Of a stretch of 62,222 nt of DNA, positions 1-62,222 are shown in pieces. The stretch is taken from positions 1 to 62,222 of IMG/VR virus record IMGVR_UViG_3300042516_003753. One strand, written 5' to 3'. This DNA is from a virus. Lineage: Duplodnaviria > Caudoviricetes. A model generated the notes under the pieces. The model searched no databases. It saw nothing but the letters and a program-made list of their open reading frames with translations, and was not told the origin of the DNA. Positions within the stretch are counted from its first letter, which is position 1. Each line of letters starts with the position of its first letter. Made by a program: the position numbers and the translations under genes.

Positions 1-175
1 AGCTTGTAACAAACGTTGTGCCAGTAAGCCAGCCACCAAGGGCAAGATAAGCAGTGGGAAAAAGTAATAGTCCAGACCAACCCACAAATACAAAGCGATC
101 TCGTTTAAGCCAGTCATCCAGGACATCAAACCATCCTCGTTGTTGAATTGGTTGCGAAAGTGTAGAAGAAGTCAT
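1..175 (-). CDS. psbD: Photosystem II D2 protein (5' part only, runs off window)
   Basis: Manual translation [58 protein letters not shown] matches the D2 N-terminus. Confidence 0.97.
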
Positions 176-242
176 AACCTCCTATGTATTTCTCATATTT
201 ATCTTAACATTACTTAACAAAGGAGTCAATAAGCATTTGTGC

Positions 243-365
243 TTATCCCCAATAAATTACTGACAGAGTGAAGGCAACAAACACAACGATTGTGAAACCC
301 ATCATACCTACACCTACCCAGATGATCCAGGGTTCCATAGGATGATGTTGATTATTGTGAGACAT
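243..365 (-). CDS. Small membrane protein (40 aa)
   Basis: MSHNNQHHPMEPWIIWVGVGMMGFTIVVFVAFTLSVIYWG, one hydrophobic helix. Confidence 0.6.
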   Translation of the reverse strand: MSHNNQHHPMEPWIIWVGVGMMGFTIVVFVAFTLSVIYWG

Positions 366-371
366 AAAAAT

Positions 372-650
372 TCAGTTAATATATTGGTCCAATAATTTGG
401 TGATATTTTTTGTAATATCAACTCCACCAATATATTCTTCTACTTTTTCCCCATCTTCATTAACTACAATCAAGGTAGGAGTTGCATTAATTTTATATTG
501 TTTAGCGATAGAAAGATTTTCTTCATAACCATCATCAAGAAGAAGTTCTTTTACAGATTCTGTTCTTGAATCTGACATAGTATTAAAATACTTTTTGACA
601 AGAATGCAAGGTCCGCATTCTTTTTTAGAAAACAAAAGAAGATTAGACAT
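372..650 (-). CDS. Thioredoxin/glutaredoxin-like protein
   Basis: CGPC motif and TPTL cis-Pro motif. Confidence 0.85.
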   Translation of the reverse strand: MSNLLLFSKKECGPCILVKKYFNTMSDSRTESVKELLLDDGYEENLSIAKQYKINATPTLIVVNEDGEKVEEYIGGVDITKNITKLLDQYIN

Positions 651-678
651 AAAAAAAGAGGGTTGTTACACCCTCTAA
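651..678 (-). terminator. Intrinsic terminator after psbA
   Basis: AGAGGGT/ACCCTCT stem followed by a T-run on the minus strand. Confidence 0.7.
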
Positions 679-701
679 TTATATCAGCTATTCAGTTTTT
701 A

Positions 702-1781
702 TCAACCAATAGCAGGAGCGCGAAGAGCAACAGGAGTGTTAGTAGCAGCAGCAAGATCCAGAGGGAAATTGTGTGCATTACGCTCGTGCATTACCTCCAT
801 GCCCAGTCCAGCACGGTTGAGCACATCTGCCCAAGTGTTGATCACTTTACCTTGTCCATCAACGATGGACTGGTTGAAGTTGAAACCGTTGAGGTTGAAC
901 GCCATCGTAGATACGCCCAGGGCAGTAAACCAGATACCGACAACAGGCCAAGCAGCAAGGAAGAAGTGTAGCGAACGAGAGTTGTTGAACGAAGCATATT
1001 GGAAGATCAGGCGACCAAAGTAACCATGAGCAGCAACGATGTTATAAGTCTCTTCTTCTTGACCGAACTTGTAACCATAGTTCTGCGACTCTTGCTCGGT
1101 AGTTTCACGAACCAGCGAAGAAGTAACCAAAGAACCGTGCATAGCACTGAACAGAGAACCACCGAACACACCAGCAACGCCGAGCATGTGGAAGGGGTGC
1201 ATCAGGATGTTGTGCTCTGCCTGGAACACAAGCATGTAGTTAAAAGTACCAGAGATACCCAGGGGCATCGCGTCAGAGAAAGAACCTTGACCGAAAGGAT
1301 AGACCAGGAACACTGCGCTTGCGGCAGCAACAGGTGCAGAGTAAGCAACACAGATCCAAGGACGCATACCAAGGCGGTAAGAAAGTTCCCACTCACGTCC
1401 CATGTAGGCGTAGATGCCGATGAGGAAGTGGAACACTACCAGTTGGAAAGGTCCACCGTTGTAAAGCCACTCATCAAGAGAGGCAGCTTCCCAGATGGGG
1501 TAGAAGTGCAGTCCAATAGCATTGGACGAAGGGATAACAGCACCAGAGATGATGTTGTTTCCGTACATGAGAGAACCAGCAACAGGTTCACGGATGCCAT
1601 CAATGTCCACTGGGGGAGCACCGATGAATGCAATGATGAAGCAAGTTGTAGCAGCAAGCAGGCATGGGATCATCAGAACGCCGAACCAACCCACATAGAG
1701 GCGGTTATCGGTTGAAGTCACCCAGTTGCAAAACTGTTCCCAAGTATTCGATTGTCGTTGTTGTGAAATTGTAGCAGTCAT
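702..1781 (-). CDS. psbA: Photosystem II D1 protein (no intron)
   Basis: Full-length D1 sequence ([14 protein letters not shown] ... [13 protein letters not shown]). Confidence 0.99.
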
Positions 1782-1799
1782 TTGTTTTAAAAGGGTAAG

Positions 1800-1900
1800 T
1801 AAAAGTTCGGGGGGACGAACGAGTTACAGTATGCTCCGCAACACCCTCCATTGCGGATATGAGAGATACTTTACTTCTCATGATCTCGGTTGGAGAAGAG
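1800..1900 (-). ncRNA. PhotoRC-II-like cis-regulatory RNA in psbA leader
   Basis: Three hairpins (CTTCTC/GAGAAG, TCCGCAA/TTGCGGA with GAGGGTG loop, GTTCG/CGAAC) directly upstream of psbA; family name from recall. Confidence 0.65.
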
Positions 1901-1947
1901 CAAATGTTAAGAGAACTTTGCATTCCGTAACATTTGTTTACCTATTT

Positions 1948-1976
1948 ATGATAGCACGCCCCCACTGCCCTGTCAA
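1948..1976 (-). promoter_or_regulatory. Sigma70-like psbA promoter
   Basis: TTGACA-17 nt-TATCAT, overlapping a late-promoter-like CATAAATA. Confidence 0.7.
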
Positions 1977-2137
1977 GCCCTGTACTCATCCAATTTGTCC
2001 AGGACCTTGTTGAGGTAATGATGCGCTAACCATTTTGGATCATATCCAGATTTATTCATCCACTCTTTATCCAAATCATTTTTTATTTTGAGGACCTCAC
2101 ACTTTATAATGTCCTTTGTCAAATATCCTCTAGGCAT
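1973..2137 (-). CDS. Hypothetical protein (54 aa)
   Basis: MPRGYLTKDIIKCEVLKIKNDLDKEW...YLNKVLDKLDEYRA fills the intergenic gap. Confidence 0.65.
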   Translation of the reverse strand: MPRGYLTKDIIKCEVLKIKNDLDKEWMNKSGYDPKWLAHHYLNKVLDKLDEYRA

Positions 2138-2195
2138 ATACAAAAAAACTCTGCCTCTTATTTAGAGACAGAGTTGAATATTATTTCTTATTGTT

Positions 2196-2723
2196 TCAAA
2201 CTAGTTCTAATTCCAACACAGAAGAACGAATATAATTCAAAATATTCTCTGGAGTAGTCTCTTCATAAGGGTCGGTGTCGGCATTGTCCCGTTGCCCACC
2301 CTCAACGAATAGTTTTTGGATGATTCCGTTATCCACAACTGCAGCATAACGCCAAGAGCGACTACCGAAACCAAGGTTAGACTTATTGACGAGCATACCC
2401 ATAGAACGTGTGAAATATGCATTGCCATCTGGAATGAGTTTTACTTTCTCAATGTTCTGGTCTTGTGCCCAGGCATTCATTACAAACCCATCATTAACAG
2501 AGATGCAGTAAATATCGTCGATGCCCAAACTACGAAAGTCGTCATATTTCTCTTCGAATCCAGGTAACTGATAGGCACTGCAAGTAGGAGTGAAAGCACC
2601 AGGCAGACTAAAAATGACCACGCGCTTTCCATTGAAAAGTTCTGCAGATGTACGTGTTACAAACTCACCATTCTCACGGAATACAAATTCAACTTGAGGA
2701 ATTTGATATTGTTCTTTACGCAT
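2196..2723 (-). CDS. Peroxiredoxin (Prx5/type II)
   Basis: LPGAFTPTCS active-site motif, SVNDGFVMNAW, RSWRYA. Confidence 0.95.
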   Translation of the reverse strand: MRKEQYQIPQVEFVFRENGEFVTRTSAELFNGKRVVIFSLPGAFTPTCSAYQLPGFEEKYDDFRSLGIDDIYCISVNDGFVMNAWAQDQNIEKVKLIPDGNAYFTRSMGMLVNKSNLGFGSRSWRYAAVVDNGIIQKLFVEGGQRDNADTDPYEETTPENILNYIRSSVLELELV

Positions 2724-2734
2724 TTTAACCTCTA

Positions 2735-2854
2735 TCACAGAATACCAGGAATAATTTGTCCAGTTACAAGATAAGATCCAGCAGCAGCAACGAAACCAAT
2801 CATCGCCGCCCAACCGTTAATACGTTCTGCTTTTTCAGTAAAAATTTTGTTCAT
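2735..2854 (-). CDS. hli: High-light inducible protein
   Basis: MNKIFTEKAERINGWAAMIGFVAAAGSYLVTGQIIPGIL (ExxNGxxAMIG, TGQIIPG). Confidence 0.93.
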   Translation of the reverse strand: MNKIFTEKAERINGWAAMIGFVAAAGSYLVTGQIIPGIL

Positions 2855-3051
2855 TTGTTTTCTCCTTGATATGGATGTTTTTGTTTAAGTTCAGGATCTG
2901 GATTAGATACCAATTTTTCTTTTACAGGTTTAATAACAATAAACTTGTCGCTTTTTAAGGTGCCAGCAATCTTAACTTCTAGTTCTACATTTCGGTCCCA
3001 GGCACCAGTTTCAACAAGTTCTTGTAGGGCAAGATTAAATTGCCCAAGCAT
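2851..3051 (-). CDS. Hypothetical protein
   Basis: ORF MLGQFNLALQELVETGAW..., translationally coupled to hli. Confidence 0.6.
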   Translation of the reverse strand: MLGQFNLALQELVETGAWDRNVELEVKIAGTLKSDKFIVIKPVKEKLVSNPDPELKQKHPYQGENK

Positions 3052-3059
3052 TTTAGCAC

Positions 3060-3350
3060 TCACAGATTTTCTTCCTGTTGAGTGAGAATTACACAATCGC
3101 TGGTGGGATATGCCACGCAAGTGAGAACCCAACCTTCGGCAATTTGATCATCATCAAGGAACGATTGCTCCTCGTTATCTACGGTGCCGCTAATCAGTTT
3201 ACCAGCACAAGCAGAGCAAGCACCAGCACGGCAGGACGAAGGAAGATCCACGCCTGCTTCTTCTGCTGCTTCAAGAATGTATTGATCGGGAGCACATTGA
3301 ATAGTAGTTTCGGTGCCGTCAGGAGATTGAAGTGTAACGTTGAATGTCAT
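3060..3350 (-). CDS. petF: Plant-type 2Fe-2S ferredoxin
   Basis: [13 protein letters not shown] and [11 protein letters not shown] motifs. Confidence 0.97.
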
Positions 3351-3361
3351 TGTTTTAAGAC

Positions 3362-3448
3362 TCAATAAGTTTCAGAGAGTTGATCAACAGCATAACCCAA
3401 AATCACGAAAAATGCAACTGTCGTGATTGTCCAGAGTGCCTCAGTCAT
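3362..3448 (-). CDS. Small membrane peptide (28 aa)
   Basis: [28 protein letters not shown], start overlaps the hli stop. Confidence 0.55.
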
Positions 3449-3642
3449 CAGAAGATGCCGAAGAAGAAGTTACCAGTGCTAACATAAGAAATGATGCCAG
3501 CAACAAAACCGACCATTGCCCAGCGCCCATTGGTACGCTCCCTGATTTGATTAGGTGTCAACATCCCATAATTTTCGTAATACATTGTAGGTTCTTTGGC
3601 AAACATATTTTGTTGCCCATATTCATTAGTAGTTACAGTCAT
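3448..3642 (-). CDS. hli: High-light inducible protein
   Basis: NMFAKEP and ERTNGRWAMVGF motifs. Confidence 0.93.
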   Translation of the reverse strand: MTVTTNEYGQQNMFAKEPTMYYENYGMLTPNQIRERTNGRWAMVGFVAGIISYVSTGNFFFGIF

Positions 3643-3669
3643 TGTAGATTTGTAAAGAACTGTTACAGA

Positions 3670-3710
3670 AGTATATAGCAAAAAGAAAGGGGCGTCAAGC
3701 CCCTTTGTTT
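3670..3710 (-). terminator. Terminator hairpin overlapping the hli promoter
   Basis: AAAGGGGC/GCCCCTTT stem; TTGACG in the loop, 17 nt spacer, TATACT. Confidence 0.7.
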
Positions 3711-3742
3711 TGATATTCTGATAATGTAAGTATAAATGCTTA

Positions 3743-4534
3743 CTATTTACCTTCCCAACCAGGTGGAAGGGTTCCAAAGAAAGGATCATAGTCAAATATA
3801 GAATTCCAATCATCTATTTCAGACGATTGGTTTTTCCAAAATTGCCACAATCCTTCATAACTGCTGCGATGAAAAACATCAACATGATCATGATGTATTG
3901 AAGAACCCAGTTCAATCTTATAAAGAAATAATGGTATAGCGTAAGTATTTCCCGAGTTATAAATTAAATCATCAGCAACTGCTCTTGGTTTAACACCAGT
4001 ATCTAATTTGTATTTTCCATCTCTTACATGCAAGTCAATTAATTTTTGAGCATGTCTCCTAGTTATTAAATAACAAGCAGTGGAAAAATCATTTACAAAT
4101 CTGCGATGAATTTTTAAATGAACTTGAGCAGGATTAATAATTGCCAATTGAATTACATCATAAGCGTAAGGAACTTTAGAAAAGAAATCTTTCCAAGTAA
4201 AAGACCAGTGCTTAACAGTATCCAAATCACAATCATCTTCCATAATTAAAGCACAAGGAGAATCAGAATTTTCCAAAAAATGTTTAAGTGCTTTTAAATG
4301 AGAAGTAACACATCCAACTTCACCCGAAGACATATTATCAGGGTATTTTCCTTTAATAATATGCCCTAAATCATCTTCCCTCCCATCATAGGCAGAAATC
4401 CTCGTATAATTTTCAATCTCCCAATATTTAAATTGGTCTTCCATATATTGAGATCTTTCTGGTTGATTATCAAGATTCAAATAATAAATTGGAGGAATAC
4501 CTTTGAGCTTATAAATTGATTTATTTTTATCCAT
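3743..4534 (-). CDS. Glycosyltransferase family 25
   Basis: YYLNLD..R, GEVGCVTSH and IMEDD motifs. Confidence 0.85.
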   Translation of the reverse strand: MDKNKSIYKLKGIPPIYYLNLDNQPERSQYMEDQFKYWEIENYTRISAYDGREDDLGHIIKGKYPDNMSSGEVGCVTSHLKALKHFLENSDSPCALIMEDDCDLDTVKHWSFTWKDFFSKVPYAYDVIQLAIINPAQVHLKIHRRFVNDFSTACYLITRRHAQKLIDLHVRDGKYKLDTGVKPRAVADDLIYNSGNTYAIPLFLYKIELGSSIHHDHVDVFHRSSYEGLWQFWKNQSSEIDDWNSIFDYDPFFGTLPPGWEGK

Positions 4535-5361
4535 TATTCTATAAAATCTTTAACAATCTTATTAAAAATATCCGCTTTAATTTTAAGAGGATCTTCTTTA
4601 GTTTTCCAATTCTTTTTAGTATGCCAATTAGTTCCAGCCCTATAATGCAAAAACTTTCCTTCCAAGTGAAGTTCAAATTGAAATCCATCTTTTGGTTGAG
4701 ACCACATATCAGGATTTAATAAAACAGGAATTTCAATGCCTTTATATTCTGTTGGATACTCTGGACAATCATCCGCAGTAGTTCCACCTTCATTAATGTT
4801 TTTAAACTTTATATTATTTCTTTTAAAATAATAATGTAAAGAACCACCAGTATCTGTAGTTTCACCATCAACAACACCATGAGAAAAATCTAAATTTGGA
4901 TCAATACTCATGATTTTTTCCATATCAAAAAACATTATTCCGTTCCAAATATATCTGACTTGTCCTCTAACTTGAAGATGACCTGCCACTATTTCTCCTT
5001 GCATGTATTCTTTTATTGAAAAATCTTCCAATAAAAACATGTCAGAATCTGTAAAAAATACTACTTCATTCGCGTGCTTCTTTTTAATAATTTCATCAAA
5101 AGTCCATTGAATTGTCTCATCTACATGGTCGGAACCCGAAATTGGAGCATCAAACTTTCTCTTTTCATCAACAGGTTTTTTATAATAAACAATATTATAT
5201 TTCTCTGCAATTTCTTTAAACTCTTTAGAAATATTATCATCAAGCGAATCATCAATTACATTAAATTGATACTCATCTTTTAAAAATTTTTTAAAAGATT
5301 TTGCTTGAATTTCCAAAAAATCTGGTCTATTTACAACAGATGTAAAAATTTGAACTGTCAT
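4534..5361 (-). CDS. Putative GT-A glycosyltransferase
   Basis: VIDDS and FTDSDMF (DxD) motifs; lies in the glyco island. Confidence 0.55.
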   Translation of the reverse strand: MTVQIFTSVVNRPDFLEIQAKSFKKFLKDEYQFNVIDDSLDDNISKEFKEIAEKYNIVYYKKPVDEKRKFDAPISGSDHVDETIQWTFDEIIKKKHANEVVFFTDSDMFLLEDFSIKEYMQGEIVAGHLQVRGQVRYIWNGIMFFDMEKIMSIDPNLDFSHGVVDGETTDTGGSLHYYFKRNNIKFKNINEGGTTADDCPEYPTEYKGIEIPVLLNPDMWSQPKDGFQFELHLEGKFLHYRAGTNWHTKKNWKTKEDPLKIKADIFNKIVKDFIE

Positions 5362-6257
5362 TTTAGTTGTTCTCCGATCCATTCTTCAAGTTTTACTTTT
5401 GGTTCCCATCCAAAAGTTTTTTTAAATTTTTGATTGTTTGCAAGACTTATCCTTGCTTCCCCAGGTCTAGGGGAAATGTTAATTTTTTCATGATCAAATA
5501 ATCTAGATATTTGATTAATAGAATAATTTGTTCCTGTTCCAATATTATAAACTTGTCCGAAAGAATCGGAATCAACATCTTTAGTTGCTGCGAGGATGTT
5601 TGCATTTACAACATCACCAACATAAGTAAAGTCCCTTCGTTGGTTTCCATCACCAACAATGGTTAGAGGTTCTCCTGCTGCTCTCTGGCGAAGGAAAATA
5701 CCAATCACAGGAGCATACTGTCCACGCAGAGGTTGGCGTTCTCCATAGACATTAAAGTAACGGAAACAAACAGTTTGAAGACCATATAAATTGGTGTACA
5801 TCTTACATAATTTTTCACCATTTACCTTTGAAACGGAATAAGGATTCAAACAATCATCAGGTTGAGTTTCCACATTCGGCGTTTGATTCATTCCATACCC
5901 CGAAGACGTGGAAGAATACATTACACGTTTAACACCTGCTTCACGGGCACATTGAAGAACAGTTACAGTACCAACAGAATTGATACTAACTGCTTCAATC
6001 GGATTTTGAATAGCAGGTTGAATACGTGCCTCTGCAGCAATGTGAAACACATAATCAACGCCATCATAGAGTGGACGTGTATTTTGATAATCACGAATAT
6101 CGTACTTATAGTTTTGCGCATTATCATTCCAGTAAAAATGATCATGAGCATCAGAATACTCATTATCAATCACAACAACTTCGTGACCAAGTTCAAGCAA
6201 ACGATCTACAAGATTTGATCCAATAAATCCAGCACCACCAGTAACTAAACTTTTCAT
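5358..6257 (-). CDS. NAD-dependent nucleotide-sugar epimerase/dehydratase
   Basis: VTGGAGFIG, YSVSK, RYFNVYG and RDFTYV motifs. Confidence 0.93.
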   Translation of the reverse strand: MKSLVTGGAGFIGSNLVDRLLELGHEVVVIDNEYSDAHDHFYWNDNAQNYKYDIRDYQNTRPLYDGVDYVFHIAAEARIQPAIQNPIEAVSINSVGTVTVLQCAREAGVKRVMYSSTSSGYGMNQTPNVETQPDDCLNPYSVSKVNGEKLCKMYTNLYGLQTVCFRYFNVYGERQPLRGQYAPVIGIFLRQRAAGEPLTIVGDGNQRRDFTYVGDVVNANILAATKDVDSDSFGQVYNIGTGTNYSINQISRLFDHEKINISPRPGEARISLANNQKFKKTFGWEPKVKLEEWIGEQLK

Positions 6258-6258
6258 T

Positions 6259-6975
6259 TTATCTCCAAGATTTAACAATTTTTCTTTTTAACTCAGTAGT
6301 TGAATAATCATGTTCTCTATTAATAAAAATAATTTTTATAGGATTATCTTTTCCAGTATAGGATCCATTTTGATAATCATCACCTAAAAAACGAATATCA
6401 TAATTGTTAAGATAGGATAAAAACGTATCTTCTACTTGATAAACTACGATATCGTCAATGTATTTAATAGATTCCAAAATTTCTTTTCTGTCACTCAATG
6501 ATTGAACTGGAGAAAGTTTATTTGATCGTTCTATAGATGGATCTTCATGAAGAGCAACAGTAAGATGATTACAATATTCCCTACACTCCCTAAACATTCT
6601 AATATATCCAGGATGAATAAGATCAAATGCCCCAGCAATAATACCTTTTACTTTTGGTTGACTCGCTGCCCATTCTACTGCATTAACTGCTTTGTCATCA
6701 ATAAAAATGTCTGCAGTTGGTTTGCAAAACATGGGAAACAGTTCATGATACTTATATCCCCATTCCGCTAATTGGTTTTTAGTTAATTCGGTATGATCTA
6801 TTCCAGATCCTTTTCCTCGTGCAGTTTGGAAAATGATATAATTTCCTTCATTGTACAAACGATTTACTTGCTCAACCATGAAAGGATACGGTTTAGCATT
6901 TAAGTAATCAGGTTTACCTTTTTGATTATTTGGCGTATAACAAAGAGTTCCATCAATGTCAAAACAATATCTCAT
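6259..6975 (-). CDS. HAD phosphatase fused to a cytidylyltransferase-like nucleotidyltransferase
   Basis: N-terminal FDIDGT, TAR, KP, IDDK; C-terminal GAFDLIHPGY, GDDY, YSTT. Confidence 0.85.
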   Translation of the reverse strand: MRYCFDIDGTLCYTPNNQKGKPDYLNAKPYPFMVEQVNRLYNEGNYIIFQTARGKGSGIDHTELTKNQLAEWGYKYHELFPMFCKPTADIFIDDKAVNAVEWAASQPKVKGIIAGAFDLIHPGYIRMFRECREYCNHLTVALHEDPSIERSNKLSPVQSLSDRKEILESIKYIDDIVVYQVEDTFLSYLNNYDIRFLGDDYQNGSYTGKDNPIKIIFINREHDYSTTELKRKIVKSWR

Positions 6976-7475
6976 ACAACTCCATGAAGAAAAATTTGAT
7001 GTACACATTCAACTACACCATAATCATTACTACTTATGTAGTAATTCCATAAAGCATTAGTTGCTAGTAAACGAATACTATTATCAGAGTTAAATCCAGT
7101 TAATACTCCATAATCAACTTTATTATCTTCACACCACTTCAAACAGTTTAACATATTTTTTGATTCTCCACCAGAGCTCATAATTACTACAAGAGTATTA
7201 TCTTCAACATAATATTCTAAAAATTTTTGGTAAGCATTTTCATAACCAAAATCATTCGTCAACATTGTTAGCATAGAAGGATCGGAAAGAATAGAAACTT
7301 TCTTTTTATGAAACTTCATATAATCTTGAGAAATGTGAGAAGCTACAGAATTACTTCCTCCATTACCAAGAATAATAATTCTTTCATGGGTATTAAATGC
7401 TTCTTTAAATTTTCTAAACTCATCACTAATATGAGCAGATTTAAGAGTTTTAATATATTCTTCAAATGGATTCAT
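6972..7475 (-). CDS. gmhA: SIS-domain phosphoheptose isomerase-like protein
   Basis: GNGGS, NDFGYE, SSGGES and VECVH motifs. Confidence 0.8.
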   Translation of the reverse strand: MNPFEEYIKTLKSAHISDEFRKFKEAFNTHERIIILGNGGSNSVASHISQDYMKFHKKKVSILSDPSMLTMLTNDFGYENAYQKFLEYYVEDNTLVVIMSSGGESKNMLNCLKWCEDNKVDYGVLTGFNSDNSIRLLATNALWNYYISSNDYGVVECVHQIFLHGVV

Positions 7476-8419
7476 ATTTTACGTCCAGAAACACCTTCGG
7501 ATGATACATTTATTTTAACAGCATGATGAGGTATATTTAAATTATTTTTTTCAGAAAATACTAAGAAAAATCCCCCATTTCCAGCACCACAGAGTTTATG
7601 AGATAAAACAGTATTATTTTCATATAATTCTTTATCTATATTTTTGATTACTTCATTTTCAACAATTATAGAACTTGTCTTTTTTTTCTCTTCCCACGAT
7701 TTATTCAATAATTCAAATATTTTAAAATGATCATTATTGACAATAGCATCGTATGCTTCGTCAACAATTGGAAGTAAATTTTTTACTTTTTCTAAGTTAT
7801 CATTCACATCCTTCAAAACATTTTTAGAATTTCTAGTAACACCAGTAAATACCAAGTGCATGTCAAAGGGATCAAAAAATGATGATGGAAGATAATCATA
7901 TGTTACTCTATCATTTGGATAGAATTCAATTCGTTTAAATCCTCCTACTCCACACCCAAAAGGATCTTGATAACCACAATAAGGATTAAATTTTCTTTCC
8001 AACTTATATGCAAGAGAGCAGATTTCAACATCTGATAAAGATTTATCCAAGAACATGCATACAGATTTTATCAAACTAATAATATATGAAGATGATGAAG
8101 CCAATCCACTTCCTTGCGAATAAGCATCTCCGAATAAATTAATTTGAACCGGACCAATATTAAAATGCTCCAGAACAACTCTTATAACTTCGTTTTTAAT
8201 ATCAGAAACTTTACAAACATCCTCTCTATTTGAATAGTTTAATCGGTACTTATGATCTAAATTATTAACTCCAAAAATATCTCTACCTAAAGTAACATAA
8301 GTTTTCAAATTTGAAGCAAAACTAATAACAGATCCATATCCATATTTTTCAACAAAATATGGACTATCAGTTGATCCACCAAACAAAGAAATCCTAAGAG
8401 GGCAATATGAAATATACAT
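7472..8419 (-). CDS. hddA: GHMP kinase, heptose-7-phosphate kinase-like
   Basis: PLRISLFGGSTD, GSGLASSS, GYQD and KLCGAGNGGF motifs. Confidence 0.85.
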   Translation of the reverse strand: MYISYCPLRISLFGGSTDSPYFVEKYGYGSVISFASNLKTYVTLGRDIFGVNNLDHKYRLNYSNREDVCKVSDIKNEVIRVVLEHFNIGPVQINLFGDAYSQGSGLASSSSYIISLIKSVCMFLDKSLSDVEICSLAYKLERKFNPYCGYQDPFGCGVGGFKRIEFYPNDRVTYDYLPSSFFDPFDMHLVFTGVTRNSKNVLKDVNDNLEKVKNLLPIVDEAYDAIVNNDHFKIFELLNKSWEEKKKTSSIIVENEVIKNIDKELYENNTVLSHKLCGAGNGGFFLVFSEKNNLNIPHHAVKINVSSEGVSGRKI

Positions 8420-9087
8420 TAATAAATTTTTTCTGGCAAAAATAACTGAGGTATATATGAAAAACATTCCATTGTTCTTTGTGATGAAAGTTTTTCATAA
8501 GTTACTTTTTGATTTCCATCAGAACTAGTTTGGTAAAAATATGGATCATCTATAGCATAAACATTAAAAAACCTTTGAAGTTCTGCATATTGAATATCAA
8601 AAAAACTTTCAATAATATATCCAGCATGATAGGATGCACGTCTACATATTTCTACCCAGTCTGGAGTCAAATATACTATAGCATGTCCTCCAAGCATGTT
8701 ATAAACTCTAACGATTTTTTCATCAATATGCTTCCATTGCACAAACGGACCAGAGTGCCCATTCATTCTACCCCATCCAGATATTCCCAAATACAAGGCA
8801 TCAGCATCATCAGGAATTTCTATAATCGGATCCCAATTTTTAACATCAATATCATCTTCAACTATGACAAAAGGACCACTAGTAATATTATGTAAAAAAT
8901 CACTCACTGTTCTGGCACATCCAGCAAATCCATTTGAGTGTAAAGTTGCATCTAATCTATGAAATTCTTTAATACCTAAAGATTTAAATAAACTCTCAAC
9001 ATTTTTTTTCCTTTGTTCATCTCGTTTGAGATTAATATAATAAAAAGGTATTTCTCTAAGATCTAATTTCATTACCATCGTATCCAT
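8419..9087 (-). CDS. GT25-like glycosyltransferase
   Basis: YYINLKRD, GCA and VEDD motifs. Confidence 0.65.
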   Translation of the reverse strand: MDTMVMKLDLREIPFYYINLKRDEQRKKNVESLFKSLGIKEFHRLDATLHSNGFAGCARTVSDFLHNITSGPFVIVEDDIDVKNWDPIIEIPDDADALYLGISGWGRMNGHSGPFVQWKHIDEKIVRVYNMLGGHAIVYLTPDWVEICRRASYHAGYIIESFFDIQYAELQRFFNVYAIDDPYFYQTSSDGNQKVTYEKLSSQRTMECFSYIPQLFLPEKIY

Positions 9088-9114
9088 TTACATTTAATTA
9101 TAGCATATTAAAAA

Positions 9115-10230
9115 TTAAACTGTTCTTATGACATTCATTTCTTCCATTTTTTTGTTAGTTTGCTCAATAATATCGTCCAATAAATCAATACCACTTAACC
9201 ATTTTTTATACTCATTAACACTATCATGTATTGACCTTTTTGGTTCCCATCCCAAAGATCTAAGTTTAGAAATATCAGAAACTATATGGCGGGTATCACC
9301 AAATCTATATCTGCCAGATGGTTTAGGAATATAGTTATCATATCCAAAAATACTAGCAACTACTTTAGCAAATTCATTGATAGTTATTGGTAAACCTCCA
9401 CCAACATTAAACATTTCATAGTTTGCCCTTTCATCATTCATTACTAAAATATTTGCATCAACAACATCATGGATATTTACAAAATCCCTAACTTGATTAC
9501 CATCTTCATAAATTTGAGGTTCTTTTCCCTGATAAAAAGAAAGTGAAAAAATTCTACAAGCACCGCTATAAGTATTATAAAAACTTTGTCTAGATCCTTG
9601 AACAATAGAATATCGCATAGCAACAGAAGGTATTTCATACCTTTTACCTAAAAATAATGCAAACATTTCTTCAGATATTTTACTCATTCCGTATGGATTT
9701 TGAGGATTAGATATAGTTTCATCAGTTTTCGTCCACTTAATAGGAGGATTAAAATTAGATGGACAATCTAATTCCCAAATACCTTGTTTAAGATCAGAAT
9801 CTTTTCTCATGTCAGGAAGAAATTTTTTACCATCTGCATCCAAATACAATCCTTCCCCCAAGGTTGCTTGACTACTAGCAACTATAACTTTTTTAATTGG
9901 TATTTTGTAATTATAAATCAATTCATATATCTTTGCAGTTGAAGAAACATTTACATCAACAAATTTACTAAAGATTGGCAAATAATCTTGAAAGGCAGCA
10001 AAATGAAATATAACATCACATCCCAAAATAGATTGCAACAAAATTTTTTCATCATTGACATTACCATATATAAATTCTATTCTAGAATCTAAGTATGATG
10101 GAACTATTTTATTTTTATGAACTGGTTCTTCTAAACTATCAAGAACACGAACAGAATGTCCTTCACTCAAAAGACGATCTGCAGTGTGAGATCCTATAAA
10201 TCCAGCTCCGCCAGTTATTAAAACTTTCAT
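9115..10230 (-). CDS. NAD-dependent epimerase/dehydratase
   Basis: ITGGAGFIG, YGMSK, RDFVNIHDVV and YRFGDTRH motifs. Confidence 0.9.
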   Translation of the reverse strand: MKVLITGGAGFIGSHTADRLLSEGHSVRVLDSLEEPVHKNKIVPSYLDSRIEFIYGNVNDEKILLQSILGCDVIFHFAAFQDYLPIFSKFVDVNVSSTAKIYELIYNYKIPIKKVIVASSQATLGEGLYLDADGKKFLPDMRKDSDLKQGIWELDCPSNFNPPIKWTKTDETISNPQNPYGMSKISEEMFALFLGKRYEIPSVAMRYSIVQGSRQSFYNTYSGACRIFSLSFYQGKEPQIYEDGNQVRDFVNIHDVVDANILVMNDERANYEMFNVGGGLPITINEFAKVVASIFGYDNYIPKPSGRYRFGDTRHIVSDISKLRSLGWEPKRSIHDSVNEYKKWLSGIDLLDDIIEQTNKKMEEMNVIRTV

Positions 10231-10235
10231 TATAA

Positions 10236-10934
10236 TTAATTTCTTAGTTCTGAGTGATTTTTTTTCAAAGCAATTATTTTAGGTTCGTAAGGATAATTAG
10301 AATTTTCATAAAATTCTTCAGCCCAACAATAAGATGGTGTTAAACTTAAAGAGGGTTTATTATCAATAAGATACCTGTTCATTTGGGATTCATCATGCCA
10401 TAAAGCGATAACTCCATTCTCAAGATCTTTATTTACACGGTCTGCAATGATTTCAGACATTTTAATAAATTCTTCAGTCGTTCCGCCGTTGAATCCACCA
10501 GCATAATAATTTTCCCCTTCATGACCGAATGGAACATATGCTAATGATTTTGGATTTCTATCATAAGATCTTTGTTCCTTTGGATAGAAAGATTGATATG
10601 GGTGCATAGTAGCAACTATGCCATCAGTTAAAATTTCATCTCCAACAGAATTATCAATTCTCATATCAGCATCAAGATAAAAACAATAATCATGCTGGAG
10701 AATAAAATCTTTCTCTTTTACAAAATAATTATATCTTTTTAAAGTTGGCATTGGCCATGGTTCATGGTCAATATAATGAACTTTTATATTATCAGAAGTT
10801 TCAACTTCATGATCGGTAAACAACAAACAACTAATTTCATGTCCATTTAAAAAATTTTCCTCAATAGAATCATACAGTTTTTCAACAAACTGAAGATATT
10901 TGTTTGTAGCAATGGTTAATATACAGATTTTCAT
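10236..10934 (-). CDS. Glycosyltransferase family 6
   Basis: IATNKY, WPMPTLKR, DAD, YYAGGFNGG and WHDESQMNRY motifs. Confidence 0.92.
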   Translation of the reverse strand: MKICILTIATNKYLQFVEKLYDSIEENFLNGHEISCLLFTDHEVETSDNIKVHYIDHEPWPMPTLKRYNYFVKEKDFILQHDYCFYLDADMRIDNSVGDEILTDGIVATMHPYQSFYPKEQRSYDRNPKSLAYVPFGHEGENYYAGGFNGGTTEEFIKMSEIIADRVNKDLENGVIALWHDESQMNRYLIDNKPSLSLTPSYCWAEEFYENSNYPYEPKIIALKKNHSELRN

Positions 10935-10943
10935 TTTAATTAA

Positions 10944-11531
10944 TTAACAAATAGTACTACCCCGTTTCCCAATACATACGTATTTTGAATACAGACTTTC
11001 ATCAACAACAGTTGGATCAACATACCAATCTTCAAAAGGATCATCACCAACGTTATTTACATCACAAGCAACTAATACATAACCACGATCTATTAAATAT
11101 TCTCTAGAAGCATTTCTTACTTCTTCACCGCACGAATAATAATCAGTTTCAAATGTAATTACCGAGAATTTGTACTTATCAAACGGAACTGCAGTTAAGC
11201 ACTTATAAGTATTTTCTGCTGGTTCACAATCAACTTGAAGATAATCAATACGATCAATATCACCCCATATATTTTTAATGTGTTCATGATAATCAAATGA
11301 AGATCCATCTGCCAAAACACATTTATTTTTTCTTACCGAATTAAATTTATTAACATACTCACTTACAATGTCCAAAGAAAAACCTTCCCAAGAATAATCT
11401 TTTTCTAGTAAATAAGTATTGCTGATGTTAATAGGATCAAATGCTCCTATTTCAAGATACTTCCCACCCTTTTTATTTTGAAGCATGGTTAATACAAATT
11501 TATCTTGCCCAGCTTGAGAAAAACTTTCCAT
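10944..11531 (-). CDS. FkbM-like methyltransferase
   Basis: SQAGQD, LEIGA..SNT and IDYLQVDCE motifs. Confidence 0.75.
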   Translation of the reverse strand: MESFSQAGQDKFVLTMLQNKKGGKYLEIGAFDPINISNTYLLEKDYSWEGFSLDIVSEYVNKFNSVRKNKCVLADGSSFDYHEHIKNIWGDIDRIDYLQVDCEPAENTYKCLTAVPFDKYKFSVITFETDYYSCGEEVRNASREYLIDRGYVLVACDVNNVGDDPFEDWYVDPTVVDESLYSKYVCIGKRGSTIC

Positions 11532-11532
11532 T

Positions 11533-12312
11533 TTATTGAATCTCCTTTTTTATCATTGTTGTAAAATACAAATATCCATTAGGTGGCCAAAAATCAAGAA
11601 CTTTACTTACACTAACAGTAAAGTCTTTTTGGGCTCTTTCTAAAAGAATTTGTCTACTAACTTGTCCTTTATTAAGTATCATATAAACTCTTTTAGAATT
11701 TGCAATTACATTTTCATAATAAGCATTTTGAAGTTCTAAATTAAGTTCAGAATATGCATAATTGCTAATGAGAAGATCTACGTTATCAATCTTCTCTGGA
11801 GTTGAATGAGTAAAAACTTTATCACCTACATCAAAATTAGAAAGATATTTTTTCTGGAGTTTAGATGCTGGTTCCATGTCATAGATATGATATTCATCAA
11901 AATCACAAAGACAACTAATTGTTTTACACAACCCACCATATCCTCCACCTATTTCGACAATTTTATTAATTTCACATTCTCCAACAAAATGAGAAATATC
12001 TAATGTATTTTGAATATATCTTAACGTAGATGGGGAAATTTTACCAAATGGTTCATCATACTCAACAATTTGAGAACCACCGAATTTATCATTTTCTTTA
12101 AAAGAATCTATAATTTGAGGATCTAAATCATATTGTAGAATTCCTTTAATATATCTTTGCCCGTCTTCAGGAGATACATGCTCTAAGACTGGAGTGTATC
12201 TTGAATCTGTTTTAAATGTTTTAAAAACTTCATCATCTAAAACTGCTTCTCTGCAAATATCAGCATAAGAATCAGTTGCTGACATATCAACACATGTCCA
12301 ATTATCAATCAT
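11533..12312 (-). CDS. Putative sugar O-methyltransferase
   Basis: VEIGGGYGGL and ISNYAYSEL motifs. Confidence 0.8.
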   Translation of the reverse strand: MIDNWTCVDMSATDSYADICREAVLDDEVFKTFKTDSRYTPVLEHVSPEDGQRYIKGILQYDLDPQIIDSFKENDKFGGSQIVEYDEPFGKISPSTLRYIQNTLDISHFVGECEINKIVEIGGGYGGLCKTISCLCDFDEYHIYDMEPASKLQKKYLSNFDVGDKVFTHSTPEKIDNVDLLISNYAYSELNLELQNAYYENVIANSKRVYMILNKGQVSRQILLERAQKDFTVSVSKVLDFWPPNGYLYFTTMIKKEIQ

Positions 12313-13174
12313 TTATAATCTCCATTAATTTTTTTACAGATGCTTTAAAGGATAATTCCTTTTCAATATATTTTTTAGGGTTATATGAATTTATTTTAGC
12401 ACAGAATTTAGAAAAAGAAAATTCCATATCATTTTCATTATAAAAAACTTCACCACATTCATTAGACCAATAAGGAACAGAAGATGCAGGAACTCTGTAT
12501 TCTTCACCTTGATCTAACCATTCTTCAACATCCCAAACAAATAAAGGGGTGTTTGATTGCATTATTTCTTGAACTGCGATTCCCTGGCTTTCCGTTCCGT
12601 TTACCAAAAAACAAAACTTACACTGTTCTAATAATTCTTTTAATTTACTCTCATCATAATTGCCATAAGAAATTATAGTATAAGTAAGATTATTTTTTTT
12701 CAGTAATTGTATAGATTTTTCAAGATCCTCATCATTTCTTCTTTTAAAATAAATTAAACAATCATATGAAATATTTTTATTGATCGCAAATTCCTCAATC
12801 CCAACTGGCCATATTGAAATTTTATCAGGAGTAACATCAAACTTTGTAATAAGTTTATTCTTGACCCACAAAGAAGGAACTATTAATTTATTATAATACT
12901 GAGGATTTTCAATTAAAAACCTACCATATGGGCAGAATGGCCAAAACTGTGGTCCAATAAAACAAGTTTCGTGTTCTAGTGTTTCATGAATTTTATATTC
13001 ACGCTCAGAATAATCCAATAATAGATTTTTTTCGTAAACATTTTTATTAATTACATACTCAATACCATTTTCACTCAAAGATTTCTTTAAATTTTTTCTT
13101 ACTTTCAGAGGTCCACATGTTTTACCGTTCTGTAGGTAAGAGTATGCATTTTCATCATACCATATATTAATCAT
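12305..13174 (-). CDS. GT-B glycosyltransferase-like protein
   Basis: IVPSLW, WPVGI and ESQGIAVQE motifs. Confidence 0.6.
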   Translation of the reverse strand: MINIWYDENAYSYLQNGKTCGPLKVRKNLKKSLSENGIEYVINKNVYEKNLLLDYSEREYKIHETLEHETCFIGPQFWPFCPYGRFLIENPQYYNKLIVPSLWVKNKLITKFDVTPDKISIWPVGIEEFAINKNISYDCLIYFKRRNDEDLEKSIQLLKKNNLTYTIISYGNYDESKLKELLEQCKFCFLVNGTESQGIAVQEIMQSNTPLFVWDVEEWLDQGEEYRVPASSVPYWSNECGEVFYNENDMEFSFSKFCAKINSYNPKKYIEKELSFKASVKKLMEIIND

Positions 13175-13974
13175 AAAACAATCCACTCATTTAAATATAA
13201 ATCTTGATAATATTTATTGGTATCTAAACCCCCTGCCCATTTTTTAGGTGCTATAGTTTTTTTACTTTTTGCTAACCACGATCCCCACCAACTGAAAGAA
13301 CTATTAGCAATAATATGATATTTGCACATAGTCTGTAGACAAAGATCTACGCCAGTATTATTGTCTTCAGAAAATAAAAATCTATCGTGAGAAAATATTT
13401 GTTGATTTTTACACCACTCAATATCATCAGAAAATATTAAAACTGGATTATTGTTAGGAAAATATTCTAGAGATTTTTTATAATAATTTATATCTTGAAT
13501 AGGGTGAACATCGGGGCAATTCAAATAATCGGTTCTACGAACATGCAAAGAAATAACATCAGAAATTCCAAAATTTTCTTTAAAAAATTGTTTACATGGA
13601 TCTAGTATGTCATCTACAAATGTAAATGCATTTCTAATTTCATTTTCAGCATTTTCAAAATAAGTTTTAAACTGATAATATCCAAACAAATTGATATTAT
13701 TTGGGCATTTATCCCAAATATAATTATGAAATTCGTTTGGTGGTTCCATTAATAATGGATAATTGGTAATTTTATATTCTACTTCTGGAAGATTAAAACA
13801 TTCGTATAAAGTTATATCTGTATTTTTTACTTTAGAATCGTACAGACCAAATACGGACCTTGGTGGTAAACAATATTCATAGTTGTGTTTTTTTGCTATT
13901 CCCCGAAGACTTGCATATTGAAACATTTGATTTCCAAGTCTACCAAGATTTCCAAGTTTGTCAAAAGAAATCAT
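13171..13974 (-). CDS. Glycosyltransferase family 11
   Basis: GRLGNQMFQYA, HVRRTDY and ANSSFSWW motifs. Confidence 0.92.
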   Translation of the reverse strand: MISFDKLGNLGRLGNQMFQYASLRGIAKKHNYEYCLPPRSVFGLYDSKVKNTDITLYECFNLPEVEYKITNYPLLMEPPNEFHNYIWDKCPNNINLFGYYQFKTYFENAENEIRNAFTFVDDILDPCKQFFKENFGISDVISLHVRRTDYLNCPDVHPIQDINYYKKSLEYFPNNNPVLIFSDDIEWCKNQQIFSHDRFLFSEDNNTGVDLCLQTMCKYHIIANSSFSWWGSWLAKSKKTIAPKKWAGGLDTNKYYQDLYLNEWIVL

Positions 13975-14765
13975 ACTCTAATCCACCCATCAACATATAA
14001 ATCACTAGCATTTATCGGATTAGAATCTGGGTTCCATAAAGAAGGAATAAAAATTTTCTTTGCATTTGACAAGTATGCTCCCCACCAACTATAAGTACTA
14101 TTAGCAGTAATTACATAATCACACAAAGACATGAGGCACAAATCAATATATGGGTCATTAACTTCAGAAACTAAAAATCTATCTTCAGAAAAAAGATCTT
14201 GCTTTTTACACCATTCAGGTTCATCAGAAAAAATTAAAACTTTACAAGTTTTTGGTAAATCAAGTAAACATTTTTCATAGTAACTCATATCTTGAGAAAC
14301 ATGATTATTATTGGTAACAAAATCCGTTCTTCTAATATGAATTCCGACCAACTCAGAGTTATCACTAAGTTGAGTTTTTAAATCAGAAGCAATATCGTAA
14401 TATTCAGATTTGAACTGAAAATCTTTTTTAATTTGATCATCAATATGCTTAAACCATTTATCAGATTGAAAGAATCCCAAAAGATCAACATTTCCTTTAG
14501 GTGGATTCTCATAAGTTTCTTTATCAAAATGAAAATGCCGTTCTTCATGTATTGGGAAATCACTAATTCCCCTAGAGCAATTAATATTAAAACAATCGTC
14601 AATATTACTTCTTAAAGTGGTATAATAATATTTACCAAAAACATCTTTTGGGGGTATCATAAAATCCCTATTGTGTTTAATAGAAAGAGATTTAATTGCA
14701 GAATATTGAAACATTTGATTTCCCAAATGCCCATGATTACCTAAACGATTAAAAGAAAAAGTCAT
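13971..14765 (-). CDS. Glycosyltransferase family 11 (second copy)
   Basis: GHLGNQMFQY, HIRRTDF and ANSTYSWW motifs. Confidence 0.92.
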   Translation of the reverse strand: MTFSFNRLGNHGHLGNQMFQYSAIKSLSIKHNRDFMIPPKDVFGKYYYTTLRSNIDDCFNINCSRGISDFPIHEERHFHFDKETYENPPKGNVDLLGFFQSDKWFKHIDDQIKKDFQFKSEYYDIASDLKTQLSDNSELVGIHIRRTDFVTNNNHVSQDMSYYEKCLLDLPKTCKVLIFSDEPEWCKKQDLFSEDRFLVSEVNDPYIDLCLMSLCDYVITANSTYSWWGAYLSNAKKIFIPSLWNPDSNPINASDLYVDGWIRV

Positions 14766-15925
14766 AATTGCTTAAATGTATTCTCCAGAAGATTCAATTC
14801 TTTATCACCAATAAAATGATTGTTACCCAAATAAATCCCATTATCATGAACAAAATCAACAGTCAAAGTATCTTTGTTACTAGTTACACTATAACCTTTC
14901 AAGAATGGTTGTCTTAATAGATTCCCACTTATAATTGGACGGTGTTCTATACCAACTTCAACAAACTTCTTCCTCAAATCATCTGCTATTTCTTTTGTTT
15001 TGCAAATTAAAGGAAAACAAAAATTACTACATGTAGGATAATATTTTGGAGCAATAAATTTATCAGGATATTTTTTAATGAGTTCTATAAAATTAATATA
15101 ATTTTTGTTTCTAATTTCAATATACTTATCTAACCTTTTGAGTTGAGATAGTCCAAGAACCGCACCAAGTTCATGATTTCTAAAATTATACCCGTCAGTT
15201 ACAAATAAAAACTGATCTGAAACATCTGGATATTTTTGAGCATACTCTTTATGTTTTGTAGATTCTCTTGCAAGTCCATGACTTCTCTTCATTCGCATGA
15301 GATCATACAATTCATAATTGTTAGTGGATACCATTCCACCTTCAATAGTAGACATATGGTGTCCAAAGTAAAAACTGAATGTAGAACCTAAACTATCGGA
15401 TCCACGACGAGTTCCATCTGGAGATTTGCATCCATGAGATTCACACACATCATCCAGTATCAAAGCATTTGGAAATAAGTTTTTATACCGTTCATTATTC
15501 GCAGAAAATCCAATTAAGTGTGTAACAAAAATTAGTTTAATGTCAGGATGTTCTTTGGAAATGTATTCGAGATCTTCTTCACAAAAACTAAAATTATTAA
15601 TATTAATATCACAAAAAATAGGAGTAAATCCTAATTGAATAACTGGTCCAATATTAGTAACCCAAGTACAAGAAGGAACTAATACTTTATCCCCATCTTT
15701 CAATCCGTATAGTTCTTTAACTGCAGATAGTAATAGATAATTTGCGGTACTTCCAGAAGAAACATAAAGTGAATATTTTGCACCTAACCATTTACTCCAT
15801 TCATCTTCAAACTTCCTAACCATTTTACCATTAGTAAAACGATCAGAAGTCAGAACAAACTTTGCAAGATTAAACCTATCACCAAAGGTGATATTGTTTT
15901 TCATCAAAGGCCATTTAAATTGCAT
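14762..15925 (-). CDS. DegT-family PLP enzyme, ColD-like GDP-4-keto-6-deoxymannose 3-dehydratase
   Basis: VSSGSTAN, DDVCESHG and SFYFGHHMSTIEGG, with His at the usual catalytic Lys position. Confidence 0.8.
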   Translation of the reverse strand: MQFKWPLMKNNITFGDRFNLAKFVLTSDRFTNGKMVRKFEDEWSKWLGAKYSLYVSSGSTANYLLLSAVKELYGLKDGDKVLVPSCTWVTNIGPVIQLGFTPIFCDININNFSFCEEDLEYISKEHPDIKLIFVTHLIGFSANNERYKNLFPNALILDDVCESHGCKSPDGTRRGSDSLGSTFSFYFGHHMSTIEGGMVSTNNYELYDLMRMKRSHGLARESTKHKEYAQKYPDVSDQFLFVTDGYNFRNHELGAVLGLSQLKRLDKYIEIRNKNYINFIELIKKYPDKFIAPKYYPTCSNFCFPLICKTKEIADDLRKKFVEVGIEHRPIISGNLLRQPFLKGYSVTSNKDTLTVDFVHDNGIYLGNNHFIGDKELNLLENTFKQL

Positions 15926-16844
15926 TTTTCTTATACCATTCGTAAGTTTTCTCAATACCTTCACGAAGACCAATTTTTGGTTCCCATCCCAAAGATTTAA
16001 TTTTATCTACATTCAATACTTTACGAGGAGTCCCATTTGGTTTACTAGTATCCCACTTAATTTCTCCTTCATAACCAACAACATCAGAAATTGTTTGAGC
16101 AAGTTCTTTGATTGTCATGTCTTCACCTGTACCAACGTTGATATGTTCAGGTTCATTATAGTTTTGCATACACATATAACATGCTTCTGCAAGATCATCA
16201 ACATGGAGAAATTCTCTCATAGGTGATCCATCCCCCCAACATTCTACTTGAGAAGAATTCAATTTTTTTGCATCATGAAATCTAGAAATAAATCCAGGAA
16301 GAACATGTGATGTTGCTAAATCAAAATTATCATTAGGACCATAAAGATTTGTAGGCATCAAAGAGATAGCATTAAATCCATGCTGTTCCCGATATGCTTG
16401 GCACATCTTCAGACCAACTATTTTTGCCAATGCATAAGCATCATTTGTTGGTTCCAGGGGACCACTCATTAACTGATCTTCAGTAATTGGTTGAGTTGCA
16501 AATTTTGGATAAATGCAAGAAGACCCAAGAAAAAGAAGTTTTTTAACACCAAACTTATAAGCAGTGTCAATAATGTTTGTTTGAATCTGAAGATTTTCTT
16601 TTAAAAAATCTGCTTTACTACTATTATTTGCCATAATGCCACCAACTTTAGCGGCAGCAACAAATACATATTCAGGTCTTTTATCTCTAAAAAAGTTTTT
16701 AGTTTCTTCTTGATCTGTAAAATCTACAAAATATCTAATACCTTTAATGATATTTTTGTATCCTTTATTTTGGAGATTTCTCGCAATTGCTGATCCAACC
16801 ATACCATGAGCACCAGCAACTAATACTCTTGAATTATTGTCCAT
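15915..16844 (-). CDS. fcl: GDP-L-fucose synthase (Fcl/WcaG; ColC-like)
   Basis: [29 protein letters not shown] and REFLHVDD motifs. Confidence 0.93.
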
Positions 16845-17835
16845 AAATGCACATATCCTCAACAAGTTGTTCAAATGAAATTTTAGGTTCCCAACCTAAC
16901 TTTTGTTTTGCCTTTGTGGCATCACCTAATAAGGTTTCTACTTCAGCAGGACGAAAATATTTAGGACTTACTTTAATAACGGTTCTTTTAGTAAGTTTGT
17001 CAATACCAACTTCATCAATACCTTCACCCTCCCAAGCAATACTCATTCCAAAATATGGTGCTGCTTTTTCAACAAACTCACGTACTGAGTATTGCTCTCC
17101 TGTGGCAATTACATAATCATCTGGTTCATCCTGCTGGAGCATCAACCACATCGCTTCTACAAAGTCTTTAGCATGACCCCAGTCACGTTTTGCATTCAGA
17201 TTCCCGAGATATAATATATCTTGTCTCCCAGTTGAAATAGATGATAATCCGCGAGTGATTTTTCTTGTGACAAAAGTTTCTCCTCTTCTAGGGGATTCGT
17301 GATTGAAAAGAATTCCAGAACTTGCATGTAGTCCATATGACTCTCTGTAGTTTTTGACGATCCAATATCCATAAACTTTTGCAACTCCATAAGGTGAGCG
17401 GGGATAAAACGGCGTAGTTTCTGATTGAGGAATTTCTTGAACCTTACCAAACATTTCCGAAGTTGATGCTTGATAAATTCGTGTTTTGTTTTCCATCCCC
17501 AATAAACGAACTGCTTCAAGAATACGAAGAGTTCCCAATCCATCAGTCTGACCAGTATATTCTGGAACTTCAAAAGACACTTTTACATGACTTTGGGCAC
17601 CAAGATTATATATTTCATCTGGTTGAACTTGCTGAATAACCCTTACAAGGTTGGTAGAGTCAGTAAGATCACCATAATGAAGTTTAATTTGATCATAGAT
17701 ATGATCAATCCTATGCGTATTAATTAACGAAGCACGTCGAATAATGCCGTGTACTTCATATCCTTTTTCTAGAAGTAATTCTGCAAGATAAGATCCATCT
17801 TGTCCAGTAATTCCAGTTATCAGTGCAGTTTTCAT
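16834..17835 (-). CDS. gmd: GDP-mannose 4,6-dehydratase
   Basis: [11 protein letters not shown] and [15 protein letters not shown] motifs. Confidence 0.97.
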
Positions 17836-18992
17836 GCCAATTCTTTTCTTAAATATTGGGATAATTTTTCATCAACAAATCTCCATGGAGATTTTCCAGA
17901 ATTAATAATTTTAGTCAAATTATGATTTTCTATAAAGTTTTTACTTTTTTCTTTACAAGATTTCCAATAATAACTATCATATACTGACCCATTTTGATAA
18001 TGGTAGTTTATAAAATGTATGACTTCTTCCATCAAAGAAAGATATGAATTATTAATTTCATTTTTATTTCCATATCCTTCAATATAAGAGACTATTAAAT
18101 CATTAACAATCTCAAAACATTCCATAGAAGTTGCTTGCAATGGTTCAAAGAAGAATAATGAATTTCCGTTTTTTATTATATTTTTATTTTCAGTTATTAA
18201 TTTTTTCCTATAAAAACTTTTAAAAGTATAGTCCATATGCTTGTCAAAGTCAATATCAGGATAACTAACTACATTATCAACATTTCTAGGATTTTTAAAT
18301 ATATCTTTCATATTATCCAATGCTTCTTCCTTAGAAATAAATCTATTATCATACAGATATCCCCAATTTTGCTTATCCATCAAAGGAATACCAAACATCC
18401 ATCCATATTGATGTGCATAATGATAAGTAAATTGCCAATTACCAGGTTTTTTTGAAGAGCAGACTATTGCAGAATTTACATAGATATTGTCCACAAAACA
18501 TGCATCATCATAATTTTCAGAAAATCCTCTACAATCAATCAAATAATCAAAAACATAAACATCATTATCCAGTATAACTTCAACATGAGAATCTTTTGAC
18601 GTAAATTTGGAAACATTTCCATGCTTGACAAAAAATCTTTTAGGATACTCTTTAGAAAATATAGGTAATAAAAATTGCCTAAGCTCCCTATTATTAAAAT
18701 GTATTCCATAATTTCCAGCAGGAAATCTAGAATAAAAATCTTCTTTTTTCCAATTAGTAAAAGTAACTTGATGCTTGAATGTACATCTTAAATTATGAAA
18801 ATGCTGATCAACATTAAACCCTATAGAATTATAAAGATTGTTTGGAAATCCAAGAAGTGTAGATTCCCCGACACCAATTATATCAATATTTGGATCATAT
18901 AATAGATAAATATCAGCATTTTTTATAGAACTAAGCAATGAAGATACTGTTAAAAGACCTGCAGTTCCTGAACCAATAATTCCAATTTTCAT
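17832..18992 (-). CDS. Tryptophan halogenase-like flavoprotein
   Basis: IGSGTAG, GVGEST, IDCRGF, GWMFGIP and FFEPLQATS motifs. Confidence 0.8.
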
Positions 18993-19765
18993 ATAATTTT
19001 TTTGATAAATTCTTCTCTATTAAAATTAGACATTTCAATCCAAGCTCTGGTTTCCCATCCACATAAAGCATCCATCAAACTACCAAAATCAAATAAGAAA
19101 TAATTATCATGATTATCCCATATTTTTTTCTGCATTGCTCTTCCAGAACATCCCATAGAAGTCACAACAACAGAATACTCACTGTCATCCAATGATACCT
19201 TTTTAAATTCCTGATATATTTCTTCAAACTTAGAAAAAGAAGATTTTGATGGTGTTTTGATGTGAATAACATCTTTACCAAAAAGTTTTTCTAAAATTTC
19301 TTTAGGAATATTTTCATTACCTATAAAATACTTGACTTGATTAGAAATTTGTTTTAAAAACTGAGCGGCATAATTTGGATCTTGAATTGATATATGCGAT
19401 AAAGCAACATTACTATAAAGTTCTATCTCACTTAGTTCTCCAGTAATTTTTCTAAAATTATTTAAAATATCTTCACACCAATTTAAGGGAGCTTCATGAT
19501 TCCCCGGAAACATTCCAACTTCTAAAGTTTCCAGATCTTTACAATGCAAGGGCAAAGTTCTAAGTACATTTGGATGATTTAATCTCATAGCATCGGTCAT
19601 CATTACTTTTAACTTTTCATTGGATTCCTGCAAAAGTTCAGAAACTCCTAAAGCAAGATTTACGTCACCATCCCCAAATCTAAAATAAGCTCCTTTTTGT
19701 TTAGTTTTAATTATTAAAGAAATTTTGTCTAATGTTTCCTGGGTTGAATAAAATTTAACTTCCAT
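18989..19765 (-). CDS. GT-D fold glycosyltransferase-like protein
   Basis: RFGDGD and DFGSLMD motifs. Confidence 0.65.
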   Translation of the reverse strand: MEVKFYSTQETLDKISLIIKTKQKGAYFRFGDGDVNLALGVSELLQESNEKLKVMMTDAMRLNHPNVLRTLPLHCKDLETLEVGMFPGNHEAPLNWCEDILNNFRKITGELSEIELYSNVALSHISIQDPNYAAQFLKQISNQVKYFIGNENIPKEILEKLFGKDVIHIKTPSKSSFSKFEEIYQEFKKVSLDDSEYSVVVTSMGCSGRAMQKKIWDNHDNYFLFDFGSLMDALCGWETRAWIEMSNFNREEFIKKII

Positions 19766-20355
19766 TACATTACAACTCTAATAAAGTTTCCATCACCAAA
19801 TACATTACAGTCCATGTGAATTAAATCCACATCATAACATTTTAACTTTTTATTTTTTGAAAATTGCCACAAAGATTTTTCAATATTTACCATATTATAA
19901 TTCATAAAATCCCAATCAGTATTTTTTAACCATTCAATCAAGTAATTTGTTTTCATAGCAAAACAACCAGTAAAATATTGATCATCAATATTTCTAGCAT
20001 ATAAATCATACCCAGGATTTTTTTCAATTAAATCAAAAAAATATTTATCGGTAAAATGATACCTTCCAGTTATTTGAACCGTCATATCATCATTAACATC
20101 ATTATTATCAAAAAATTTTTCGAGTGCTTTTCCTAAATTTGCACCTTTGTTGCGATAATTAAAATCATGGGTATTTGTACAATAACAAGAAAATTTTTTA
20201 TGCAGGTATGGAGGTTCTTGATTAGATATACATTCCAACCACATAATATTGTGTTGATACAAATTTTCAGATAACCATTTAATTGTTTTTAAATATTCAC
20301 CATGTCTCATATCACTCATAAGATCTATTTCTGCGCTGGTAGATAATATTAACAT
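19765..20355 (-). CDS. Hypothetical protein (glyco island)
   Basis: 196 aa ORF with NKGANL and ITGRY. Confidence 0.6.
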   Translation of the reverse strand: MLILSTSAEIDLMSDMRHGEYLKTIKWLSENLYQHNIMWLECISNQEPPYLHKKFSCYCTNTHDFNYRNKGANLGKALEKFFDNNDVNDDMTVQITGRYHFTDKYFFDLIEKNPGYDLYARNIDDQYFTGCFAMKTNYLIEWLKNTDWDFMNYNMVNIEKSLWQFSKNKKLKCYDVDLIHMDCNVFGDGNFIRVVM

Positions 20356-20387
20356 GGTTAAAATTTTTTGTTCAATTTAATTTATAC

Positions 20388-20416
20388 AAAAAAAGAGAGG
20401 GTAGACCTCTCTTTTT
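20388..20416 (-). terminator. Intrinsic terminator
   Basis: AAAAAGAGAGG/CCTCTCTTTTT stem. Confidence 0.7.
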
Positions 20417-20449
20417 AAGTTTATTTATTTTTTATTCAGAAATATTAAA

Positions 20450-20506
20450 CTGAGCGGGAGAGAGTCCCATCCGCACCACTTGCCTTTTTAAGGGATGGCA
20501 AGAAAC
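20450..20506 (-). ncRNA. Structured RNA module C (manA-like cyanophage motif)
   Basis: CTTGCC/GGCAAG hairpin, then TGGTGCGGATGGGA..TCCCGC hairpin. Confidence 0.5.
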
Positions 20507-20716
20507 CTATTTTACAGCAGAAACAAAATTATTAATTATTTCTGCTTGCTTTAGAACTTGATTAAGAGTTGGAAAATTTGGATATTCTAGTTCAAGTTTT
20601 TCAACTTTATCATTCCATTCTCTAGCCGTATCATATTTTACGCAAAACTCATCATTTAACATAGTATATGCTTGTTTGAAAATTTCAAATCGAAGCTCAT
20701 AAGGTGTTTTTGACAT
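20507..20716 (-). CDS. Hypothetical protein
   Basis: MSKTPYELRFEIFKQA...; AGGAG RBS upstream. Confidence 0.75.
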   Translation of the reverse strand: MSKTPYELRFEIFKQAYTMLNDEFCVKYDTAREWNDKVEKLELEYPNFPTLNQVLKQAEIINNFVSAVK

Positions 20717-20746
20717 GATTTGTCTCCTGTGTGTATGTGTGTTTAT

Positions 20747-20788
20747 GGGTCATTTTGACTCCACCACTTGGTTTTACGAAACCAAGAA
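20747..20788 (-). ncRNA. Structured RNA module B (manA-like)
   Basis: CTTGGTTT/AAACCAAG hairpin, then TGGTGGAGTCA..TGACCC. Confidence 0.45.
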
Positions 20789-21001
20789 AAGTTGGGTTAA
20801 CTTTGATATTTCAGTAATACCAAAGAATGCTATCAGAAATAACACATCCCAGAGTTTAAGTTTGATTGCGAAAGGTATACCAAGGAGTCCCCCGATAAAC
20901 TTTATCATCAAACCGCTTTTAAAATCTCCCCATAACATGATTTGATAACCAAGTAAGAGAAGAAGGTTCCCAAGATACCTTAGGATACTAGATTTAGACA
21001 T
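20774..21001 (-). CDS. Small membrane protein
   Basis: MSKSSILRYLGNLLLLLGY... with 2-3 hydrophobic segments. Confidence 0.65.
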   Translation of the reverse strand: MSKSSILRYLGNLLLLLGYQIMLWGDFKSGLMIKFIGGLLGIPFAIKLKLWDVLFLIAFFGITEISKLTQLFLVS

Positions 21002-21002
21002 A

Positions 21003-21047
21003 AGGGGTTTGCTCCCGACCAGTGCTGTTATAGACCATCCGTGTCTG
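21003..21047 (-). ncRNA. Structured RNA module A (manA-like)
   Basis: AGAC-ACGGATG-GTCT hairpin, then TGGTCGGGAGCAAACCCC. Confidence 0.4.
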
Positions 21048-21054
21048 TTTGTTT

Positions 21055-21270
21055 TCAAGCAACCTCAACTGCTTCAAGATCTTGGGCAACGTATTCCATA
21101 AGCATTTCATAGTCGTCAAGGGGGTCACCTGAAAATACCACTCCTTCGTTTTCGTAGAAGCGGCGAACCTTTTTATAAAGTTTCGGATTCTTCACATCAA
21201 GGTAGATTTCCCCGTTAGCAGCAAGTTGAAGAGTGCTAACATCTTTTTTGAACTTTTGAATCAGAGACAT
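21055..21270 (-). CDS. Conserved cyanophage hypothetical protein
   Basis: YLDVKNPKLYKKVRRFYENEGV. Confidence 0.75.
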   Translation of the reverse strand: MSLIQKFKKDVSTLQLAANGEIYLDVKNPKLYKKVRRFYENEGVVFSGDPLDDYEMLMEYVAQDLEAVEVA

Positions 21271-21347
21271 CGTTTTGAATTGTTTGCTCTAGTATTATAA
21301 GTGTTAAGTCGTATTTGGTCAAGTCGTCCAGTTTAGAAACTGGACAG

Positions 21348-21421
21348 TCGGGATGATAGGATTCGAACCTACGGCCCCTCGCTCCCAAAGCGAGTGCTCT
21401 ACCAAACTGAGCTACATCCCG
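21348..21421 (-). tRNA. tRNA-Pro(TGG)
   Basis: Cloverleaf; anticodon arm CTCGC-TTTGGGA-GCGAG. Confidence 0.95.
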
Positions 21422-21424
21422 TTA

Positions 21425-21868
21425 TTAAACATCACCACCATCAGTAAATACTATAGTTCCCCCCTTTCCCCACATAGCAGCATACGGAACATCATAATTA
21501 TAAACTAAAGTCCATTTATCGGCATTTAAAACATATGGAGTTGTTCCACTATTTGTAATCAAATCATTCCAAGTATTATCATTGACTGCAACAGCATTAT
21601 ACAATGTATCTGACCATATGTCAATACTCTTTCCAGTAGTTGGATATTGTGAAGAAGTTACATTATCTCTCCACGTTATATAACTGTTATTAGTAGCAGG
21701 AAAAGCTCTAAACTGAGCAGGAGTTAAAGATATATTATTTCCAGCATATGTAAAAGATGAACTGGTTGGTAAAGTACTTCTAACAACGTCAGTAAGAGCA
21801 GAAACTGTAAATGATCCGGTCCAGTCTTGATCATTTGTATTAATGTCTACATTAACAAGTCTTGGCAT
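21425..21868 (-). CDS. Hypothetical Thr/Ser/Asn-rich protein
   Basis: ORF MPRLVNVDINTNDQDWTG... Confidence 0.7.
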   Translation of the reverse strand: MPRLVNVDINTNDQDWTGSFTVSALTDVVRSTLPTSSSFTYAGNNISLTPAQFRAFPATNNSYITWRDNVTSSQYPTTGKSIDIWSDTLYNAVAVNDNTWNDLITNSGTTPYVLNADKWTLVYNYDVPYAAMWGKGGTIVFTDGGDV

Positions 21869-21872
21869 TTTT

Positions 21873-21995
21873 TTATTCTTTATTTTCTTTATGTATATAT
21901 GCAATTCCCATAATAGGAACTACTATTATTCCAAATCCACAAAGACCTAACCAAATTGGACTTGAAGCAAGTGCTTCCACAACATGAAAAATCAT
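21873..21995 (-). CDS. Small membrane protein (40 aa)
   Basis: MIFHVVEALASSPIWLGLCGFGIIVVPIMGIAYIHKKNKE. Confidence 0.55.
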   Translation of the reverse strand: MIFHVVEALASSPIWLGLCGFGIIVVPIMGIAYIHKENKE

Positions 21996-22219
21996 CTTCC
22001 TCTCCAATTCTTATACTCGTAATAAAAATATTGATCAACCTCATCTAAACCACTCAGAGGAGCATGAACATCCCAATAAGACCATTCCATACAAAACTGC
22101 TTAATATGTATATCATTCATTGCAGTTTTTACTCCATACATTCTGGAAAAAGAAGATGAGGCAAATTTATATTTTTGCTTAATGTGCGGTTCCATTTCCC
22201 TTATAGTCTTCGGAATCAT
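21992..22219 (-). CDS. Hypothetical protein
   Basis: ORF ending YFYYEYKNWRGR. Confidence 0.65.
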   Translation of the reverse strand: MIPKTIREMEPHIKQKYKFASSSFSRMYGVKTAMNDIHIKQFCMEWSYWDVHAPLSGLDEVDQYFYYEYKNWRGR

Positions 22220-22287
22220 AGTATCCTCCTCGTGTTCCGAAATAAAGTGTAGACAATACAAAAGGAATGGCAACAAAAATAAGTGCT

Positions 22288-23322
22288 TTACCTAACATGA
22301 TGGCCTCCAAACATATAACGCATTCCGTTCAGAATTTTTGCCCCGAATGATCCGAGATTGCGTGAGTTAAATCTTTCAAATAGGGCAGTAGTAATAACAG
22401 GAGCGGGAACCCCCAGGTCCACAGCGGCAGAAACAGTCCAACGACCCTCACCGCTATCGGATACGCCTCCAGAGAACTGTTTAAGGCTACCATCCCTGCG
22501 TAGCACATCAGCAGTAAGATCGAGTAACCAACTGCCAACCACGCTACCGCGACGCCATAACTCAGCAACTTCAGCAACATCAATATCATAGCAATAAGAT
22601 TCTGGATCTGCCATGGGAGCAACTTCTGCGTCTCCTTCTCTGACATATTGAGCACCTAGATTAGCATTTTTGAGAATATTGAATCCTTCGGCATATGCCT
22701 GCATAATACCGTACTCAATTCCATTATGCACCATCTTTACAAAATGTCCAGCACCTGGACCACCGCAGTGTAACCAACCAAACTCTGCAGAGGTTACATC
22801 CGAGTCAAATTGAGTCCTTGGGGCAGCGGTGATCCCTGGGGCAAGGGCATCAAAAATGCTCGCACAAGTGGCGACCGCAGTATTTCCGCCACCAACCATA
22901 AGACAGTATCCACGATCCAAACCATAAACACCGCCGCTAGTGCCACAATCAATATATTGGATACCCAACTTTGCCAGACGTTCTGCTCTTTTCCGACTGT
23001 CTTTAAAATTGCTATTGCCATGATCAATAATAATATCTCCCTCACTACAATATCGTAGTAACTCATTTATTGTCTCCTCTACAGTTTCGGCAGGAACAAC
23101 CATCTGAAAAACTCCTGGTTGTGGTCTGCCATTTTTGTTTTGTTTAACTACTTTAACAAGATTTTCAATAGTAGTTGCAATTCCATCCACATATCCCTTT
23201 TCATATGCTTCGTTTGCTTTTTCATAATTCCTGCGATAACCCCAAACCTCTATTCCTGCCTTCATCATGCGGCGAGACATACCTTCGCCCATTCTTCCGA
23301 GTCCGATTAGTCCTACTTTCAT
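22288..23322 (-). CDS. gnd: 6-phosphogluconate dehydrogenase (decarboxylating)
   Basis: IGLGRMG, DCGTSGG, GHFVKMVHNGIEYG and DSGEGRW motifs. Confidence 0.97.
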   Translation of the reverse strand: MKVGLIGLGRMGEGMSRRMMKAGIEVWGYRRNYEKANEAYEKGYVDGIATTIENLVKVVKQNKNGRPQPGVFQMVVPAETVEETINELLRYCSEGDIIIDHGNSNFKDSRKRAERLAKLGIQYIDCGTSGGVYGLDRGYCLMVGGGNTAVATCASIFDALAPGITAAPRTQFDSDVTSAEFGWLHCGGPGAGHFVKMVHNGIEYGIMQAYAEGFNILKNANLGAQYVREGDAEVAPMADPESYCYDIDVAEVAELWRRGSVVGSWLLDLTADVLRRDGSLKQFSGGVSDSGEGRWTVSAAVDLGVPAPVITTALFERFNSRNLGSFGAKILNGMRYMFGGHHVR

Positions 23323-23332
23323 ATAATTACCT

Positions 23333-23419
23333 TTAGTAAGCGTGTGTAAGTCCCCAATGAATCCACAATCCCATAATACTAAAATATATTAATGCAAACA
23401 TAAAAACTGTTTTAATCAT
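23333..23419 (-). CDS. Small membrane peptide (28 aa)
   Basis: MIKTVFMFALIYFSIMGLWIHWGLTHAY. Confidence 0.5.
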   Translation of the reverse strand: MIKTVFMFALIYFSIMGLWIHWGLTHAY

Positions 23420-23525
23420 CTTCTTCGTCCTCATAAGTAGATGGTTCTTCAAAAAGTTCTTCCATTTTTTGATGAAGAACTCTTTGATTTAGTTTTTGCA
23501 AATCTTCTTCTGTAATTGATACCAT
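23412..23525 (-). CDS. Small acidic protein (37 aa)
   Basis: MVSITEEDLQKLNQRVLHQKMEELFEEPSTYEDEEDD, coupled start/stop. Confidence 0.55.
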   Translation of the reverse strand: MVSITEEDLQKLNQRVLHQKMEELFEEPSTYEDEEDD

Positions 23526-23731
23526 TAGTTTAAAGTAATTTTAAGGAATGGAAGTAAAGGAGGAATAACTCCAACCAACCTCAAAAGTCCTTCAGCAAAT
23601 AGAGCAAGAACCACCCAACCGACGCACATACTAATGATAGAAGCATTACGGTTGTGTCGTCGTATTGCTGCATCAATCATCTCCTGTACTTCTATACGAG
23701 ATACATAATCGTCATCAAAAGGTTCCATCAT
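23525..23731 (-). CDS. Small membrane protein
   Basis: MIDAAIRRHNRNAS followed by a hydrophobic helix. Confidence 0.7.
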   Translation of the reverse strand: MMEPFDDDYVSRIEVQEMIDAAIRRHNRNASIISMCVGWVVLALFAEGLLRLVGVIPPLLPFLKITLN

Positions 23732-23877
23732 TTCTCATCTCCAAGAAACTTTGCAAGAGGATCTTTGCGGGTTTTTACAATTTCAACTGCTCTTTTGTAA
23801 AACATATTGTCTGTATTACCAGACTCCTCAAATGTTGCCTTGATCTTCACCCAGTTAAGGTAGGTGTGCTGATCCAT
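23728..23877 (-). CDS. Hypothetical protein (49 aa)
   Basis: MDQHTYLNWVKIKATFEESGNTDNMFYKRA... Confidence 0.65.
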   Translation of the reverse strand: MDQHTYLNWVKIKATFEESGNTDNMFYKRAVEIVKTRKDPLAKFLGDEK

Positions 23878-23992
23878 ACTCTTTAAGGTTGAATACTACT
23901 AGTTATACTAGTCAGTATCTAAAGAATGTCAACTATGTGTTGATACAAAAACACACATTAAGACAATCTTAAATTTTGTAATATTTCTTAAA

Positions 23993-24076
23993 CGGAAGTG
24001 GTTGGATTCGAACCAACGGTGCTATTAACACGCTTGTTTTCAAGACAAGTACCTTAAACCACTCGGTCACACTTCC
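23993..24076 (-). tRNA. tRNA-Ser(TGA)
   Basis: Cloverleaf with long variable arm; loop CTTGAAA. Confidence 0.95.
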
Positions 24077-24085
24077 AAAAAGTCC

Positions 24086-24343
24086 TCAACGGACTTCAAA
24101 ATCTAATCGTTTTACTTTACGCTGACGACGTGCCTCTTGCCAGGCGATGTCTTCGTTTGTAAGAACACCAGATTTCTTTTTGTTATTTATTAAGTTTAGC
24201 ATAATAACCTGGGATAAGTCAACTGCCGAAATAACTCCATTTCGAATTGTTGCCATATTAGAACAACCACATGATACAGTTTTTCCAGGAATGCCTTCTA
24301 ACTCTTTACCACAAGAGCGGCATCTAATTCTTAAATTTTCCAT
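24086..24343 (-). CDS. Zn-ribbon hypothetical protein
   Basis: CRSC...CGC motif. Confidence 0.75.
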   Translation of the reverse strand: MENLRIRCRSCGKELEGIPGKTVSCGCSNMATIRNGVISAVDLSQVIMLNLINNKKKSGVLTNEDIAWQEARRQRKVKRLDFEVR

Positions 24344-24361
24344 AACATTATAAGTTTTATT

Positions 24362-24796
24362 TTATTCAGTAAACGATCTTAACATCCAAACAAATTTTCC
24401 ATGCGCTTCATTTAAATCATCAAGAAGATTAATTGTTCCTCTAGACTTTTGGTTCTCTGCTTCTACTGCAGCATCATTACACATAGAAATAATTTTTTTA
24501 TGATCTTCTAAAAGATCACTAATCATTTCCATAGAACTGATATTTGTTTTTGCTTCTCCTACACCAGAAACTTCAAGAACTCTTGATAAAGAACTTACAG
24601 GTTTAACACCAAGATATCTCATGTGTTCAGAAAGACGATCAATTTCTTCCTGAATTTGAGTATATTGATCCCCAAACAAATCATGAATCTGTTTGAAATC
24701 TGGACCAACAACGTGCCAGTGATAAACCCAAGTTTTTTGAAACAGCAAGAAAAGTGATGCTTGCGTATCACTTAAGAGTTTATAAAGGGTTTCCAT
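24362..24796 (-). CDS. dps: Dps ferritin-like DNA-protection protein
   Basis: HWHVVGPDFKQIH and D.LSE ferroxidase motifs; C-terminal WMLRS. Confidence 0.92.
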   Translation of the reverse strand: METLYKLLSDTQASLFLLFQKTWVYHWHVVGPDFKQIHDLFGDQYTQIQEEIDRLSEHMRYLGVKPVSSLSRVLEVSGVGEAKTNISSMEMISDLLEDHKKIISMCNDAAVEAENQKSRGTINLLDDLNEAHGKFVWMLRSFTE

Positions 24797-24813
24797 TATA
24801 CTTCTTTTTGAAG

Positions 24814-24821
24814 TATTTATA
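24814..24821 (-). promoter_or_regulatory. T4-type late promoter upstream of dps
   Basis: TATAAATA. Confidence 0.7.
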
Positions 24822-24823
24822 AA

Positions 24824-24895
24824 TGGGAAATACCGGATTCGAACCAGTGACTTATTGCTTGTAAGGCAACCACTCTACCGCTGAGTTAATCTCCC
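24824..24895 (-). tRNA. tRNA-Val(TAC)
   Basis: Cloverleaf; loop CTTACAA. Confidence 0.95.
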
Positions 24896-24902
24896 AATAA
24901 AA

Positions 24903-25067
24903 TCAACCTTGTTTCATAAGATATTCTACAGTATTTGCTATATCGTTCATAGCATCACGAAGATTTTCTCTTTGACCAGATTCTTGTTTAATTATAGGGC
25001 GATGATCATCAGTTAAAGTCCAACGCCATTGTTTCATATCCTTACAATACCATAAATTAATTTTCAT
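24903..25067 (-). CDS. Hypothetical protein (54 aa)
   Basis: MKINLWYCKDMKQWRWTLTDD... Confidence 0.65.
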   Translation of the reverse strand: MKINLWYCKDMKQWRWTLTDDHRPIIKQESGQRENLRDAMNDIANTVEYLMKQG

Positions 25068-25212
25068 TTTTCGAATGCTCCAGTTTAATCCAATTAATCA
25101 GAGCATTCAATTCCATTATCTTTTCTTCAGTAAAATCATTTTTTTTATTGAAAAGATAAAAATTAAGTGCTTCAAGAGCAACTTCTCTATCACGTTGGGA
25201 AATAAGAGACAT
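25057..25212 (-). CDS. Hypothetical protein (51 aa)
   Basis: MSLISQRDREVALEALNFY... Confidence 0.6.
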   Translation of the reverse strand: MSLISQRDREVALEALNFYLFNKKNDFTEEKIMELNALINWIKLEHSKNEN

Positions 25213-25233
25213 AAAAATTTTAACTCGTTAGTT

Positions 25234-25268
25234 ATAATATCAGAAAAGGGGAGTTTTGTCAACCCCCC
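25234..25268 (-). terminator. Terminator after the porin, with embedded promoter
   Basis: G-rich/C-rich stem plus T-run; TTGACA-17-TATTAT. Confidence 0.6.
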
Positions 25269-25277
25269 ATATCTATA

Positions 25278-26744
25278 TCAGAACTTAAAGGTTGTCTGAA
25301 TTACCCCACCCCAGTTGGAGGAGTTGTCAGCAAGGCGCTGATTGTCGCTACCGTAGATGATAGCAGGAGTGACGCTGATGTTATCCGATACTTGATACTT
25401 GTAGAAGATTTCAAGAAGAGTGGACTTCTCAAGATTTTCACCAGTAGGTGCTTGACCGATAGCAACACCAGCAGAGTTACCATCAACAAACACATCATCC
25501 CAGGTCAGACCAGCAAACCATGACTGACTGTTAGTAGCAGCACTTTGAGTACCACTCACAGTGTTCCAACCATAACCACCAGAGATAGAAGGAACAATAC
25601 CTGATTTCTGAGGTTGCCAGTAAGCATTCAGTGCATAACCGTTAGAAGTTTGCCCAGGAACTAGAGCACCAGAAGCACCATTCAGACCGTTGTAGGTGCG
25701 AACACGAGTACCTTCAGTACCATAACGATAACCGAATGCAGCACCCCAGTTAGTACCACGATAACCGATTTGTGCAAGAGTATTCAGAGCACCAGTCTCA
25801 TCAAACACTCCAGTTTCACTATCATTACCACTTTGAGCAACATAGTTTACACCAGCAATAAGACCTTTCTTACCATACTGAGCACCGAAACCAGCACCAG
25901 TTGCTTTGTTGTAAACACCAGGAGCACCAGCAACAGCAAAGAAGTCAAGAATACCAGACTTATAAGCAGAAGGCATCCAAGCAATCTCAGTGTTACGAAC
26001 AGCAGCACCAGCAGTCAGAGTTGCTTTGTTATTAAAAGCAGGGAACTGATAGAACAGGCGGTCAATCACTACGTTGTTACCAACTTCACTGGTGGTGTTA
26101 TCTGCCTTATCCAGCTTGAACAGAGAAGAACTAGAACCGAAAGGATCACCACTAAAGTTAGATGAACGCAGACGAGTACGAAGCAGATCCTTACCAGTGA
26201 ACGAAGTGTCCAAATTCAGACGGAGATCGTAGTTAAATGCAGTATGAGTTACATCACCACCTTTGGTACGATAGTCATCAACGCCACCAAGAACAAAGTT
26301 TGCTTCACCACGGAGTTTGGTAGTAGTGGAGAACTGAGTTGCTTCCAGAGAAGCAACTTTAGTTTCCAGGTTTGCAACCTTACCTTGAATAACGGTAAGT
26401 TCATCACGGAACTCATTAGCAAGGCGCTTGAGTTCATCAGTTTGCTCAGTTACGCGATCAAGGCAAGCATTCAGAAGTGCTGCTGCCTCATAACGGGTCA
26501 TAGCACGTCCACCACCAAAGGTGCCGTTAGGATAACCAGCAACGCAACCATAACGCTCTACAAGGTTGCTGAGTGCTTGATACGCCCAATCACTAGGTTG
26601 CACATCAGAAAGTTGCGAAACGCTTGTAACCTGCTCTGTGGAGTATTGATTGACTGCTGACATATTAAGATCTGCAGCATTAGCAGCAACAGGAGCAACC
26701 ATTCCCAGAGCAACAGGTGCAAGCATCAGTTGTTTGAGTTTCAT
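25278..26744 (-). CDS. Cyanobacterial outer-membrane porin (Som/OprB-type, SLH domain)
   Basis: Signal peptide, SLH motif (DVQPSDWAYQAL...TRYEAAA), FSTTTKLRGE, C-terminal TTFKF. Confidence 0.95.
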   Translation of the reverse strand: MKLKQLMLAPVALGMVAPVAANAADLNMSAVNQYSTEQVTSVSQLSDVQPSDWAYQALSNLVERYGCVAGYPNGTFGGGRAMTRYEAAALLNACLDRVTEQTDELKRLANEFRDELTVIQGKVANLETKVASLEATQFSTTTKLRGEANFVLGGVDDYRTKGGDVTHTAFNYDLRLNLDTSFTGKDLLRTRLRSSNFSGDPFGSSSSLFKLDKADNTTSEVGNNVVIDRLFYQFPAFNNKATLTAGAAVRNTEIAWMPSAYKSGILDFFAVAGAPGVYNKATGAGFGAQYGKKGLIAGVNYVAQSGNDSETGVFDETGALNTLAQIGYRGTNWGAAFGYRYGTEGTRVRTYNGLNGASGALVPGQTSNGYALNAYWQPQKSGIVPSISGGYGWNTVSGTQSAATNSQSWFAGLTWDDVFVDGNSAGVAIGQAPTGENLEKSTLLEIFYKYQVSDNISVTPAIIYGSDNQRLADNSSNWGGVIQTTFKF

Positions 26745-26801
26745 AAAATTGTTTTATGTACTATAGGACAATATAAAGATTTACAACAAAGTAAATCTTC
26801 G

Positions 26802-26886
26802 TTATTTAGGAGATCTTAAGCAAACCTTAAGATTGGATAGTATCTTAGATCACTTTCAGTTTTTTGTCAACTAAGATTTGATTAAG
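26802..26886 (-). promoter_or_regulatory. Porin promoter with pho-box-like 11-bp repeats
   Basis: TTGACA-17-TAAGAT; CTTAATCA-AAT-CTTAGTTG at -35 and CTTAAGGT-TTG-CTTAAGAT downstream. Confidence 0.5.
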
Positions 26887-26887
26887 A

Positions 26888-26959
26888 AGCGGGGTATCGG
26901 AATCGAACCGACGACATCTAACTTGGAAGGATAGCGTTCTACCGCTGAACTAACCCCGC
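26888..26959 (-). tRNA. tRNA-Gly(TCC)
   Basis: Cloverleaf; loop CTTCCAA. Confidence 0.95.
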
Positions 26960-27008
26960 AAAGTGGGAGATTTCTCTCCCAGCACATTTCCTTCACACGG
27001 ATAGGAAA

Positions 27009-27037
27009 AGTATAAGACATAATTAATATTATGTCAA
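27009..27037 (-). promoter_or_regulatory. Sigma70-like promoter
   Basis: TTGACA-17-TATACT. Confidence 0.7.
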
Positions 27038-27109
27038 GCCCCCGACAAGACTTGAACTTGCGACAACCGCTTTACAAAAGCGGTGCTCTACCAGCTGAGC
27101 TACAAGGGC
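27037..27109 (-). tRNA. tRNA-Thr(TGT)
   Basis: Cloverleaf; loop TTTGTAA. Confidence 0.95.
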
Positions 27110-27110
27110 G

Positions 27111-27300
27111 AAAGGTAGTGAGTGTCCACCACCCGCAGGAGACACTTCCTGCGATTTTTACTGCATTAGAAGGCAGTGATAAGAGAAAACACCAAACCTT
27201 ATTCTTCCTGTCTTCAGGAACGCACCAAATGGGTTGGGAGACTCTAGAGATTTTACCTCCGAAGTTTGTCCAGCATTTTCAATTTGAAAGAACTTATGCC
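27111..27300 (-). ncRNA. Structured RNA with a wcaG-like core
   Basis: Two TTTGGTG motifs flanking a TTCCTG/CAGGAA hairpin; further ACTGC/GCAGT and CGCAGGA/TCCTGCG stems. Confidence 0.5.
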
Positions 27301-27307
27301 CTTCCAA

Positions 27308-27379
27308 CTCCACAACCTGGATTCGAACCAGGGACCAAATGATTAACAGTCATCTGCGCTACCGCTGCGCCATTGTGGA
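27308..27379 (-). tRNA. tRNA-Asn(GTT)
   Basis: Cloverleaf; loop CTGTTAA. Confidence 0.95.
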
Positions 27380-27387
27380 ATAAGTTG

Positions 27388-27505
27388 TCCCAGTATAAGG
27401 ATTCGAACCTTAAGTTTTTTAGTCACCTACCTCAGGAGATTAACTCCCTTCTGGAATGCGGGGGCACCACCCGACCACATGACCGTTACCTACGGCGTCA
27501 CTGGG
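27388..27505 (-). ncRNA. tRNA-like RNA with an expanded, anticodon-less core (118 nt)
   Basis: Acceptor CCCAGTG/TACTGGG, D-arm GCCG/CGGT, T-arm TAAGG-TTCGAAT-CCTTA; no 7-nt anticodon loop. Confidence 0.65.
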
Positions 27506-27510
27506 AAGAT

Positions 27511-27568
27511 ATAGATGGAGTAAGCGTGATATACCTCATAAGGATATAACAGAGGCTTACCCTCTATC
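27511..27568 (-). ncRNA. Structured leader RNA, possible pseudoknot
   Basis: AGAGG/CCTCT stem whose loop GTAAG can pair with downstream CTTAC. Confidence 0.45.
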
Positions 27569-27576
27569 AGTATTAT

Positions 27577-27605
27577 ATAGTAACAAACTCCGAAGAATTT
27601 GTCAA
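27577..27605 (-). promoter_or_regulatory. Sigma70-like promoter
   Basis: TTGACA-17-TACTAT. Confidence 0.65.
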
Positions 27606-27606
27606 G

Positions 27607-27678
27607 TACCCTGAGGAGGATTTGAACCACCGTCTTCTTCGTTCGTAGTGAAGCACTCTTCCACTGAGTTACCAGGGC
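27607..27678 (-). tRNA. tRNA-Arg(ACG)
   Basis: Cloverleaf; loop CTACGAA. Confidence 0.9.
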
Positions 27679-27681
27679 ATT

Positions 27682-27756
27682 TGGCGAAGGGTGAGGGATT
27701 TGAACCCCCATCGCAAGGTTTTGGAGACCTGCATCTTACCATTAGACTAACCCGAC
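27682..27756 (-). tRNA. tRNA-Trp(CCA) with mismatched acceptor stem
   Basis: Loop CTCCAAA, encoded CCA end; mismatches at 2:71 and 3:70. Confidence 0.8.
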
Positions 27757-27831
27757 TGGTTCTGAGGGTAGGATTCGAACCCACGAATGGCGGGACCAAA
27801 ACCCGCTGCCTTACCACTTGGCGACCTCAGA
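27757..27831 (-). tRNA. tRNA-Gln(TTG)
   Basis: Cloverleaf; loop TTTTGGT; encoded CCA. Confidence 0.95.
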
Positions 27832-27832
27832 A

Positions 27833-27906
27833 TGGGGTGACGTATGGGAATTGAACCCATGTAGGCGGTTCCACAAACCGCTGCCTTACCACTAGGCTAA
27901 CGTCAC
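27833..27906 (-). tRNA. tRNA-His(GTG)
   Basis: Cloverleaf; loop TTGTGGA; encoded CCA. Confidence 0.93.
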
Positions 27907-27907
27907 A

Positions 27908-27981
27908 AGGCAGTAGATAGATTTGAACTATCGTCCATAGGCATATGAGACCCGTGCTCTACCAGACTGAGCTATACTGCC
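27908..27981 (-). tRNA. tRNA-Met(CAT) (Ile2 not excluded)
   Basis: Cloverleaf; loop CTCATAT. Confidence 0.88.
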
Positions 27982-27985
27982 AAGG

Positions 27986-28075
27986 CGGAAGTGATAGGAT
28001 TTGAACCTATGGATGTCCATATAGGACATCGGGAGATTAGCAATCTCCTGCATTAAACCACTCTGCCACACTTCC
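27986..28075 (-). tRNA. tRNA-Ser(GCT)
   Basis: Long variable arm GATGTCC/GGACATC; loop TTGCTAA. Confidence 0.95.
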
Positions 28076-28093
28076 TAGTTTCCCTTACGGGAA

Positions 28094-28167
28094 TTGGAAT
28101 GGTCGGACTTGAACCGACGACCTCACGATTATCAGTCGTGCTCTCTAACCAACTGAGATACATTCCA
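28094..28167 (-). tRNA. tRNA-Ile(GAT)
   Basis: Cloverleaf; loop CTGATAA. Confidence 0.93.
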
Positions 28168-28171
28168 ATAA

Positions 28172-28304
28172 TGAATTGTTGTCTCTTCCCTTTACCTTAC
28201 CTCAATTCTCATCCCGAAGAGAGCGGGCAGAGGTAATTCCGATTTTTCACAACCATAGTCACTAGCTAGGTGACGGAAGTGTTTTTCATATCGGGCAACA
28301 ACCC
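28172..28304 (-). ncRNA. Unknown multibranch structured RNA (~130 nt)
   Basis: Stems GTTGT/ACAAC, CCGAT/ATCGG, GTCAC/GTGAC, TTACCTC/GAGGTAA and a TTCG tetraloop hairpin. Confidence 0.5.
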
Positions 28305-28307
28305 AAG

Positions 28308-28380
28308 CCGAAGAGGGTGGAATTGAACCACCGACACCAGGATCTTCAATCCCGTGCTCTACCATCTGAGCTACTCCCCG
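28308..28380 (-). tRNA. tRNA-Phe(GAA)
   Basis: Cloverleaf; loop TTGAAGA. Confidence 0.92.
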
Positions 28381-28382
28381 TT

Positions 28383-28464
28383 TGGTTTGGAAATTCAGGA
28401 ATTGAACCTGTCGGACAGTAGAGGCGATCAACTCTCCACTCTCCTGTGCTCCACACATTTCCAA
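28383..28464 (-). ncRNA. tRNA-like RNA with encoded CCA and non-canonical arms (82 nt)
   Basis: 8-bp acceptor TTGGAAAT/ATTTCCAA + ACCA; T-arm CAGG-TTCAATT-CCTG; extended central stem. Confidence 0.65.
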
Positions 28465-28465
28465 G

Positions 28466-28539
28466 TCGGAATGACAGGATTCGAACCTGCGACAACTGGT
28501 TCCCAAAACCAGAGCTCTACCAAACTGAGCTACATTCCG
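28466..28539 (-). tRNA. tRNA-Pro(TGG), second copy
   Basis: Cloverleaf; anticodon arm CTGGT-TTTGGGA-ACCAG. Confidence 0.95.
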
Positions 28540-28614
28540 TGGTATTCCTAACGGGATTCGAACCCGTGCTGCCACCTTGAAAGGGTGGTGACCTAACCGC
28601 TAGTCGATAGGAAC
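28540..28614 (-). tRNA. tRNA-Glu(TTC)
   Basis: Loop CTTTCAA; encoded CCA. Confidence 0.95.
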
Positions 28615-28620
28615 TTGATA

Positions 28621-28663
28621 TGCTACAACCGCCAAGGAGGGATTCTCCATAGGCAGCGTAGCA
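28621..28663 (-). other. Long GC-rich spacer hairpin
   Basis: TGCTAC/GTAGCA, GCTGCC/GGCGGT and GGAG/CTCC nested stems. Confidence 0.5.
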
Positions 28664-28664
28664 A

Positions 28665-28738
28665 CGACCCATACGGGATTTGAACCCGTGTTCTCCACCG
28701 TGACAGGGTGGCGTGATAGACCGCTACACTAATGGGTC
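28665..28738 (-). tRNA. tRNA-Asp(GTC)
   Basis: Cloverleaf; loop CTGTCAC. Confidence 0.95.
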
Positions 28739-28742
28739 AAGG

Positions 28743-28824
28743 TGGGAGGAGCAGGATTCGAACCTGCGAAGGCAGAGCCGTCTGATTTACAGTCAGATTC
28801 CTTTAACCACTCGGAAATCCTCCC
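28743..28824 (-). tRNA. tRNA-Tyr(GTA)
   Basis: Variable arm present; loop CTGTAAA. Confidence 0.95.
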
Positions 28825-28827
28825 AGA

Positions 28828-28861
28828 ACAGTTTATGTTTAATGACCGAACTGTGGCGGTC
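28828..28861 (-). ncRNA. Compact H-type pseudoknot
   Basis: S1 GACCG/CGGTC, S2 ACAGTT/AACTGT, A-rich linker. Confidence 0.5.
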
Positions 28862-28863
28862 TA

Positions 28864-28935
28864 TGGGTCTGGTGGGACTCGAACCCACAACTTCCAGGTT
28901 AAAAGCCCGTTACTCTACCATTGAGTTACAGACCC
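28864..28935 (-). tRNA. tRNA-Lys(TTT)
   Basis: Cloverleaf; loop CTTTTAA. Confidence 0.95.
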
Positions 28936-29053
28936 ATTAAAGGTTTAAATTTTCAAGGTGCGGTGTGGTCTCTCTCAACCACTTGATTAGAATACCACCA
29001 TTTGATCTCTTGGGGAGTGGATGGTGGACACTTAGGAAACTGTCACAGACAAC

Positions 29054-29092
29054 AAAAAAGGGGAGGAAACTTTTGGTTTCTCTCCCCTTTAT
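29054..29092 (-). terminator. Intrinsic terminator
   Basis: AAAGGGGAG/CTCCCCTTT stem plus T-run. Confidence 0.7.
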
Positions 29093-29112
29093 TTGCTTTT
29101 ATGGATTACATC

Positions 29113-29214
29113 TTACATATGTCTTTCCATATCCGCAAACAGGGGAGTACCCTCAATATGCCAATAGCGGCAATCGAGATTGCTAAACTGTTTTGTGGGC
29201 ATTTGGTAAGACAT
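29113..29214 (-). CDS. Small late-expressed peptide (33 aa)
   Basis: MSYQMPTKQFSNLDCRYWHIEGTPLFADMERHM, between a late promoter and a terminator. Confidence 0.5.
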   Translation of the reverse strand: MSYQMPTKQFSNLDCRYWHIEGTPLFADMERHM

Positions 29215-29234
29215 TGTTTCGACCTAAGTAGTTT

Positions 29235-29242
29235 TATTTATA
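29235..29242 (-). promoter_or_regulatory. T4-type late promoter
   Basis: TATAAATA. Confidence 0.65.
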
Positions 29243-29266
29243 AGACTTTTTCGTAAAAAAGTCAAG

Positions 29267-29339
29267 TGGAAAATAGGAGACTCGAACTCCTAACCTCCGC
29301 CTTGCAAAGGCGCTGCTCTACCAATTGAGCTAATTCCCC
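29267..29339 (-). tRNA. tRNA-Ala(TGC)
   Basis: G3:U70 pair; loop TTTGCAA. Confidence 0.95.
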
Positions 29340-29416
29340 TGGCGTCTCAGGTTGGATTCGAACCAACGGCCGACCGCTTAGAAGGCGGTTGCTCTATTCC
29401 ACTGAGCTACTGAGAC
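29340..29416 (-). tRNA. tRNA-Arg(TCT)
   Basis: Loop CTTCTAA; encoded CCA. Confidence 0.95.
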
Positions 29417-29443
29417 AATAAGATAATCATAAAGATTATCAAG

Positions 29444-29515
29444 TAGGACTGCAGGGAATTGAACCCCGTTCACACCGTTATAAGCAGTGGGCCTTAACCA
29501 ATAGGCGACAATCCC
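29444..29515 (-). tRNA. tRNA-Ile(TAT)
   Basis: Anticodon arm CACTG-CTTATAA-CGGTG. Confidence 0.9.
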
Positions 29516-29520
29516 ATAAC

Positions 29521-29592
29521 CTCCTGGTTTGTGCATCGCTGAGAGGCATAGGAGGGGCGGGTCTTACAGGAGGGTTGGAACCTCGCCTGCCC
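29521..29592 (-). ncRNA. GC-rich structured leader RNA of the tRNA operon
   Basis: GGGC/GCCC, GAGG-TTCCAAC-CCTC and CTCCT/AGGAG stems right after the promoter. Confidence 0.45.
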
Positions 29593-29600
29593 ATGAGAGT

Positions 29601-29629
29601 ATTATAGAGGATGGTAGCAACCTTGTCAA
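29601..29629 (-). promoter_or_regulatory. Consensus sigma70 promoter for the tRNA operon
   Basis: TTGACA-17-TATAAT. Confidence 0.85.
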
Positions 29630-29638
29630 GTCATTTTT

Positions 29639-30214
29639 TTACCTGAGTGGTGGACCAGCATACCATCCAACTAAAGATATTCTTTTTCCACTCTTAAGAG
29701 GTCTAACTCTATGAAGAGCATCAGATGGAAAAATAATAACATCACCAACGTCCATATCAACAGTTTGCATTTTGTTATTATCAACCATTATCTGAAATTG
29801 CCCTCCTTCAAAATCATTTTTAGAAGATAAAAGAAGAGTTATACTCAATTTTCTTATGAGTTTTTTGTCTTTACCAAAAGAAGATTCACTAGTGTCATAA
29901 TGCCAGGTATAATGAGATCCTTTTCCTTCATAAACAGTATACTGTATTCCATCAGCCCACTGCTCTAAATCATAATTAAAGTATTCATTATTTGCAGAAT
30001 GTATGAAATGACTCATCATTCCAGCAACCCAAGAATCAGTCTCTAACCAAATATTTCTAGATTTTCTAGTTTTTTCATCAATAAGTTGCGTTTTTTTACT
30101 ACCATAAACAGTAGAATCTTCAAATTCTTCACGTAAATATTGGTTTATTATTATTTCAGAAACTTCTTTCGGCAATCCAGAAGGAATATGATAATATCCT
30201 AAATTATTAGCCAT
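29639..30214 (-). CDS. 2OG-Fe(II) oxygenase
   Basis: WHYD, RKLS, HRV and RISLVGW motifs. Confidence 0.9.
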   Translation of the reverse strand: MANNLGYYHIPSGLPKEVSEIIINQYLREEFEDSTVYGSKKTQLIDEKTRKSRNIWLETDSWVAGMMSHFIHSANNEYFNYDLEQWADGIQYTVYEGKGSHYTWHYDTSESSFGKDKKLIRKLSITLLLSSKNDFEGGQFQIMVDNNKMQTVDMDVGDVIIFPSDALHRVRPLKSGKRISLVGWYAGPPLR

Positions 30215-30248
30215 AATAAAAGTTTTTTATTTTAGTTTTTTAAAATTC

Positions 30249-30446
30249 TCAAGATGCTGTTTTTGCCTCTTTGCGAGAATTTTTTTCTTCCGAAATTTCT
30301 AACCTTCTTTGTTTGGCCAATTTTGCAATTTCTTGAAGTGCTTTTCTAGCTCTTGTACCTGCAGCACTATTGCCACCCACAAATTTTTCGTCTTCTGCTT
30401 TCCATGCACTCACAGCATCAGAAATTTGTTGTATAGTTTCAGTCAT
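30249..30446 (-). CDS. Histone H1-like (Hc1-type) small protein
   Basis: KF..GNSAAGTRARKALQEIAK motif. Confidence 0.7.
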   Translation of the reverse strand: MTETIQQISDAVSAWKAEDEKFVGGNSAAGTRARKALQEIAKLAKQRRLEISEEKNSRKEAKTAS

Positions 30447-30480
30447 AAAAATCTCCGTTAAAAAAATATATTTTGTTTAT

Positions 30481-30690
30481 TTATAGTTTATCAGATTCTT
30501 CAAAAACTTCTTCTTGATTTTCTGTTTCGTCTAAACTTACTCCAATTTGCGAAAGATATTCCAGGGCACCTTGAACTTTCAAATAAAGTTCTTTTTTTGC
30601 CACTAATTGATTTTGTAACGTATCAATTTCTTGGAATAAATTTTGCTTTTGCTGGAACAAATTTTTTAAATGATTTTTTTGTTCTTCCAT
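30481..30690 (-). CDS. Coiled-coil hypothetical protein
   Basis: LYLKVQGALEYL. Confidence 0.7.
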   Translation of the reverse strand: MEEQKNHLKNLFQQKQNLFQEIDTLQNQLVAKKELYLKVQGALEYLSQIGVSLDETENQEEVFEESDKL

Positions 30691-30714
30691 TTTATTATCA
30701 ATTTATAGTAATTT

Positions 30715-30740
30715 AAAAAAGGAGGATTAATACCTCCTTT
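30715..30740 (-). terminator. Intrinsic terminator
   Basis: AAAGGAGG/CCTCCTTT stem. Confidence 0.7.
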
Positions 30741-30762
30741 GCATATTTATTATTCTATTGTA

Positions 30763-31416
30763 TCAAACTTCTACCGCGATCAGTCGGTTAGCATATTCAT
30801 GTGCATAAGATGTGCGGGCACCATGAATGCCCCAACCAATCCAACTATACGCATAGTTCATGTAACGATCAATAGACTTACCAGGGGTTTTCATTCTGTC
30901 TACGATACGTTGCCATTGAACTTCATTCGTAAGATAACGTAATTGCGTTTGAAGTGATGATGGATCTCCACCATACTTTTTAGCAAAATCACCCAATCCA
31001 TAATAACGATCGGCAGATGTCCATTGGATCAGACCATATCCACGCCAGCAGTTATGGTATCTGGTCCTGCTACCACCTTCACAAATATTAGGCACGAACA
31101 TAGATTCTTGCTTAATATTGCCCATGATAGTAGCAAGGGCGTTTCTGTCTTTAATTCCTTGATCTTGAAAAAATTCAAGAGCAAGTTGTTCATGTTCTGA
31201 ACACCCTTTACAAATTAGCCTTTTCTCTTTTGGTTTTGGAATTGCAACCTCGCGGATTGCTGTCGTCTCTGGTTCAAACTCTTTAATAATTGAGTAAGGT
31301 TTTGCATCCACGGGAGGAGGCGGACCTTGCAGTTTATAACTAGAGAATGGCAGTGTTGCCGTACTGGTTGTAACCGTTGCCAGAAGAGGCAGGGCTACAG
31401 TAAAGATGTTTTGCAT
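30763..31416 (-). CDS. Phage tail-lysozyme-like cell wall hydrolase
   Basis: IMGNIKQES and GYGLIQWT motifs; N-terminal signal-like segment. Confidence 0.8.
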   Translation of the reverse strand: MQNIFTVALPLLATVTTSTATLPFSSYKLQGPPPPVDAKPYSIIKEFEPETTAIREVAIPKPKEKRLICKGCSEHEQLALEFFQDQGIKDRNALATIMGNIKQESMFVPNICEGGSRTRYHNCWRGYGLIQWTSADRYYGLGDFAKKYGGDPSSLQTQLRYLTNEVQWQRIVDRMKTPGKSIDRYMNYAYSWIGWGIHGARTSYAHEYANRLIAVEV

Positions 31417-31424
31417 TAAGGATT

Positions 31425-31500
31425 AATTGAACTCTACATCCGTATAGAAAGGGGGTACACCCTTTTCTCAAAGGGCACTTTCCACGGCTCTAAATGTCAC
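31425..31500 (-). promoter_or_regulatory. Structured 5' leader of the lysozyme-like gene
   Basis: CCGTGGAAAG/CTTTCTATACGG stem enclosing GCCCTTT-GAGA-AAAGGGT. Confidence 0.5.
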
Positions 31501-31582
31501 TTCACAGACTCATAATAATTACCCTACTCATAATAGGGATTTTTCCATCATAAGTTTTTATTTAGGTTTTGTCAAGAAAGTA

Positions 31583-32281
31583 TCACATAAGTTCTCTATT
31601 CAATGGATATCCATGTCCACCAACATTTAGTTCAGTACAAAAAAATACTTGAGTTAATCTTTTTTTATTTTTACTACCAAATGTTTGAGCTGCATGATGA
31701 CCAGATCTACCATCAAATAAAATGCAACGATTATAAACATTTTGAATTTTTATTGTTTCATAAAAATTATTATTATTTTTTTCCCATGCAGAAATAAATT
31801 CCTCATCATCAACATTTTCTCCACGATATACTTTTTGTTTTACATCAATATTAGATTTTTCGTATTTTACAATTCCATTTTTTGGTGTGTATATAGAAGT
31901 ACCAGTATCATTTTCAGGATCTTTTGTCAAATATATCAACCCTGCAAAAACACATCCATCACTATGAACCCATCCCATATTTCTTGGATGATATTTTTCA
32001 TCATGTCTAGGAGAAATTAATTGAAAAGAACTATACATATAATAATTTAATTCAGTATCTTCATTATAAAATATTGACAACAAACTTTTAGAAAAATAAT
32101 GATAAATTTCTGGAGATATCTCTTCCAATACAGAACTTCTAATTCCAGGCCAATGACCACCTTCTGCTTTATGAGAAAAATCGGAAATACTTTCTAATCC
32201 AACTTTTCTAACATAATCAGGATCTTGATAAAAATTATCAATAACAGTAACTGGAAAAAGAGATGATTTCATTATTATCAA
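31583..32281 (-). CDS. 2OG-Fe(II) oxygenase-like protein
   Basis: IDNFY.DPD, WVHSD, GLIYLT, GTS and RLTQVFF motifs. Confidence 0.75.
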   Translation of the reverse strand: MIIMKSSLFPVTVIDNFYQDPDYVRKVGLESISDFSHKAEGGHWPGIRSSVLEEISPEIYHYFSKSLLSIFYNEDTELNYYMYSSFQLISPRHDEKYHPRNMGWVHSDGCVFAGLIYLTKDPENDTGTSIYTPKNGIVKYEKSNIDVKQKVYRGENVDDEEFISAWEKNNNNFYETIKIQNVYNRCILFDGRSGHHAAQTFGSKNKKRLTQVFFCTELNVGGHGYPLNRELM

Positions 32282-32327
32282 AATTATATTATTTGTTATT
32301 ATTTAATGCACTATCATCTAAGCATTC

Positions 32328-32335
32328 TATAAATA
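32328..32335 (+). promoter_or_regulatory. T4-type late promoter of the plus-strand operon
   Basis: TATAAATA ~30 nt before the ATG. Confidence 0.7.
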
Positions 32336-32363
32336 GATTTAGTGTTTATCACAATATAAGAAA

Positions 32364-32828
32364 ATGAAAAGACTCCTATTAGCCTTTTCGTTATTCTTCG
32401 CAATCCCAGTTAATGCTGCTGAAATCACATCAAAAATCACTGATTCTGTTCAATTGAAAGTTGATGGTGCTGCTGTTCAATCAACTCGAATTGGTGCTTC
32501 CTATTCAGCGTCAGGAACCAATATCCAATCTACATCTTTTGGTGGTGTAGGTGGTGCTGGAACCTATGATATCAATACTCCAGGTCAAGCATTTACTTTC
32601 TCAGAAAGTTTTAATGCTGCCGATACCCCTGTTACTACCCAAACACGTTCTAACCAAGGAACAATTGATTCACCAAATCTTTATGGAGATAGTGTAACTC
32701 AGATTGGTGGAGAGAAAGGAACTCTTGCAGGTACTCTTTCTCCAACTGGTGTTCCTACTGTTACTGCTGGTGGTGCTGGTACAAGTGCTACTGCTCAAAG
32801 ATCCATTGAACTAAGTGTATTCAAATGA
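32364..32828 (+). CDS. Exported Gly/Thr-rich protein
   Basis: Signal peptide ending VNA-AE; C-terminal LSVFK. Confidence 0.8.
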   Translation: MKRLLLAFSLFFAIPVNAAEITSKITDSVQLKVDGAAVQSTRIGASYSASGTNIQSTSFGGVGGAGTYDINTPGQAFTFSESFNAADTPVTTQTRSNQGTIDSPNLYGDSVTQIGGEKGTLAGTLSPTGVPTVTAGGAGTSATAQRSIELSVFK

Positions 32829-33190
32829 GACATTTAACTCCCGTTTTGCTTTTAGCAACGGGAGTCATCTGTACTCCCGTTTATGCTGAGAGCGTTGTGC
32901 CCAATTTCACTAGGGGTACAATTAATGCGACAACAGAATCTGCGACAAAAATTGTAGAAACTATTCGTCAAGTTGAATATACAACTGGTGAATCTTACAC
33001 CGTGACTGGAACAAACATTAACATTCCTGGAAATCCTCAAAAAGGATCTAGTTACAGCATTATGACTCAAGGTGCTCCATTTCAATTTAGTGAAACGTAT
33101 CTTGGCCCTGGAGTGGCAAAAGAAACATGGATAGACCGTACTACAGAAACCCAATCAACTACTACATCAATATCTGTCTTTACGCAATAA
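32825..33190 (+). CDS. Exported Thr-rich protein
   Basis: Signal peptide, VVPNF motif; C-terminal ISVFTQ. Confidence 0.8.
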   Translation: MRHLTPVLLLATGVICTPVYAESVVPNFTRGTINATTESATKIVETIRQVEYTTGESYTVTGTNINIPGNPQKGSSYSIMTQGAPFQFSETYLGPGVAKETWIDRTTETQSTTTSISVFTQ

Positions 33191-33711
33191 TTTCAACGGG
33201 TTCTGCATTTGCCCAAAGCACTCCTGCACCTAGTAATACAAACATTGCTGGTCCAAGTGCAAGTGCTACAGGAAATGTAACTAATCAAGCAGTCCAAGTC
33301 CTTCAAGGACCATACGCACTCAATACTTATGGTGGTGGAGTAAGTTGTCAGGGTGCTACATTTTCAATATCTCCATTCGCTATGAGTAGTAACAATAGTA
33401 GTGATGATCCAGAATCTTTTGCATCACGCAATGGAAACTGGGGAATTTCTGCTGGTTTTAATATTCCTTTAGATGGCAACCTAATGGATTTGTGCAAAAA
33501 AAGAGCGGCAACTGAAATTGCTAGACAACAAGCAGAGACTGATAAAGCAAGATTAGATTTTGAACTCGTGAGATTATTAAAATGTGGTGAAGCTTACAAG
33601 AATGGAGTTATGTTCCACCCCGATAGTCCTTACTATAAGGTTTGTGCAGATGTTGTTGTGAAGTACCCAAAAGTTGAGGATGTAGTGAATGGAACCAATA
33701 GAACTAATTGA
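33127..33711 (+). CDS. Exported protein with four Cys
   Basis: AFA-Q signal cleavage site; ATGNVTNQAVQ and RLDFELVRLLKCGE. Confidence 0.8.
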   Translation: MDRPYYRNPINYYINICLYAIISTGSAFAQSTPAPSNTNIAGPSASATGNVTNQAVQVLQGPYALNTYGGGVSCQGATFSISPFAMSSNNSSDDPESFASRNGNWGISAGFNIPLDGNLMDLCKKRAATEIARQQAETDKARLDFELVRLLKCGEAYKNGVMFHPDSPYYKVCADVVVKYPKVEDVVNGTNRTN

Positions 33712-34573
33712 TAACCCAAATTTAAAACCCATAATCGGAAATAATCCGATTAACGTTCCAAATTCAAACATCAATAAAATTGCTGGTCCGTCTATAATTT
33801 CAACCATAGATAGACCAGCAATTCGTGATGTTGAACAACCAGTTGTTCGTGGTCTAGAGGTTCCTGTTATTGATGTTCCAAATACTACAATTAAATATCC
33901 AGTTATTAATGTACCAACTCAAGCAGAGTTTGATGCTGCGGTAAATGCAGAACGTCAAAAGCAATCACAAGAAGAAAAACCAAAAGAAAGGGGATTACCT
34001 GATACGACTCCCCCTCCTCAATTGCCACAAGTTACCCAAACCCCCTTTACTCAACCTGCAACATCTACACCAGTTGCAGAAATCCCAGCAGATAAACCTC
34101 AACCTACTTTTTCTGTTTATGGAGTCGATATTAATTTACCTGACCCTTCTCTTGTTGCTACGGCTGGTGCTGTCGCAGTAGTTACCACAGCATCCACTAT
34201 GGTTGCAACAACTGCACTAAACGCCCTTAAAAACGCCGCAGAACCAATCATTAAAGAAGCAACAAAGAATAAGTTCAAAATCAAAATCAAACAGGTTAAA
34301 CCCGTTCTTCACTACGTTCTTGCAGAAGAAGGGCACGTTGATATTTTTGAGTACTCTTCAGAAGGAACTCGTTTCATAGAGAAAGTATCTAATGTAGAGC
34401 AGTACATCCGCGATCAAGTTGAAATTAATGCTCTCTACGAAATAGACAACAAAATTATTATTGATGATGTGATAAAAGATAAATTTACAAAAGAGGGGCA
34501 ACAAAGATTTAAACCTTTATTCTCCCCTGCTAAAAAGGTTGCAAAAAAACTTGCTGCTAGATTATCATTCTAA
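33689..34573 (+). CDS. Pro-rich single-pass membrane protein
   Basis: Pro-rich N-terminus, VATAGAVAVVTTA helix, basic C-terminus. Confidence 0.75.
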   Translation: MEPIELIDNPNLKPIIGNNPINVPNSNINKIAGPSIISTIDRPAIRDVEQPVVRGLEVPVIDVPNTTIKYPVINVPTQAEFDAAVNAERQKQSQEEKPKERGLPDTTPPPQLPQVTQTPFTQPATSTPVAEIPADKPQPTFSVYGVDINLPDPSLVATAGAVAVVTTASTMVATTALNALKNAAEPIIKEATKNKFKIKIKQVKPVLHYVLAEEGHVDIFEYSSEGTRFIEKVSNVEQYIRDQVEINALYEIDNKIIIDDVIKDKFTKEGQQRFKPLFSPAKKVAKKLAARLSF

Positions 34574-34726
34574 GTCTAAACTTGATACAACCCAAGATAT
34601 AACCATAACTGGTATATAAGTTATTACATTATAAAGAGCATCAAAAAAGAAATTATCAAATCTAGATTCTTTTCTTTTCTTTTCTTGATGCTTTATTTCT
34701 TCGACTTTTTGTGGTGCGTGAGTCAT
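34565..34726 (-). CDS. Small membrane protein (53 aa)
   Basis: ...FFFDALYNVITYIPVMVISWVV... Confidence 0.5.
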   Translation of the reverse strand: MTHAPQKVEEIKHQEKKRKESRFDNFFFDALYNVITYIPVMVISWVVSSLDLE

Positions 34727-34932
34727 TCCAACACCGTAAAGTAATCTTTACTATTTAACAAAAATGCATCATATTGTAAAGATTTTTTACGACCTCTTCG
34801 TGCTGGTCTCCTAACAAAACGAATAACTTCTGGTGGTTGACGCTTGGGGATAGGTCTTCTATTCTCAAGCATCATACCATCGTTGGTAAGTAATCTTAAA
34901 ACTATTAAAATATCAAGAAGTACGAGTTTCAT
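34723..34932 (-). CDS. Basic hypothetical protein
   Basis: Arg-rich ORF. Confidence 0.5.
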   Translation of the reverse strand: MKLVLLDILIVLRLLTNDGMMLENRRPIPKRQPPEVIRFVRRPARRGRKKSLQYDAFLLNSKDYFTVLE

Positions 34933-35338
34933 TCCTCTTTGCTAATAGTTGGGAGAAGTCTTTTTTCTTTGTACCCCCATCATATTCCCAAGCATATCCT
35001 TCAGCAATCATTTGATTATTGATTGATATTTCTTCCCCATTAATATACAAGTGTCCAATAATACGTCCGTATTTCTCTGTGCTATCTGGAAGTTCGGTTT
35101 TGATAATAATATCTTTAGCAAATTGCAATCTATGCTTCAACCACTCTTTTGATTCCAATCCCAGTTTCTTTTCATAAGCATCGGTAGTTCTACTCTCTGG
35201 AGTATCTACTGCTGCAAGACGAATTCTTTTGGTGAGTGAAATATCAAATCCAAGATCAATATCAGCATCAATAGTATCACCATCAACTACTTTATGAACT
35301 GAACGAATACGATAAACGTAAGGATCTTTTTCTTGCAT
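34913..35338 (-). CDS. Thermonuclease (SNase-like)
   Basis: VVDGDTID, RL..VDTPE and EKYGRIIG motifs. Confidence 0.9.
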   Translation of the reverse strand: MQEKDPYVYRIRSVHKVVDGDTIDADIDLGFDISLTKRIRLAAVDTPESRTTDAYEKKLGLESKEWLKHRLQFAKDIIIKTELPDSTEKYGRIIGHLYINGEEISINNQMIAEGYAWEYDGGTKKKDFSQLLAKRNETRTS

Positions 35339-35550
35339 CAGAATGGTAATTTAAACTCTTTGGTATTTAGTTTAGGAATAGGCAATTTTTGAAATGCTTT
35401 ATTCACTTGATTCTCTACAACCTTACCAACAAACTCCTCTGGATTGTTCAGAATTACTTCTGCTTTTTTATAAGTCACATAAGCACCATAACAAAGTGCT
35501 CCACTAATGAGAAGACTTGTCGTTGATAGAATGATTGCTAGGTTCTTCAT
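35338..35550 (-). CDS. Small membrane-anchored protein
   Basis: N-terminal hydrophobic helix. Confidence 0.65.
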   Translation of the reverse strand: MKNLAIILSTTSLLISGALCYGAYVTYKKAEVILNNPEEFVGKVVENQVNKAFQKLPIPKLNTKEFKLPF

Positions 35551-35653
35551 TTTTCATTTCCTCGTGTGCTAGTTTTAGTATGTAGTAAATTACATACAAA
35601 GTAAAAATAAGTCCACAACCCAATATAATTACAACTCCCCAAGGAAATTCCAT
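35504..35653 (-). CDS. Small membrane protein (49 aa)
   Basis: MEFPWGVVIILGCGLIFTLYVIYYILKLA... Confidence 0.5.
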   Translation of the reverse strand: MEFPWGVVIILGCGLIFTLYVIYYILKLAHEEMKNEEPSNHSINDKSSH

Positions 35654-36399
35654 TAGTACTTACCTTCTGTACAATACTCTACTTTCTTGTTTGGATAATA
35701 AGGATACTTACCTTCTTGTGGTTTCATCCATCCACATCCAATCAACCAATCCATAGTCATTGGTGTAGGACGAATTTGATCCCATAATGGACCCTTTGCA
35801 CACATTTCAAGTTTTTCTGCCGTTTGATTTGATTGCTCTTCTGCCCAGTTAGCATCTGCTTCCCAAGGAATTGCACGACTTTGCATCATTGATTCATAAG
35901 TTAAACGAGTCTGCTTCATTACCCAAGCAGGTATCTCACTATCCTGATGAACCTGTGCCATAAAGGATGTTTGTAATCCACCACCCATACAATCTTGAAC
36001 TACATGCCACCCCTCATGTCTCATCGTTCCGAGAAATTCTCTAGGATCTTTGAGAAGTTGTTCGTTCACAAAGAAACGATTATAGTTTGGTTTATATAAT
36101 CCTACTGTTCTTGGAGTAAAATATCTTTCTGGTGCAACATACACAGGTACATTTACACTATCAAGAGCAGTAATAATTCTTTTTAATTCTTCTCTGAATG
36201 GATCAAAGTCTGGATCCTTTAGTAGTTCAGAATCTACCGTGAGTTTTTCAACTCCTTCAGTGCATTCTAGGAGAATCATACAACCCATTGCCTCTGCACT
36301 ATAAGGTCTTACTGTTGGTTGTTTGGGTTCTAATGATGATGCTATAGCAGGAAATGCTAAAGATAAAATTAGACCAAATGAGGTGAGTAACTTTTTCAT
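35653..36399 (-). CDS. Exported zincin-like metalloprotease
   Basis: Signal peptide, HEGWH (HExxH) and WEADA. Confidence 0.7.
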   Translation of the reverse strand: MKKLLTSFGLILSLAFPAIASSLEPKQPTVRPYSAEAMGCMILLECTEGVEKLTVDSELLKDPDFDPFREELKRIITALDSVNVPVYVAPERYFTPRTVGLYKPNYNRFFVNEQLLKDPREFLGTMRHEGWHVVQDCMGGGLQTSFMAQVHQDSEIPAWVMKQTRLTYESMMQSRAIPWEADANWAEEQSNQTAEKLEMCAKGPLWDQIRPTPMTMDWLIGCGWMKPQEGKYPYYPNKKVEYCTEGKY

Positions 36400-36596
36400 T
36401 CGTTCCACCAACCTTCTTCTTTGTGAATCCAGACTTTCAAATCCCGTACATACTTTCTCAAAATCTGGGCCTGTTCTTCATGCCAAATATCACCCGTCTC
36501 CATGTGAAGACGGGTGTGATTATCTATGGCTTTGAGTATGTTGTGGATGGGAGCGTTCCAACACTCCCTTTTTGGAGTGTTCCATTCTCTTGGCAT
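36396..36596 (-). CDS. Hypothetical protein
   Basis: WNAPIHNILKAIDNH. Confidence 0.7.
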   Translation of the reverse strand: MPREWNTPKRECWNAPIHNILKAIDNHTRLHMETGDIWHEEQAQILRKYVRDLKVWIHKEEGWWNE

Positions 36597-36696
36597 TTGT
36601 ACTCAACTGTATAAAGTTGTCCTTTATGTATAAAATCAACTGCACATAAATTAGGTCCAATTATTAAGTTACCTGCAATAAGAATTTCAAGTAACA

Positions 36697-36804
36697 TTAT
36701 TTTTTCTTACCTCCATTTTTAGCTTTCTTTGCAGTTGCGTTACCAGAATTCTGCTTTTTATTATTCGCAGATCCTTTTTTGCTTTTATTTGGTGATTTAG
36801 ACAT
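36697..36804 (-). CDS. Small highly basic peptide (35 aa)
   Basis: MSKSPNKSKKGSANNKKQNSGNATAKKAKNGGKKK. Confidence 0.5.
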   Translation of the reverse strand: MSKSPNKSKKGSANNKKQNSGNATAKKAKNGGKKK

Positions 36805-37154
36805 TATGCTCCACCTGTGCGAGGTTGTACTTGGCCTTCTAAAACTTCAACTCTTTCTTCAAGAGTTGGTTCAGTAGTTGCAGAAACTACTGGTACTACT
36901 GGTTCTGGTGGTGCTCCCGCAACCACTTCTTCTCTACGTGGTTCTTCTTTTTTTTCATCATCATCCCCACCTTTCTTCATAGTATTAATACCAAAAGTAG
37001 CAGCAGATGCTGTGAAAACAGTTGCAATAAAAGTTGGGTCCATCTTAGATAGAGCCCCAGCATAACTAGCAGTGAGAAGAGCAGCAGACCAACCCAAAAT
37101 AGCGATACGAATTACAGTACTCATACACTTTTCTCTTTTGTTTGGCGTTTCCAT
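36804..37154 (-). CDS. Two-helix membrane protein (possible holin)
   Basis: Two TM segments; directly downstream of the lysozyme. Confidence 0.6.
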   Translation of the reverse strand: METPNKREKCMSTVIRIAILGWSAALLTASYAGALSKMDPTFIATVFTASAATFGINTMKKGGDDDEKKEEPRREEVVAGAPPEPVVPVVSATTEPTLEERVEVLEGQVQPRTGGA

Positions 37155-37172
37155 TTGTTCCTTAGTTTGAGG

Positions 37173-37844
37173 TTAACCTTTTTTCCAAGCTTCACCTTCT
37201 GCTTTTCTTCTACGTGCTAAACCTGCCTCTACATTTGAACCAGGATTGCGATAGAGATATAAAGCATCGGGAACCATGTCCCATTCTTTATTCTTCAGGC
37301 GTTTAGTAATAGTATTAAAGTTATCACCACCGTAAAAACCGGCACCAAGATTATAAGCAAAGCTGAGCAGAGCGCCTCTTTTTCCATCTGACATTTCACT
37401 CCAATGAGGGATTTTACGCAAGGCAGGAAGGAACTCTTTTTTGCATTGTTCGATAAGAAGTTCATCTGCTTCTTGTTGAGTTAAAGTATCACCCATTTGA
37501 AAAGGTGAACCATCTTTTTTACGTGTTGAACCCCAACCGATTGTGATTGGAAGTCCACCAGTTAGAGGATCGGGATATGCCTTTAAATGGCATCCTTCAA
37601 ACTCTTTGATTAATTTCAAACCCATCATTGGAACATCATCACCACCAACTACAGGCGCTGCAGCAGCAGGGGCAGATGCTGGTGCAGCGTTACCCTTTTT
37701 TCCTCTATAAATCTCCGCCCAATCAATATTATCTTCTAGATATTTGACTGGAAGATTATCTTCCAACCACTGAACTGCCTTAACGTGATTAGGATTTTTC
37801 TCGTCATAAAACTTAAAAAAGTTATGAAGATCAATTCTTGCCAT
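37173..37844 (-). CDS. Endolysin, GH24 lysozyme
   Basis: IKEFEGC..AYPD..TIGWG, SFAYNLG and GLARRRKAE motifs. Confidence 0.93.
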   Translation of the reverse strand: MARIDLHNFFKFYDEKNPNHVKAVQWLEDNLPVKYLEDNIDWAEIYRGKKGNAAPASAPAAAAPVVGGDDVPMMGLKLIKEFEGCHLKAYPDPLTGGLPITIGWGSTRKKDGSPFQMGDTLTQQEADELLIEQCKKEFLPALRKIPHWSEMSDGKRGALLSFAYNLGAGFYGGDNFNTITKRLKNKEWDMVPDALYLYRNPGSNVEAGLARRRKAEGEAWKKG

Positions 37845-37942
37845 TGTTACCTCCGAAATACTTTGTATAAAGTTGTTGCGCTTCTATATGTTTTCCATGA
37901 TTTGTAAGATCTTTTATTCTTTGTAAGATCTTTCTTTTAAAA

Positions 37943-38617
37943 TTAATCGAAAATTCTTCCCCATCCATCGTTGCCTCCTGGACACCAACGGTGCTTAAGA
38001 ACTGCTTTAGTATAAATTGTTTTCTTGCCGTTGGTTACGGGACCAGTATAGTTATCATTTAGAGATCCGTATGGATCATTGACATAGTATCCCTTACCAT
38101 CTGGTGTTTTGCCAATTACAACACACATGTGCCCACCAGTAGGTGCAGAAAGAGAACCCCTATGAAGGATACCAATAACAACAGGTTTCCCAGCATCAAG
38201 ACTCTTATCAATATCAGCGAAAGAAAGATTGTAACTAAAGTGTGACTTAACTCCATAACCTGCCAGAACTTTCGTCTGTACCGCATGGTCAGTAGTGTCA
38301 CCAATCGCAAATACTTTTTTGACGTATTCATCATCGCCTTTGATGCTTCCTGGCTTGAGGAAAGCAAGGCACATAGCGCATGATGAACTGTTACAAGTTC
38401 TATGTGCATCTCTATAGTTATCTACTTGATTGAAGTATGGAACATTTAGAACTGCTGGTGTGGGTGGTTTTGTTCTAAAAATTCCAATCCAATCAGATTC
38501 GGAATCATCAAGAAACTGTGCAGGTAGGTTATCTTCTAACCATTGAACTGCTGCCACATGATTCGCATTACTATCATCATAAAATTTAAAAAAGTTATGA
38601 AGATCTAAGGTCATCAT
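37943..38617 (-). CDS. C39-like cysteine peptidase
   Basis: VPYFNQ, TCNSSSCAM, GGHM and VNDPYG motifs. Confidence 0.85.
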   Translation of the reverse strand: MMTLDLHNFFKFYDDSNANHVAAVQWLEDNLPAQFLDDSESDWIGIFRTKPPTPAVLNVPYFNQVDNYRDAHRTCNSSSCAMCLAFLKPGSIKGDDEYVKKVFAIGDTTDHAVQTKVLAGYGVKSHFSYNLSFADIDKSLDAGKPVVIGILHRGSLSAPTGGHMCVVIGKTPDGKGYYVNDPYGSLNDNYTGPVTNGKKTIYTKAVLKHRWCPGGNDGWGRIFD

Positions 38618-38792
38618 CCTCTCCTATGTACTCTAATGAATAGATATCATGATCAAGAATATTTGGATTCAACCATTCACTAAACTCGGATTGAATCGCG
38701 TGGGCATTTTCAATATCTTTTTTAGATAGAGTATGAATACGGTCAATTGCCCAATCATGGGTATTCCGAAGAGTTTGTTCCAAAGTTACCAT
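38595..38792 (-). CDS. Hypothetical protein
   Basis: ORF track; HDWAIDRIH. Confidence 0.65.
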   Translation of the reverse strand: MVTLEQTLRNTHDWAIDRIHTLSKKDIENAHAIQSEFSEWLNPNILDHDIYSLEYIGEDDDLRSS

Positions 38793-39204
38793 AATCTTTT
38801 CGCATGTAGCGTCCTAGAATGTTGCTATTGTAGTACGCTGGGGTTCCATCGTCAAGAGACTCTTTCAACACATTATTTAGGAAAAGCTGTCTTGTTTCTT
38901 CGTAGTTACATTGTCCTTTGGTTTTATGGAGACTGATGATTGTTCTACTGAAGGAACTTTTACCCCAAAGGTTAACATCGACTTTGAGTTCAGGGCATGA
39001 TCCGTAGTACTTTTTCCAATCAGACTCTGACTTAACTTTTCTAGATTTTCCTGCTGGTGTGCGGTATGACCAGAAATACTTTCTACCAATATACTTGCGA
39101 TTAGTCGGAATGCAGTATATAAGATAAACAAACCCAAAATTATCTTGAATATCACTTGAATCAAATACTTGTCCATTATAGATCCAAGGGTTCTCATAGC
39201 TCAT
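38755..39204 (-). CDS. GIY-YIG endonuclease
   Basis: FGFVY...KYIGRK, YYGS and YYN motifs. Confidence 0.85.
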   Translation of the reverse strand: MSYENPWIYNGQVFDSSDIQDNFGFVYLIYCIPTNRKYIGRKYFWSYRTPAGKSRKVKSESDWKKYYGSCPELKVDVNLWGKSSFSRTIISLHKTKGQCNYEETRQLFLNNVLKESLDDGTPAYYNSNILGRYMRKDYGNFGTNSSEYP

Positions 39205-39252
39205 ATAGTCATCTTTAAGAGCTATTATTTATCCTTCAACCCTAACAAAGGT

Positions 39253-39287
39253 ATTCTAGCAATAAAAAAGAGGGTTGTCAACCCTCT
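39253..39287 (-). terminator. Terminator with embedded promoter
   Basis: AGAGGGTT/AACCCTCT stem; TTGACA-17-TAGAAT. Confidence 0.65.
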
Positions 39288-39378
39288 AAAGAATTATGTA
39301 AAGTTTATATCAGCCTTTGTACTTTGATTTTGCTCTTGCCTTTGCTGCTTCTCCCTCTGGATCTTTAATATCAAAGGA

Positions 39379-40299
39379 TTATTTTTGATCTTTTTTATTC
39401 CCAGAGTGAGTTTGAGATAACCTTTCATGATTTGCGCGATATTCTGGATCATTCGCCATTCTTTCCTGATGCTTTCTCACACGATCCATAAAAGCGGATT
39501 GTTCTTGGTCTTTTCTATACTGAGTAGCCCTTCTACCCATGGAACGAGTAACTCTTGCTTCATCAAGAACTTCTTCAAGAATTTCTTCTCTCCACTCTTC
39601 GCTCATGTTTGCCATGATAACGAGAGCATTCTCATTAGTATCTGCATAACCTTCAGCAACTAAATGCTCAAGGATGTAATCAAATACCTCTACGCTTTCA
39701 CCAAGTCTTTCAGCATATTTACCAGCAGCAGAACCTGCTTTACGTGCCTTCTGGGCAACGAAACCAGCAGCGCCTTGTGCCTTGCGTAAACCCCTTCCAA
39801 GCAGGCTCTTAACGCCTTTCTTAACTTCTGCCTTCTTCTCCTTTGCAGCACCGTAGGCTGCCTTTGCTGCCCCTGTAACGGCGCTTCCAGCGGCACTAGC
39901 AGCTTTACCTACTTCGTGCTTTACCTTACGTCCTGCTCTCCTTGCCTCATCTTTAGCGATTGAGGCAGGAATACCAACAGCAGCCTTCGCGGTTTGTAGA
40001 CCACGCTTAATCGCTGCCTTACGTGCCTCTCCACGCTTTGTAGCAGTAGTAGATTTCTGATATGCTCTTGCTGCCGTTGATCCTGCAGGAGCATATGGAT
40101 TGAGTTCCATTAGATATTCAGTTGCTGCATCTTCTACAAGGTCAGCAGCTTCGTCTAGATCGTATCCGAATTCTAAACACTCTTCGACAAGTTCTTCTAC
40201 AACTTCTTCAATCATCACATCTGTGATGTCGTCAACTTCACCAAGATAAAGTTGTTTGTAAGTTTCAGTAAGTTCTCTATGTTGCGATGGTAATAACAT
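39379..40299 (-). CDS. Late acidic and Ala/Lys-rich protein, putative internal virion protein
   Basis: Late promoter upstream; LVAEGYADT..A..IMANMSEEW block. Confidence 0.7.
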   Translation of the reverse strand: MLLPSQHRELTETYKQLYLGEVDDITDVMIEEVVEELVEECLEFGYDLDEAADLVEDAATEYLMELNPYAPAGSTAARAYQKSTTATKRGEARKAAIKRGLQTAKAAVGIPASIAKDEARRAGRKVKHEVGKAASAAGSAVTGAAKAAYGAAKEKKAEVKKGVKSLLGRGLRKAQGAAGFVAQKARKAGSAAGKYAERLGESVEVFDYILEHLVAEGYADTNENALVIMANMSEEWREEILEEVLDEARVTRSMGRRATQYRKDQEQSAFMDRVRKHQERMANDPEYRANHERLSQTHSGNKKDQK

Positions 40300-40323
40300 T
40301 TGTTTTACAAATACTTTTAGAAA

Positions 40324-40356
40324 TATTTATAAAAAAAGAGGACCCAAAGGTCCTCT
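40324..40356 (-). terminator. Terminator after nrdB followed by a late promoter
   Basis: AAGAGGACC/GGTCCTCTT stem, then TATAAATA. Confidence 0.7.
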
Positions 40357-40517
40357 TACTTCACATCATCGGTTGTCTTACCTAACCATTCTTTTTCGTA
40401 ATCATAATCACCAAACAGAAACTCATCTGCTTCTGCTGCTTCTCTATATGCTTTTACGATTTCTTGTTCCACCCATTCATCATAGTTGGAATCCTGAGAA
40501 AGTATCTTTGGTAACAT
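40356..40517 (-). CDS. Small acidic protein overlapping the nrdB 3' end
   Basis: MLPKILSQDSNYDEWVEQEIVKAY... Confidence 0.5.
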   Translation of the reverse strand: MLPKILSQDSNYDEWVEQEIVKAYREAAEADEFLFGDYDYEKEWLGKTTDDVK

Positions 40518-41664
40518 CTTGTTTAATCCCACCTACTATGTAGGACTCAACTTCTGTTTCTTGGGGAGCAACTTGAAGTCCTTTAGAGGAAATCCAATGC
40601 TCTGTCCAAGGAAGAGGATTATTCTTTGCAGGAATATCATAAAGTGGTTTCAAACCAATCGCTTTCATTCTACGATTAGCAATCCATTCAACATACTGCT
40701 GCAACAGTTTGTCATTCAGACCAATCATAGAACCATCTTTGAACAGATACTCTGCCCAAAGTTTTTCCTGATTCACAGCATTCTCAAAGGTCTTATAAAC
40801 CCACTGCTCCTCTTCTTTAGCGATACGTGCCATTTCAGGATCATCACCTTCCTTCCACTTGTTCATAATATTTTGAGTGATGACCAAGTGCTGATTCTCA
40901 TCACGAGCAATCAGTGAGATGATCTTTGCACTTCCTTCCATAAGCTTGAGTTCGCCAAATGCAAAACTGCAAGCAAAACTGACGTAAAAGCGAATACCTT
41001 CAAGAATATTAACGTTTGCAACTGCTCTGAACAATTTGCGCTTGAGTTCATACCTTGCCTCTTGTGCGTAGGGTACTTGTTCTAATGCATGAACCCATTC
41101 GTGCGAAGTTCCGTATTGTTGAGCACTATTAATAAAATCATTATATGCCTGTGTAACGCTCACAGCACGTTCCATGATACGATCCTCCTTGAGAATTGTA
41201 TCGAATACTTCTGATGGGTCAGAATAAACATTCTTGATGATGTAAGTATATGAACGAGAATGGATCATCTCCATAAACTCCCACACTTTCATACACGCTT
41301 CCAGTTCAGGAAGTGAGCAGTAAGGCGCGAACGCCATACCAGGACCACGACCCTGAACGGAGTCCAGCATAACCTGATATTTCAGGTTGCTAGTGAAGAT
41401 GTGTTTTTGCTCTGGGCGTAGCATATGATAATCGCTACGATCTTTTTGAAGAGATACTTCTTCGGGTCTCCAGAAATAACCCAGTTGCTGTGTTGTTAGT
41501 TTATCGAAAATTGGATACTTGTAAGAATCGTATCTCTGTATTCCTAGTGGTTGTCCAAAAAACATGGGTTGCTTTTTGGTATCTACTTCTTGAGAATTAA
41601 AAACAGTCATTGATTCGACCATCTTTTTATCCTCTAAACCTGTTTTAAATCTTACAAGACTCAC
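40480..41664 (-). CDS. nrdB: Ribonucleotide reductase class Ia beta subunit
   Basis: FWRPEEV, EMIHSRSY, LEGIRFYVSF and DENQH motifs. Confidence 0.97.
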   Translation of the reverse strand: MSLVRFKTGLEDKKMVESMTVFNSQEVDTKKQPMFFGQPLGIQRYDSYKYPIFDKLTTQQLGYFWRPEEVSLQKDRSDYHMLRPEQKHIFTSNLKYQVMLDSVQGRGPGMAFAPYCSLPELEACMKVWEFMEMIHSRSYTYIIKNVYSDPSEVFDTILKEDRIMERAVSVTQAYNDFINSAQQYGTSHEWVHALEQVPYAQEARYELKRKLFRAVANVNILEGIRFYVSFACSFAFGELKLMEGSAKIISLIARDENQHLVITQNIMNKWKEGDDPEMARIAKEEEQWVYKTFENAVNQEKLWAEYLFKDGSMIGLNDKLLQQYVEWIANRRMKAIGLKPLYDIPAKNNPLPWTEHWISSKGLQVAPQETEVESYIVGGIKQDVTKDTFSGFQL

Positions 41665-43942
41665 AATCTTCCTCCTCTGATTCTAGAATTTCGGACATTA
41701 AATTTTCTAATGTTTGACGGGTTTCTTCAACCTCATCATTTTTCATGTCATTTGTATTTTGATAATAACTGGTTTTCCAACCGTACTTATATGTAGTCAA
41801 AAGGTCTTGTGCCATTACTGAAGTAGGAACTTCATTATCGGCATAATTTTCTGGATTATATGACCAGTTTCCAGAAATCGCTTGATCGAAGAATTTCTGC
41901 ATAACTGCAACAATATGAATATACCCACGATTGCTAGGCATATCCCACAGAAGCGTATAATTGTTCTTAAGTGTTTGATATTGTGGAACAATTTGCTTAA
42001 GTGGACCTTTTTTCGACTTTTTAATGGACAAGTATCCGCGAGGTGGTTCAATTCCATTTGTTGCGTTTGACACAACGGAACTGCTCTCCGATGGCATCTG
42101 TGCGGACAATGTTGAGTTCCGTACACCATACCGCTTAACCTGCTCCCTAAGGCTATCCCAATCATACTTTAATTCGTTCGGAACGATTTCATCAACATCC
42201 TTCTTGTATGTATCAATCGGCAAAATACCTTGCCCATACTTTGTACGATGTGAATATTCGCAAGCACCTTTTTCTTTTGCAAGATTAACCGTTGCTTTAA
42301 TAAGATAATATTGGAATGCTTCGGTCAAATCATGAACAAGTTTCCATGCACGGGGGTCTTCATAATGTTCCCCATGTTTGGCAAGATAATGAGCAAGACC
42401 AATAAATCCTACTCCAAGTGAACGGCGTGCTCTGGTGGCGATTTCTGCTGCTTTAACGGGGTATCCCTGGAAATCAATGAGTTCATCAAGACTCCTAACA
42501 GCAAGATCACAAAGAACTTCAAGATCTTCGTTATCCCTAATTTTTCCAACGTTAATAGCACTAAGAATGCAGAGAGCAATTTCTCCATCAGTATCATCAA
42601 TATGTTGAAGTGGTTTAGTTGGAAGAGTAATTTCCTGACATAGGTTACTCATCTCTACTTTATCAATGAAGGATGAGTGAGAATTGCAGTGGTCAATATT
42701 CATAATGTAAATACGACCTGTTTCTGCACGTTCTTTTAGAAGATCCAAAAAGAGTTCTTGAGCTCCGATAGTTTTTCTTGGAATAGATGCATCTCGTTCA
42801 TAAGATACATATAACTCGTCAAATCCATCAGTGCCAAAAGCATCATAAAGACCAGGAACGTCGTGCGGAGAGAAGAGAGAGATTTCTCCGTTCTGAATGA
42901 ATCGTTCATAGAAGATTTTAGAAATTTGGATACTATAGTCTAACTTACGAACACGATTATCTTCAGTTCCTTTGTTATTTTTTAATACTAGGATATCTTC
43001 GATTTCTTGGTGCCAGATTGGGAAGTGGACAGTTGCTGATCCACCACGGATGCCATTTTGAGTGCAGCATCGGACAGTTGCTTCAAACTTTTTGAGGAAT
43101 GGAACAACACCCGTGTGCTGAACTTCTCCGCCTCTGATCTTACTGTTGATGCCACGGATGCGACCTGCGTTGATGCCGATACCCGCCCTTTGTGCAACGT
43201 ATCTGCCAATAGCCATATCACTAGTAAAGATGCTATCGAGGGTGTCATCAACATCAACAAGGACACAACTAGCATATTGTCGAAGTGGCGTCCGCACTCC
43301 TGCCATGATTGGTGTTGGGATGTTGATTCTGTGCCTGGAGATTGCATCGTAATACTTCCTAACGTAATCTAAACGTGTTTCTTTTGGATACTTGGAAAAA
43401 ATAGTTGCCGCAATCAAAAGGTACATAAACTGTGGCGTTTCGTAAAGTGCTCCAGTGCTTCTATCTTGCACTAGATACTTATCAACGACTTGACGTAAAC
43501 CTGCGTAAGTGAACAAATAGTCACGACTATGATCAATGAACGACTGAAGTTTTTCAAACTCTTCATCACTATAAAGGTCCGCAATTTCTGCATCATAAAC
43601 TCCTTTTTTTATGCATTGATCAACATGCTGCTTTACAGTAGGGCACTCATGCATTCTCCCGAATAATTGCTTACGGAGGGCAAACAGCAGCAGACGGGCA
43701 GCAACAAACTGATAGTTAGGATGGTCTAAATCAATTAAATCTGAAGCAGAACGAATCAGAATTTCCTGAATCTCTGCGGTTGTAATACCATCATAAAATT
43801 GAATGCCAGATTGCATTTCAACTTGAGATGCGGATACCCCAGCAAGATCCTTACATGCTTCTTCCACCATGATGTGGAGTTTGTTCAGATCAAGGGGTTC
43901 AGTTTTGCCATTTCTTTTAACGACTTTTGTTCCGTTGCTCAT
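41645..43942 (-). CDS. nrdA: Ribonucleotide reductase class Ia alpha subunit
   Basis: ATP cone, ASCVL, SNLCQEI and C-terminal CESC. Confidence 0.98.
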   Translation of the reverse strand: MSNGTKVVKRNGKTEPLDLNKLHIMVEEACKDLAGVSASQVEMQSGIQFYDGITTAEIQEILIRSASDLIDLDHPNYQFVAARLLLFALRKQLFGRMHECPTVKQHVDQCIKKGVYDAEIADLYSDEEFEKLQSFIDHSRDYLFTYAGLRQVVDKYLVQDRSTGALYETPQFMYLLIAATIFSKYPKETRLDYVRKYYDAISRHRINIPTPIMAGVRTPLRQYASCVLVDVDDTLDSIFTSDMAIGRYVAQRAGIGINAGRIRGINSKIRGGEVQHTGVVPFLKKFEATVRCCTQNGIRGGSATVHFPIWHQEIEDILVLKNNKGTEDNRVRKLDYSIQISKIFYERFIQNGEISLFSPHDVPGLYDAFGTDGFDELYVSYERDASIPRKTIGAQELFLDLLKERAETGRIYIMNIDHCNSHSSFIDKVEMSNLCQEITLPTKPLQHIDDTDGEIALCILSAINVGKIRDNEDLEVLCDLAVRSLDELIDFQGYPVKAAEIATRARRSLGVGFIGLAHYLAKHGEHYEDPRAWKLVHDLTEAFQYYLIKATVNLAKEKGACEYSHRTKYGQGILPIDTYKKDVDEIVPNELKYDWDSLREQVKRYGVRNSTLSAQMPSESSSVVSNATNGIEPPRGYLSIKKSKKGPLKQIVPQYQTLKNNYTLLWDMPSNRGYIHIVAVMQKFFDQAISGNWSYNPENYADNEVPTSVMAQDLLTTYKYGWKTSYYQNTNDMKNDEVEETRQTLENLMSEILESEEEDCESCKI

Positions 43943-44910
43943 ATTTTCTTCCAGTTGTTAAACTTAATTTTTGCTTCTAAACCTGTGTATGTACTTGATT
44001 TTAACACATCCATAACATTAAGTCCAGCGAGCACCATGTCATTAATATCTTTCTGCTCGATGGTTGATGGCCAAATCACTACTTGTTCGCCTCTGTTAAT
44101 TGTTTTTGATATTCGGTTGACGATTTCTCTATTGCGAGGTTCGTTATCAAAAACGTAAATATAATCGCTCCAACCAAACGACCTAATATCAACGTCGGAC
44201 CCACACATAGCAACAGAATTTTGTACAAACGTGGAATCGAAGGGTCCTTCAACAATGTAAATGGATTGCGAAGAATTGACTTGGTCAAGACCGTAAATTT
44301 TTGGAGCATCATCCGAAAGCATCACAGTAATATATTTAACAGAGTTCGGAACTAGCGATCTTCCTTGAAATCCAATTAGATTATTTTCAAAATCAAATAA
44401 TGGTATAATAATGCGACTTTCATCATTCTTAATTGATTCAAAAGTAGGTTTTTGATTGTTTGTCCACTCTTTAAATTTGTTAGCAAAATAAAACTTTTCT
44501 GGATTCAGTTTTCTTTTTTCCAGATATTCCCTAGCAAGAGGAACTTCAGATGCTTTGGGAAGATCTAGTTTTTTTTTAAAAACTGGTTTAGCAAATTCAA
44601 ACTTTGGTTCTTCTGCAACAAAGTTTTTACCTGTATGCCCTTCTTTGAACTTCTCTAAAGTATATTGTTTATGAAGATTTAAATCTATTTCCTTGAGAAA
44701 GTTATTGAATGATAAACTAGCACCACAGTTATGGCACTTAAAATTAGTGTTATTTTTTACCGTGTAAATATAACCCCTTGTTTTGTTTTTGTTTTTTTGA
44801 GAATCACCACAAATAGGGCAGCGGAAGTTGTAGAGATCCGATTTAACCCTTTTAAATTTTTGCAGACGTGATGAAACTAAACCAATATACTTGAAATCAA
44901 CAAAATCCAT
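43939..44910 (-). CDS. DNA primase (gp61)
   Basis: CPICGDS zinc finger, VEGPFDS and KDINDM motifs. Confidence 0.95.
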   Translation of the reverse strand: MDFVDFKYIGLVSSRLQKFKRVKSDLYNFRCPICGDSQKNKNKTRGYIYTVKNNTNFKCHNCGASLSFNNFLKEIDLNLHKQYTLEKFKEGHTGKNFVAEEPKFEFAKPVFKKKLDLPKASEVPLAREYLEKRKLNPEKFYFANKFKEWTNNQKPTFESIKNDESRIIIPLFDFENNLIGFQGRSLVPNSVKYITVMLSDDAPKIYGLDQVNSSQSIYIVEGPFDSTFVQNSVAMCGSDVDIRSFGWSDYIYVFDNEPRNREIVNRISKTINRGEQVVIWPSTIEQKDINDMVLAGLNVMDVLKSSTYTGLEAKIKFNNWKKI

Positions 44911-44922
44911 TACAAGGCGGTG

Positions 44923-45339
44923 TTACTTGGTGCGCTCTATTATAACCTGTTGAGGGGATGCTGTCAAGAGCTTGGGGACAAAAGCATTAATGATTCCAAT
45001 ACCAACTACTGCAAATGCAAGAACCCCTCCTACTTGCCATCTAAATTTTTTAAGATCTTCTATTTTTTCTTCAATCTTACCAAATCTTTCTTCTATTTTT
45101 TTATGTTCTTTATCATTATTTTCTTTCATCTCATCTATCATTTTCACAATAAGATCATCATTTTTCATACTTTGCTCTATTCTTTCGTCGTGTTTTGCAA
45201 GAATTGTAGCAATACGCGAATTGCCTTCGGAAATTTTATCTACTGCTGTTTCTAATTTAGAAAGCATTTCGCGGGATAAGTCTTCGTAAATACCAAGTTT
45301 AGATTCAAGAACCGCTAATTTTGATTCTTGAGAAAACAT
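44923..45339 (-). CDS. Coiled-coil protein with C-terminal TM helix
   Basis: LAKHDERI; KFRWQVGG followed by a hydrophobic helix. Confidence 0.7.
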   Translation of the reverse strand: MFSQESKLAVLESKLGIYEDLSREMLSKLETAVDKISEGNSRIATILAKHDERIEQSMKNDDLIVKMIDEMKENNDKEHKKIEERFGKIEEKIEDLKKFRWQVGGVLAFAVVGIGIINAFVPKLLTASPQQVIIERTK

Positions 45340-45340
45340 A

Positions 45341-45574
45341 TTATTTCTCCTTTAAATATTTTAACCATGGGGCACGTGATCCACGTCCACCTGTAGCATA
45401 ATTATTTCTACGTTGGGTCTTTCCAAGTTTTGGTGTCCATCCAGCATGTGGTCCTTCTGATGGAGATTTTTCAGAATATCCAGCAATAGGACCAGAACTA
45501 CCAGTTGTCATCCCACCAACAACGGCATCTTCTTTTAATTTATGAACAATTTGTATAATTTTGTCTACATTCAT
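45341..45574 (-). CDS. Hypothetical protein
   Basis: YATGGRGSR. Confidence 0.6.
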   Translation of the reverse strand: MNVDKIIQIVHKLKEDAVVGGMTTGSSGPIAGYSEKSPSEGPHAGWTPKLGKTQRRNNYATGGRGSRAPWLKYLKEK

Positions 45575-45945
45575 TAGATTGAATTTAAAACAGTTGTACA
45601 ATATTCATCTTTTTTAATATTATCAATTTTAGTTTTTGGAAATTCTGGCAACCTATTCAAAAAAACTAAAAAGCTTTTTAATGCTGGCCAAAGATCCTGT
45701 TCCAAATTATAGAATAATAATGGAATAGCGGCATCATCAAAAACATTAAACAAAAGAATAAGATGATTTAAAATTAAATGAGTTTTTAAAATATTATCTT
45801 TTTTATATTTTTTCAGTAATTTTTTAATATATCTTATTCGCTTCAAATCATCCTCAAAGTCTTCTTTAGTTACAGACTGTGGGTTATTATAGAATTTTAT
45901 AGCGAAGAGCATATAATTGTCTTCATTCAATTCGTCAAATCTCAT
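45574..45945 (-). CDS. Conserved T4-like cyanophage protein
   Basis: FAIKFYNNP..EDF.DDLKR..HLILNH. Confidence 0.8.
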   Translation of the reverse strand: MRFDELNEDNYMLFAIKFYNNPQSVTKEDFEDDLKRIRYIKKLLKKYKKDNILKTHLILNHLILLFNVFDDAAIPLLFYNLEQDLWPALKSFLVFLNRLPEFPKTKIDNIKKDEYCTTVLNSI

Positions 45946-45951
45946 ATATTA

Positions 45952-46533
45952 TCAGCTATCTGGCAATCTAGTGTCATCTCCAGCATCACCATAAGTTCCC
46001 GCTGCAGGAGTTCCTGAACTAATTCCACTCATGGCAACAAGAACTTCAGATTTGACTCTGAAATTACCCTGTGCATCTACGTAAGTTGTTACCCCAACCC
46101 AACCTGCATGAGAAACTCCATATGCACCTGCTTTTCCACCAACTGTTGTTGTGCGAGCAGCAGCAGTTTCGTAAGTATCAACACCAAACACTGCAGAATA
46201 TCTATTTGATTTTACATCAGGAGCAAAATATTGCCCGTCTTCTAAAGTATATTTTGGTTTTTGTGAAATGGTATATGCAACACCAACCAATCTACCATAA
46301 CCTATAGTTCCTATTCCGGTAATGAATTGTGTTGATGCAATAGAAACATAAGTATTAGATGTAATACCAGAAATTACTGCTTGCCCAAAAGTATTACCAA
46401 CACCGATTGAAATTACATCACCTACCGAAGCATTGGTAAAAGTTGTACCAGATCCAGTAATTGTCTTATTAGACAAATCTACAGTAACTGTTCCTGTCGC
46501 ATATACAGCGTCTGCTTTGCCCCAAAGAGCCAT
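45952..46533 (-). CDS. Virion structural protein
   Basis: MALWG...HAGWVG...RVKSEVLVAMS; late promoter at 46565-46572. Confidence 0.75.
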   Translation of the reverse strand: MALWGKADAVYATGTVTVDLSNKTITGSGTTFTNASVGDVISIGVGNTFGQAVISGITSNTYVSIASTQFITGIGTIGYGRLVGVAYTISQKPKYTLEDGQYFAPDVKSNRYSAVFGVDTYETAAARTTTVGGKAGAYGVSHAGWVGVTTYVDAQGNFRVKSEVLVAMSGISSGTPAAGTYGDAGDDTRLPDS

Positions 46534-46586
46534 GTGCTTTACCTATAAATTCTTTTTCTATTGATATTTATAAAAAAAGGAGACTT

Positions 46587-46751
46587 TTAATTTTTGTCTC
46601 CTTTCTGCAGAATAGTTTTTAAAAAATGAGTAATTAGGTCAAGTAATCCATTCTCCTCAAATCTTTTTGTTTTTGCTAACCATTCAGAAGCAGTTAACAG
46701 TAGACCAAGAAGAATAGTTACTCCCCAATTAGTTACTAAACACGTAATCAT
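46587..46751 (-). CDS. Small membrane protein (holin-like)
   Basis: MITCLVTNWGVTILLGLLLTASEWLAK... Confidence 0.5.
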   Translation of the reverse strand: MITCLVTNWGVTILLGLLLTASEWLAKTKRFEENGLLDLITHFLKTILQKGDKN

Positions 46752-46921
46752 TCTTGTGGTTTAAAGAGAAGTTCTTTAACTGTAGCAAGAACCATATCAT
46801 CAATACTATTGTCAGTTGTTTTTACATATTTTTCAAGAAGTTCAATCACAAGATTTTTAACTGCTGGATGTGTGGCCAACTTAAGAATAAGTGGTTTTAC
46901 CACCGCAACTAATGCATCCAT
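46748..46921 (-). CDS. Hypothetical protein (57 aa)
   Basis: VKNLVIELLEKYVKTTDNSIDD. Confidence 0.6.
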   Translation of the reverse strand: MDALVAVVKPLILKLATHPAVKNLVIELLEKYVKTTDNSIDDMVLATVKELLFKPQE

Positions 46922-46950
46922 GACATTCTCCCTATAAAGAGTATCCTGGG

Positions 46951-48105
46951 TTATTTATCTTTGCCAGTTTTAGTTTTGTGACTCTTAAAACCTTTATTCT
47001 TCATAAACCAAGCAAGAGCATAAATGTTCTTGTCCTTTCCTTCTGGGGTTTTACCTCTAGAAAGTTCAGGATATTTTTTCATCGCTTTCACGGTTCCTTC
47101 AAATCCAGGAGGTGCAACTTCCTGAATATCGTCCCCTTCCTGATTATTATCTTCAGAATAATTTAAAGGAAGTCTGCCAGATCTTTGCAATTGCATAGTT
47201 TGGCGTTGGCGTGTTAAAGCAGCTTGGACTTGTTGCTGTCTAATTTTAAGTTTTTTCTTTTGCTCCTCATCTTGTGAAGAATTTTTTACTGGGGCATCAG
47301 TTTCAGTTTGCTCCATAGTTGGTTTTAAATTAATATACTTAGAGTTATTAACTTTTTCACCAGTTATTGTATCATTTTTCTTTTTTGTCTTTTTTGCTTC
47401 GTTAACAACTTCACCATCTAGATCAAAACTATTATTCAATCCTGTACGATTAGCAATAGCCTTACCAACAGCAGCACGACGCTTTAAAAGATACTTATCG
47501 GATTTATCATTCTTAACACCGTTATTGTTTAGATCGGCATCTTCTTTACCAACAGGATCTAAACCTTTACCTGCTTTTACTTTTGAAGTTTTTTGTCCTT
47601 GCTTATCCTCAGTTTCTTTTGGATGATAACCAGTCATTTCAACTCTTCTAATATTTGGATTTGCACGAAGTTCTGCAATTTTTGCACGAGTTGCCTGGCG
47701 ACGATAGGTATTGCCAGTCTTCTTATCGGTAACAACTACCCAATACTTCTTTTCATCCGCTTCTGCAATATCCTCAACTTCTTCTTCAACAGTAACACCT
47801 TCAACGAAAACTTTAATTAAGGCATTTACTGTAGATTGCTTTGCAAGTTCACCAATTCCATATTCTTCTTTTACGCCACCAGAAAGCTTTTTCTTTGCAA
47901 GTGCTTTAACTGGACCTGGTGCAGGAGAACTTGCTAATTGTGCCAAATATGCTCTAACAACTTGAGCTGGGTTCATATCAGTATGAGCACCCATTTTTTG
48001 TTTAACTTTATATTTTACGTCCGAAGCAAGTTGAGATGCTGCCTTTTCAATATCAGTATCACCAGCGGCATGTCCGCGATGAGGACCAACTGTAGTTTGA
48101 GCCAT
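46951..48105 (-). CDS. Basic protein, putative internal head protein
   Basis: GLDPVGKEDAD.NNNG..DKYL.KRR motif. Confidence 0.7.
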   Translation of the reverse strand: MAQTTVGPHRGHAAGDTDIEKAASQLASDVKYKVKQKMGAHTDMNPAQVVRAYLAQLASSPAPGPVKALAKKKLSGGVKEEYGIGELAKQSTVNALIKVFVEGVTVEEEVEDIAEADEKKYWVVVTDKKTGNTYRRQATRAKIAELRANPNIRRVEMTGYHPKETEDKQGQKTSKVKAGKGLDPVGKEDADLNNNGVKNDKSDKYLLKRRAAVGKAIANRTGLNNSFDLDGEVVNEAKKTKKKNDTITGEKVNNSKYINLKPTMEQTETDAPVKNSSQDEEQKKKLKIRQQQVQAALTRQRQTMQLQRSGRLPLNYSEDNNQEGDDIQEVAPPGFEGTVKAMKKYPELSRGKTPEGKDKNIYALAWFMKNKGFKSHKTKTGKDK

Positions 48106-48119
48106 GGAATTTTTCTAAT

Positions 48120-48719
48120 TTACTTTTTTCTATACTTATTTATGAATTCCCTACCGTATGTAATTAAATCTTGGTTGTAATCAAGAGATCCTGGAGTCTT
48201 ATCAATTACATTTTTAAGATATCCTTCTGTTCCGATTAAAGTATTAGAATGTTTTTCATCTCTCATTTTTGAAGACATATGCTTTTCACTATATGCTTCA
48301 GTAACATCCTTTATCCAAGATTTAAACATAACACCATCTTCAGTTACACAAATCAAATGATTGGTTCCTCTGCGGATTATTTTTCCAACCATTTCATTAA
48401 CTAAACTTTGAACCATATCACCTTCTTTAAATATCTCCCCACTAATGTATTTCTCTCTCAATTCCTGTTCATTAATTGGAGGTGAATTTTGTGGCGTCGA
48501 TACTGATAAATTTTTCTCTTTGGGAGTTTGACGTGGATCTTGCTGTCCAAGTCTCTGCCTCTTGTTATAAAAATGTAATCTACCACCTATGGTTTTTGCT
48601 TCAAATTCACCAGTTTTATTGTTATGCCATCCACCATGCCCATCTCCAACTAACCCAGATCTTTTTGCCTGAAGAGTTGCTAAAGATAAACCTTCAACAA
48701 ATTGAGAAAAATTTTTCAT
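48120..48719 (-). CDS. Hypothetical protein (cyanophage cytidyltransferase-locus termini)
   Basis: GDGHGGW N-terminus and IIRRGTNHLI C-terminus. Confidence 0.65.
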   Translation of the reverse strand: MKNFSQFVEGLSLATLQAKRSGLVGDGHGGWHNNKTGEFEAKTIGGRLHFYNKRQRLGQQDPRQTPKEKNLSVSTPQNSPPINEQELREKYISGEIFKEGDMVQSLVNEMVGKIIRRGTNHLICVTEDGVMFKSWIKDVTEAYSEKHMSSKMRDEKHSNTLIGTEGYLKNVIDKTPGSLDYNQDLITYGREFINKYRKK

Positions 48720-48949
48720 TACTTATGTTTACAGATTTCTGTTGTTATTTCTTTTTCGTTTGCTATTATGTATTGTAAAACACTTAATCTTATCTTTTTA
48801 TATTTATTCTTTGTCTTTTTTTCTCTAGAAGAAATTATCTTATTTTCAAATGTTTTGTAAACGTAAGCAAGAAAATCTTTATATCTAGAGGTTCTTGTTT
48901 TAGAATTACTTTCAAATGAATTAATAATATCAGAAATTATTGAATTCAT
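48719..48949 (-). CDS. Hypothetical basic protein
   Basis: ORF track. Confidence 0.6.
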   Translation of the reverse strand: MNSIISDIINSFESNSKTRTSRYKDFLAYVYKTFENKIISSREKKTKNKYKKIRLSVLQYIIANEKEITTEICKHK

Positions 48950-48972
48950 ATTAATGTTTTATTTTTATTTAG

Positions 48973-49045
48973 TGCCCGTGAGAAGATTCGAACTTCCACT
49001 GTATGGATTCTAAGTCCACTCTCTCTACCGTTGGAGTACACGGGC
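48973..49045 (-). tRNA. tRNA-Leu(TAG) with short variable loop
   Basis: Anticodon arm GTGGA-CTTAGAA-TCCAT. Confidence 0.88.
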
Positions 49046-49048
49046 AAA

Positions 49049-49119
49049 TGGAAAATAGGAGAATCGAACTCCTAATAAGTGCTTGCAAAGCACCCGTTAT
49101 ACCGTTTAACTAATTCCCC
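49049..49119 (-). tRNA. tRNA-Ala(TGC), second copy
   Basis: G3:U70 pair; loop TTTGCAA. Confidence 0.9.
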
Positions 49120-49153
49120 AGAAAACCCCAAAAGGGTCAATTATTTATATAAT

Positions 49154-49672
49154 TTAACGAACGTCTCCCCAAATTTGTATAGTATACCGATAATCATTTG
49201 AATTTGGGGAAACTAGAGTAACCATATGTTTTTCATAATTATCATTAATAATCATCATATTTTCTTGTGGACATATTGCTTTGTAAACTTCATTTGGACA
49301 ATCTCCATCTTTCCAGAGAAAAATTCCACCATCATGCAAATGCCACTCATCATTTAGATATATTGTTGCACCAAAAGCGTGTCCTTCATCGGTATGTAAG
49401 GATATCCCAGAATTACTTTGCCATATGTAATAAAGATATGTTAAAGTCTTATATTTTTTTATAAAATGTTCTTCTGTTTGTTCTATTAGTTGATTGAGAA
49501 TTTTTTCATTAGAAATTTTAGTATAGATACAAGTTCCAGAAGTTCCTTTTAAAAGATTACTATCCCAATTAAAAACATTTGATCTCCAAACATTTTGATT
49601 AATTAAATTTGAAATATCATCTTTACATTCTTCAATTAAACTATCACTTAAAACTTCTTTATATATTCTCAT
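49154..49672 (-). CDS. 2OG-Fe(II) oxygenase (P4H-like)
   Basis: HTD, TIYLN..W...GG, HMV and RYTIQ motifs. Confidence 0.85.
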   Translation of the reverse strand: MRIYKEVLSDSLIEECKDDISNLINQNVWRSNVFNWDSNLLKGTSGTCIYTKISNEKILNQLIEQTEEHFIKKYKTLTYLYYIWQSNSGISLHTDEGHAFGATIYLNDEWHLHDGGIFLWKDGDCPNEVYKAICPQENMMIINDNYEKHMVTLVSPNSNDYRYTIQIWGDVR

Positions 49673-49851
49673 GTTAAGATATTTTCAATTTGATTATCTA
49701 GTGATAAAATAACATTCCTAATATCATTAATTCGGGGAGGTACACTTAATTCATCATAAGTATATCCTTTTTGAGCATCAAAAAGAATTTGACGAACTGC
49801 CGCAGCAGAGCGAACATCCATTTTAATAGTTACTTGTTTTTCTTTAGTCAT
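49669..49851 (-). CDS. Hypothetical protein
   Basis: ORF track, coupled to mazG. Confidence 0.65.
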   Translation of the reverse strand: MTKEKQVTIKMDVRSAAAVRQILFDAQKGYTYDELSVPPRINDIRNVILSLDNQIENILT

Positions 49852-50321
49852 CGGTCATCAGCAGCACGGTTTTCGGAGAAATAAACATCAAAAGCACCTT
49901 CAGGATAACGCTTAAGAAGTTTTTGAACATTTTTGGCAACAACATCATCAATAGAAATATCAAGTGCCATACATGCCTGAGCAACATACCACATAATATC
50001 ACCAAGTTCAATAATTAAATGCTCCCTATTGTCCTCATTATAAGGTTTTCCTTGAAAAACCATTTTCTTGACAATTTCCATGAACTCTCCACCTTCGGCA
50101 TTGATACCCACAGCAGCAGTAAGAAGTCTTTCAATGTTTGCACCTTTCTCATCAAGGGCAACTAAACGATCAGATAAAGCGAGAAAGTCTTTAGATGCAT
50201 CAGAAGTTACAGCATCTACAAACTCAGCATACTTATCAAAATCAACGTGTTTTGCAGTTTCAGTCATAGTGTATTCGGCGTATCCGTTATCTAGTGTTTT
50301 TTTATCGGTTGAAATTGTCAT
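49848..50321 (-). CDS. mazG: MazG-like NTP pyrophosphohydrolase
   Basis: AEGGEFMEIVKK, ELGDIMWY and KL.KRYP motifs. Confidence 0.92.
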   Translation of the reverse strand: MTISTDKKTLDNGYAEYTMTETAKHVDFDKYAEFVDAVTSDASKDFLALSDRLVALDEKGANIERLLTAAVGINAEGGEFMEIVKKMVFQGKPYNEDNREHLIIELGDIMWYVAQACMALDISIDDVVAKNVQKLLKRYPEGAFDVYFSENRAADDR

Positions 50322-50325
50322 AGAT

Positions 50326-51144
50326 TTAAAATTGTTGATTAAAAATAGTATCTAATTTTAAATTATTCCAAATTTGTTTGTGGAAATCATTAAATTCAGA
50401 ATGATTAATATCATTTGGAGTAACATCAATAAAAGTTGCTATTGAAATTCTATCTTTGTCAATATACCATTCTGGATTCATATATAAACTATGAAAATTT
50501 GTCGAGGAGTATAGAACATAAGAATTATACTCTAAAGGGCAAATAAATTCAAGTTTCCAAGGTCCTTCGTTTATTATTTGCCTCCATTTTTTTGGTTGAT
50601 TTGCAGAAGTATTTTCATATACTACAGAACTAAAGAAATTTTTATAATCATAAAATTCGGATACATTCATATCCAATATACTTATTTTATCATTAAAAGA
50701 CCAAAATCCAGTTCCACTTTTATTTTCTGGTGTTAATCCTATATTACCTGCGATATGAGAATTACTTTTTGAAGTATCAAAATCCACAACATCAGTATGA
50801 GGATATTCATACCACGTTTTCATATCACCATTAAAACAATTTACTATAATATCAGAAAAATTTACATCAAAACATCCTAGTGTTTTAGATAAAAAATTTC
50901 CAATATTAATTCCGTAGTTGTTCAAATAATCGGGATATAATGGAAATGATTTTCCAGGTCTAATTATATCTTTTGTTGAAGAAGTATAAAAAGATAATTT
51001 TTTACACAAGTCTAGAAGTTTATCTGGATATTTTAAAAAATCATTTACGATTAAAACTTTTCCAATACCATAATCAATACTTTCAACTATAGTATTATTA
51101 ACTTCAGTGTATTTTTTCCAATCTTGTTCAAAAGAAAAAATCAT
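50326..51144 (-). CDS. 2OG-Fe(II) oxygenase-like protein
   Basis: DFLKYPD, PHTD, GTGFW and FHS motifs. Confidence 0.7.
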   Translation of the reverse strand: MIFSFEQDWKKYTEVNNTIVESIDYGIGKVLIVNDFLKYPDKLLDLCKKLSFYTSSTKDIIRPGKSFPLYPDYLNNYGINIGNFLSKTLGCFDVNFSDIIVNCFNGDMKTWYEYPHTDVVDFDTSKSNSHIAGNIGLTPENKSGTGFWSFNDKISILDMNVSEFYDYKNFFSSVVYENTSANQPKKWRQIINEGPWKLEFICPLEYNSYVLYSSTNFHSLYMNPEWYIDKDRISIATFIDVTPNDINHSEFNDFHKQIWNNLKLDTIFNQQF

Positions 51145-51147
51145 AAT

Positions 51148-51855
51148 TTACACAAAAAAATCTTTTGCTTGATATTCCCAAATTTGATTTGATTTATAAA
51201 ATACTATAATATTTGGATAAAATGAAATACAATTCAAATTTGAATAGATGTTTTCAGAAACTCCATAAGACTTATATTTTTCAATATCCATTTTATTTGG
51301 ATGCCAAACACCATCTGAAGATTGGTATCCTTTCAACCAAGACCAATAATTTATAAGATCACTTAATTTTTTAGAATAATTTACAAAAGAATTTGAATTA
51401 TATCCACCACCACAAACACTCCAATATGATGTATGAATATCTTCAACTATATAAATCCCACCAGGATTCATTTTTGGAAATAAGTATTCAAAAGTTTTTA
51501 TTTGATCCCTGTTTTGATGACTTCCATCATCAATAACAATATCAAATGGTCCATTTTCAAAATTAACAATATCTAAGAGTTTTTCATCTTTTTGATCTCC
51601 AATATAAACTTTACCAATATTGGAAGTTACTGGTAAAATATCAATTCCACATATTTTTGAATTGGGAAATATTTTTTGGTATGCTTGCATACCAGTTCCA
51701 TTATCAACTCCAATTTCAAGAATATTAATTTTTTTGTTTAGATTAAATCCTTTAAAAATATTTTTATAGATATCCCAATAAACTATATGTTTACTAGAAT
51801 ATCCAGGAGTTTTATAAAACTCTTTTATTTCATCAAAGACATTAATTTTAGTCAT
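51148..51855 (-). CDS. Class I SAM methyltransferase (sugar O-methyltransferase-like)
   Basis: LEIGV, GDQ, IDDGSH and GGIYIVEDIHTSYW motifs. Confidence 0.85.
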   Translation of the reverse strand: MTKINVFDEIKEFYKTPGYSSKHIVYWDIYKNIFKGFNLNKKINILEIGVDNGTGMQAYQKIFPNSKICGIDILPVTSNIGKVYIGDQKDEKLLDIVNFENGPFDIVIDDGSHQNRDQIKTFEYLFPKMNPGGIYIVEDIHTSYWSVCGGGYNSNSFVNYSKKLSDLINYWSWLKGYQSSDGVWHPNKMDIEKYKSYGVSENIYSNLNCISFYPNIIVFYKSNQIWEYQAKDFFV

Positions 51856-51867
51856 ACTTATTAGTTT

Positions 51868-53247
51868 TTAAAACTTAAATCCTTCAAAAGATTTTTTAGG
51901 TTTTTTATCTTCATAATCATTATACTCGTCATCCTGCCCACTGTCAAGTATATCTTTTTGAGCAGTTTGTTCACAATCGTACAATCTCATTTTGGCACGA
52001 TCAATACCAACAATAAAGCGTTTATATACTGTTGGATCATTATAACGATTTTTCAATTGCTTCACCATAATCTGTCCCAACTGTTCCAATTCTTCTGTGC
52101 TAATAAGGGCAAACATAAGATCAGCAGTAGCAGGCAGACCAAATGATTCAGAAGTATCAGTAAGTTCAACATCAGAGTTACCATAACCACTACGAGTAGT
52201 TTGGGTAGCAGAGACAATTGGTACATTAAATTCAACTGCCAATCCACGAAGTTCTTCTGCAATTGCTTTAATATAAGAATAAGAATTAACAGAAAGGTTT
52301 GATTTATACCTACTAGAAGCACAAATATTGAGATAATCAATAAAAATAATATCAGGTCTAAATGACTTCTTAAGTGCAAGTTCATTAAGAAGAGATTTAA
52401 AGTGTCCACTGTGTGCAGATGCAGTTGGATATTCCTTAATTATAAGAGTTCCCTGAGTTTTCTTCGAGAGGTTTGTAACCTTATTCTCAAACGTTTGCCG
52501 AGGAAGTTCTACCAATTGTTGAATAGGAACATTCAGAAGGTTTGCATCAATACGTTCAGCAATTTTCTCCTCTGCCATCTCCAATGTAATGTAAAGCACA
52601 TTATGTCCGTTAAGCACACAGGAGCTCGCCATGTGACACATGAAAAGAGATTTACCAACACCTGTCCCAGCAAGAGCGATATTAAGAGTCTTGTTAGGAA
52701 GACCACCTTTTGTAACTTTGTTGAAATATTCCAAATCAAACGGAATACGATCTTCTTTGCGGTGATAAGCATCATAACGTTCCTCATAATCTTGAAGATA
52801 ATCATGACCAACATGATTATCAAACGATACTGCTAGGGCATTTGAAAGAATAGTTGGAATAGCATCTCTGTTTTTCTTTTCATCATTTCCATCGGCAATA
52901 TGGATAGATTCTATTAGGGCAAGATAAATTGCACGATCACGGCACCATTTTTCAGTAGTATCAAGCAACCACTGATTTTCTACTGGTGCATTATGAAAAA
53001 GTTGAGATGTTTCTCTAATTTCTTTGATTTCCGTTTCGGATAAATCCGTGCGATTCTCTATTTCAATGTTTAAAACTTCTGGCGTAATTGCAGACCCATA
53101 TTTGATAATGAATTTAGCAACCTCATCAAAAATGATTTTTTCCGACCTTTTCTCAAAATAATCTGGTTGTATGAATGGTATAACTTTGCGCGAGTAAGTT
53201 TCATTAAAAATCAAATTTCGTAGAATGGTTGTTTCAATTCGTTCCAT
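51868..53247 (-). CDS. Replicative DNA helicase (gp41)
   Basis: LAGTGVGKS, IDYLNIC and SESFGLPATAD motifs. Confidence 0.96.
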   Translation of the reverse strand: MERIETTILRNLIFNETYSRKVIPFIQPDYFEKRSEKIIFDEVAKFIIKYGSAITPEVLNIEIENRTDLSETEIKEIRETSQLFHNAPVENQWLLDTTEKWCRDRAIYLALIESIHIADGNDEKKNRDAIPTILSNALAVSFDNHVGHDYLQDYEERYDAYHRKEDRIPFDLEYFNKVTKGGLPNKTLNIALAGTGVGKSLFMCHMASSCVLNGHNVLYITLEMAEEKIAERIDANLLNVPIQQLVELPRQTFENKVTNLSKKTQGTLIIKEYPTASAHSGHFKSLLNELALKKSFRPDIIFIDYLNICASSRYKSNLSVNSYSYIKAIAEELRGLAVEFNVPIVSATQTTRSGYGNSDVELTDTSESFGLPATADLMFALISTEELEQLGQIMVKQLKNRYNDPTVYKRFIVGIDRAKMRLYDCEQTAQKDILDSGQDDEYNDYEDKKPKKSFEGFKF

Positions 53248-54241
53248 AGGAGAATTCACGTTTGGCAATATCATCAAGTTGTTGCATTACTTCTTCGGTA
53301 AAATACACTTCAGGTTCTTTAAGAATCTGTTTAGCATATAATTTCTTTCCATCAATTTCATAACGACCTGCTGTATTTTTCCAAAGACCACCGATTTCGC
53401 CAAGTTCAAGTAATCCATAATAACGATCCAAACCACGTTCATCATAAAACAAACGTACTTCAACATCTTTATTCTCCTTACTCAAACGCGACTTAGCAGT
53501 CTTTGCTTTGATAATGTTTCCAACCACTTCCGTTCCATCTTTTTCTTTTTTCTTTGAGAGATAAATGATACTAGAAGCAGCATACTTAAGACCACTACCT
53601 CCACCCATTTCTTTAGTAGGAACGTAAGCACCAATAACATCATAAGTATGATTGGTTACAATCATTGGAATTTTTGCTTGCCCAAGTTTAAGGGTAAGCA
53701 TACGGAATGCGCCTTTAATAAGTTGCGATTTAGTCATGTCCCGAACTTCTTTATCATTCAAGGCATCATTAATTTCCTTACTTGTGGAAAGCATTCCCAA
53801 AGAGTCTAGCACAAAAATGCAAGGTTTGCGCTCACCTTCGGGTTTTTTCATATACAGGTCTACTGCCTTGAGCGCCGTTCCGCGAAACTCTTCAACAGTA
53901 ACAACATTGACAACCACAAGACGAGAAGTATCAATTCCACGCGATTCTACAAGACCTTTGGTAATAGCAGCCTCAGTATCAAAGTAGAGGCAATAACCAT
54001 CGGGATGAATATCCAGAAAATTCTTAACAACGGCGAGGCTGAAGAAAGTTTTTCCAGTACTAGACTCTCCAGCAATAGCAGTAATCTTATTGCCAGATAC
54101 GCCGCCAAATATGCTACCTGAAACCAGTGCATTAAAAATATATGAACCCGTGTCAACATAACTTTCAGTCTCATCAATATCTGAAGCAAGTTGCGTATAC
54201 TCGCCACCAATTTCTTTTACAATATCTTTAAGAAAATCCAT
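53234..54241 (-). CDS. uvsX: RecA-like recombinase UvsX
   Basis: GESSTGKT, LDSLG and MGGGSG motifs. Confidence 0.95.
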   Translation of the reverse strand: MDFLKDIVKEIGGEYTQLASDIDETESYVDTGSYIFNALVSGSIFGGVSGNKITAIAGESSTGKTFFSLAVVKNFLDIHPDGYCLYFDTEAAITKGLVESRGIDTSRLVVVNVVTVEEFRGTALKAVDLYMKKPEGERKPCIFVLDSLGMLSTSKEINDALNDKEVRDMTKSQLIKGAFRMLTLKLGQAKIPMIVTNHTYDVIGAYVPTKEMGGGSGLKYAASSIIYLSKKKEKDGTEVVGNIIKAKTAKSRLSKENKDVEVRLFYDERGLDRYYGLLELGEIGGLWKNTAGRYEIDGKKLYAKQILKEPEVYFTEEVMQQLDDIAKREFSYGTN

Positions 54242-54368
54242 TTTTTGTATTCCTTTGAAATTTAAACGACCACAATTTTGCATACAAGTCTTTATGCTTG
54301 TCTTTATGTTTTTCCAATAATTCCATAATGACAATTAAATCTTTATCTGTTATTGGTAATGTTATCAT
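54228..54368 (-). CDS. Hypothetical protein (46 aa)
   Basis: MITLPITDKDL...LYAKLWS. Confidence 0.5.
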   Translation of the reverse strand: MITLPITDKDLIVIMELLEKHKDKHKDLYAKLWSFKFQRNTKNGFS

Positions 54369-54529
54369 GCCACCATACCATACTCTTCACGAAGTATTTT
54401 TTTATAGGGCAAACCTTGCTCTTTAAGATTCTTAACTAATTTTAACTTTTGATAGAGTGCAGTATCCCCACCCAAAGTTAATGCACTAATAATAGTGTTT
54501 AGTTCTTCGTCGTTAATAGGTAAATCCAT
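54365..54529 (-). CDS. Hypothetical protein (54 aa)
   Basis: MDLPINDEELNTIISALTLGGDTALYQKLK... Confidence 0.6.
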   Translation of the reverse strand: MDLPINDEELNTIISALTLGGDTALYQKLKLVKNLKEQGLPYKKILREEYGMVA

Positions 54530-57030
54530 CAGAAAAAAAATGATTCAAGGTTTGCAGTTTTTTCTTCTTTCCATCCAATAATATTCAGAATTGTTTTGAG
54601 TGGATCCAAGAATGCTTTTTCAAATTGTAGTTCATAGTCAATATATTTGTCAAGACCAAGTTCGGTAGGAAACTGCTGAATAAAAGAAATTACATTTTCC
54701 TGAATAGTGTTTGGTTTCTTCAAAAATAAAAACTTTACCTTTTCACCATTATTAATTAGCGAATATTTATTAGTAAGATTTTTCTGCTTTATATAATGAT
54801 TAAACAATAATGCACCACGAACTTGAATTGGAGTTTTAGGAGCGTAGATACTAGAAGATGAATAATATTTCCGAACATCAGAAGCAGTTCTGGGAAACGC
54901 AATCTGTTCTGGAGGAAGAGATTTAAACTCTTCACGACATTTATCAATAAAATGAATCATGTCATCTTCAGTTCCACTCATTAAGATATTAAAAGATTCT
55001 TTCAACATCTTACGACAAGGTGCAGGTGTAGAAGATTTGATTGCTTCAATCCCTTTGATCTTCAGTTTAGATTCTTCATAACGAACACCTTCACTATCCC
55101 ATACACTTAAAATGTATCGCTTCTTTGCAGTCCAGATACCACGTTCCGCAATACACTCACGCTTCATGATCATCTTCTGTTCATAAGCATTCACATACTC
55201 TGCCAATTCTTGGTAAGAACTTTCAATATATTTTTCAAATTCCACCTTACAGACCTTATCAAGGAACGAAACAACGCCTTGAGTAGTTTTCTCTCTTCCT
55301 TTGAATACAGTTTCCACCAGAGGACCCATATTAACGTAAAGAGAATCGGTATCTGAAGCAATAACATAATCTACATCTCCACTTTTAAGAATCTTGTTCA
55401 AGTAAGAATTTACTTTATTCATAATCCAGTTAATTGAAACTTGACCAGATAAAGTAATTGCTTCAGCATTTGCGAGTTTAAAGTAACGAAAATACTGATT
55501 ACCGATGGCACCATAAGCAGAGTTCAATTGAATCTTACGTGCCATCTGGATGTTGTTGCAACGAGCAATCTCTTTAACCAATTCTTTGTTCTTGGTCTTT
55601 TCATATTCTTGCTCTGCCGCAAGCATTTTCTTCTTAAAGATCACACGTTCATTATAAATCTTCTCCATCAACTCTGGAAGAAATCCACGAATATCTTTAC
55701 GATACATCGCTCCGTTTGCACAAACCGCATAATCCTTATACATCTCAAAGTTAATAGTCTGATTTAAAATTTTATCTACATTAACTGTTGGATGCTTCTC
55801 TTCAACAAGTGTTTCTGGAGAGATGTTGTACTGCATGATCAGGTGAGGATACAGCGAGTTAAGGTCAAAACTCACAACCCAATCATACATTCCTGGAATA
55901 GGTTCTTTTACATAAGCACCCTCATACTTGGAATCTTTATCAGAACGCTCTTTAGGAGGAATAACGATATTCCTTTTCTTCAGATAGTTATAGATGATTG
56001 TATCCCACATGCGAACTTGAGAAAATACATCCTCATAGTTTGCCTTGGCATCGTATGCCATAGTAAGAGCAAGTTCAATCAGTTTCATCTTGTCTTCCAA
56101 ACGGTCAACAAGTTCCACGTCCTTGATGTTGTACTCTACAAACTTCTGCCAACCTTTAGTGTAGAAGTCTTTAAACGTATCAAACTCGGAGTGATCCAGT
56201 TTCTTTTGCTTGAGTTCAACTTCGGCAATATAATCCAAGCGATAGGATTCCTGTGCTTTATAAGTAAATTTCTTATAAAGATCAAGATAGTCTAACTGCG
56301 AGATTCCACCAATATCATAACAAAGGTGCTTACGTCCAGAGATATAAGTTTCATCTTCAGTAACAAGACCCCATGGCGACAACCGCTTCATGAGTTTTTC
56401 ACCAAGAACCCTATCAATTCTACGAACAAGATATGGAATATCATACAGTTTGCTATTCCACCCAGTTACAACTTCAGGAGTATTTGATTCAATCATCCAC
56501 CAATTAATAAAATCATTTAAGAGATCATATTCATTAGAAAAAGAACGATAATCAACATTCTTCTGTTTGTTTTGAAAAGGACCTTTTCCCCAAGTACGAA
56601 TTTGCTTTGAAGAATAATCCTGAATAGTAATCAAAAGAACTTCCTCTGCAGCAGATTCTACATCGGGGAATCCATTTTCAGAAGCAACCTCAATATCAAT
56701 AGTGGTTACTTTAATCTTACTAATGTCAAACTTCAGTTCCTCTTCTGGATAAATGTCAGAAATATACTGATAGATGTATTGTGTATTTCCGAAGATTTTA
56801 AAGTTTTCTACATTCTCATATTTTTTAACGAACTCCCTACAGTCACGTACAGATCCAGGTTGAACTGATTCTACATATTCTCCAGTTAATGTTTGGTATT
56901 TAGTTTTTTTATTCGCAGGGACAAAAAGAGTCGGGTTGAACTTCTCACGGGTCATAAAATGTTTACCATCTTCATAACCACGGACCAAGAAGTGATCCCC
57001 GACCATTTGAACGTTAGTGTAAAATCGCAT
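54529..57030 (-). CDS. Family B DNA polymerase (gp43)
   Basis: DIEV exonuclease motif, SFDLNSLYP, KIQLNSAYG and SDTDS; no intein. Confidence 0.98.
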   Translation of the reverse strand: MRFYTNVQMVGDHFLVRGYEDGKHFMTREKFNPTLFVPANKKTKYQTLTGEYVESVQPGSVRDCREFVKKYENVENFKIFGNTQYIYQYISDIYPEEELKFDISKIKVTTIDIEVASENGFPDVESAAEEVLLITIQDYSSKQIRTWGKGPFQNKQKNVDYRSFSNEYDLLNDFINWWMIESNTPEVVTGWNSKLYDIPYLVRRIDRVLGEKLMKRLSPWGLVTEDETYISGRKHLCYDIGGISQLDYLDLYKKFTYKAQESYRLDYIAEVELKQKKLDHSEFDTFKDFYTKGWQKFVEYNIKDVELVDRLEDKMKLIELALTMAYDAKANYEDVFSQVRMWDTIIYNYLKKRNIVIPPKERSDKDSKYEGAYVKEPIPGMYDWVVSFDLNSLYPHLIMQYNISPETLVEEKHPTVNVDKILNQTINFEMYKDYAVCANGAMYRKDIRGFLPELMEKIYNERVIFKKKMLAAEQEYEKTKNKELVKEIARCNNIQMARKIQLNSAYGAIGNQYFRYFKLANAEAITLSGQVSINWIMNKVNSYLNKILKSGDVDYVIASDTDSLYVNMGPLVETVFKGREKTTQGVVSFLDKVCKVEFEKYIESSYQELAEYVNAYEQKMIMKRECIAERGIWTAKKRYILSVWDSEGVRYEESKLKIKGIEAIKSSTPAPCRKMLKESFNILMSGTEDDMIHFIDKCREEFKSLPPEQIAFPRTASDVRKYYSSSSIYAPKTPIQVRGALLFNHYIKQKNLTNKYSLINNGEKVKFLFLKKPNTIQENVISFIQQFPTELGLDKYIDYELQFEKAFLDPLKTILNIIGWKEEKTANLESFFF

Positions 57031-57757
57031 CATTTACCTCAGTATACCGAAATTCTAACTCAAATTTTTTATTTTTATTTGTAATTATAACTGGTTGATT
57101 ACCAGTAAATTCCTCATAAGCATTCAAAAACATTCGAAAATAATGCCAGTGATTCTTTGGAACATATTGTGGCGATAAACACAAAAACACATGATCAAAA
57201 TTATAATCTTGAAATGTTATTTCATGCCGTTCTATATCATAGAATTTTGGAATATATTTTAAAATTATATTAGATTTTCCTCTATGTGAACTATCTGGAT
57301 TTGTTATCCACACACAAGATTTTAGTTTTCCTTTACTGGCCAACCATCCTATCCAATTTCCTTCATTGACATAATTACATTTTTTGATATTTTCATATTC
57401 ATAATCCATTGATTTTTCATTGCTTCCAAATAAATCAAATGAGTTATTCATGAAAACATCATCATGATGGTCAACATTAATCAATTCAATATTACTATAA
57501 TCGGAAATAGAATGTAAAATATCATCATGTTCATATCCAAATGAAAACGATTTAGAATTTTTTAATGATTTTAGAAAAATATCAAAACAAAATAATAAAG
57601 CAGATTGATCAATATAAAAATGGCTTTCAGAAAAATCACTAAATTCAAATATTTTTTTCCACCTAACAGATGGATTTTCGTCATGAAACAATGAATTATA
57701 TAATAACAATGATGATCCCATTATATAATCAAGATCAATGCTCAATACTTTCATCAA
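57014..57757 (-). CDS. Arginase/UPF0489-like fold hypothetical protein
   Basis: SIDLDY, HDD, NVDHHDD and CLSPQY motifs. Confidence 0.6.
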   Translation of the reverse strand: MMKVLSIDLDYIMGSSLLLYNSLFHDENPSVRWKKIFEFSDFSESHFYIDQSALLFCFDIFLKSLKNSKSFSFGYEHDDILHSISDYSNIELINVDHHDDVFMNNSFDLFGSNEKSMDYEYENIKKCNYVNEGNWIGWLASKGKLKSCVWITNPDSSHRGKSNIILKYIPKFYDIERHEITFQDYNFDHVFLCLSPQYVPKNHWHYFRMFLNAYEEFTGNQPVIITNKNKKFELEFRYTEVNDAILH

Positions 57758-58026
57758 TTATTCTCCAAAAAATCTAAATAAGATTTCAAAACATTAATTT
57801 TAACATCCATAATTGTAATGATATTTTCAGATTGTATCATAAATGTTTTTTGATCGCTAATACTATTCATCCAAAATTTAAAACTTAATTCTTGCCCCTG
57901 ATCATTGATTTCGCATGGATTAATTAGTTTACAATTAGGTTCCCCGAGTTCAGAATCCATTTCTATAATTTGAGATATTAAGATAACGTTATTTCTTAAT
58001 AATAGAGATTTAATTGGTGCTTCCAT
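57754..58026 (-). CDS. Hypothetical protein
   Basis: GEPNCKLINP. Confidence 0.7.
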   Translation of the reverse strand: MEAPIKSLLLRNNVILISQIIEMDSELGEPNCKLINPCEINDQGQELSFKFWMNSISDQKTFMIQSENIITIMDVKINVLKSYLDFLENN

Positions 58027-58330
58027 TTGTCTGCTCAGCGTACATTTTTTCTAAAGTTTCTATTGGATTCACTACAGTAACAACCCAATCAATTGGAATA
58101 AGAACATCTTCATCATTCGTCAAAATTATCCATGGGGACAATGATACTTTGACAGAAGGTTTTTCGGAATCTTTACTAGATTCCATCAAAAACATGCTGT
58201 TATCATAAGATATTATTTGTGGTTTATTAAGCAAATACCCATAAGTTTTTTGGGTATCTGGAATTACAAGTTCTTTTACTTCAGATACTAAATTTTCTCC
58301 AGATTTCAATATCAATAATTTGATTGACAT
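58010..58330 (-). CDS. Hypothetical protein (Sm-like)
   Basis: LKSGE..SEV..LSPW..IP.DWVVT. Confidence 0.7.
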   Translation of the reverse strand: MSIKLLILKSGENLVSEVKELVIPDTQKTYGYLLNKPQIISYDNSMFLMESSKDSEKPSVKVSLSPWIILTNDEDVLIPIDWVVTVVNPIETLEKMYAEQTNGSTN

Positions 58331-58353
58331 AAATTACTACATGCTCTCCTGCC

Positions 58354-58404
58354 ATTATAGCAATAAAAAAGAGGGGAGTCAACTGGATTTTGCCAGTCTC
58401 CCCT
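58354..58404 (-). terminator. Terminator with embedded promoter
   Basis: GAGGGGAG/CTCCCCTC stem; TTGACT-17-TATAAT. Confidence 0.65.
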
Positions 58405-58428
58405 CGCGCCGACGATATTCAAAAGTAT

Positions 58429-58863
58429 TTATAGATAATCTTTGCGCTTGTGATGATCAGGAACAATTCTACCAAGAGTCACAGTTAAAAGCCCATCCTC
58501 AAAATCAACTGATCGTACTTCCGTATCATCAGAGAGTGTCCACGCTCTCTTAAAACTCCGTTGAGCCAAACCTTTGTGGATATAGTTGGACTCCGTTTCT
58601 TTGTCTTCTTTTTGGCCCTCCACAAAGAGTTTGCCGTCTTGCGTGTAGACATAAACTTCTTTTTTCTTAAATCCAGCAAGTGCAAGCTCTAGTCGAGATT
58701 CTACGTTACTAACTTGAACTAGATTGTAAGGAGGGTAATTGGTGGTAGTTTCATGAAGATGAAAAATACGATCAAAATACTCATCCATTCCAATACTATA
58801 CTTGTTGATCCTTTCCATCAGAGCAGGAAGATCTGCAGCAGTATACCTTGTAAGGTTAGTCAT
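58429..58863 (-). CDS. hsp20: Small heat shock protein
   Basis: NYPPYN, ELALAGF and FEDGLL motifs. Confidence 0.95.
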   Translation of the reverse strand: MTNLTRYTAADLPALMERINKYSIGMDEYFDRIFHLHETTTNYPPYNLVQVSNVESRLELALAGFKKKEVYVYTQDGKLFVEGQKEDKETESNYIHKGLAQRSFKRAWTLSDDTEVRSVDFEDGLLTVTLGRIVPDHHKRKDYL

Positions 58864-58941
58864 TATGGTAGCTCCTTTTTAAAGCGAGTTTGTGTTGTGT
58901 GGACCCTTTCGGCATCCGTATATAATTATAACACTTCCAAT

Positions 58942-58966
58942 AAAAAAGCGGGTCGTAAAACCCGCA
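58942..58966 (-). terminator. Intrinsic terminator after regA
   Basis: GCGGGT/ACCCGC stem plus T-run. Confidence 0.7.
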
Positions 58967-58971
58967 CTTTA

Positions 58972-59412
58972 TTATTCGGCGTCTTCTACCTTTTTCTTTT
59001 TAGACCCAATATTGTACTTGGTTTCTAAGATCCATTCTCCCTTATCTTTGTAAGAAAGAACTTTAATTTGATTAAGGGGTGCAATATCTTGAATTTTTTC
59101 AAGATCAACAATCGTAATTAGACCCCAATCCGCAAGAAGTTGGGCAATACGATTGCGGCGCTGAACATCATTCACAGTCAGGTTAGCGTGTTTACCGTCC
59201 AAAGCAAACAGTTCCTTAAAGTGAACGAGATAATATCTACCTTGCTTGTGCAAAATATGGCAAGACTGATAGATTTTCTTTTCCTTTCTTGAAGCGACTC
59301 CGATACGAGTCAAAGTTTCACGCACTTTCAAAAAGTCATCTGGTTCATTTAGAACCACTTCAACCATTTGACTTGGCGTCCACTTCACTTCAGGTTCTTG
59401 AACGACACTCAT
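58972..59412 (-). CDS. regA: Translational repressor RegA
   Basis: DDFLKVRETLTRIG..YQSCHILHKQG.YY.VHFKE. Confidence 0.96.
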   Translation of the reverse strand: MSVVQEPEVKWTPSQMVEVVLNEPDDFLKVRETLTRIGVASRKEKKIYQSCHILHKQGRYYLVHFKELFALDGKHANLTVNDVQRRNRIAQLLADWGLITIVDLEKIQDIAPLNQIKVLSYKDKGEWILETKYNIGSKKKKVEDAE

Positions 59413-59789
59413 TTTGATCCTCCAGTTTCAAATTTTGATTTAATAAAAGTAAGTTGTTCTTTTGTAAGAATCCTCAAAGCTTGTTTTGCCTTTTCATTAC
59501 TATAACCATAGTAACGTTTAACATAATCAAGGTCTTTGATTTTATCTTGACGGAGCCAGGGAGAAAATCTCTTCTTTTTCCTCAGACTATTTATAAAAAA
59601 GTCATATTGCATCTTTTTTGGAAGAAAATGGCACATATTCATTTCATTCGCAAACATAATGCAATCAATATGCCCAGAAAAACAACGATTGATAATATAA
59701 GGTGCATATTCCTTCTCAAGCGAAGGATCTTCATCAATTAGATGTTTCTTCGTCTGATTGATTGAGTTTAACCAGTCCTTCAATTCCAT
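59409..59789 (-). CDS. Clamp loader small subunit (gp62)
   Basis: PYIINRC..D..FANEMN and YYGYS.EKA motifs. Confidence 0.9.
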   Translation of the reverse strand: MELKDWLNSINQTKKHLIDEDPSLEKEYAPYIINRCFSGHIDCIMFANEMNMCHFLPKKMQYDFFINSLRKKKRFSPWLRQDKIKDLDYVKRYYGYSNEKAKQALRILTKEQLTFIKSKFETGGSK

Positions 59790-60606
59790 AATTAAAAAGC
59801 AGAAGTTCTTTACGTTGTTTTTGCTCACGCATGTATTCACCAACAGAACGCATTGTGTAAGTTAGATCAAATTCTGCAGCGTTCCAATTCTTAAAACGAT
59901 CCTTTACAAGTTGATCAGAATTATAACTTACCAATTGATCCATCTTATTAGAATCACAATCAGCAGCAAACTTATCGTGATCAAATCCTTTGTGCATTGA
60001 TCCCTTGTTCCCATAGAGATTATCCTTAATATCATAAGGAGGGTCCAGATACATAAAAGCACCCATGTTTCCATCCATCAGATAGTCGTATGAGTAATTA
60101 GTTATACGCCACTTTGAAATTAGCGAAGAATACTCAGGCAGTTTCTCAATTCCCCGCAAACTGAAATTGGAATTAGATGCTTGTTCTGAAAATGATGAAC
60201 TCTCTGTGAGACCACTGAAACTGCACTTATTGATAATATAGAAAGCCACAGCACGATCAATGCTTGGCAAATCTTTGTCATTAACTTGCTCCTTTGCTTC
60301 AAGAAAAAGTTCTTTCGCCAGGACTGGAGTATTATTTGTCGTCTTAAGATCTACAAGTTTATCTTTAAGATCAGTGCCAAACATCTGGAGTTGTTGCCAG
60401 AAGTTTACAAGAGGTTCATAAAGATCATTTACCCAAATATCTAGGTTGGGATATTTTTTAGTGATATAAATCGCAACACTTCCACCACCAAGGAATGGTT
60501 CGCGGAACTCGTCATAGTTACGAAGATCTGGAAAATAAGGTCCCATTTTTTCACAGGCACGGGACTTTCCGCCTGGATACCTAAGGGGTGTTTTTAACGA
60601 TTTCAT
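59734..60606 (-). CDS. dam: DNA adenine methyltransferase (Dam-like)
   Basis: RYPGGKS, EPFLGGGS and YLDPPY motifs. Confidence 0.92.
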   Translation of the reverse strand: MKSLKTPLRYPGGKSRACEKMGPYFPDLRNYDEFREPFLGGGSVAIYITKKYPNLDIWVNDLYEPLVNFWQQLQMFGTDLKDKLVDLKTTNNTPVLAKELFLEAKEQVNDKDLPSIDRAVAFYIINKCSFSGLTESSSFSEQASNSNFSLRGIEKLPEYSSLISKWRITNYSYDYLMDGNMGAFMYLDPPYDIKDNLYGNKGSMHKGFDHDKFAADCDSNKMDQLVSYNSDQLVKDRFKNWNAAEFDLTYTMRSVGEYMREQKQRKELLLFNYGIEGLVKLNQSDEETSN

Positions 60607-61120
60607 GAGGAACGCTCCGTATAAAATTCATAATAAATTCATCTTTTTCTCCAAAATAGTTCCTATTCCATACAGGACCACCATAAAGAAAAAAATGTTC
60701 GTGTTTTGGATCACAAGAAGCAGTAATGTCATTACTGTTAGACTTCTTAAAATTATACAACATTGATCCAGGAACACAACAAGCTTTCAACTTATCTGGA
60801 TCACTAAAGATATAATAATCGGCAGGTACAAAATCAGTCTTCCCACTCCCTCTTGCATTCTTTACAACGACACCCCTAACTGCCATTTCATTTTTATTTT
60901 TGAAAGTTACCTTTTTACTTTCATATGTTTTACCATTTAAATCAATCAAATCTTTACCTGTTTGATTAATTCTTTTTAATTTACCACCACTATATTCTTC
61001 ATATGCAAATTCAATCATCCTACCAACATCAAAATATTGAGTTGGATCAGTATTTCCAGACAGGCTGGAAAAAAAGAAGGACAATCGCATTAAATCAATT
61101 GTTTTAATAAAATCAATCAT
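60581..61120 (-). CDS. Putative PD-(D/E)XK nuclease
   Basis: GRMIE...KDLID..GKTYESKK (E...D...ExK). Confidence 0.5.
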   Translation of the reverse strand: MIDFIKTIDLMRLSFFFSSLSGNTDPTQYFDVGRMIEFAYEEYSGGKLKRINQTGKDLIDLNGKTYESKKVTFKNKNEMAVRGVVVKNARGSGKTDFVPADYYIFSDPDKLKACCVPGSMLYNFKKSNSNDITASCDPKHEHFFLYGGPVWNRNYFGEKDEFIMNFIRSVPHEIVKNTP

Positions 61121-61322
61121 TACAATAATCAGGTTTGTTGTACTTCAGGTATTCAAGAAAGGTCATTTTCATTTCTTTCTGCGTCATGCCACAGTGTTTG
61201 GCAGCAGCAGGAAGAGTCATTTTAGCACGAAACAACGCTTCGTTTGCTTCCTTTACGTTTTCTGGGGTGGTTTTTATTGGCGATTCATAAAGATTTGCCT
61301 TGTTAATTTTATAAGGATTCAT
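61113..61322 (-). CDS. Hypothetical protein (HTH-like)
   Basis: LPAAAKHCGMTQKEMK. Confidence 0.7.
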   Translation of the reverse strand: MNPYKINKANLYESPIKTTPENVKEANEALFRAKMTLPAAAKHCGMTQKEMKMTFLEYLKYNKPDYCND

Positions 61323-61513
61323 TCTATTCCCTCAACCAATTCAATTTCTTCAAATTGATCAGAGGATACTTCATGTATTCCACCAAAAAGATACCAATGT
61401 TTCCCATCATCACGAAGACCAAGATATTTCATTTGTTCTTCATCAAAAGTGTTTTCTCGCATAAGTGCTTGAAGTTGATAATGCATCAAGTCAGATTTAC
61501 TTGGAACTTTCAT
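61319..61513 (-). CDS. Hypothetical protein
   Basis: ORF coupled to the gp44 stop. Confidence 0.65.
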   Translation of the reverse strand: MKVPSKSDLMHYQLQALMRENTFDEEQMKYLGLRDDGKHWYLFGGIHEVSSDQFEEIELVEGIE

Positions 61514-62222
61514 TTGAATTCACACTCCACCATAATTTCAGTTAATGCTGCTAGGAGGTTAATTTCCTGATCAGCCACGAACGCACATTGGTATTGATAC
61601 TTAGCAATAACAAGAACGGCAGCAGGGATAGACTGGGGCGAAAGGCAATCATAACAGGCGTCATACACCCTGCGGAGTAAACTAGAAGCATCGTTGTCCA
61701 AGTTGGAGACCACCCACTTGCGGACTTCTGAAAAGTTTTTGTCTTTGAGATTCTTAATGAGTTCATTTACAGAAATATCGGAGAAAGATGCAAGAATGCC
61801 AGAATCAATTTTTCCTCCAGTAGAGTACCTCTGGCATTCATTAAGAACCCTACGAAAATCAGGAAAGTGTTTAGCAACTAGTTCAACAACAACCTTTTCA
61901 TCATACTCAATTTTCTCCTGATCCAAGATTTGGAGAACTCTTTTGAAGAAACTTCCCGCAAGTTGCTGCTTTTGCTTTCCTTTGATGCTGAAGTCGATGA
62001 CTGCACATCGAGAGTGAAGAGGTTCAATAATTTTGTTTTTGTAGTTGCAGGTGAAGATGAATCGGCAGTTGTTATAAAATGCCTCAATATTCGCCCGTAG
62101 TAGGAGTTGTACGTCGTTGCCTGTGTTATCCGCCTCATCGATGATGATGACTTTGTGTTTAGAAGATCCCGTAAGTGAGACGGTCGAAGCGAAGTTCTTT
62201 GCTTGGTTCCGTACAGTATCCA
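61510..62222 (-). CDS. Clamp loader large subunit (gp44), 5' end outside the window
   Basis: Frame open to the window edge; IIDEAD, HSRC, FPDFRR and ADQEINL motifs. Confidence 0.95.
   Translation of the reverse strand, partial: DTVRNQAKNFASTVSLTGSSKHKVIIIDEADNTGNDVQLLLRANIEAFYNNCRFIFTCNYKNKIIEPLHSRCAVIDFSIKGKQKQQLAGSFFKRVLQILDQEKIEYDEKVVVELVAKHFPDFRRVLNECQRYSTGGKIDSGILASFSDISVNELIKNLKDKNFSEVRKWVVSNLDNDASSLLRRVYDACYDCLSPQSIPAAVLVIAKYQYQCAFVADQEINLLAALTEIMVECEFK

Follow-up and report, generated by a model that had tools for sequence, protein, structure and literature searches.

The tRNA array and its transcription units

The window, a 62,222-nt stretch of DNA from a freshwater (lake) T4-like cyanophage, contains a tRNA gene array in which every gene lies on the minus strand. 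ARAGORN places 18 tRNAs (27037–29515) inside the region analysed here, 26962–29600, matching the number originally predicted, and a nineteenth, tRNA-Gly, beyond it at 26888–26959. Altogether, 1368 of the 2639 bases of the region are tRNA, and the same gene order recurs in the tRNA arrays of ~30 related contigs. The array, its spacers and its promoters are as follows:

26888–29515, minus strand: tRNA array of 19 genes (ARAGORN and Rfam RF00005), whose ends bound the spacer RNAs
26960–27037, minus strand: P4 promoter (TTGACA, 17 nt, TATACT; 11/12) and short leader ahead of tRNA-Gly
27110–27306, minus strand: spacer between tRNA-Asn and tRNA-Thr, 88.7% identical to S-SRM01
27388–27505, minus strand: tRNA-shaped RNA 1, 118 nt, 6 nt past the lead RNA
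27514–27568, minus strand: 'lead' RNA, a ~55-nt hairpin with an internal loop; orphan copy (alignment A5, covariation)
27577–27605, minus strand: P3 promoter (TTGACA, 17 nt, TACTAT; 10/12), immediately past tRNA-Arg(acg)
28169–28306, minus strand: 138-nt multi-stem RNA between tRNA-Phe and tRNA-Ile(gat), without an Rfam match
28381–28464, minus strand: tRNA-shaped RNA 2, in a tRNA slot
28615–28663, minus strand: conserved hairpin between tRNA-Asp and tRNA-Glu (fold z-score −5.0)
28937–29045, minus strand: leader ahead of tRNA-Lys, with two separate conserved hairpins
29046–29265, minus strand: small transcription unit of its own, with promoter (TTGACT, 17 nt, TATAAAT), open reading frame (ORF) and terminator
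29519–29555, minus strand: orphan abiF RNA (AbiF antitoxin type; RF03085), 3 nt ahead of tRNA-Ile(tat), the first tRNA
29559–29592, minus strand: 'abiFup' leader hairpin, with two stems (outer, 3 bp; inner, 6 bp, with an invariant loop) plus a bulge on the 3′ side
29601–29629, minus strand: P1, early sigma-70-type promoter of the first tRNA unit (TTGACA, 17 nt, TATAAT; 12/12 consensus)

Several early-type promoters and one internal terminator divide the array into units. Four promoter-like sites score 10–12 of 12, the overall number of such sites being not above chance (6 versus 4.8 ± 1.9 in shuffles). The −10 box of P1 and the stretch downstream of it are kept across 37 aligned sequences, the 26-nt distance from P3 to tRNA-Arg(acg) recurs in many relatives, and the P4 and leader region has homologs at nine loci. 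The strongest 'hairpin' of the P4 region falls in the promoter itself, in the DNA separating its −35 and −10 boxes. The promoter-proximal leaders expected from the original prediction are present at 29519–29592, 27514–27568 and 26960–27002, and the structured spacer elements are indeed GC-rich (G+C of 0.41–0.56 versus 0.353 for the window).

Structured RNAs in the spacers

Conserved RNAs lie in the spacers, and their pairings covary among related viral contigs; only one of these RNAs matches an Rfam family. Apart from the two leaders that carry abiF and lead, these are separate RNA genes occupying tRNA slots. Two tRNA mimics had been proposed at 27388–27505 and ~28383–28464, and both, together with the 138-nt RNA, are real RNAs with pairings that covary in relatives. 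tRNA-shaped RNA 1 consists of a 7-bp acceptor stem, a D arm and a 5-bp T arm, with two extra hairpins connected through invariant single strands; 98.3% of cells are paired, with double changes in 9 of its 30 pairs. tRNA-shaped RNA 2 lies between tRNA-Pro before it and tRNA-Phe after it with a gap of 0 nt on either side, and folds into an acceptor stem of 8 bp, a mini D hairpin (loop GGA), a T arm and a long arm capped by an invariant apical loop (100% of cells paired, double changes in 5/20 pairs). The covariation score of each was reached by 0 of 500 shuffles.

It is distinctly unlikely that these two RNAs are eroding pseudogenes of tRNAs, or unusual but genuine tRNAs, with no distinct class behind them. 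They occupy tRNA slots; both retain an acceptor stem, a D-like hairpin whose loop contains GG and a T arm ending in a canonical T loop, and ARAGORN calls odd tRNAs in relatives (for example 'tRNA-???' and His(atg)). However, their most conserved parts are those that do not resemble tRNA, for example the loop at the tip of the long arm in RNA 2 and the single strands that link the extra hairpins in RNA 1, and the new helices covary. A 7-nt anticodon loop is absent from both, and neither is called by ARAGORN or matched by the Rfam tRNA model RF00005 even at E ≤ 10. The layout is shared with rnaC and rnaD of phage T4 (species 1 and 2), RNAs of 139 and 119 nt that lie 1 and 6 nt, respectively, behind tRNA-Arg in the T4 tRNA cluster, although their sequences cannot be aligned with the tRNA-shaped RNAs. 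Both T4 RNAs are reported to be processed by RNase P. The last element of rnaC is a T arm whose T loop is canonical. Their function is described as still unknown in the portion of PMC9697503 available to us.

The multibranch RNA predicted at ~130 nt corresponds to the 138-nt RNA (35 pairs, 97.1% of cells paired, double changes in 6). It changes slot, being placed between tRNA-Asp and tRNA-Glu in other contigs. No host counterpart was found for this RNA or for the two tRNA-shaped RNAs. In the spacer between tRNA-Asn and tRNA-Thr, the tRNA-Thr-side half (27110–27199) forms three hairpins with double changes in 7 of 23 pairs (7 sequences), while the structure of the tRNA-Asn-side half (27200–27306) is weaker, with double changes in 2 of 22 pairs (5 sequences). 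The hairpin at 28615–28663 has 16 pairs and double changes in none of them, so that its five sequences hold no covariation information.

Two predicted elements did not withstand comparison: the second stem of an H-type pseudoknot near 28990–29030 is not conserved in 21 aligned sequences, and the sole RF01761 match, bearing on a wcaG-like RNA, is at 20413–20510, with none in the region at E ≤ 10. The broader proposal that the spacers are structured RNAs holds for the conserved folded elements and fails for 29046–29265. This unit was ruled out as an RNA element; it contains a promoter, a conserved ORF and a terminator, and is a protein micro-gene. The 33-aa ORF at 29113–29214 (32–34 aa in relatives) persists in 20 of 21 sequences, S-PM2 included, with its indels staying in frame, and both the hairpin and the T-run of the intrinsic terminator (~29046–29089) are conserved. 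As a weak indication of transcription, limited to contigs and open to DNA carry-over, lake-metatranscriptome RNA-library contigs cover both the abiF and the lead leaders (lead RNA, 27507–27568), tRNA-shaped RNA 1 (27352–27506 and 27179–27506), tRNA-shaped RNA 2 (28377–28464 and 28299–28449) and the micro-gene (29022/29050 to 29219/29229, in three runs).

Two leader RNAs and their counterparts in host genomes

The leader at 29519–29555 matches RF03085 over the full model (positions 1–37) at 45 bits, above the gathering score of 37. Its conserved loop and 3′ bulge are present, its stems are compensated and its pairings are maintained in relatives. The abiF RNA ('AbiFr') is described as the antitoxin of the type III toxin–antitoxin system AbiF in the available text of PMC12737573 and PMC13064643. 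In the phage, a tRNA stands 3 nt away in place of the toxin gene, and a second conserved hairpin, abiFup, precedes the RNA, with double changes in 6 of the 9 pairs of helices 1–2 (alignment A4, 37 sequences); abiFup has no counterpart at the one host locus inspected. No Abi_2 gene was found in the window (29% of a genome), in the complete genomes of the cultured phages S-SRM01 and S-CREM1 (two of two tested), each of which carries both the abiF and the lead RNA, or in three more viral records, of which one is 100% complete. Among 50 viral records with an abiF RNA, Abi_2 is present in one, and in none of the six that are ≥90% complete.

A tRNA begins 1–7 nt past the RNA in 48 of 120 IMG/VR loci that have the abiF core (Arg(tct) in 36 of these 48), and S-CREM1 and S-SRM01 share the layout of abiF RNA followed by tRNA. 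A further 69 loci have no adjoining tRNA, which indicates that tRNA linkage is not required; the remaining three lie at a contig end. A close relative with the same promoter and tRNA lacks the abiF motif, and another hairpin precedes that tRNA; the abiF element is therefore dispensable.

By sequence comparison, the lead RNA is a member of a previously undescribed RNA family, absent from Rfam. In the phages, 30 of 52 copies finish 0–4 nt ahead of a tRNA. A model built solely from phage copies (R1) and run on 151 picocyanobacterial genomes matched three of them, at 55.7–57.6 bits (E about 1e-9). Each host match is followed, ~137 nt downstream and on the same strand, by an Abi_2 domain, and the three are exactly the intact Abi_2 loci without an abiF-like RNA. 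Two of the three share an identical RNA sequence. Between phage and host lead RNAs the unpaired bases are identical and both stems fully compensated; with the host rows added, the alignment shows double changes in 10 of 21 pairs. The protein beside the host lead-type RNA is Abi_2 (E 6.7e-48), matches the solved AbiF structure 8VZ6 (E 3.2e-26) and is 26% identical to the abiF-type host protein. No lead-type RNA was found beside the 13 more distant cyanobacterial Abi_2 homologs examined. Gene order and protein family suggest that the host lead-type RNA acts as an antitoxin.

Across the family of Synechococcus WH7803, Abi_2 occurs in 18 of 401 genomes, with an abiF-like RNA upstream in 14 and a lead-type RNA in three. 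Host AbiF is rare and the phage RNAs are common. The 14 abiF-like host RNAs occupy a fixed place upstream and match RF03085 at 29–34 bits; none reaches the Rfam gathering score (0/12 loci, 0/151 genomes). The phage copy is A+T-adapted, and the picocyanobacterial abiF-type RNAs have a longer apical loop (15 nt versus 7 nt in the phage copy), a difference that makes cross-neutralisation uncertain for the abiF-type class.

A possible role as antitoxin mimics

Homology identifies the two leaders as orphan copies of RNAs that stand upstream of AbiF-family (Abi_2, HEPN RNase) toxins in hosts, and by analogy the host small RNAs would neutralise these abortive-infection toxins. The explanation towards which we lean is that the abiF and lead RNAs mimic RNA antitoxins, being produced early and set free when tRNAs are processed. 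Each RNA would be made early, heading the transcript of a tRNA or tRNA-like gene as its 5′ leader, and RNase P, cutting where the downstream tRNA begins, would give it a defined 3′ end. The freed RNA would then bind a host AbiF-type toxin and keep it inhibited once host transcription, and with it the supply of host antitoxin RNA, had come to a halt, thereby blocking abortive infection. On this view the tRNA array probably also serves to deliver anti-defence RNAs, and the other spacer RNAs (the two tRNA-shaped RNAs, the 138-nt RNA and several hairpins) are probably released likewise, by RNase P or RNase Z. The original prediction of a cassette of anti-defence or regulatory RNAs is therefore supported in part: the abiF and lead RNAs are homologous to toxin-associated RNAs, while the tRNA-shaped and 138-nt RNAs lack a host counterpart.

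Purely cis-acting leaders and spacers, with no anti-defence role, offer an unlikely alternative. They could protect the 5′ ends of tRNAs, set when RNase P or RNase E cuts, keep neighbouring tRNAs from misfolding or act as transcriptional attenuators. Such roles would suit elements that all adjoin a tRNA or occupy a tRNA slot, the replacement of the abiF leader by a different hairpin before the same tRNA in the close relative, and plain hairpins without covariation information such as that between tRNA-Asp and tRNA-Glu; promoters and the terminator also explain part of the conservation. However, homologs of the two leaders precede toxin genes, not tRNAs, in hosts, more than half of the viral abiF RNAs (69/120) have no tRNA neighbour and the 138-nt RNA is found in differing tRNA slots. 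The invariance of the unpaired bases from phage to host points towards a specific ligand.

It is very unlikely that the abiF and lead RNAs are neutral remnants of captured host toxin–antitoxin loci from which the toxin gene was lost. The sequence on either side of the S-CREM1 copy is similar to that around bacterial and host copies, consistent with acquisition from a cell, and the absence of the abiF element from one relative also fits. Against this, at least 37 distinct sequences retain the abiF leader and at least 23 retain the lead, with 98–99% of cells paired and many double changes. The RNAs keep a fixed position with a promoter before and a tRNA after, and their G+C is phage-adapted (0.25–0.37 versus 0.57 in hosts). 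A role in serving a phage-encoded AbiF-like toxin beyond the window, for superinfection exclusion or addiction, has hardly any probability: the window is 29% complete, complete AbiF systems are described in prophages (10.1101/2025.04.15.648962, in the part available) and one viral record carries Abi_2, but the complete genomes with both RNAs and the six near-complete records lack it.

The proposed antitoxin mimicry has a precedent in pseudo-ToxI of Pectobacterium phage phiTE, described in the available text of PMC3475682 as a phage-borne RNA imitation of the ToxI antitoxin that allows escape from ToxIN. There, too, the phage encodes a copy of a type III abortive-infection RNA antitoxin, the mechanism proposed here; the toxin is ToxN, whereas here it would be the HEPN protein AbiF. 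The phiTE RNA is repeated in tandem and expanded in escape mutants in the laboratory, in contrast to the single hairpins found here, which are naturally fixed in many environmental phages, fall into two classes per array and are tied to tRNAs. A trans-acting RNA from a tRNA-operon spacer is likewise familiar from cells: 3′ETS-leuZ of E. coli is excised from a tRNA precursor and serves as a sponge, acting by base-pairing where we propose binding to a protein toxin.

Interleaving of tRNAs and RNAs is also seen in the S-CREM1 cluster, annotated as wcaG, tRNA-Met, tRNA-Leu, manA, tRNA-Asn, abiF and tRNA-Gly (PMC9964418), with the abiF RNA 4 nt ahead of a tRNA; the lead, tRNA-shaped and 138-nt RNAs are unannotated in the accessible part of that paper. 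The available text of PMC9964418 and of a 2025 review (PMC12197685) gives no function for the abiF RNA and no link to the AbiF toxin, host genomes or tRNA processing. Phage abiF copies may already be discussed in the primary AbiF paper (Zilberzwige-Tal 2025).

Conserved structured spacers in the tRNA array

The window covers 62 kb of a viral record and is estimated to be 29% complete. Its closest cultured relatives are the T4-like cyanophages S-PM2, S-CREM1 and S-SRM01, whose similarity is limited to parts of the region, and near-identical DNA occurs in lake-water metagenomes. ARAGORN and Rfam agreed on 18 tRNAs within 26962–29600, as the original prediction had counted, and on 19 in all over 26888–29515; every gene of the array is on the minus strand. 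tRNAs occupy 1368 of the 2639 bases, the remainder being spacers of 0 to 329 nt each.

When each spacer was compared by BLAST with the fetched IMG/VR loci, nearly every one had relatives, the only exceptions being gaps of 26 and 17 nt, the shortest of all. Mapping of ~30 contigs revealed a common gene order in which individual elements are present, absent or relocated. Among the further spacer RNAs is a group of three hairpins at 27110–27199. For five elements, we combined an alignment, an RNAalifold structure and pair counts with two controls: shuffles, and pairing partners slid by 1–3 columns.

Covariation in five spacer elements (all minus strand)
Element; sequences; base pairs; cells paired; pairs changed on both sides
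abiF leader (abiF RNA, 29519–29555, and abiFup hairpin, 29559–29592); 37; 20; 98.4%; 9
Lead RNA (hairpin, 27514–27568); 23; 21; 99.0%; 8
tRNA-shaped RNA 1 (27388–27505); 12; 30; 98.3%; 9
tRNA-shaped RNA 2 (28381–28464); 10 (6 distinct); 20; 100%; 5
138-nt RNA (28169–28306); 9 (7 distinct); 35; 97.1%; 6

The observed covariation score was matched by none of 500 shuffles for each of the five elements, and pairing fell to 25–60% with slid partners. Related sequences may outscore shuffles without any structure, so the slid controls and the double-change counts are the stronger argument. Conservation and covariation in relatives were confirmed in this way for the five aligned spacers. The only above-chance non-tRNA match in Rfam was abiF: a search at E ≤ 10 over 26700–29750 returned tRNAs, abiF and chance-level matches, and the other spacers had no match.

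Some of the original assignments were not sustained. A wcaG-like RNA had been placed within the array, where RF01761 has no match over 26700–29750 at E ≤ 10; the wcaG RNA of the window lies outside it, at 20413–20510 (minus strand, 61.7 bits in Rfam). A pseudoknot proposed before tRNA-Lys is not kept in relatives, which keep two plain hairpins instead. The 329-nt gap between tRNA-Ala and tRNA-Lys, read as an RNA spacer, is a small protein gene over its first 220 nt:

29113–29214, minus strand, micro-gene ORF of 33 aa with its own promoter and a strong terminator

This ORF (32–34 aa) is retained in 20 of 21 related sequences, S-PM2 among them, with in-frame indels. The -10 box of its promoter resembles that of a T4 late promoter. 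In S-PM2, the annotation of the homologous stretch consists solely of a hypothetical ORF, S-PM2d160, which runs on the opposite strand.

The array is more than one operon, and a consensus scan placed promoter-like sites as follows.

Promoter sites of the TTGACA-17-TATAAT type
29629–29601, minus strand, 12/12 consensus positions
27605–27577, minus strand, 10/12 consensus positions
27037–27009, minus strand, 11/12 consensus positions
26870–26842, minus strand, 10/12 consensus positions

The total of six promoter-like sites shows no excess over chance (4.8 ± 1.9 in shuffles). The top-scoring 'hairpin' of the Thr–Gly spacer was rejected as an RNA element, since it falls within a promoter, between its -35 and -10 boxes. 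An inverted repeat covers the -35 box and spacer of early-type promoters at 27583–27605, 27015–27037 and 29243–29265 (minus strand), and relatives without a -35 box have a short hairpin just 5' of the -10-like box of the lead RNA; such repeats or hairpins could form an operator or a promoter-class switch. The gene 3' of the array starts at ~26744 (minus strand; window 26700–26760), and its S-SRM01 counterpart (L003:1932–3001) is annotated as a porin. Further away, a PhotoRC-II RNA (1821–1909, minus strand, 54.8 bits in Rfam) lies upstream of psbA (702–1781, minus strand).

Phage abiF RNAs and host AbiF systems

The abiF RNA at 29519–29555 matches RF03085 over model positions 1–37 with 45 bits, compared with a gathering score of 37. 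All its pairs are standard, the conserved loop and 3' bulge are retained and the outer stem is compensated. Upstream lie the independently covarying hairpin at 29559–29592 and the best promoter match of the region, and tRNA-Ile(tat) begins 3 nt past the end of the RNA. This tRNA stands directly downstream, where an abiF RNA is expected to be followed by a gene with an Abi_2 domain (PF07751). According to two reviews, abiF RNA is the antitoxin of AbiF, a HEPN RNase of type III toxin–antitoxin abortive infection, and AbiF also processes its own RNA and is a proposed ancestor of Cas13 (PMC12737573; PMC13064643). We propose that the phage abiF and lead RNAs probably act as antitoxin mimics against host AbiF, freed by tRNA processing.

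Abi_2 was not found within the window, in complete S-SRM01, in complete S-CREM1 or in three further viral records (one 100% complete). S-CREM1 has an annotated abiF RNA 4 nt before tRNA-Gly, with wcaG and manA RNAs between tRNAs of the same cluster; the accessible text of its description (PMC9964418) and of a 2025 review (PMC12197685) gives the abiF RNA no function. A scan of IMG/VR for the conserved abiF core yielded at least 120 loci. Among the 120 listed, a tRNA starts 1–7 nt past the RNA in 48, of which 36 have Arg(tct); in 69 no tRNA adjoins the RNA, and the remaining three are at the end of a contig. This frequent lack of tRNA linkage is a point against the proposed mimicry. Abi_2 was searched for in 50 of the 120 listed records, chosen as 30 tRNA-unlinked and 20 tRNA-linked, and was present in one and missing from 49, including all six sampled records that are ≥90% complete. 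Many records are fragments, and with this reservation one Abi_2 gene in 50 indicates that most viral abiF RNAs are toxin-free.

Several relatives depart from the common form. About 20 IMG/VR loci with a G+C content of ~0.4 (for example, L011, L020, L025 and L041) have the abiF core with no recognisable outer stem and no adjacent tRNA; Abi_2 was not found in the five of these records that were searched, all bounded and perhaps incompletely covered. In a close relative (L130:686–803), the same promoter and tRNA-Ile(tat) flank a different short hairpin leader that replaces abiFup and abiF, a natural presence/absence variant that counts against mimicry. Three other relatives (L125, L134 and L138; alignment A4) carry several changes within the otherwise invariant abiF apical loop.

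Host genomes were reached through the phage psbA protein, which led to picocyanobacteria. Of 401 genomes sampled from the family of Synechococcus WH7803, 18 have an Abi_2 match above the curated cut-off; we count this rarity of AbiF among hosts against the proposal. None of the 12 best host Abi_2 loci reached the Rfam gathering score for abiF RNA. Ten of them have a 29–34-bit match on the strand of Abi_2, at a fixed distance of ~119 nt upstream of the domain, and the same match occurs in four of five further host Abi_2 loci. At one host locus (G058), a promoter-like site is followed by the abiF-like RNA and then by the toxin ORF. The host variant (L235–L244, L252–L254 and L256) has an apical loop of 15 nt rather than 7, and its 29–34 bits lie below the gathering score of 37, so standard annotation overlooks host abiF RNAs. 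The difference in apical loop between host and phage RNAs is a further point against mimicry.

A second Abi_2-associated RNA family and a proposed mechanism

The lead RNA, a 55-nt hairpin, is the spacer element of widest spread, with 52 BLAST copies in the fetched loci, 30 of which end 0–4 nt before a tRNA. It occurs in the cultured phages S-RIM8, S-RIM32, S-SZBM1, S-CREM1 and S-SRM01 and has no Rfam match at E ≤ 10. A covariance model (R1) trained on phage copies only was run on 151 host genomes and matched three, with 55.7–57.6 bits and E values of about 1e-9. All three matches are on the strand of the Abi_2 domain in the respective genome, ~137 nt upstream of it, and the matched loci are exactly those intact Abi_2 loci that have no abiF-like RNA. 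The 18 host genomes with Abi_2 therefore divide into 14 with an abiF-like RNA, three with a lead-type RNA and one, with a broken gene, that has neither. Both host RNA types have orphan copies, without a toxin gene alongside, in the phage array.

The three host matches fit the arrangement expected of a type III antitoxin RNA, between promoter and toxin gene on the strand of the toxin. At one of these loci (L249), GGGAG follows the RNA, with a start codon ~22 nt later. Host and phage lead RNAs are identical in their unpaired bases, while both stems have been rebuilt from A-U-rich to G-C-rich pairs; with host rows included, 10 of the 21 pairs in the alignment show double changes. The adjacent host protein has an Abi_2 domain (E 6.7e-48) with an R-x4-H motif and aligns over nearly its full length with the solved AbiF structure 8VZ6 (E 3.2e-26). 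Its identity to the abiF-type host protein is only 26%. By analogy with the abiF pair, the lead RNA would be an antitoxin neutralising an AbiF-family toxin. The host lead-type examples are limited to three, which is a point against the proposed mimicry, and on 13 more distant cyanobacterial Abi_2 homologue loci (28–37% identity) the lead model gave nothing below E 1.9.

In the array, both the abiF and the lead RNA are recognisable family members with a promoter-like site upstream and a tRNA right downstream; the toxin gene is missing in related complete phages, and both toxin–RNA pairs occur in the host family. We infer that both leader RNAs are transcribed early, from predicted starts at about 29594 and 27570, and that RNase P, cutting at the tRNA boundary, would free their 3' ends, a release that would replace the processing of its own RNA by AbiF. 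Once production of the host's own RNA ends, the phage RNA would bind and silence host AbiF. Binding and inhibition of AbiF by the phage RNAs are suggested by analogy, the logic being that reported for pseudo-ToxI of phage phiTE against ToxIN (PMC3475682).

In three freshwater studies, RNA-library contigs extend over both leaders, the two tRNA-shaped RNAs and the transcript of the micro-gene, and some contig ends lie near predicted RNA ends. As contigs, these data carry no information on transcript ends, strand or level and may include DNA, and lack of cover is uninformative; their cover hints weakly at transcription.

Phage mimicry of an RNA antitoxin is already known, and one cyanophage was known to have an abiF sRNA. 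What appears new from sequence comparison is the tie between phage abiF RNA and host AbiF systems, the finding that this RNA is an orphan in many viral records and its fixed tRNA junction, together with a second Abi_2-associated RNA family, undescribed before and common to hosts and phages. In the searched literature, setting aside the primary AbiF paper and all supplements, we found no proposal of phage-borne abiF-type RNAs as counter-defence, and natural phage escape from AbiF, itself a recently described system, was not covered there. The present results point to such an escape, natural and widespread, through phage-carried orphan antitoxin RNAs. The second RNA class pairs with a distinct AbiF subfamily and was discovered by running a phage-only model on hosts, which suggests a general route to new toxin–antitoxin RNAs: modelling the spacers of phage tRNA arrays and searching host genomes. 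The idea is directly testable, as S-SRM01 (cultured on Synechococcus KCZYC6) and S-CREM1 (on CB0101) have both RNAs.

tRNA-shaped RNAs and the array as a possible cassette

Three more covarying RNAs, also new, occupy tRNA slots. The two tRNA mimics of the original prediction were upheld. RNA 1 combines an acceptor stem of 7 bp and a GG-containing D arm with a T arm of 5 bp; in RNA 2 the acceptor stem is 8 bp long and the T stem 4 bp, and a tiny D hairpin encloses the loop GGA. Acceptor and T stems add up to 12 bp in both (7+5 and 8+4), the acceptor pairs covary, and the T loops are canonical, TTCGAAT in RNA 1 and TTCAATT in RNA 2. The anticodon arm is replaced in RNA 1 by two hairpins linked by invariant single strands, and RNA 2 has a single long arm with an invariant 10-nt apex. 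Both lie 0–8 nt from their neighbours in tRNA slots. They were rejected as tRNAs, given the replaced anticodon arm, no ARAGORN call and no RF00005 match at E ≤ 10. Depending on the contig, the 138-nt RNA occupies the Phe–Ile(gat) or the Asp–Glu gap, and this change of slot marks it as an independent gene.

RNA 2 had no BLAST match in cultured phages, its relatives coming solely from IMG/VR pattern scans. Models of RNA 2 and of the 138-nt RNA matched none of 151 host genomes, a blank that is uninformative without a positive control. The invariant-strand pattern of RNA 1 (≤2 mismatches) occurred in 97 of 251 host genomes, about as often as the reversed pattern used as control and never exactly, which we treat as chance, and short invariant motifs of other spacers gave scattered chance matches only across all host Abi_2 loci. 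At a guess, which we hold with low confidence, the tRNA-shaped RNAs and the 138-nt RNA might be decoys for tRNA-binding host factors.

The original prediction held that the array could be a tRNA-punctuated cassette for anti-defence or regulatory small RNAs. A wider reading, which we regard as unlikely though conceivable, makes the entire array a modular RNA counter-defence cassette. Every structured spacer would then serve as decoy or antitoxin against a different host RNA-binding or tRNA-targeting defence, released by the tRNA-processing enzymes of the cell. If true, it would include the abiFup hairpin and the 138-nt RNA, which is mobile, as well as RNA 1 and RNA 2, in which the anticodon domain is rebuilt; orphan antitoxin RNAs would be a general, overlooked class of phage anti-defence genes, with 49 toxin-free records among the 50 sampled. 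On the main proposal, phage tRNA arrays have a second job besides codon supply, probably as a processing scaffold releasing small RNAs. The results also give a starting point for the long-standing question of the role of non-tRNA RNAs in T4-type tRNA clusters.

The nearest precedent is in T4, where rnaD and rnaC lie 1 and 6 nt behind tRNA-Arg; both are still without assigned function (PMC9697503). The T4 rnaC (L248:1409–1547) has a fold z-score of -4.6, and its terminal T arm has a stem of 5 bp and a canonical loop; rnaD has a fold z-score of -0.8, which is not significant. Homology of tRNA-shaped RNA 1 to rnaC or rnaD was rejected, as a MAFFT alignment (54% mean column identity) agrees in the T-loop region only.

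ARAGORN also called unusual tRNAs in relatives: tRNA-His(atg) in six (L125, L127, L154, L036, L039 and L061) and 'tRNA-???' in three (L032, L065 and L096). One odd tRNA of a relative, with a two-base anticodon call, lies directly 3' of an abiF RNA, and His(atg) adjoins tRNA-shaped RNA 1 in L125 and L127.
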